Origin: Macrostomum lignano
Taxonomy: Eukaryota
Reading direction: 5' to 3'
DNA: 64,000 nucleotides
Assembly: GCA_002269645.1 (NCBI GenBank)
Contig: NIVC01003058.1
Span: 58,317 to 122,316 of the forward strand
The position numbers and the translations under genes were made by a program. This document shows, piece after piece, positions 1-64,000 of the stretch (positions within the stretch are counted from its first letter, which is position 1; every line of letters begins with the position of its first letter). The notes below the pieces were generated by a model. The model was not told where the DNA came from. It did no database searches and worked only from the letters and a program-made list of their open reading frames with translations.

Positions 1-290
1 ACATAAAAGAGCAACCATGTCAAACATTAAAGAGACACCATGCCAAAAATAAAAGAGCCACCATGTCAAACATTAAAGAGCCACCATGTCAAATATTAAA
101 GAGCCACCATTTCGAACATTAAAGAGCCACCATTTCGAACATTAAAGAGTCACCCTGTCGAACATTAAAGAGCCACCATGTCAAACATAAAAGAGCCACC
201 ATGCCAAACATAAAAGAGCCACCCTGTCAAACATAAAAGATACACAATTCCAAACTTAAAAGTAAGCGTCATGCCAATTTTAAAGGAGCC
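1..290. repeat. Degenerate ~23-bp minisatellite (AAAGAGCCACCATGTCAAACATT), runs off window start
   Basis: AAAGAG recurs at 52, 75 and onward with a 23-nt period. Confidence 0.9.
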
Positions 291-339
291 ACTATAGAGC
301 TAAGGAAATTGTTGCACTAGCTACTTATTGTCTGGTGGA

Positions 340-630
340 TGCTTACTATTTGGCGATGCTTGCTATCTGGGGGATGCTTGCTATCTGGGGGATGCTTGCT
401 ATCTGGGGGATGCTTGCTATCTGGGAGGGGGGATGCTTGCTATCTGGGGGATGCTTGCTATCTGGGGGATGCTTGCTATCTGGGGGATGCTTGCTATCTG
501 GGGGATGCTTGCTATTTGGGAGATGCTTGCTATCTGGGGGATGCTTTCTATCTGGAAGATGCTTGCTATCTTGGGGATGCTTGCTATCTGGGGGATGCTT
601 GCTATCTGGGGGATGCTTGCTATCTTGGGA
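340..630. repeat. 18-bp minisatellite (GGGGATGCTTGCTATCTG)n
   Basis: Tandem units visible directly; they produce the spurious GDACYL/MLAIWG 6-aa repeat ORFs. Confidence 0.95.
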
Positions 631-2319
631 TGATTTCTTTTTGCATTGCACTTTATTTGAGCAGTTTGTCTGTTGTCTTTGAGAAGGCTTTTTGTTACCT
701 GTAGAGAGCAGAGATTCTATCCAGATGTCCCCCAACGGGGGGCGAAGATTGCTAGTTTCTTTCTAATTATTTTAAAGTTTTTTTAGTTTCTTAATGTTAA
801 AAAAATTAATATCAAACTTTATACTCTAAAAATTTGAACCCATATCACTGCATTAGCAGTTTAGCTTGTTTACCTATAGGCTAGCTCTTATTATTTTGAT
901 AACATGAATTGTAGCACTAATAATATAATACTTTTAAGACTCAAAGCTGAGAATAAATCCTTCAAAACAGTTATAATATAACCAATTTCTTAGCCAGCTA
1001 GTATCTTATCTATTTCAAATAAATAATAAAATGGTTACATAATTTAAATCAAGTTTTGTGCTATTCTTCCACACTGTTTTCAACACTAGCATAATTCACA
1101 TTTGAGTTACAATTCAGTTGTGATGCAATCTTTATAGAATCAGAATTCCCTATTGGAATAAATTCTAAAAATGTGCAGATTTGCATCAAGGGCCCAACAA
1201 AAATGTGCCAAGGGTCATTCTCCAAGGTACATAGGCCACATCAAAGAGTCCCTTTAAAAGTTGCACACAAGTGGTCATAAGTAGTTGTCTCACAGAAAAT
1301 GCATCATGCCATGGAGTCATTTTGAAAATGTGCTAGATGGCTATCTGTCATTTTGCAACCTATTCTAATAGGGTCAGAATTTAGCCAACCAGTTTTTTCT
1401 CTAACATTCTTACAATGCTTCAGTTGAAAAAAATTGGCTTGAACTTTGCAAAAAGCATGTTTTTTTATCATTTCTGCAAATAAAACCCAAACCATTCCAT
1501 CCATTCTGGCTCATAGTTCAACATAGCATGATAAATAAGGTTGTCTATGGCTTACTTTCTCAAGTTAATTCAAATGCTTGGCCATAGAATTCTAATGGGC
1601 CATTCTGTTTAGCATGGCCACTATTCCACATAGTGCAACAAAAGCAATAAATGTAGATAGAAAAAGAAAGAATATTATATAGATTATATATATTGTTATT
1701 ATTATTATATACTTATTAGCAACCTCCAAAATTCAGTCAGCCCTACTTCCTCTACTTTGGAGTAGGATAGTTCTTATATACATTTACCAACTGGGTAATT
1801 GCTATGTAAAGCTAAGTTATCCATATATTCTTTTATAGTAACTGCAAGACCTAATTAATTACTTTATTAAGAATTCTTTTTTTGTTATAACAGTATATCA
1901 GTAAGTGATTTTGTCATCTAAAAAGGCCAACAATATAAGGAATTTTTTTGCAATATATAAGGCCTACCATAGTTTAAAGCATAGCATTATATCAATAATA
2001 GTCAGGAAAGTATATTTTAAATGCTAGAATTTTTTAAACATTTGTATATCATTGTATACTAGGAGGGTAAAGCCTAGTGGTCTATAGCCCAGGCTCAATT
2101 CCATCTTGGTATTGTAGTCTGGCTCTTATCATGCAATTTTCACCCTTGAGTGCCAATTACACATACAGTGATTTTGTATATGTAACAGATTAAATGTGAT
2201 TTTATTCTATTTAAACTTTAATTGTGTTTGAAACCCCCCTTTCTGCCTTCCTATAGTAAAAATTAGCTACTTCGGTAAATATTATTCAGTAGAGACTACT
2301 AACAATCAGTAGCAGAGCA

Positions 2320-5300
2320 ATGGTTGAGCCAATGGTAGTAGATATTCTAAATGATGTGGAGCAAAACGAAAATGTGCAGCCAGCTGCTGGCGCGATTGTG
2401 CAGAATGCCAATCTAGATTTGGACCTGATAGTGTCCAGCTACACTGGCTATGCCAGGTACCAGCGCCTGATCTACATTGCCGACCATTGTCCTCCACTGC
2501 GTGTACAAGCCTTGACTATGACGCTTAACTATTTGAAATCGGAAACTCTGGACGTTCAGGTTGGAACGCGTGTTTCATATTCGAGTTTTGTTATCTTTTT
2601 ATATTTTATTTTGGCTACTCATGTAGATAGGGGTTATAGTCTAGTGTTTAGAGCGTCGGACTCATGATTTGAAGGTCGGGAGTTCGATTCCCAATCCCAC
2701 TCGGAACAATTTGTGTCCTTGAGCAAGACACTTAACTCTGCATTGCTTCAGTTCACCCAGCTGTAAAATGGGTGCCAGCATTAGCTGGGGCAGATTGAGG
2801 CTGAGTGTGTTTGGCGACCCCCCCTTCCAGTTCTTGAACAGACTGAGCTGTCGGTTGCACATCTGGCCCAATCGAGGCATGTTTAATCATTAATTGTTAT
2901 TGTAATTATTACAAATGTATTAAGGTTACTATATTGTGTGCTTCTAATCTACTATATTTAATATTTTAATTTTCTTTATTCTGCCCACCGCACAGGCGTA
3001 CGTTGAGTGCCACAGAAAGCTGGTCGCTAGTGCACCCGCTGGTCAGGCGCCCGCCCAGGACACCCAGTGGGTCGAAGCCACCAGAAAACTGGCCCAGCTA
3101 AGCCTGGAAAAATTGGACGTCGAATTGCGCTCGTCAAAGCAGAGCGCCATCAAAGAGAGCATTCGACGGGGTCAGGACGAGTTGGCTTTTCATTTTCTGC
3201 GAATGGGCGACTTAAGTAGCGCATTGAAGAATTACAGCCGGACTAGGGAGTATTGCACCAATCACCTGCAGGTTGGAGATAATACCTTTGCGATTATATA
3301 CCTATATGCTTTTGTACCTACCTTACGTACTTACTTTCCTATTTACCTACTTTTCTACGTAAATACCTGCCTACCATCTACTTTCCTAGCTACCTACTTT
3401 TCTATCTACCTACTTTTCTACGTAGCTACCTTCCTACCTGCCTAACTACCTAACTATATACTATCCTATCTACCCACTCTTATTTACGTAGCTATCTACC
3501 TAGCTACATAACTACCTACCTACCTACCTACCTATCTACTCGTACTTTCTACCCACTCTTATTTACCTACTTTCCTACATAGATATCTGTCTATCTATCT
3601 ACCTACCTACCTGCCTACCTTTCTATCTACCTACCAACTGAAGTATCCACCCACCTTTCCTGTCCATCTATTTACGAGTACGTGTGTGCCTTCCTACTTA
3701 CCTGTCTATTTACCTACCTTTCCACTTACCTACCTACTTACCTACCTACCTACCTATACCTACTTACCTACCTACCTACCTATACCTACTTACCTACCTA
3801 CTTATTTACCAAAATTCTGCGTATCTATTTACCCGCCTACCTACCTAATTACGTTGTAAACTTACCTACCTTTTAACCTACATGTACATTGCTACTTACA
3901 CTTTCCTACCCAATTATCTACCTAATTAGCTATCTCCCATGTTAATCTCTCAAATTCTTTTATTTTACTATGTTATTATCATATACATTCTGCATTCTCC
4001 AACTTCCCTAAACCCCAATGCAGGAATTGGACATGTGCTTAAACGTCATTAGAATCAGCGTTTACAGTTGCAATTGGCAGCACGCCAAATCGCACATCAC
4101 CAAAGCCGAAGCTTGCAGCGGAGTTGAAGTTGGCCGGAGCCTCGGCGCCGGCGGCTACCCTGGCGACGCGTCCGCTTTGACCTCGGCCGCGCCCTCTTCT
4201 AAGCCTAAGGAGCGCGAAGGTGAGCGTGCGATTAATTATTGTGTATTGAATATATCTTGAGCTTCATAGCCTACCTTGATAATTTGATAATCATACTGAT
4301 CAATCAATCATACTGATCAATAAATCATTCGATAATCATACTGATCAATCAATCAATCAATAATCATACTGATCAATCAATCAATCGATAATCATACTGA
4401 TCAATCAATCAATCAATAATCATACTGATCAATCAATCAATCGATAATCATACTGTTCAATCAATCAATCGATAATCATACTGATCAATCAATCAATCAA
4501 TAATCATACTGATCAATCAATCAATCAATAATCATACTGATCAATCAATCAATCGATAATCATACTGATCAATCAATCAATCAATAATCATACGGATCAA
4601 TCAATCAATCAATAATAATACTGATCAATCAATCAATCGATAATCATACTGATCAATCAATCAATCAATAATCATACTGATAAATCAATCAATCGATAAT
4701 CATACTGATCAATCAATCAATCGATAATCATACTGATTAATCAATCATTCGATACTCATACTGATCAATCAATCATTCGATAATCATACTGATCAATCAA
4801 TCATTCGATACTCATACTGATCAATCAATCATTCGATACTCATACTGATCAATCAATCATTCGATACTCATACTGATCATTGAATAATCATATGATAATC
4901 AGCAGACGTATTTTAATGATGATGATGATGATGTCTCCCACTCTCCCGCAGGTGTTCAGCGCAAGCTGGCATTCGTACAGGCGGCATCGGGCCTAGTTGA
5001 ACTCGCGGACTCCCGCTATCGCACCGCCGCGCGCCAATTCCTAGCCGTACAATTCGACTTTTTCAATTGTCCCGAGCTTCTATCGCCGGCTAATATCGCC
5101 ACGTATGCCAGCCTGTGCGCTCTGGCCACCTTTGACAGGCAGGACATGCGCAGGCTGGTCATGTCTAGCGCCAATTTTCGTCAATTCCTCGAAGTTGAAC
5201 CGGCAGTTCGCGATGTTGTAACTAGCTTTCATCAGGTGAAGATGTTTTGAATTGTTAGATAAACTGTCAACCATTTGAAACCTAACCTAAACCTAGAAGC

Positions 5301-6898
5301 AAGATGGTTGCCACTAGAAGCAGATTGGTTGCAATCAGAAGCAGATTGGTTGCAATCAGAAGCAGGATGGTTGCCACTAGAAGCAGATTGGTTGCAATCA
5401 GAAGCAAATTGGTTGCAATCAGAAGTAGGATGGTTGCCACTAGAAGCAGATTGGTTGCAATCAGAAGCAGGATGGTTGCCACTAGAAGCAGATTGGTTGC
5501 AATCAGAAGCAGGATGGTTGCCACTAGAAGCAGATTGGTTGCAATCAGAAGCAGGATGGTTGCCACTAGAAGCAGATTGGTTGCAATCAGAAGCAAATTG
5601 GTTGCAATCAGAAGTAGGATGGTTGCCACTAGAAGCAGATTGGTTGCAATCAGAAGCATGATGGTTGCCACTAGAAGCAGATTGGTTGCAATCAGAAGCA
5701 GGATGGTTGCCACTAGAAGCAGATTGGTTGCAATCAGAAGCAGATTGGTTGCAATCAGAAGCAGGATGGTTGCCACTAGAAGCAGATTGGTTGCAATCAG
5801 AAGTAGGATGGTTGCCACTAGAAGCAGATTGGTTGCAATCAGAAGCAGGATGGTTGCCACTAGAAGATTGGTTGCAATCAGAAGCAGGATGGTTGCCACT
5901 AGAAGCAGATTGGTTGCAATCAGAAGCAGATTGGTTGCAATCAGAAGCAGGATGGTTGCCACTAGAAGCAGATTGGTTGCAATCAGAAGCAGGATGGTTG
6001 CCACTAGAAGCAGATTGGTTGCAATCAGAAGCAGATTGGTTGCAATCAGAAGCAGATTGGTTGCAATCAGAAGCAGATTGGTTGCAATCAGAAGCAGGAT
6101 GGTTGCCACTAGAAGCAGATTGGTTGCAATCAGAAGCAGATTGGTTGCAATCAGAAGCAGGATGGTTGCCACTAAAAGCAGATTGGTTGCAATCAGAAGC
6201 AGATTGGTTGCAATCAGAAGCAGGATGGTTGCCACTAGAAGCAGATTGGTTGCAATCAGAAGCAGATTGGTTGCAATCAGAAGCAGGATGGTTGCCACTA
6301 GAAGCAGATTGGTTGCAATCAGAAGCAGGTTGTTCCTATTGATTTTAATTGTTCGCTTTGTTCTTTGAAAATGCCACTCCAGGCTAACTACGCAGCCTGC
6401 CTAGCTGGCATGGAGCGCCTGAAGCCGACTTTACTCCTAGACCTCTACCTTGGCTCGCACGTGGAATCGCTATTCTCAGAGATTAGAAAACGCGCCTTAA
6501 CCCAATACTTCAGCCCGTATGTTAGCGCCGATCTGGATAAAATGGCATCAACCTTTGGTACAAGCGTGCCAGCGCTGGAAGACGAATTAATGCGACTAAT
6601 ATTGGACAAGCGCATAGCCGCCCGTATCGATAGCAACAAGCGCCTATTGGTTGCTAAGCAGGCGGACCTGCGCAGTGCGGTATTCGAATCCGCTCTACAA
6701 GCTTGTCGCGATTGGAAGCGCAGAAATTCGGCCGCTATTCTACATCTGGCTGTTAGCAAAGCTAATTTATGCGTCACCGAGTCTAATCCCGCTAGCGGAG
6801 CTGCTTCCGCTGCCGCTTCCGCTGGCGGTGCTGCCTCCGCTGGCGCTGGCGCCGCGGCAACAGCCGCTGCTGGCGCATGCGATGATGCAATGCAGTGA
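2320..6898 (+). CDS. GPS1: COP9 signalosome subunit 1 (CSN1/GPS1), 5 exons, ~503 aa
   Basis: Exons 2320-2559, 2996-3271, 4024-4219, 4952-5235, 6383-6898, all GT-AG with compatible phases (0,0,1,0). CSN1 motifs: [48 protein letters not shown]-type ARID. Confidence 0.95.
2631..2890 (+). mobile_element. tRNA-derived SINE with CORE-like central domain (CSN1 intron 1)
   Basis: tRNA-like head with A box and B box (GAGTTCGATTCC ~2680). It is followed by TGTGTCCTTGAGCAAGACACTTAACTCT...TCAGTT...CTGTAAAATGGG, which parallels the MIR/CORE core as I recall it, and an AT-rich tail. A second copy lies at 7411. Confidence 0.8.
3290..3940. repeat. Degenerate (CTAC/TACC)n microsatellite in CSN1 intron 2
   Basis: Long run of ctacctac variants. 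Confidence 0.85.
4285..4900. repeat. GATAATCATACTGATC(AATC)n minisatellite in CSN1 intron 3
   Basis: Tandem units with a variable number of AATC copies. Confidence 0.9.
5295..6330. repeat. Two-unit 21-bp minisatellite in CSN1 intron 4
   Basis: Units GCAGATTGGTTGCAATCAGAA and GCAGGATGGTTGCCACTAGAA are interspersed. Confidence 0.95.
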
Positions 6899-7015
6899 TT
6901 TTTTATATAATAAAATAACTTGAAAGTTTTCCTATTTCTACTGTTTGGAGTAGAGACTAAAGAAAATGATAGCTATTTTTCTCTGTAGAAGATAAAAATC
7001 TACTGGAAGATGAAT

Positions 7016-7304
7016 CATACATGCGCAACCTCCAAAATTCGGTCGGCCATGCGACTTAGTTTTAACAAAAATGCGACGTAGTTTTTGGCCAAAAATGCGA
7101 CTTACATGTAAAAAAAACCCTAAAGCAAAATTAACGCAACTTTGGGTAAACGGCAGGAGTAACTATGACTGTCTTATAAATCAAAATGCTTCGTCAGCTA
7201 CTTAGTAGTACTACTTTGGTATTTTTTCGGGTGGGCATTTTTGCGACTTCCTTGGTTGGCCGCCAAATCGGTCGGCCGGATCGGCCGACTGTTGCGCATG
7301 TATG
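7016..7304. mobile_element. MITE, 289 bp, 14-bp TIRs, 3-bp TSD
   Basis: CATACATGCGCAAC (7016-7029) and GTTGCGCATGTATG (7291-7304) are perfect inverted repeats, with AAT on both flanks (7013-7015, 7305-7307). A diverged fragment of the left end is at ~1718-1750. Confidence 0.8.
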
Positions 7305-7410
7305 AATATGATTAATTAATTTACATCAGATAATGTTCACCTAGTAGTCTAACTCATGGAATAATGTTCTCAAAGGCCTATAGCGTTATTAAGCATCTAG
7401 GCTATTAAAA

Positions 7411-7560
7411 GGGGGTTAAAAAGAGCGCCGGACTCACGACTTGAAGGTAGGGGGTTCGATTCCCGATCCCATTGGAACGATTTGTTTCTTTGAGCAAGAC
7501 ACTTAACTTTGCATTGCTTCAGTTCGCCCATTGGCATTAGGGTAGGGCAGGTTTAATCAG
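7411..7560 (+). mobile_element. Second, internally deleted copy of the CORE-like SINE
   Basis: GAGCGCCGGACTCACGACTTGAAGGTAGGGGGTTCGATTCCC...TTGAGCAAGACACTTAACTTTGCATTGCTTCAGTTC aligns with 2650-2760. Confidence 0.8.
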
Positions 7561-8194
7561 TTATTAATATTATTATTATGGGCTATTAATTATGAATAAT
7601 TAATTATAATCAATAATGGCGGTTGAATATTATTTTCAACTAGTTAAATTTCATCTCACCTGGTCAAATAAGCCAATCTATTGTAAAATGACATATTCCT
7701 GTATAGGCTAACCGATTCTCTCGTAAGTAGTATAGAGAAAATATGTGAAACAATCATTTGTTGAAAATGAAATTGGCAACATTTTTTCGATAAATGGTTA
7801 TAAACAGTTGCTTTGACTTTCTTAGCGTTGTGTTTGTGTTTTTTGAACTTTCTAAAAGCTGATTTGACTGCCTTGTCTGTCATGATCCAATTGTTGACCT
7901 TTGTTGTTATTAATAATTTTGTTTAAATAAAAACAAAAAGGATGAAACTATAGTACCGGTCTCTTTTAGCTCTGTGCTTGGCTTTTCTGTTTAATACCGC
8001 ATTAAAATTTCTTGGTGACTTTATATATAATTACGAAGAAGCCCTTTAGGTACCGTAAAACTGGAGTTTGAGACATACACACATCCTACATGCTAGCAAT
8101 TGAGTTATGTAAAAGACAACCGAGGTTTTTGGCTTAAATTCTTTGTTTCTTATTGTGTTTTGCAATAGTTCTAGATGCATAGCTCTCTTTACCC

Positions 8195-8334
8195 ACTCTC
8201 TTCTCTTTCCTTTCCACTTCCCACTCTCCCTCTGTCCTCTCCTCTCCTCACTTTCTCTCTCCTCTCCTCTCCTCACTTTCTCTCCTCTCCTCTCCTCTCC
8301 TCACTTTCTCTCCTCTCCTCTCTCCTCTCCTCTC
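8195..8334. repeat. (CTCCT)n microsatellite, left of RTE insertion
   Basis: Pyrimidine-only repeat visible directly. Confidence 0.9.
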
Positions 8335-9130
8335 TACGCCGACGACCTCGCCCTGCTGTCCTCGACCGTCGAGGGCGCCCAACGGCAGCTGGACAGGCTG
8401 GTTGCCGTTGCGGCGAGTGTCGGCCTGGTGGTCAACACGCAGAAGACCGTTGTGCTCTGCGTGCCGGACGACATCGAGGCTGCAATATTTTGCCGAGGCG
8501 CTGACGGGCAGGCGACCGAACTCCCGCGATGTCAGCAGTTCGTCTACCTCGGCGGTCTGGTTCCAGACGCTCGCGAGGACCTGCGACGCCGCCGCGGGCT
8601 TGCCTGGGCTGCCTTTCGTTCTGTGAGGGCAGTCCTGCAGTCCGAGGCCCTACCGGACCGCCAGAGGGCGGCGCTGTTCCAGGCGGTAATCGAGACCGTC
8701 CTGCTGTACAACGCCGAGACCTGGACGCTGACGGACTCACTCGAACAGCAAGTCGATGCGGCGCACGCTGGTCTGCTGCGCGCCGCCTTCAACATCGGCG
8801 TCGAGCGAGTCACCAACGCGGCACTCTATCGCCGCGCTGGCCTGCCACGTCCAAGTGATCTACTGCGCCGTCGGCGACTCCAGCTCGCAGGCCATCTCAT
8901 CCGCGACGAGTCGTACTGCCCACAGCCGGTGCAGGAGGTGCTGCTGCTCACGCTGCAGGCACCCTACCGGCGAGGTCAAGCGCGAACTCGGCGTTATGTC
9001 GACTGTCTGCTGGCTGACGCCGGCGCCCCGGACACTGCCGGTGGCGCGGCCTTTGTTCGCGCCCAAGCCATGAAGCGCGCCCTGTGACGCTGACTTTTAC
9101 CATCATGACAGCGTATTTTGTTGTGTTTGT
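8335..9130 (+). mobile_element. 5'-truncated RTE-clade non-LTR retrotransposon (RT from YADD to C-terminus plus short 3' UTR)
   Basis: Frame 8335-9087 reads YADDLALL, GLVVNTQKT, FVYLGG, ETVLLYNAETWTL, RRRRLQLAGHLIR, typical of the RTE RT thumb and C-terminal region. Confidence 0.9.
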
Positions 9131-9900
9131 CTCCTCTCTCCTCTCCCCTCTCCTCTCCTCTCCTCTTCTCTCCTCTCCTCTATCCTCTCCTCTCCTCTCT
9201 CCTCCCCTCTCTCCTCTCCTCTCCTCTCTCCTCTCCTCTCTCCTCCCCTCTCTCCTCTCCTCTCTCCTCTCCTCTCCTCTCCTCTCCTCTCCTCTCCTCT
9301 CTCCTCTCCTCTCTCCCCTCCTCCCCTCTCTCCTCTCCTCTCTCCTCTCCTCTCCTCTCCTCTCCTCTCTCCTCTCCTCTCCTCTCCTCCCCTCTCTCCT
9401 CTCCTCCCCTCTCTCCTCTCCTCTCCTCTCTCCTCTCCTCTCCTCTTCTCTCCTCTCCTCTCCTCTCCTCTCCTCACTTTCTCTCCTCTCCTCTCTCCTC
9501 TCCTCCCCTCTCTCCTCTCCTCTCCTCTCTCCTCTCCTCTCTCCTCTCCTCTCCTCTCCTCTCCTCTCCACTTTCTCTCCTCTCCTCTCCTCACTCTCTC
9601 CCTGTCTCCCCTCCCTTTCTCCTCTCCTCGCTCTCCCTCTGTCCTCTCCTTTCTATTTCTCTCTGTCCTCTCCTCATTCTCTCCTCTCCTCCCTCTCCTC
9701 TCTTCACTCTCCCCTGTCTCCTTTCCTTTTCTCATTAGTCTCTCCTTATCCCCCTATCCTCACTTCCTTTCTCACCTTCGCCACTCTACCTCTTCTTTCA
9801 CTCTCTTCTCCCTCTTCCCTTTTTTCACTTTCCCTCTCTTCCTTCTCTTTCGCCTCCCACTTTGTAATCGTTCTTTAATTATCATCTCCATCATATTTCT
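9130..9900. repeat. (CTCCT)n microsatellite decaying into a polypyrimidine tract
   Basis: Visible directly; source of the spurious L/S/P and E/R/G ORFs. Confidence 0.9.
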
Positions 9901-10166
9901 CTCATCCTTTCTGCCCCATCTCTCTTTCATTCCATTTTCCCAGACTCTCCCTCATTCGCTTTCTTCCCCATAGCCGCTTTTCTTACCGTGTGCTTTTTCT
10001 CTAAAAAAATTGTTTTTATTTATTTCAGCAAAAGCATTCCAATTATTGGTTACAAAAGACGCTCAACACGCTAGAAAAGCTGGAGTTATTAATTAATAAT
10101 AGCTCACTAGCGAAAGTTTAGTGCGCTTACTTGCTAACTAATTAGCAATCTAAATTAACTAGTTCA

Positions 10167-38298
<28,132 letters not shown>

Positions 38299-38454
38299 CC
38301 GTTTGGCAAAATATTTTCCTACCAATTTGATTCATTTGCACATGCATGTCCGATATCCACTACTGATCAATGAATGGTTACGAATTTTATCTTTGTGCAA
38401 ACAGTTTTTGTTCAGAATATAAAGTATTTTAATTGTTTGCTGTATGAGTCATTC

Positions 38455-39535
38455 ATTGGTCACTGAGTGAATAGATTATTGATCCCGATCATTGGTCCTT
38501 GAGTGAATAGATTATTGATCCCGATCATTGGTCCCTGAGTGAATAGATTATTGATCCCGATCATTGGTCCCTGAGTGAATTAATCATGATCCCGATCATT
38601 GGTCCCTGAGTGAATTAATCATGATCCCGATCATTAGTCCCTGAGTGAATAGATTATTGATCCCGATCATTGGTCCCTGAGTGAATAGATTATTGATCCC
38701 GATCATTGGTCCCTGAGTGAATAGATTATTGATCCCGATCATTGGTCCTTGAGTGAATAGATTATTGATCCCTATCATTGGTCCCTGAGTGAATAGATTA
38801 TTGATCCCGATCATTGGTCCCTGAGTGAATAGATTATTGATCCCGATCATTAGTCCCTGAGTGAATAGATTATTGATCCCGATCATTGGTCCCTGAGTGA
38901 ATAGATTATTGATCCCGATCATTGGTCCCTGAGTGAATAGATTATTGATCCCGATCATTAGTCCCTGAGTGAATAGATTATTGATCCCGATCATTAGTCC
39001 CTGAGTGAATAGATTATTGATCCCGATCATTGGTCCCTGAGTGAATAGATTATTGATCCCGATCATTAGTCCCTGAGTGAATAGATTATTGATCCCGATC
39101 ATTGGTCCCTGAGTGAATAGATTATTGATCCCGATCATTGGTCCCTGAGTGAATAGATTATTGATCCCGATCATTAGTCCCTGAGTGAATAGATTATTGA
39201 TCCCGATCATTAGTCCCTGAGTGAATAGATTATTGATCCCGATCATTAGTCCCTGAGTGAATAGATTATTGATCCCGATCATTAGTCCCTGAGTGAATAG
39301 ATTATTGATCCGGATCATTGGTCCCTGGGTGAATAGATTATTGATCCCGATCATTGGTCCCTGAGTGAATAGATTATTGATCCCGATCATTGGTCCCTGA
39401 GTGAATAGATTATTGATCCCGATCATTGGTCCCTGAGTGAATAGATTATTGATCCCGATCATTAGTCCCTGAGTGAATAGATTATTGATCCCGATCATTA
39501 GTCCCTGAGTGAATAGATTATTGATCCCGATCATT
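38455..39535. repeat. 36-bp minisatellite just downstream of ALFY
   Basis: CCCTGAGTGAATAGATTATTGATCCCGATCATTGGT, about 30 copies. Confidence 0.95.
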
Positions 39536-40849
39536 TGGTATCACATCTGTAACCAATACTGTGATTTGGATATTGTTATTAACAATTCAATTATTAAATT
39601 GTGGGCATTCACTAATATTTCTAATTCGTATTTTTTCCTGTTTTGAATTCCTTTATTAAAAGAAAAAAATTATTCGCTAAATTATTCTCTGCTTTTTGAA
39701 AAAAAATTGTTGTCATTGTAGATGATCAGTCTGTAATATCACTGTAATATATCACAATCGTATTGCTATATGTAGAGTGTTGTCTTGATGTTGTTCTCTT
39801 AAACATTTTTTTCTGTGCAACAATCAACAGAGAAATCTCATTGACAGTACATATTATTTGATTATAACAAATATGCCTCATATGGGTAATTTATATCTGC
39901 AATTATTACTATAACAATAACAAATAATGTGAATAAATTAATTTTTCTTCCCACTAAATCCACCTCACAAGCATAATAAATTATTTCGATTATAATTTAA
40001 TTATTACTTTACTAGCTACTGCTATATTATAGTATAAACAACGTATATAATTAAAGCTGCTTATTTAATTTACTAATGTAGAAGCGCCCGTTTCAACTTG
40101 CCGATATGTTGCGTAAGCAACTTTGTATTGAGTTGAATTATCTAATAAAATACGATAATTAGTTAATTGTTGTCGCTTTCCTGTTGTGTAATTATGACGC
40201 AGTATTAGATAATAATTAATAATTTATAAACTCTATCTCGATTCCGTATGTAATGCACTAATGTTTTTCTCATGCCGTGTATTTTAATACTGTCAATGAC
40301 GCGTCAGTTAGTAGTATAAATGCACATTCAATGTATTTTAATATTTAAATAGATCATTCTCTACTTTGTTCATAGGTAGTTTTATAGAGGATGTTGTTTA
40401 TTCCATAATATTCCACCTCCTTTACTATGAAATAAGTAATTTTATCCTGCTCTACTTGCGTTGCTACTAGTAGTACTATAGTCCGGTTTTTCTTGTTCAA
40501 TAATTTATTTCTGTGCAATGTTTTTCGGGAAGAACTTTCACTCCAATCCAGATCAATCATTTTAAATTGAAAGAAAATTATTAGTTAGTAAATGCACCGC
40601 ACTCACAATTTGCTCTTAAGTACGGTCGTATATGCATAAAAATAAATATATATTATTGAATATATTATACATTTAGATTATAAAACGATCAGTTATAGCT
40701 AGCGTTTCATAACTGTTTGTGACTTTTATTTTCAGTTCATATATATTGCTAAAAATTATTTGCTTTTTTTCTGCTGATTTCAGCCCTACAAAATGTCTCT
40801 CAGCTTTGTCTGTTCACCAAATGATTTTTCTAGAAAATGTGTCTAATAT

Positions 40850-41320
40850 CGTCTTTAGATGTGTCTCTAGAGCAGCCGTTATTTAAATGTTTCTTTACAG
40901 CCACCTCTAGAACCGGATTTAGATGTCTCTAGAATAGTCTTTAGATGTGTCTAAAATCGCTTTGATTTGGATGTGTCTCTAGATCCGCCTTTAGATGTGT
41001 CTAGAATCGCCTTTATTTAGATGTGTCTCTAGAGTAGTCTTTAGATGCCTCTAGAATCGCCTTTATTTAGATATGTCTCTAGAGTAGTCTTTAGATGTGT
41101 CTAGAATCGCCTTTATTTAGATATGACTCTAGAGTAGTCTTTAGATGTCTCTAGAATCGCCTTTATTTAGATATGTCTTCAGAGTAGTCTTTGGATGTCT
41201 GTAGAATCGCCTTTATTTAGAAGTGTCTCTAGAATCGCATTTAGATGTGTCTCTAAAGTAGTCTTTAGATGTGTCTCTAGAGTTATCTTCAGGTGTGTCT
41301 TTAGAGCAGCCGTTATTTAA
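40850..41320. repeat. Degenerate TTAGATGTGTCTCTAGAATCGCC repeat upstream of PPIE
   Basis: Recurrent TAGATGTGTCTCTAGA words. Confidence 0.8.
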
Positions 41321-41459
41321 ATGTGTCTCTATGAAACTGAAATTCTATTTGCATCAATTTTCACTTATATCTCACAATGTTTCAGCCGGCAAAACTCTGC
41401 TTTGGTCCACATTAAAACAAACAAATTAAACGTGCAAGCAAACCTGCAGAGCGGCAGCC

Positions 41460-42791
41460 ATGGCCAGCATGCCGGAATTCCAGATGCCCAAAGGCTCCTA
41501 CAATCCGCTCAACAAGCGCATTGTTTACGTTGGCGGATTGGCCGACGAAGTTGATCAGAAAGTTTTACACGCCGCCTTCATTCCGTTTGGTGACATTGTG
41601 GACATTTCTATCCCGCTGGACTACCAGTCTAGCAAGCACCGCGGCTTCGCTTTCGTTGAATTCGAATCTGCCGAGGATGCAGCCGCCGCTATCGATAATA
41701 TGAACGAGGGAGAGCTCTACGGCCGCACTCTGCGCGTCAATATTGCCAGGTGCGTCTGTGGGATAAGACAGGTGCACGGCCTCCCAGTTCCTCAGTTGCT
41801 TGGCCAGCCTCCCAGATCCTCAGTTGCTGGTCCAACCTCCCAGATCCTCAGTTGCTGGGCCAACATCCCACCAAATCGTCAGTTGCTGGGCGACCATCCC
41901 AAATCGTCAGTTTCTGGGCCAGCCTCCCAGATCCTCAGTTGCTGGGCCAGCATCCCAAATCGTCAGTTGCTAGGCCAGCCTTCGAGATGCTTAGTGGCGA
42001 CCTTTCTAGACTAATAAGAAACGGAGGATTAACAGGGTGAGGCCATCATCACCAAACCCCTCACCCCTTGCAGGCCGGTGCGCATTCGCGAAGGCTGGGG
42101 CCGGCCAGTCTGGTCAGACGACAACTGGTTGAAGAAATTCGGCGGCGCCACTCTGCAGAATCGGCCAGACGGCGAGGCTGCCGATGGCAACGGGGGCGGC
42201 TCTGCAGCGGCAGCAGAAGTATCTTCAGAAAAGCCAGCAGAAGCGGCCGCCGCTTCTACAGACAGCCAGCCAGCCGCTAAGCGTTCAAAGACAGGCGGTG
42301 GAAATCCTCGGGTTTACCTGGACATCAGCATTGGCGGCCGATCGGCAGGTAGAATCGTTGCCGAATTGCGCAAGGACGTTGTGCCAAAGACCGCCGAGAA
42401 TTTCCGCTGTCTGTGCAGCCACGAGCGCGGATTCGGGTTCAGGGGCTCGAAGTTTCATCGAATCATACCCGGCTTCATGTGCCAGGGCGGCGACTTCACT
42501 AAAGGCAACGGCACTGGCGGCAAGTCCATCTACGGGGAGAAGTTTCAAGACGAGAATTTCACGCTCAGACACACCGGCCCTGGCGTGCTGTCTATGGCCA
42601 ATAGCGGCCCAAACACTAACGGCTCGCAGTTCTTCATCTGCACTGAAGCCACGGTCTGGCTGGATAATAAGCACGTAGTATTTGGCCGGGTGGTTGAAGG
42701 CATGCCAGTTGTAAGAAAAATGGAATCCATGGGGTCCAAATCTGGGAAGCCTAGTCAACCTGTGGTTGTTGAGGATTGCGGCGAACTATGA
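41460..42791 (+). CDS. PPIE: Peptidyl-prolyl isomerase E (cyclophilin 33; RRM + cyclophilin), 2 exons, ~335 aa
   Basis: Exons 41460-41749 and 42074-42791 (phase 2). RRM ([16 protein letters not shown]), linker [10 protein letters not shown], cyclophilin domain ([50 protein letters not shown]). Confidence 0.96.
41775..41985. repeat. Diverged 28-bp minisatellite in PPIE intron
   Basis: CCTCCCAGATCCTCAGTTGCTGG units identical to the 34410-34690 array. Confidence 0.85.
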
Positions 42792-43325
42792 GTTCAATAA
42801 TTGTACTGTAACTTTTGTACTTTCTTATTTTACTGTGTCGTTTAACAGTAGAACATAGTGCTATAGTACATATTAGCCCGCCCTCAAATTACGGATCAGA
42901 AGTGGTGTACATGTATTAATTTATTAAGCTATCTTTAATTTGAAGTGTAAACTCGTTAGGATTAGTTTGTTATACCCACTCTAATAGCATATTTCAAATT
43001 CAGACCAGAACAATTAAGGTCATGTCAATTTAGTGCGCTAACTCTCGAGTTGTAAAAGTACAGTGCATCCGGGTTGTTGCATATTTGTCATTTTGTTGCG
43101 CTAAAATGTTTTTTCTCTCAAATAAAATGATCCCCGACACCCCGAGAGCGGCTTAATGCATTTCGTGTTTATATAAACAATACTTCAGTTTTTCTTCGAT
43201 AATTTATAAAATTGATTTGCATTAAAATACAAGTCGTTTGTGCCTCGTGAAATAAACATTCACCGTTACGTTTCCCCTCACCGATTTCAGTAGCAAACAA
43301 TTCACAATCGAAGAGGCACATCAAC

Positions 43326-43745
43326 ATGAGCTGTCTGCATTCCTGTCCGTTCTGTTCGAAGAGCTTCTCCCAATCGCGTGCATCTGCAGCGCTGTACCTG
43401 CGTCACGTGCAGTCTCACTCCGTGGACTGCGACTCGGAGTCTGAGTCAGTTCGAACTCCTACCGGACGGAAGTCTTACGAGTGCCAGTTGTGCGGCAAGA
43501 ATTTCTGTAGTTCAAATGGTCTCTCTTATCATGTAAGACTGCACACAGGTGAAAAGCCTTACCAGTGCCAGGTGTGCCACAAGATGTTCAGTCGTCCAAG
43601 TGGTCTCTCTTATCATGTAAGACTGCACACAGGTGAACGGCCTTACCCATGCCAGGTGTGCGGCAAGAAGTTCAATGATTCAACTTCTCTCACCCGTCAT
43701 ATAAGTTTAAAAAGATTCTCAAATTTGTGTGCATTTCATGTTTAA
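43326..43745 (+). CDS. C2H2 zinc-finger protein (copy A; last finger truncated)
   Basis: Atypical N-terminal CPFC...H...H finger, two complete fingers with TGEKPY/TGERPY linkers, and a third finger lacking its second His. Confidence 0.75.
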
Positions 43746-44049
43746 TTTCTTTTTGTCTGAATATTTCTCTGGCTTCCTATTTTATCTGTGAAGCTCGTTA
43801 ATTCTAATTTACATCATTTAGTATTACATTTACAGTAGGTAACACTACAATGTAACAGTATGCGCATGATGCTTTTGCAAGCTTTTTGCATGATTTTTTG
43901 TTATCTATTTTTGTATCGATTTATGATTAATTATTTCAAAATTAGTTAGATTATTTTTTTTAACTAATATACAATACTAAGGCAGTTGACTGACTGTCAG
44001 TACTGTTTACGAAACCGTAGATTATGAAGTTCTGTTTTCCAATGTCAGG

Positions 44050-45446
44050 GTCTAGGACTCCCTGTCTCCTCACTCCATATATTAGTGTCTAGGACTCCCT
44101 GTCTCCTCACTCCATATATTAGTGTCTAGGACTCCCTGTCTCCTCACTCCATATATTAGTGTCTAGGACTCCCTGTCTCCTCACTCCATATATTAGTGTC
44201 TAGGACTCCCTGTCTCCTCACTCCATATATTAGTGTCTAGGACTCCCTGTCTCCTCACTCCATATATTAGTGTCTAGGACTCCCTGTCTCCTCACTCCAT
44301 ATATTAGTGTCTAGGACTCCCTGTCTCCTCACTCCATATATTAGTGTCTAGGACTCCCTGTCTCCTCACTCCATATATTAGTGTCTAGGACTCCCTGTCT
44401 CCTCACTCCATATATTAGTGTCTAGGACTCCCTGTCTCCTCACTCCATATATTAGTGTCTAGGACTCCCTGTCTCCTCACTCCATATATTAGTGTCTAGG
44501 ACTCCCTGTCTCCTCACTCCATATATTAGTGTCTAGGACTCCCTGTCTCCTCACTCCATATATTAGTGTCTAGGACTCCCTGTCTCCTCACTCCATATAT
44601 TAGTGTCTAGGACTCCCTGTCTCCTCACTCCATATATTAGTGTCTAGGACTCCCTGTCTCCTCACTCCATATATTAGTGTCTAGGACTCCCTGTCTCCTC
44701 ACTCCATATATTAGTGTCTAGGACTCCCTGTCTCCTCACTCCATATATTAGTGTCTAGGACTCCCTGTCTCCTCACTCCATATATTAGTGTCTAGGACTC
44801 CCTGTCTCCTCACTCCATATATTAGTGTCTAGGACTCCCTGTCTCCTCACTCCATATATTAGTGTCTAGGACTCCCTGTCTCCTCACTCCATATATTAGT
44901 GTCTAGGACTCCCTGTCTCCTCACTCCAGATATTAGTGTCTAGTAGGACTCCCTGTCTCCTCACTCCAGATATTAGTGTCTAGTAGGACTCCCTGTCTCC
45001 TCACTCCAGATATTAGTGTCTAGTAGGACTCCCTGTCTCCCCACTCCAGATATTAGTGTCTAGTAGGACTCCCTGTCTCCTCAGTCCAGATATTAATGTC
45101 TAGTAGGACTCCCTGTCTTCTCACTCCAGATATTAGTGTCTAGGACTCCCTGTCTCCTCACTCCAGATATTAGTGTCTAGTAGGACTCCCTGTCTCCTCA
45201 CTCCAGATATTAGTGTCTAGTAGGACTCCCTGTCTTCTCACTCCAGATATTAGTGTCTAGTAGGACTCCCTGTCTTGTCACTCCAGATATTAGTGTCTAG
45301 TAGGACTCCCTGTCTCCTCACTCCAGATATTAGTGTCTAGTAGGACTCCCTGTCTTCTCACTCCAGATATTAGTGTCTAGTAGGACTCCCTGTCTTGTCA
45401 CTCCAGATATTAGTGTCTAGTAGGACTCCCTGTCTTCTCACTCCAG
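44050..45446. repeat. 37-bp minisatellite switching to a 40-bp variant
   Basis: TATTAGTGTCTAGGACTCCCTGTCTCCTCACTCCATA is homogeneous to ~44925, then carries a +TAG variant. Confidence 0.97.
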
Positions 45447-45505
45447 CTGTACTCTTTTGAGTATTTGGTGAATTGAGGTAATTGAACCCATATTGAATCC
45501 CGCAG

Positions 45506-46096
45506 CATTGTCCAGTGGCACTACTGACTCTATCGCTGCTATTAAGCAGCAGGCATTGTGAGGCTGAAGAGCTGCCAATTGTTGATCGAGCTGGATTAAA
45601 TTATCAATCGCAGGTGTATAACGAATCTACTGGCGATGTCTACTATCCCGAGGGTCCCCTGCTGCCCTGTCGTTTGCTGCCGCCAGATCTAGTAAAGTGC
45701 AACCCGCCGCTAGACCTAAAAGGCAATGTCAGCCTGAAAGACTCTCTAGGTCACGGCTGCACTAAATGGGGCGGTCAAAGTTATCACAAAGTTGAGCACA
45801 CTAAACTGCAGTGCTTCGCTTTGCAAGACATCGAATGCTACGGCAATAGGACCTTCCTGCGCGGCCGGGCGCCCTGTTTAAAGTACAGCGGGCACTATTT
45901 CCTCACCACTCTGTTGTACTCGGTGTTCCTAGGCTTCCTAGCCATAGACAGATTCTGTCTGGGACACACTGGCGCCGCTATTGGCAAGATGCTCTGCCTT
46001 GGCGGCTTCGGCATCTGGTGGATTGTGGACATCATTCTACTGTGCACTGGTAGTCTGAGGCCAGCTGATGAGAGCAGCTGGGTGCCTTATTATTGA
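45506..46096 (+). CDS. TM2D2: TM2 domain-containing protein 2 (amaretto-like); start codon not encoded in this exon
   Basis: GHGCTKWGGQ, QCFALQDIEC, RTFLR..PCLKYSGHYFLTTLLYSVFLG, DRFCLGHTG, GGFGIWWIVDIILL match TM2D2. Acceptor CCCGCAG ends at 45505; in-frame TGA at 45494 and no upstream ATG. Confidence 0.9.
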   Translation, partial: HCPVALLTLSLLLSSRHCEAEELPIVDRAGLNYQSQVYNESTGDVYYPEGPLLPCRLLPPDLVKCNPPLDLKGNVSLKDSLGHGCTKWGGQSYHKVEHTKLQCFALQDIECYGNRTFLRGRAPCLKYSGHYFLTTLLYSVFLGFLAIDRFCLGHTGAAIGKMLCLGGFGIWWIVDIILLCTGSLRPADESSWVPYY

Positions 46097-46992
46097 TGTA
46101 GCTCGAATTTGTGAACTCGCTATATTTTCTTTGAAATTGACTTTTTTATTATTTATGCGCTGCAGGAAAAAAGCATTGGTTCTTGGCAACGCAAATCTCG
46201 GCGGGAAATTAGTCTGCGGGCAATTCCCATGGACCCGAATTATTGTTTTAAATATTTTGTACTAAAAAGTTCAAAAGTAACTCTTTTATGTAATATTGAG
46301 TGAAAATATTCTTTGGAAACATTTGAGTCTTTTAAAAAAATGTATCTTTTATGAATCATATATATATATATGAATAGAAATTTCAGAATAATGATTCCAT
46401 GAAACCTTAGCATTGTAGTTGACATCAGTGGCATAACTTTTAAATATCAAACAAAAAATAAAATCATTTGTGTGCATGTTTTTTATTTTTTAGTCAGCTT
46501 GCAATTTTGTGTTTAAAATTTCCACTGAACTAACTTATGTTCAATGTAGATACGACTGTGACTGTAAATTTTCTTGACTTGTGTTAAAAATACTTTTACT
46601 CGTAAATCTTCACATTCGTGTGGTTTGATTGATGTGGCGATTGTGTTCCTAATTATAAATACACAGTTTTCTGCGGTTTTCTATATTGCAACGATTTTCT
46701 TGCATTGTCTATTGACAGTAGTGATTTCATTTACAAGTATTATCGGCGATTTATAGTTATCGCTACAAAAATTAATTGTTTTGGTAGTTTCACTACACTT
46801 TTTATGGTCACTCCAGTTGCTATGGTAGGTAGCTGGTTGCTACGATACTCCCCTTTCTATAGTGCCTTTCTACTTTCTTTAAAATTCAAGTCGTTTGCGC
46901 ATCCTGAAATTAGCACTCGTCGTTTTAATTAACTCTGTTTCCCTTCACCGATTTCAGTAGCAAACAATTCACAATCGAAGAGGCACATCAAC

Positions 46993-47565
46993 ATGAGCTG
47001 TCTGCATTCCTGTCCGTTCTGTTCGAAGAGCTTCTCCCAATCGCGTGCATCTGCAGCGCTGTACCTGCGTCACGTGCAGTCTCACTCCGTGGACTGCGAC
47101 TCGGAGTCTGAGTCAGTTCGACCTCCTGCCGGACGGCAGTCTTACGAGTGCCAGGTGTGCGGCAAGAAGTTCAAGGATCCAACTTCTGTACCCCGTCATT
47201 TAAGGCTGCACACAGGTAAAGAGTCTTTTCAGTGCCAGGTGTGCGGCAAGAAGTTCAGTCGTGCAGATATTCTCTCTCGTCATGTAAAAGTGCACACAGG
47301 TGAAAAACCTCATCCATGCCAGGTGTGCGGCAAGAAGTTTATTGATTTAAATTCTCTCACCCGTCATATACGCCTGCACACAGGTGAAAGGCCTTACGAA
47401 TGCCGGGTGTGCGGCAAAAAGTTCCATCGTTCAGATAGTCTCTCTTATCATGTAAAACGGCACACAGATAAAAGGCAACTTATCGAATCAATTGAGCGTA
47501 CACAAAGGCGAAAAGGGCTTGGTCAAAGCATAGTGTGCTTCGAGAAGTTCTTTAATGATTCTTAA
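46993..47565 (+). CDS. C2H2 zinc-finger protein (copy B; four canonical fingers)
   Basis: Same N-terminus as copy A, then four CxxC-x12-HxxxH fingers with TGK/TGE linkers. Confidence 0.85.
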   Translation: MSCLHSCPFCSKSFSQSRASAALYLRHVQSHSVDCDSESESVRPPAGRQSYECQVCGKKFKDPTSVPRHLRLHTGKESFQCQVCGKKFSRADILSRHVKVHTGEKPHPCQVCGKKFIDLNSLTRHIRLHTGERPYECRVCGKKFHRSDSLSYHVKRHTDKRQLIESIERTQRRKGLGQSIVCFEKFFNDS

Positions 47566-47959
47566 CTTGATACGAGATCAATGTCTGACTAATGCTACGG
47601 CTCTGTAGTTTCTACGTGCGAGCTCGTCTTTTCTAAAGTACATCATTTGCTATCACATCTAAGTAGGTAATACTGCGATGTAACAGTATGTACATATAAG
47701 TTCTGATACTTTTTGTAAGCTTTCGTATAAAATAGTAGTTCCTTTAGTAATCTGTATTATTATGTAATACAAATAATTGTGTAGTCTTCATGCTTCGAAT
47801 TACGAGCGTATTTTGCTTTTACTATGAAGCTAATTTATTATTTTATTCCTCTGCATGTACAACTTTAAAGATTTATAAACAAATATACAAAGGCAGTCTA
47901 CTGACTGTCAGTACTTTTTTGAAACAGTAGCTTGTCAAAGTTCTGTTTTACTATATCAA

Positions 47960-48675
47960 GATCAAGGACCCCCTGTCTTCCACTCCAGAGATTAGTGTGT
48001 CCTGGACTCCTGTCTTCTCACTCCAGAGATTAGTGTGTCCTGGACTCCTGTCTCCTCACTCCAGAGATTAGTGTGTCTGGGACCCTCTGTCTCCCACTTT
48101 AGATGTTAGTGTGTCTAGGACCCCTGTCTTCCACACCAGTTATCAGTGTGTCCTGGACTCTGTCTTCTCACTCCAGAGATTAGTGTGTCTGGGACCCCTG
48201 TCTCCCACTTTAGATGTTAGTGTGTCTAGGACCCCCTGTCTTCCACACCAGTTATCAGTGTGTCCTGGACTCTGTCTTCTCACTCCAGAGATTAGTGTGT
48301 CTGGGACCCCTGTCTCCCACTTTAGATGTTAGTGTGTCTAGGACCCCCTGTCATCCACTCCAGTTATCAGTGTGTCCTGGACTCTGTCTTCTCACTCCAG
48401 AGATTAGTGTGTCTGGGACCCCTGTCTCCCACTTTAGATGTTAGTGTGTCTAGGACCCCCTGTCATCCACTCCAGTTATCAGTGTGTCCTGGACTCTGTC
48501 TTCTCACTCCAGAGATTAGTGTGTCTGGGACCCCTGTCTCCCACTTTAGATGTTAGTGTGTCTAGGACCCCCTGTCTTCCACTCCAGTTATCAGTGTGTC
48601 CTGGACTCCTGTCTTCTCACTCCAGAGATTAGTGTGTCTGGGACCCCCTGTCTTCCACTCCAGTTATCAGTGTGT
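47960..48675. repeat. 112-bp higher-order repeat of three ~37-bp monomers, related to the 44050 satellite
   Basis: Identical ORFs start at 48214, 48326 and 48438 (112-nt period); monomers share TTAGTGTGTCT(A/G)GGAC...CTGTCT...CACT. Confidence 0.9.
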
Positions 48676-48998
48676 GACACGTTAGCATTATATTTAGTGA
48701 ATTTATTCTTGTGGAACAGAGTTTTTTGAAATATATATTTTTGCAATGATGACCGATGGGCACTTATAAAGACTTTCTCTGTCTGCAGGCGTCTAAATAT
48801 TTATTAATTGAAATTTCAGGAAAATAATTCCATGAAACTTTAGCATAACAGTTGGCATTCTGATTGCTATAGTAGTTAGCTAACCTGGTTGCTATGATGC
48901 TCCAGTTGCTATGGTAGGTATATTATGAGCCAGTAAGTAGTATGTTATTTGCCTAAAAATAAATCTTAATTTTCCTCCCAAAATGCTTCAGCACCTAA

Positions 48999-49760
48999 AT
49001 GGAGCTTCCTCAAATAAATCTGAATTCCACAATCCCCGACTCCTCTTCACCTGACGACGTTAAGCCCGCACAGATCGGAGATCAAAAACCAACAATTGTT
49101 AAGCTTGAAACTGAACAGCAATTGCTGCTAAATGAGGATCAACAAATTAAGCCGGATCAACAGGATGCGGCTGGGGACTGTCTTGAACAGGCCCCAGCCG
49201 CAGCTGGTGACTCAGACCAGCCAGACAGTTCCAGAGTATCTGGCAAATGCTTTCAATGCGACTTCTGCGGCAAGCGTTTGTCCCAGCGAAGTCACCTGAT
49301 GGCTCACCTGAGCATTCACACCGGGGAGAAGCCGTTCCAATGCACCCAGTGCAACAAAACCTTCTCCCGGCCCGGCTACCTCCGCGTACACAGTCGAGCT
49401 GTGCACGACAATGAGCGGCGACATCTGTGCAGATTCTGCGGCAAAGCCTTCCCGGAGACGTCCAGCCTTGGCAGGCACCTGCGCACTCACACAGGTGAAC
49501 GACCTTTTGAGTGCCGCCTGTGCGGCATGCGATTCACCCAATCTGGCAGCCTCACCGATCATCAACGGATGCACACGGGCGATAGGCCTTTTGCCTGCGA
49601 AATCTGCGGAGCTAGATTCAGTAGAGCATTTTCGCTGGCTAGTCACCAGAGAATACACAATGGCGACAAGCCGTTTAAGTGTATTGTGTGCGGTAAGGCT
49701 TTCTCTCAGTCGGGTCATCTGTACCGGCATCAGCGTTCTAATCATGGCAGTCCGTATTGA
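48999..49760 (+). CDS. C2H2 zinc-finger protein, six fingers, 253 aa
   Basis: ATG 48999; six tandem fingers with TGEKPF/TGERPF/TGDRPF linkers. Confidence 0.9.
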
Positions 49761-52592
49761 TTTTTGCAGATTGCGCAGTTTGACAGCTTGGCATTTTGGC
49801 AATTCTAAAAATAGCATCATCTGTCATTTTTAGTATAGTGGACTAGCTCACTTGGCCCTCCTTGGGGGTACGCTCGTAGTCTGGACGGACAGCAAGAATT
49901 TCAGCAAGAAATGGGTTTGAATCGGCTAAATTATTAAGCAGTACACAGAAACTTAGGGGGCATAACGGCATTTACTACTTCGGCACTAAAGGTACTAAAG
50001 TCACACTAAAAGTACTAAAGATAATAACTGACTCACGAAATCTCGAAGACTCAAATAAAACTTACACAGTTGTGCACCGATTTTTTGGATGTTTTGCAAG
50101 CTACCCCTAATTTCATTGCAATATTTAACTATTGTCCGTTAAAATTCTAACTAACGGGAGTGTAGTTTTTGCAGCTCTACTGAATACAGTAATTTGCAAT
50201 AGTTTATTTATGCTTATCCATTTCCTGATCTGAGATTTTTAAACTGCACGTGACTCTGTTAGAATCTCTGAGCAGCAGTTATGAGATATGGTACAATTAG
50301 CAATACGTCATTTTTTATCATCGCTGAACTCGCACGCAAAACGCAGGTTGCCCTTAAATGAGCCGTTTAATATATTAAAATGAAACGTAAACACTCAATG
50401 TTCATTGGGTCTATTTAAGCAGGTCTGACTTTAAGCAAATGTTACATTTTTGTTATATACTAAATTAGATAGTGAAATACAATATATAAAATATACATGT
50501 TGTCTGTCATTTTTAGCTTACTAATTTTTATATCAGCTGTTTATTAATGTACGAGTAATTACACGCTATATAGAAATCCCTAGTTAGATTTATGATTGTA
50601 AAACGAATCTAACATTTCACTTGTGTGCTAGTCTTTATCCCACAGTATTTATGCTAATGCAATAAACGTATCTATTTGTTGTTTTTCTTATTATTCTACT
50701 TAAATTATTAGTAGTAAAAGTCTTTAATGGTCGGAAATAAATATAATATAAACCTATAAGTATTTGATGTTTTTTACTTAAAAGTAAAACTACAAGCTAA
50801 TAAAATGGTTTCACGCTGTCTGACGAAATATGAAAGATTCCGTTCATTGCATAATCACTATTGTAAATTGTAAAGAAGATACTCGTATTTACAAAGATAA
50901 CCATTCGATCTGGTTCTAGCTGAAACTATCGAATAATACAATAGTTCTCATCTCGGTAGTATACTTTTCACGAAACCTGTTTTAAAAGTTCTAAAAAGCA
51001 AATTTTTTTTAGCTAAGCAATGCTGGTCGCGGTTAGTCTGCAACTGAATTGAATAGGCTGCTTGATGAGGGTCGGGGGGGGGGGGGTGTGTAGCCAGGAT
51101 TTTTATTTGGAGGGCCGCTTATTATTATACGAACTCTTTATACGAGCGTACATGTAGTTTAGAACGAGGGCAGGGGTCCGCAAACCCCGCCAGCCCTCGG
51201 GTCCTTTAAAACTTCACAATGGCAATCCGGCCCGCTCAAAGTTTGTCTCTTCTCAGCTCTCTTTTTCCGCTCTACTCTGCTCTCCTTTCCTTATACGAGC
51301 GTATCGATTTTATCTCGTCTCTCACCTACATGATCTTTCTTCTCTATTCTCCTTTCCTCTCTACTAACCCGTAGCAATGATCAAGATTCCTTATCTGGCC
51401 CATAAGCTAAAAAAAGTTTCCCGACCCCTAAACTAATGAATACGAGTACAATGACGGGACCACATGATTGGTAAAACTAAGGGTTTGAATTCCCTGGTAA
51501 GGAGCCATTGGCCCACTTTGGATGAAAAACAAAATGAAATAGAGCCAGTCCTGACTCTGTGCATATATTTTAGGCAGCCATACAACACACGGACAAAGCA
51601 CTGTGGCAGGTTTCTGAATATTGATCATTCTTAAGTTAACTGTCGATGCCAGAAGCCGCCATCTCAGGGCGTGATTAACTGCCAAATATATATAACGTAC
51701 ATGTAGAAGTGCGAAATTCGATTCTAAATCATAAAGTGACACAGCTAGACGCGCTTTAGACGCAAATCAGTGATTCTACAGCAACTCTAGGGCCCCCGAG
51801 TTGCTGCAGAGTATAGCAGACAATAAAACGCCTCAAATTGACTTTTAGACGACTTATACCGTGACTACTCGTCGTTTTATAGTCGTCTAGAGTAAGTACA
51901 ATTCTTTCCTATTTTACCTGCGAAAAATACATGTACAGTACCTGCAACGACTCTGGGGTGACGCAAGTGACTCTGGGTCGCTTCTTGGCCTGGGCACCGC
52001 GTTTCCATTGGGCCGGCCAACTCCGCCCCGATCCACTCTTGCCCGGCGGTCCAGGAGCCGCATGGCACCGCCGTTAAATCCACCATGACGATGAAGAGCT
52101 GAGACTCTGTCTCTCTCCGAACTCTAAAAGAGGGTAAACAATTATCCCTTCAGCTTCGAAAATCTTATTTTTCGCAGGAGCTTTGGTCACGTGACCATAC
52201 GAGCTACAAGTTATTTTGTACATGTTCAATAGGCAATTTTGCCTTATTACAAATTAAGAGGCGATTCATTCCAAAAAAATTGTTTTAATAATATTCCAAG
52301 ATTCATAATTGCTTTTCATAGACGACGAGTTCAGGAAAAGTACATTTGCAACACTACGAGAGTAGGCAATCATCAGATCTTATATTAAACACAACCTTGG
52401 GAAAGTTGGCTGTTTGTTGGGGATGGGCATAAATAAAGTTAAAAAGGACGCAGATAAACTTGCGAAACGTCGTGTGATTTCCATTAAAAACCGGTTTCTG
52501 CTGAAAAATCAAGTAGCTACTGGGAAACCCTTTTAATTTACTGACGCGTAGTTTGCCATGGAAAGCTGCATGGCAACCAGGAACAGCTCTGT

Positions 52593-54716
52593 CTAGCTGC
52601 AGTCAACAGATGAGATTCGGACCTCCCCATTCATCATCGAGTTTCCTCCGGCCACGCCGTTGCAGTCGGTGCCGAAGCAAGCAGAGCCGCCGCCTCCACC
52701 GGCGCATTCCGAGACGGCACCGGCGCCGCCGCCGCTGTAGCCGCCGCCGCCGCCGCTGCCGCCGAAGTAGGCGTCAGCTCCATAATTGATCATTGAGCCC
52801 CTGGCGCCGCCGCCGCCTCCACCGAAGCCGCCGTCGCCGGTAGCCATCGTGTCACCGCGGACGCCGCCCAGCCACCCGCCGACGCGGCTGAAGCCTCCGG
52901 TGCCGTCGGTGGGGTAGAGGCCGGTGTTGGAGACCGCGCTGCCGTTCCAGCCGGCGCCGGGGCCGCCCGGGCTGTGCCGATTGTCCGGGTTGCCATAACG
53001 CGACGGGGCCACCCTGCCCGGCTCGCCCCCGTTGCCTCCAAGTCCCTTGTAGTCATTTGATTGGTAATATGAAGAGTCGAATCCATAGCCCACAGTCATA
53101 GCCCACAGAATTGCCGTTCACACCTGAAAGGTTTTAGGGAATGTTTAAATATTGTTAAGCCAATTAAATAAAGACAATTGCACAGAACTAATGTTGACTC
53201 AAAGAAGTTTCCAGCTCGTTCACACAACCATCAAGTGGGACCAAATTTCGAGTGATCAAATTTTGATGCCTTCGTAGACTTTGATGGTTCACTTGATGGC
53301 AGTGTGAATTGAACCTTTAGAAGTGACGATAAATACAGACTCCCGTACTGCGAGGTACAAAGGTACTTCGGTTCTGAATTTATACGAAAGTTTAGTGTTG
53401 ATCCTTTGCATGTCACCAGAATAAATTAGGAAGCCACTGCCGCAGATTCAAGGCGACAGTCGACCGGCCCAAACCCGAACCTTTCCAACGTTGTCAGGCC
53501 CGAGAATTTCTGTCAGCCTGTTCGCTGCAGGGCGAGCGACCATCCACCTCCTGGACTCTCCGAGGGGGACCACCGGATCTCCGGATCTCCCTGCGCGACA
53601 CCGCAGCACCAGCTGCCCGTGGTCGCCAGGGGTTAGCGACGCCTCCTTGCTGTATCCGGATGCCCGGAGCCCCTTGCAGCTGAGTCAAATAAGACTCTCT
53701 CATTGTTAGGGTTGGCCCTGTGGGTTTGAATCGCACTGCATCAAACCCACAGGGCATGCATGAACTACTGCATCACCTGCAAATCTTACCGATTGCATCG
53801 TACGAAGCTCCGCCGCCTCCGCCAGCAGCGATGAGCAGCTGGTTGTCGCTGCTCTTGTACACGAAGCTGCCACCGCCGCCGCCCGAGCCGGCGTACTTTG
53901 CAGCCGACTGTTGGCCCGCCTGGCCAACAACGATGGCCAGATCGGTTTCGGCAGTCAGGCTGAAGGTTCCAGCGATGGAGGCGCCTTTGCCGGGATTCTT
54001 TGTTGCGCTGTAGTCCCAGCCGCCTCTGGCTCCCAAGACTTCGATGCGGTAGCAGCCGGTTCTCCTGATGCTAAGAGCTTGGATGGAGCCGTCCTTTCCG
54101 GAGCCCGTGGCTGTATTTAAAAGTTTACATTATTATTCGCAGGAGGACTGTACATAGACATCGGTCCCACAACCAGCGCTGAGGCAGTTGTGCCCATTCC
54201 GCTGACTTCTGTCTGAGCATATAAAAAGCGCGCCAATACTGTACGCAGGCACGAACTCACGCACACGGTCCCTTAATTGGGAATTTAGTAGTCCCTGATA
54301 CATGCCAACACTAAAAACTTACCGGTAAAGGTGACTCTCATCTTTCTCTCTTGCAGCAACCTGGAAAAGTCTGGCAGAGTCCAGATTTTGACTCCATTAC
54401 CGCTTTGAAACTCCCTGCGCTGGTGCCTCTCGGTCGGCTGCAGCTGACCATTTGATTCGTCATCAACGAAGATAAAATCGCAGGTAAATTGACTGTCGCT
54501 TTTACTCTTAGCAACCACTGCGTCGCATTGTTTCTCCTGGCATTTTACAGCGCAGTGAATGTCGCTGCGAGCATCGGCATCAATTAGCATCCGTGTGCTG
54601 TGAGCTTCCGTGATGTTGATGGAGCTCGCAACCTCGTAATTAATCTGACAGTTGATTGGGATCGCAAAAGCTGCAATGAACAGTTTTCTGGCAATACAAA
54701 CTCGTCGGATAAACTG
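52593..54716 (-). CDS. Secreted-type PAN/apple + ALK/LTK glycine-rich domain protein without kinase (frameshifted in exon 3, possible pseudogene)
   Basis: Exons ~54716-54323, 54110-53790 and 53123-52593, with GTAAG donors and phase-1 junctions. PAN-like HCAVKCQEKQC...TCDF. Glycine-rich domain motifs: TGCYRIEVLGARGG, GTFSL...[54 protein letters not shown]. Confidence 0.75.
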
Positions 54717-55116
54717 CTGTTTCAGTGGATGATGTCAGAAAAACATTTAAAAAACGAGGCAACAGAAGCGACGCAATGTCGGATGGGCTTACCAAGAATT
54801 GAGCAAAGAACAGTTACTACCGTCTTAGTTGCGAGAGCAGTCATTTTGAATTCTTGCGTTTGAGCAGCTTTCTTTGTTTTAATTCCCAAACGTTGCTATC
54901 TGTGGAGTAGATTTGAGCCATAAATTTTATTAGCGCATTTTTATACGTTCAGCCACCCCTTAAACCATAAGCAAGTATGCGTGGGTAGGCCAATTGTCAT
55001 CTACATGCAAGCGGCAGTTAGCTAATGCGTCTGCCCAGTTTTTTTCTGTTGCTAAGAGCAACGAGCGTACGTGCATACCGCTGCAGTTGGTTGCAGACAT
55101 GTACAGACCATATATT

Positions 55117-57332
55117 TGATGTAACCACGCTCTGGTCGCGGGATAGGGCATGGGAACTTTTTCGAAAGTGCCTCCTATCCCGTGCACCCTCTGCACAGAG
55201 CTGTCGAGACTCGGCCAGGTCTCCGACCGGGCCTGGAGACTCCCGCTCTGCTGCACCCCTCCTGCTGCCTTGGTCCCGTCTCTCCTGCCGCCACACCTGC
55301 CTTTCCGGAGCCCCTACCCCTTTCTGTACCTCCCCCTCTACCCTATCTCTTCTGTTCCCGCCCTATTCTTCCTGTACTTTCTCTACCTCCTCCTTTTTTT
55401 TGTCTCCCTCTGCACTCTTTTCCTGCGCTGTCCCCTCTTTCCCTGTGTCTACTTACAGTACGTTGTGTGCTCACCGTCTCCCCATCCCCTCTCAAACTCC
55501 CAAACGGTGACGCAAGTCGTGTGACCCCTTCTCCCCCTCGGTGACTCATCGATGACTCATCCCCCTCTCTTGCGCAACCTTTTCTCACGCTATTGTTCTC
55601 CTTCCCAAATTTCTCATGTGACACCCACCCCACCTCCGCTTCTATTGTTCTCGTTTTTGCTTCTTTTGTTCTCTCGACCCCCACCAATTATCACATTTTC
55701 TCCGATTTTCTCTTTCTTTTGTTCTCGTTTTCGCACCTAATTATCACCTTTTCTCCAATGTTTACTTTTCCATTGTTCTCAGTTTTCCCCAATTATCCCC
55801 GATTTCCAATTCCTTTGTTCTCGACCCCAGCCCTATTGTTCTCAATGTTTGCTTGCGCAACACTTTCGCGACCACCCGCGCGCCAATTATCCCCCCACCC
55901 CACCTCCGGATTGCGCAATTTCCCGATTTCTCATGTTGCTATGCCGGTCTCATGCTTCTCATCATGACTCATTCTGACGTCATTCTGCCGGCAGCCAATC
56001 AGAGAGAGGGAGCCATGGTAACGACCTTGAGGAGGCGGCTGTGAGGTCTATAAAAGGAAGCGATTTCGGCATGAGAATACTCAACTGAGTTTATCTCTGT
56101 TCCTCTCCTCGTCCTTCTTTGGACTTGCTGTCAGATTGAGCTCTGACCCATTCGTCTATAAGACGAATCCCTGCCGGTCCGCGGTCTGTTACCGCCAAGT
56201 TATCCTTAGCTCCCCAAGTGAGCTCGCCTATCGGCCAGCGGTCTGATACCGCCCAGCATCATCAGCATCGCCTGATCTACATCAGCGCCTCGTCGCTCCA
56301 GCGCATCGCCGCTTCACCGTCTGCCTGACTGCAGCCTACAGCCGCCCTCGGTCACTCCGCCTCTCTCTCTCTCTGTGCAGCTGCCGGTAAGTTCCTGCTA
56401 CTAATTTGTGCTCTAATTGCCTTTGCTTATCCGGGGTTTGCCTATTTTCCATTGTCTGATTAGAGAGCAGAGCCAATTGTGATACCGTATCTTTTGCTGT
56501 ATTTTACTCAATAGTGAAGCCGCCTAATTGCCTGCTTATTTGCCTAAGGGCCTAATTATTAGCTATTAACTAACTTCATCATTATTCAATCTTTCACCAT
56601 CATTTCACTCATGGCGTGCTAAGCCTTTCTCCCGGGGTGGCAAAGCATAAGGAAGTTTGGGTAAGCTAATGGCCTCTCCCCGTGCAAAGCCCGCCTGTGA
56701 GTGCGTGCTGCGGGGCCGCGTGTGCGTGCAGTAGAGGGATTAGCGAGTCTTGGCACAGAATGGCAGTAGGAAAGGTTGCAACCCCATGCTAACGCGTCCC
56801 TTCGCCCTGAGCAATCTAAACTGTAGACAGTACATGTTCGCCTCATACTACTCTTAGTAATCAAAGTCGCAAGCAGCCTCGCTCACAGCCACAAAGGATC
56901 CCCTGCTGAGAAATCCTCCAGGATTGAGCCCAGAGTTCCCGATCATGCCCCAAGCAGAGTCCCTGTACTCGGCTGCATGCGTCTCCCCTGTTAGCCTAAA
57001 TCCCCTGGTAACCAATCCAGGCGGGGCTCTAGCCTCGAGAGGTCTGGTAGAAAGATCCAGGTGCGCCAGGTCACATAGAGTGGTGGCAGCCACTCGGTCA
57101 TACCATGACCGAGTGACCAACTATTGCACCTTGGCTACAGGTGGGGTCCATGTGGGTCCTTGGCCCTCTGGTCACGAAGCGCTACCAAAGCTACTAATCA
57201 TGTGGGCGGGACAGTCTGGTGCTGGAGGTCCGTCAGGTCATTGCCCGGTCATAGGCAGCCTACGGTCATTGCCCCTCTAGCCATGCGTTCGTCTCTCTAC
57301 GGAGCGGACAGGCGACAAGGGCGGTTACATCA
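55117..57332 (+). mobile_element. 5' LTR (2216 bp) of a Ty3/gypsy-type retrotransposon
   Basis: TG...CA ends with perfect 10-bp inverted termini TGATGTAACC (55117-55126) and GGTTACATCA (57323-57332); PBS 3 nt downstream; internal CCAAT and TATA boxes. Confidence 0.85.
55542..56055 (+). promoter_or_regulatory. LTR U3 enhancer/promoter
   Basis: TGACTCA x3 (55542, 55553, 55965), TTGCGCAA x3 (55570, 55853, 55911), TGACGTCA (55975), CCAAT (55995), TATAAAA (56049), TTGTTCTC x7. Confidence 0.7.
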
Positions 57333-57335
57333 AAA

Positions 57336-57353
57336 TGGTGGCAGCGGTGGGAT
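57336..57353 (+). other. Primer-binding site complementary to tRNA-Leu 3' end
   Basis: TGGTGGCAGCGGTGGGAT is the reverse complement of ATCCCACCGCTGCCA-CCA, the 3' end of animal tRNA-Leu(AAG/TAG) as I recall it (18/18). Confidence 0.9.
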
Positions 57354-59704
57354 CTGGTGCAAACAGCGCTGAGTTTCGGACTGGTGGTTTAGATGTGACA
57401 AGCGCACCTGTGGCATCCCTCAGAATGGTGGCCGAAGCGCAAAGAGTGCCATGTCTAAATCTACCAATCGTAAAAATCGCCAATCGTCATTCTCTTCTCC
57501 CATGGCGTGAGGCAACAAAATCCAAAAAATATTAATGTAACTTTTCAAATTTTTCGGGCTGCGAATTCGTTCAATTCATTCGAAATTTCCAAATTCATTC
57601 ATTCGCCAAAAGCCCCTGATTCAATTTAAAATTAATTTAGCCGATCAGTTTCAGCGCTAGAAAGTGTGAAGTGGTAGACGAGCGGATTTGATTACAATCA
57701 GAATAGCTACCTGGTAACGGAGTGTGTGAAGAACTGCGAAAGTGAATTTTCCGGACTCACTTTCTATTTCATGGTAATATGCTTTATTTCCCCTCCCTTT
57801 CTTTCTCTCGCCTAGCCTACAGCAGAACTGTGTGAGTGTTGAGGTGGACAGCCAGCCAGGTACGGAAGCCTCATCACGCAAGCACAGGGAAGCTGGAAGC
57901 GAAGCATTTCTTTCCTTTGTCCTACCTCTTTCTTTTACTCGGGGGAGTGTAACAGTCGCTCTCCCTGATCGCTCAGTTAATCCTAGAAATGCGTAGAGAC
58001 CGGAGCGTGTTTTGTTTGTCCATTAGAATGAACAGCTATCAAGGGCTATGGGGAACTCGCTATATATGCATAGTAAGGGAAGCAGTAGTCATGGCCTTGG
58101 AAACATTGGGGGATACCAAAGTCTCGCAGGAATGGGAATAGCGGTGTGATTGTATCTCTGTAGGGTATCAGTGTGACTCAAAAATCTCGGGCTAAAAAAA
58201 GTGTCACCTCCTATGGAATACCTGCGATCAGCCCGGACCTGAATTCTGCGGTAACCCCTGGTGCCTTCATGGCTGGGATTCGATCCCAACGTGTCTGCTG
58301 ACTCTCCCCACTGTATTGCAGACCCGGTAGTAACTGCTTTGGTTGCATTTGGGCTGGTGCAGTGGCTGGAAATAGTAGATCCCATAGTATCCTATTGATA
58401 GTGGAGTTCAGTGAGTATTGGAATGGTGTACTGGAAGTCTGGTGGCCCCCAGTGATCTCGTAATGTTTCCTGCTGCATTCTCCTCCTTTAGTAATTCCTC
58501 CCCCCTGCTGTCAGTCTGATAGGGGAGGTGGGTGTGCCAATCAGCCCGACCCGGTAGAACGGCGCTCCTGCCCGACTTGTCAGCCTGGCCCAGGAAGGCG
58601 CTATTGCGCAACTCTTTTCCCCTCTGGCCACTGCAGCCCACTAAGCGCTTAGACGCAGGGTTGCATGCAGTCCCCTAATGTAAAGCCCCGGTACATAGAG
58701 TGCCACCCCAGTGCCCCGCAAGGTCAATAAGACGGGTTGACGTCTCTGGCAACTTGGAATAACCTAGATGGAGGTACCGCTGTCTCCTGGTAGAACCGGG
58801 CGTTCAAGTACAGTAAAGTGGAGAGGCTGACAACTGTAGGACTTTCTCCGCCATCAGATAAAGGTCCCAAGTATGCTATTTCGAGCTGCAGCAAAGGTGG
58901 AGTATCGGAGGGCAAGCATTTCAGGAAGATACTCACTTAGGTCTGTTTATCCTAGGAAAGCGGGCGAGAGTTTCAGGCTTGTAATCCGCCTAACCTGAAA
59001 ACTTCGGGGACAGTTTAGTCTGGACTCCCGCTGCGCGCCTTCGCTCTGAACAGAAGGGGGAGGTCTTGGTTTTTGTGGATTCTGCTAGACGTAGGGGAGC
59101 TGGATTCCCGCCTTTTGTGAAGCTGCGTGTACAAGATTGGTAGTCCTGAGGTGGAAGCCCCACTGGACTCCGACGGTTTTCCGGCTGTGCAAGGGCAGTA
59201 AAGTGGGAGGACCTCCATGGGGATTGCTCCCGCCACTTGGGTTTTTGGGTCCAGGCGCCAACGCTTCTTCGTAGTAGCTTTCTTAAGGAAATGGGGTCCG
59301 GCGCGCAACCCTAGGGGAGAATTTGTACAGGTGCCGTAAGTCCGTTTACGGTCGGCATTTGGGTTCCCTAGCATGGCCGCAAAATGAAGGTCAAGTCTCT
59401 CTGAATAGCCAATTTTTCCCTGTCAGGATGTGCCATAGACAACTGGTAGTGGTAGCCGCAGTTTGAGTCAGTGTGCTTTGCCGAGTGAAGCCGTTAGGAC
59501 TGCCTAACTGGAATTATGTGGAGCCACCCGTTTTTCAATTTGTTTTCTTCGACGCCGCAAGTGTGTGAGTTTTGTCTGTGTTTGTGTGTGTGTGAGTGTG
59601 TTTGTGTGTTTCGGATCAACTTTTCGGTCTTTACCTGTAGTTGCCCCGGTTTTCTTTTCTTTTCCTTCCCGGTGTGGGTACTCCCCCAGCTATCCGGCAT
59701 TCAC

Positions 59705-61150
59705 ATGTCACGGGCGCGTGGAGATAGGGTCGTAGAAGCTGTGTGCGCAGACGCCCCTGGTCAACCACCCTCGGCCGCTGACACCCCAGCAGTTGCCGCC
59801 CCCGCAGCCGCAATGGCCGCAGCCGCTGGTAACCAGGTCCCTCAGCCTCCAGAAGCAGTAGTAGTTGAGGAACCAGATGAAGGAGTAGCAGCTCCCGCTC
59901 CCAATCAGGGTGGCGCAGCAGCCGCCGCTGCTCCCCCGGACGCAGCCCAGAATCCTCCTCAGGCAGTCCCGCAGCTAGGAGACTTAGTTGCCGCTATAGC
60001 CAATGCGTTTAACCAGCTAAACATGGGCCAAGACGCCCAGAGGCCGAAAATCTACGTAGAAAAGTTCTCTCCCGGCGAACACTGTTTTGTGCAATGGGTA
60101 GAGAGAATGATCTACAAGCTGGACGCGGAGAGAACTGTAGGAGATCAGGCTAGGAAGCAGGTGCTCATCTCGCACCTCCCAGGTGAATTTCAGAACTTAG
60201 CCTTAGGATTGGACGGGCAATTGCCCTTTGAGCAGTTCGTATCTAGATTAGGAGAGCAGTTGGGCGAGGCCAACACTGATCTGGCTAAGAGAAATAAGCT
60301 GAAGAATCTGAGCCAGAAACCCGGCCAATCACATAGTGCTTTTGCTGCTATGATAAGATCTCAGATAACGGCCATGTTTCCTCAGATTCAGGGTGAGCAG
60401 AGAGAACAAGAAATCGTGTACACCTACTTGGAACACGCTAAGCTCCCCCGCCAGGTCAGACAAGATCTGTTGAGCCGTCGCTGGCAGACAATTGAGCAGG
60501 TGTTAGAACAGCAGCAAGCCCTGTTAGAAGCCGCAGACTTAGCCGGGAAATGGGACAGTAGTGGCCCGCCCAGGTCTGAGTCCCGCACCGAAGTCCGTCT
60601 GCAACCTCAGCAGCCACCCAGGCCCCCTCGCAAGTGGGTCAGGATGGTGAACCAGGAAGCTGACGAGACGGAGGAGGACGGTGACGGCCTATCAGAGATG
60701 CAAGAGAGGTTGGGCGCGCTAGAGCAAACGCAAAAGGATCTGCGCAACCAGCTGGTGCAGCTCAATGAAACTATGAAGGCGACAGCAGAGTCTGTTGCCC
60801 AGCTGCCCCAGCAGATGAGGCCCCCTCGCCCCGCCACTCCCAACAGGAACTGGAGGCAGGGGCAGGGCGGCTCTAATAGCAGTAGGAACTGGCGCCAACC
60901 CCAGCCCCCGCCGCTTGCAATTCAGGAGGCGCCCACGCCGCCGGCGCCGGGTGTGCAGCAGCAGCAATTGCAGCTTCGTGCGCCACCTGATCGCCATAGG
61001 CAAGATTTAGAGGAGTGGGGCAGAGATATGTTAGACGAGGCTACCAGGGAGAGGCAGGAGAGGCTCGCCCAGCTGCGCGCGCAAGCTCTGATGCCTCCTC
61101 CTTCCACGCCTGAAGAGCCCCCGGGTTCGGGAAACCCGTGGGAGGGCTGA
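59705..61150 (+). CDS. Retrotransposon Gag (Ty3/gypsy capsid-like), 481 aa, no CCHC knuckle
   Basis: ATG 59705. Capsid-type segments KFSPGEHCFVQWVERM...RKQVLISHLPG and LKNLSQKPGQSHSAF; coiled coil LSEMQERLGALEQ; downstream of LTR and PBS. Confidence 0.8.
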   Translation: MSRARGDRVVEAVCADAPGQPPSAADTPAVAAPAAAMAAAAGNQVPQPPEAVVVEEPDEGVAAPAPNQGGAAAAAAPPDAAQNPPQAVPQLGDLVAAIANAFNQLNMGQDAQRPKIYVEKFSPGEHCFVQWVERMIYKLDAERTVGDQARKQVLISHLPGEFQNLALGLDGQLPFEQFVSRLGEQLGEANTDLAKRNKLKNLSQKPGQSHSAFAAMIRSQITAMFPQIQGEQREQEIVYTYLEHAKLPRQVRQDLLSRRWQTIEQVLEQQQALLEAADLAGKWDSSGPPRSESRTEVRLQPQQPPRPPRKWVRMVNQEADETEEDGDGLSEMQERLGALEQTQKDLRNQLVQLNETMKATAESVAQLPQQMRPPRPATPNRNWRQGQGGSNSSRNWRQPQPPPLAIQEAPTPPAPGVQQQQLQLRAPPDRHRQDLEEWGRDMLDEATRERQERLAQLRAQALMPPPSTPEEPPGSGNPWEG

Positions 61151-61191
61151 ATGGCCCGGCCCGAACTCAGCCCCGTTCCCTCTCTAGGGCC
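61129..61191 (+). other. -1 programmed ribosomal frameshift signal
   Basis: G GGA AAC slippery heptamer in gag phase (61129-61135), 8-nt spacer, stem GGGCTGA/TCAGCCC, possible second stem GGCCC/GGGCC. Confidence 0.7.
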
Positions 61192-61289
61192 CAGCTTAAC
61201 CTGCCACGTCCGCCCAGCAAGAAGTTTAGATTTGAGAAGGTACCCGATTTCTATCAGCCAAGACCAGCTGAGGACAACGCGGGAGAGAT

Positions 61290-61652
61290 ATTGTTGTAGA
61301 GTTGCCAATTGAGAATGTTCCCACCCGCCTCCTGGTAGATGGGGGCAGTGCGCTGTCTTTGCTAACAGTCAAAGACTTTACTAAAATTACCGGACAGAGT
61401 GTGGAGGCCCTGGAGCCCCCATGTGTGAAGGCCGTGTCCTACACGGGCAATGAATTAGAGATGCTAGGCCAGGCCACCCTCACAGCAGTTATTGGGCTAG
61501 AAGAGGTGAGAATCCTCTTTCTGGTCGTTGGCAATTCAGCAGCAGTTTCCCTCCTGGGTAGTGCTTTTCTAGCCAGTACGCATGCTATCATAGACTATCG
61601 AACAGAAAAGGTTTACTTGCTAGGTGTGAGTCTCCCATTCGACCCCCGCTGA
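61290..61652 (+). CDS. Retropepsin-type aspartic protease (disconnected from transframe by a 1-nt lesion)
   Basis: IVVELPIENVPTRLLVDGGSALSLL, VSYTGNELEMLGQ, SLLGSAFL and HAIIDY match the retroviral-type protease fold motifs; stop at 61650-61652. Confidence 0.8.
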   Translation: MVVELPIENVPTRLLVDGGSALSLLTVKDFTKITGQSVEALEPPCVKAVSYTGNELEMLGQATLTAVIGLEEVRILFLVVGNSAAVSLLGSAFLASTHAIIDYRTEKVYLLGVSLPFDPR

Positions 61653-62237
61653 GTAACAGATCGGTAGCTAGCCAGTGATTGCTTAATTCCCCCCCCCCGA
61701 TTCGCGTGTCGAAATTTTGCTCGTGTTGCCCCGTTGGAGACCGCTTTTCGCGTATTTACGTATGCCCTCTATTACTCGAATTTATGTTGTGACCTCGTGC
61801 TCGTTGGTGTTGTTTAAATATCTAAGATTTTAGCTCGAAAATTAGGCCCGTACAGTATGCGTTAATTCCCTATCAGTAAATATTAACTTGGAAACTAGTA
61901 AAATTTCTATGGGTCTGCTCCACAGGAGGTCCTGCCCCGCTGTTTAAGATTTTCTGGGAACAATGGAAGTCTGGGACCGTAGGAAATTAGCACCTTTAGG
62001 TCTGATTTCGTGTGTTTGTTCACACTTTGTGAAAGTCCGATTTTGGGAAACTTTTAATTGGTTTCGATGAGGCAATAGGGGGCATTCAATGTAATTAAGT
62101 TTATCAGGCAAATGGGGCAGCAATTAGTTTAGAGTAGGCCAGTGGTTTAGTCAATGTAAAGTCAGGTAAGTAATTAAAGTCAAGTTATGGGGACAGATAG
62201 TTCAGAATTAGTAAGTAAGCATTAAGAACCACCAGCA

Positions 62238-62644
62238 TCAGCAGTTGGGAAGCCGCAGAAATAGCTCCAAGAGCAGTAGCCAGTGCATTGTGAGACCGGC
62301 TATTAGGGCCGTCGACAGCACGACCAAATGCCAGGAGCCGTCGGTCTCCACCACAGGGGTTGGCAAGGGCTGTGGAGCGGCAGCCACGGGCGTCACCGCG
62401 GCGACCGGCGGCGGAGCGTGCGCTCGGGCTGACAACGGCGGTGGTACCGGATGCCAACCGGCCCCGGACGCTGGTTCGCTGGCGGCCCGGCGGTCGCATG
62501 GCCCGGGAGCCGCGGCGCCTATGTCACCAGATGGCGCAGCCGGCCCAGAATCAGAGGGGGCGTCCGGCTCTGAATGGCTGTCTTCGGGCGCTTCGTAGTC
62601 GGACTCCTCTTCAAGGATGGGCTCGGCTACTAGCGGCCGGAATC
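62238..62644 (-). CDS. Antisense exon encoding an acidic/Pro/Ala-rich segment with a C-terminal hydrophobic helix
   Basis: Strong minus-strand acceptor (polypyrimidine + TTTTCAG ending at 62645). Frame open for ~135 codons: PLVAEPILEEESDYEAPED...WHLVVLSTALIAGLTMHWLLLLELFLRLPNC*. No ATG upstream of the hydrophobic segment. Confidence 0.45.
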
Positions 62645-64000
62645 CTGAAAATGAGAATTTAAGGGATGAAATAGAAGTAGGGAACTAGCCGGGTATTAGG
62701 ATGTAGATAGATGGGGATTTTAACTTTATGGCGTGTGAGTGGCCTTCCTGGGGGTTTCTTCCTTTCTTCATTCCCTCTCCTTCTCTTGAGCTCTAGGTGA
62801 TCAAGTAGTGGTAGCCTTCTTCCCCGCCTTCTTTTAATGATACACCTCTAAGTGATGGCAGTTTTTCGTCTTCCTCTCCTCTGGTAGAAGGCAAATGGTG
62901 GCAGTTTTCCTAGCAACCTCTCTCAAAATGGTGGCTGATCCTCCTTTTCTTTTCTTTGTAATGCGCCAAGGTGGTGGTAGGTTCCCCTTTCTCTTTTATA
63001 ATAGTACATCAAACTGGTGGCAGTCAAATTAATGATTAATTCCTCTTTCAAACTCTTTCGGCTGTTAAGTTTTTGAGGGTTTCGGAGATGTGAATGAGGC
63101 CTGTGTGTGTGTTTCTGTGTGTGCCACTATTTTTAATTTCACTATTTTTCTAATAAAAACTTGTTTTTCTAATATGCCACCTTTTACTAATAATATACGA
63201 GTCTTTGTTGTGCGTCAATCAAATTCATAAAATAAGTCTGTGTTGGCCTCTCACTCTTAGTACCGTAAGAAAAGACATATTGTATACTACAGTTGGCTCA
63301 GTTTAATATGAAAGGCATGACGAAGTGGGTGGATTTCGTTTAACGTATAGGCGAAAGGAAATCAGGTTGGTGATGGGACTTACCGAGTAGTTGTATAGTT
63401 TGGAAAATCGCGCTGAGTGCCTTGGTTGGAAACTGCGACTCCGTGTAGGTTGCAGGCAGCCGGCTCCCGTTATCAGTGGCGCCTTTTATACAGTGGCCAG
63501 CGCACGGCGCGGCGCCTCCCAGCCTACAACCGATCGCCCCGAAGCCCTCTGACTGGCTGAAGCGGGGTCCGAGCCTTCAAGGACGCTAGGCCTCCGTGCG
63601 GTTGAACTCCCGGCGAAATTAGCTTATTAATTTACTGCGCTGCATTAGTATTTTTCCCCTGTGTAATCGTCATTCTCCCCGAGGCTCTGCCCTTGGCTGT
63701 GTGCTAGCAACCCTTCCCCCCCTTCTTTTTCCCCACTTCCCTCACCCTTCCCCGTTTCCTCTCTTTCCCAGCTGCGCTTCTATCCAATTATGATAATTTA
63801 TTGTTGACAATTCGCTATTTTCTCCCTACTATTGCGCTGTCTGTGTTTCCCCCCTCCCACTTTAGCCACCAAACAGTTGAAAAAATTCTGTATTGCACTC
63901 AACCTATGTATCTCGTTTTGTGAATTTATTGCTATCCCTCTATTTTCGCGCCTTTTTCCATTCCCGCTCGCGGTTTGTTAATTCTGTGATTTCACGTTCG

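Follow-up and report, generated by a model that had tools for sequence, protein, structure and literature searches.

An array of LTR-end/PBS junction copies in the 3' non-coding region of a Macrostomum lignano Ty3/gypsy element, probably a relic of junction duplication

In Macrostomum lignano, a young LTR element of the Ty3/gypsy type carries, within its 3' non-coding part, an array of short copies of its own LTR-end/PBS junction (62797..63023, plus strand), each composed of CA, 2-3 nt and the first 9 nt of the primer binding site (PBS) for tRNA-Leu. On balance, we lean towards reading this array as a relic of junction duplication and not as a working primer site. All coordinates refer to the window, the 64,000-nt stretch of DNA that was analysed. 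An earlier note on this DNA had described six PBS-like motifs here; the motifs, their spacings (47, 43, 33, 43 and 43 nt) and the pyrimidine-rich character of the spacers were recovered where it had placed them.

The host element begins with a 2.2-kb 5' LTR (55117..57332, plus strand; TGATGTAA...TTACATCA); its 3' LTR is expected about 86 nt past the window end, and LTR pairs in other copies show 98.7-99.9% identity. It has the LTR, PBS and purine tract of a Ty3/gypsy LTR retrotransposon, and the RT-RNase H-integrase order is seen in a partner that shares its LTR. The window-type element itself codes for Gag and protease only: a gag-like ORF (59708..61150, plus strand) shares 24-26% identity with the ORFs that occupy the Gag position in full gypsy elements of the same genome, with no Pfam family at the cut-off, and is followed by an aspartic protease ORF (61272..61652, plus strand; PF13975, E=0.008, under the curated cut-off), downstream of which no RT, RNase H or integrase was found in the window element. 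Exons of a host gene with an ALK/LTK glycine-rich domain (PF12810) adjoin the insertion on the minus strand (52593-54129). Tandem copies that apparently share one LTR were seen elsewhere (G000:C4958, and C254 just 5' of the LTR), and some copies carry a 2-kb insert (L090 7414-8760; C151, C1545) in which a sense ORF of 449 aa follows the array, and an ORF of a related family (family B) looks similar to it by eye. The main text of a paper on the LTR elements of M. lignano is silent on PBS, protease, antisense and non-autonomous elements in the parts available (PMC12801592).

The true PBS (57336-57353, plus strand) is an exact 18-nt complement of the 3' end of the host tRNA-Leu(AAG/TAG), and with only 3 nt (AAA) between it and the LTR end at 57332 it has both the LTR-adjacent position and the 18-nt tRNA complementarity of a canonical PBS. 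Behind it, in the interval 57354-57400, lies a second tRNA-pairing box (57374-57386, plus strand), a 13-nt exact complement of tRNA-Leu(AAG) nt 39-51 with a duplex energy of -39.7 kcal/mol that none of 200 shuffles equalled; judged from its sequence, this box is likely part of a multipartite 5' PBS. Family B and the short-LTR elements C545 and C16 showed no such extended tRNA box beside the PBS. The leader also contains two 10-nt tRNA-Leu complements (anticodon arm and T arm) within 26 nt at 58258-58283, for which the chance expectation in the region is about 0.5. Single copies of the array motif occur outside the array as well: one exact TGGTGGCAG in U5 (57081..57089, plus strand), 255 nt 5' of the PBS, and one sequence match with a single mismatch in the leader (57426..57434, plus strand). 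A sister long-LTR family likewise has one exact TGGTGGCAG at -239/-240, placing the U5 copy 239-256 nt before the PBS in both long-LTR families.

The array comprises six units in the window and eight in most copies, with the pattern CA, 2-3 nt, TGGTGRYAG and a pyrimidine tract. With at most one mismatch to TGGTGGCAG, five array motifs lie inside 227 nt; in 300 mononucleotide shuffles of the stretch the count of such motifs had a mean of 0.01 and a maximum of 1, and elsewhere in the window the best cluster contains two motifs. The motif cluster is therefore beyond chance. Its last unit (63005-63023, plus strand) matches the LTR-end/PBS junction (57326-57344; family D4) at 18 of 19 nt, as the earlier note had reported, with a composition-free chance of about 3e-6 over the 6.7-kb internal region, and has 55 exact occurrences genome-wide. 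In a consensus built from 19 units of three diverged copies, which share descent, A(-3), T1, T4 and G5 are constant throughout, and 17 units show the make-up of an LTR-end/PBS junction duplicate, with the LTR-terminal CA 2-3 nt 5' of the motif, the family spacer and the PBS start. PBS positions 11, 12, 14 and 15 are matched by none of the 19. Because likeness to the PBS stops at base 9 and reaches 5' into the LTR end, of which 7-10 nt are present, the unit is a short junction copy and not a PBS alone; the proposed kinship of the motifs with the PBS was thus borne out and takes in the LTR end too. The units neither lie directly 3' of an LTR nor offer the complement of up to 18 nt by which a canonical PBS is recognised.

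Several other identities for the array were rejected. Protein coding was ruled out by shifting motif frames and by stops in all six frames, and an antisense frame from the ATG of the last unit by its length, which takes 16 values across 53 of the 55 copies, and by the intronic position of the region. A structured RNA was ruled out as well, since neither strand folds as well as its shuffles (z=+2.6 and +2.05), and no Rfam match was obtained over 55100-64000 at E<=1.

Variation among copies was followed in an alignment of 55 copies, from which 8 of 63 stretches had been dropped for want of an anchor and two duplicate loci excluded beforehand. The count of six given in the earlier note is right for the window but not for the family: 43 of the 55 aligned copies have eight units, through an extra 75-nt unit pair, making six the minority form. 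Two older copies (82-87% identical) have six and five units in other arrangements, and unit number across copies ranges from five to eight. The last units are deleted in two copies, with the deletion starting within a core; in L117 and L118, an apparent PBS-like unit of 12 nt was traced to the junction of a deletion and discarded. The last unit of the young copies and that of the older copy L120 are each one base off the true junction, at different bases, for which a perfect ancestor is the simplest reading.

The earlier note had named the conservation of motifs relative to spacers as a check on its proposal, and the outcome was divided. Among 53 young copies, shared variants fall at 6 of 72 motif sites and 12 of 229 spacer sites (p=0.39), so that motifs are no more conserved than spacers, whereas against the two older copies 8 of 81 motif sites differ compared with 32 of 157 spacer sites (p=0.045). 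Divergence from the older copies was nevertheless 9.9% for motifs, 11.5-13% for the flank and 8-10.5% for the exon; motifs therefore look like background and spacers look fast. Within the young copies the whole array is less variable than its surroundings, with 5-8% of sites varying versus 15% in the flank and 22% in the exon. Comparison of paralogous units gave 79% identity for cores, 64% for spacers and 55% for shuffles, a difference that is not ascertainment alone, since the motif is defined externally by the PBS. Changes were also enriched where G-U pairing with the tRNA survives (7/38 vs 8/133, p=0.04, the units not being independent). Taken together, the evidence for selection on the array is mixed and weak, and selection on its cores is weak at most.

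The relatives of the element provide a broader context for the array. The RT-bearing partner has the same LTR, leader and last 0.8 kb but no array (3/3 copies examined), which indicates that the array is dispensable. Family B, whose Gag is 47% identical and whose DNA shows no likeness beyond the PBS, has no array at the matching position; it has a single 3' copy of the junction, exact over 14 nt (CATCAAATGGTGGC) and with the 2-nt spacer of that family, present in 9 of the 14 stretches examined, decayed in two (C380 and L129) and not found in three, and occurring in both element types. In short-LTR Leu-primed families (L139-L168; C545, C16, C590, C886, C269, C390), U5 ends in 50-nt cassettes of old PBS plus LTR end, one to four per end, each a degenerate PBS, about 25 nt and an LTR end. 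These units were found in 26 of 30 loci in the orders X, XZ, XYZ, YZX, WXZ, XWY, XYW and XWYZ, and which cassette supplies the LTR end varies from copy to copy. Cassette X agrees over its first 9 nt with a second tRNA-like 3' end in the genome. An extra junction copy in the LTR was present in 9/9 Leu-primed elements and 0/8 elements with other primers, a comparison set in which 3/10 elements of one scan were dropped for lack of an LTR pair and one pair is doubtful. The Leu-primed clade thus habitually duplicates its junction. The array was not shown to co-vary with another primer tRNA, the eight non-Leu elements having no junction copies.

These observations would be consistent with an origin in which template switching by RT copied one LTR-end/PBS junction into the 3' region, duplication of units amplified the array, and slippage between near-identical cores still adds and removes units, while priming would remain at the 5' PBS and the adjoining second box and the array would be intronic on an antisense RNA. 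The junction-like units, their variable number, the lack of an array in the RT partner and the junction copies of sister families all count in favour of such a relic. Against it stand the retention of cores above spacers between units, the lower variation of the array than of flank and exon, the bias of changes toward positions that tolerate G-U pairing, and template switching that left no direct trace; the distribution of junction copies between Leu-primed and other elements is likewise not explained by a purely mechanical origin. For Tf1 and HIV-1, cDNA is reported to be able to recombine at its PBS ends through short homology (PMC11042837). Here, units are gained and lost at cores, yet no LTR end was found joined to an array-type unit. 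No integrated copy ended at the junction mimic either, all 52 places with the upstream 17-mer holding the full mimic, and from these two results priming or strand transfer at the array left no trace.

The RNA evidence consists of unstranded contigs of eight runs, none recorded as RNA and some guessed to be RNA. A strong plus-strand acceptor before the first motif had led to the proposal that the array is exonic in a spliced RNA. The CTCTAG acceptor-like site stands as sequence, ending at 62796, but its use was not observed: no splice joint or listed loose end at 62797 occurs in the eight runs, in contigs that cannot prove absence, and contigs run unspliced across 62797 and cover the array. The one splice seen to span the array is antisense, with the array inside its intron. 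It joins onto position 62644, with canonical ends, in three runs from two studies, at an exon (62238..62644, minus strand; acceptor TTTCAG| at 62645) whose limit at 62238 is an open-frame end. Loose ends at 62645 were found in runs X1 and X10, and a CT..AC joint over 978 nt in X11, from copy L090. The antisense junction derives from insert-bearing copies, and the window copy is without the middle exon. The donor GTAAGT (63378..63384, minus strand) is used in copies with the 2-kb insert, with a loose end at 63383 in X10, and a TATA-like box (63484..63490, minus strand) would mark the antisense promoter if its sequence is a guide. This spliced unit (62238-62644 and 63378-63490, minus strand) is partly common to both element types and might act as a regulatory RNA or encode a small protein. 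In copies with the 2-kb insert, which the window copy lacks, an antisense exon overlaps the 449-aa ORF. Among the splices listed for contigs of the eight runs, none started in the donor region of the LTR and none ran straight from 63384 to 62644. A strong donor-like site in the LTR (56387) and an acceptor-like site before gag (59691) would splice out the PBS; no joint between them is listed in the contigs.

Other explanations of the array turn mainly on how its units could pair with tRNA-Leu. The cores might be selected low-affinity docking sites on genomic RNA for the tRNA-Leu 3' end or a briefly extended primer, helping the Gag+protease element to collect primer and partner-supplied RT, a possibility we consider open to argument but unlikely. 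Two window units pair exactly with the tRNA over 9 nt (-16 kcal/mol) and the others over 7-8 nt, relatives' working PBSs match tRNA-Leu exactly over just 11-13 nt or so, changes show the weak G-U bias, the region is less folded than shuffles (z=+2.6), and the array is confined to the Gag+protease type, with about 55 copies against 10 of the RT type. However, duplexes with the 18-nt tRNA 3' fragment reach -39 kcal/mol for the PBS and -12 to -19 kcal/mol for array units, the best of which merely attain the first percentile of background (-18.9), and motif unpaired probabilities of 0.32-0.49 straddle the mean of 0.44. Cores are also conserved no better than flanks, a longer and better-binding match is absent from all units, and the family B copy occurs in both element types and has decayed in some young copies. 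Alternatively, and quite improbably in our estimation, the array could be a multimerised site on DNA, recognised by a host protein with a second target at the LTR/PBS boundary, and would then work as an enhancer or insulator placed between gag-protease, the accessory gene promoter and the antisense unit. The conserved bases do extend 5' of the tRNA-pairable part (A-3 in 19/19 units, A-2 in 16/19), and in insert-bearing copies the array lies about 400 nt before CCAAT- and TATA-like boxes recognised by eye. The Su(Hw) insulator of gypsy, a short repeated core with low-complexity variable spacers in a retroelement non-coding region, has the same build as these cores with variable spacers at 33-47 nt, but the core of the window array is a PBS-junction copy. 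The CA-TGG gap of 2 or 3 nt and the variable base -1 (A in 9/19) fit neither the YY1 core nor an E-box, the motifs used for comparison, and nothing comparable lies at the matching position in family B.

The function proposed by the earlier note, a plus-strand spliced RNA whose exonic array would soak up 3' fragments of tRNA-Leu (3'-tRFs) or serve as the 3' half of a bipartite PBS, now appears very improbable, even with a good acceptor-like sequence ending at 62796 and coverage of the array by contigs from runs guessed to be RNA. The observed splice places the array in an antisense intron. No unit has a tRF seed match, the PBS half read by the tRF 5' seed being absent, and neither extensive nor seed complementarity to an 18-22 nt 3'-tRF was found; binding energies are half that of the PBS or less. 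The sponge proposal is weakened by this and not killed, since 3'-tRF repression may be seed-independent according to the accessible part of a preprint (PMC12853362). As to a bipartite PBS, the units are complementary to tRNA nt 75-83 only, with no other tRNA-Leu match of at least 9 nt within the array, and thus address the same tRNA segment as the PBS, which is itself a full 18 nt with its extra box beside it; in Ty3 and gypsy, by contrast, the 3' site binds a different region of the tRNA, as far as the portions consulted of both reports describe (PMC5371799, PMC1635307). Least credible of all is an ordinary decayed minisatellite with a chance likeness to the PBS. Minisatellites abound in the genome, TGGTGGCAG also occurs in an unrelated 54-nt satellite, and a two-motif pattern search returned mostly unrelated satellite among the matches listed (100 of 410). 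The junction match of the last unit (p of about 3e-6), a second, independent 18/19 match in L120 and the junction copies in sister families largely refute this reading on sequence grounds.

Extra tRNA sites and PBS duplications are already known from other elements. Sequence complementary to tRNA also occurs in the 3' part of Ty3 and Drosophila gypsy RNA, and the gypsy 3' PBS is dispensable for cDNA synthesis, in the sections seen of the two sources (PMC5371799, PMC1635307). There, however, a single site pairs with the TPsiC, D or anticodon arm, whereas the array offers six to eight sites for the same acceptor end, includes the LTR end and coexists with a complete 5' PBS. HIV-1 isolates of the MAL type resemble it in that a partial PBS duplicate persists in a replicating lineage, but theirs is one 23-nt insertion right behind the PBS, to judge from the available part of the report (PMC3185550), and the array is multi-unit and 5.5 kb away. 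A further likeness lies within the same genome, where the short-LTR U5 cassettes are also tandem modules of LTR end and PBS, with a period of about 50 nt and diverged spacers. The cassettes differ in lying in or beside the LTR and in mostly keeping part of the PBS 3' half, while the window array sits inside the element, close to its 3' end, and is truncated to 9 nt. Our literature search, of limited coverage, returned no report describing LTR-end/PBS junctions in a 3' array, U5 cassettes in shuffled order, or protease and RT split between elements.

Such a split was observed alongside the array. Two families seem divided between elements with a Gag-like protein, RT, RNase H and integrase and no protease motif, and elements with Gag and protease only (G000:C936, C2925, C2803, L050-L055, L091; C3095, C1757, L082-L083, L092, L187-L188; window 59708-61652), the halves sharing LTR and leader and the RT type being present in 10 and 2 copies. 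No protease motif was found in the RT-bearing partners examined, which suggests two-component families, as far as their sequences indicate. Identity is 54-57% between the pol proteins and 47% between the Gags, and the protease/RT split therefore looks old. Partner-dependent elements with Gag and protease only are known from wheat, where RLG_Sabrina_SA needs a partner for RT and integrase and the Cereba/Quinta pair is comparable; their partners are described as fully autonomous in the excerpts consulted, while the RT-bearing partners here show no protease motif (PMC9744471, PMC11302176).

A bolder reading would join these observations. The RT-less half may have amplified its own initiation junction as a docking array that captures tRNA-Leu or early initiation complexes, out-replicating its partner by about 5:1, with the shuffled U5 cassettes of the clade recording past primer sites; we regard this as distinctly unlikely. 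The mutual dependence of the halves that it entails, Gag and protease on one side and a Gag-like protein, RT and integrase without protease on the other, is equally speculative. Under the preferred reading of the array as a relic, the LTR-end/PBS junction, commonly taken to be one fixed site, would often be duplicated and rearranged, which would bear on the movement of LTR ends and the growth of LTRs. If the cores were instead selected, they would give a dependent element a means of competing for primer and RT. Independently of either reading, the apparent split between protease and RT in two families is a lead of its own. The array, although probably a relic, thus opens two better questions for this clade of M. 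lignano elements: the shuffled U5 cassettes and the apparent division of protease and RT between partners.
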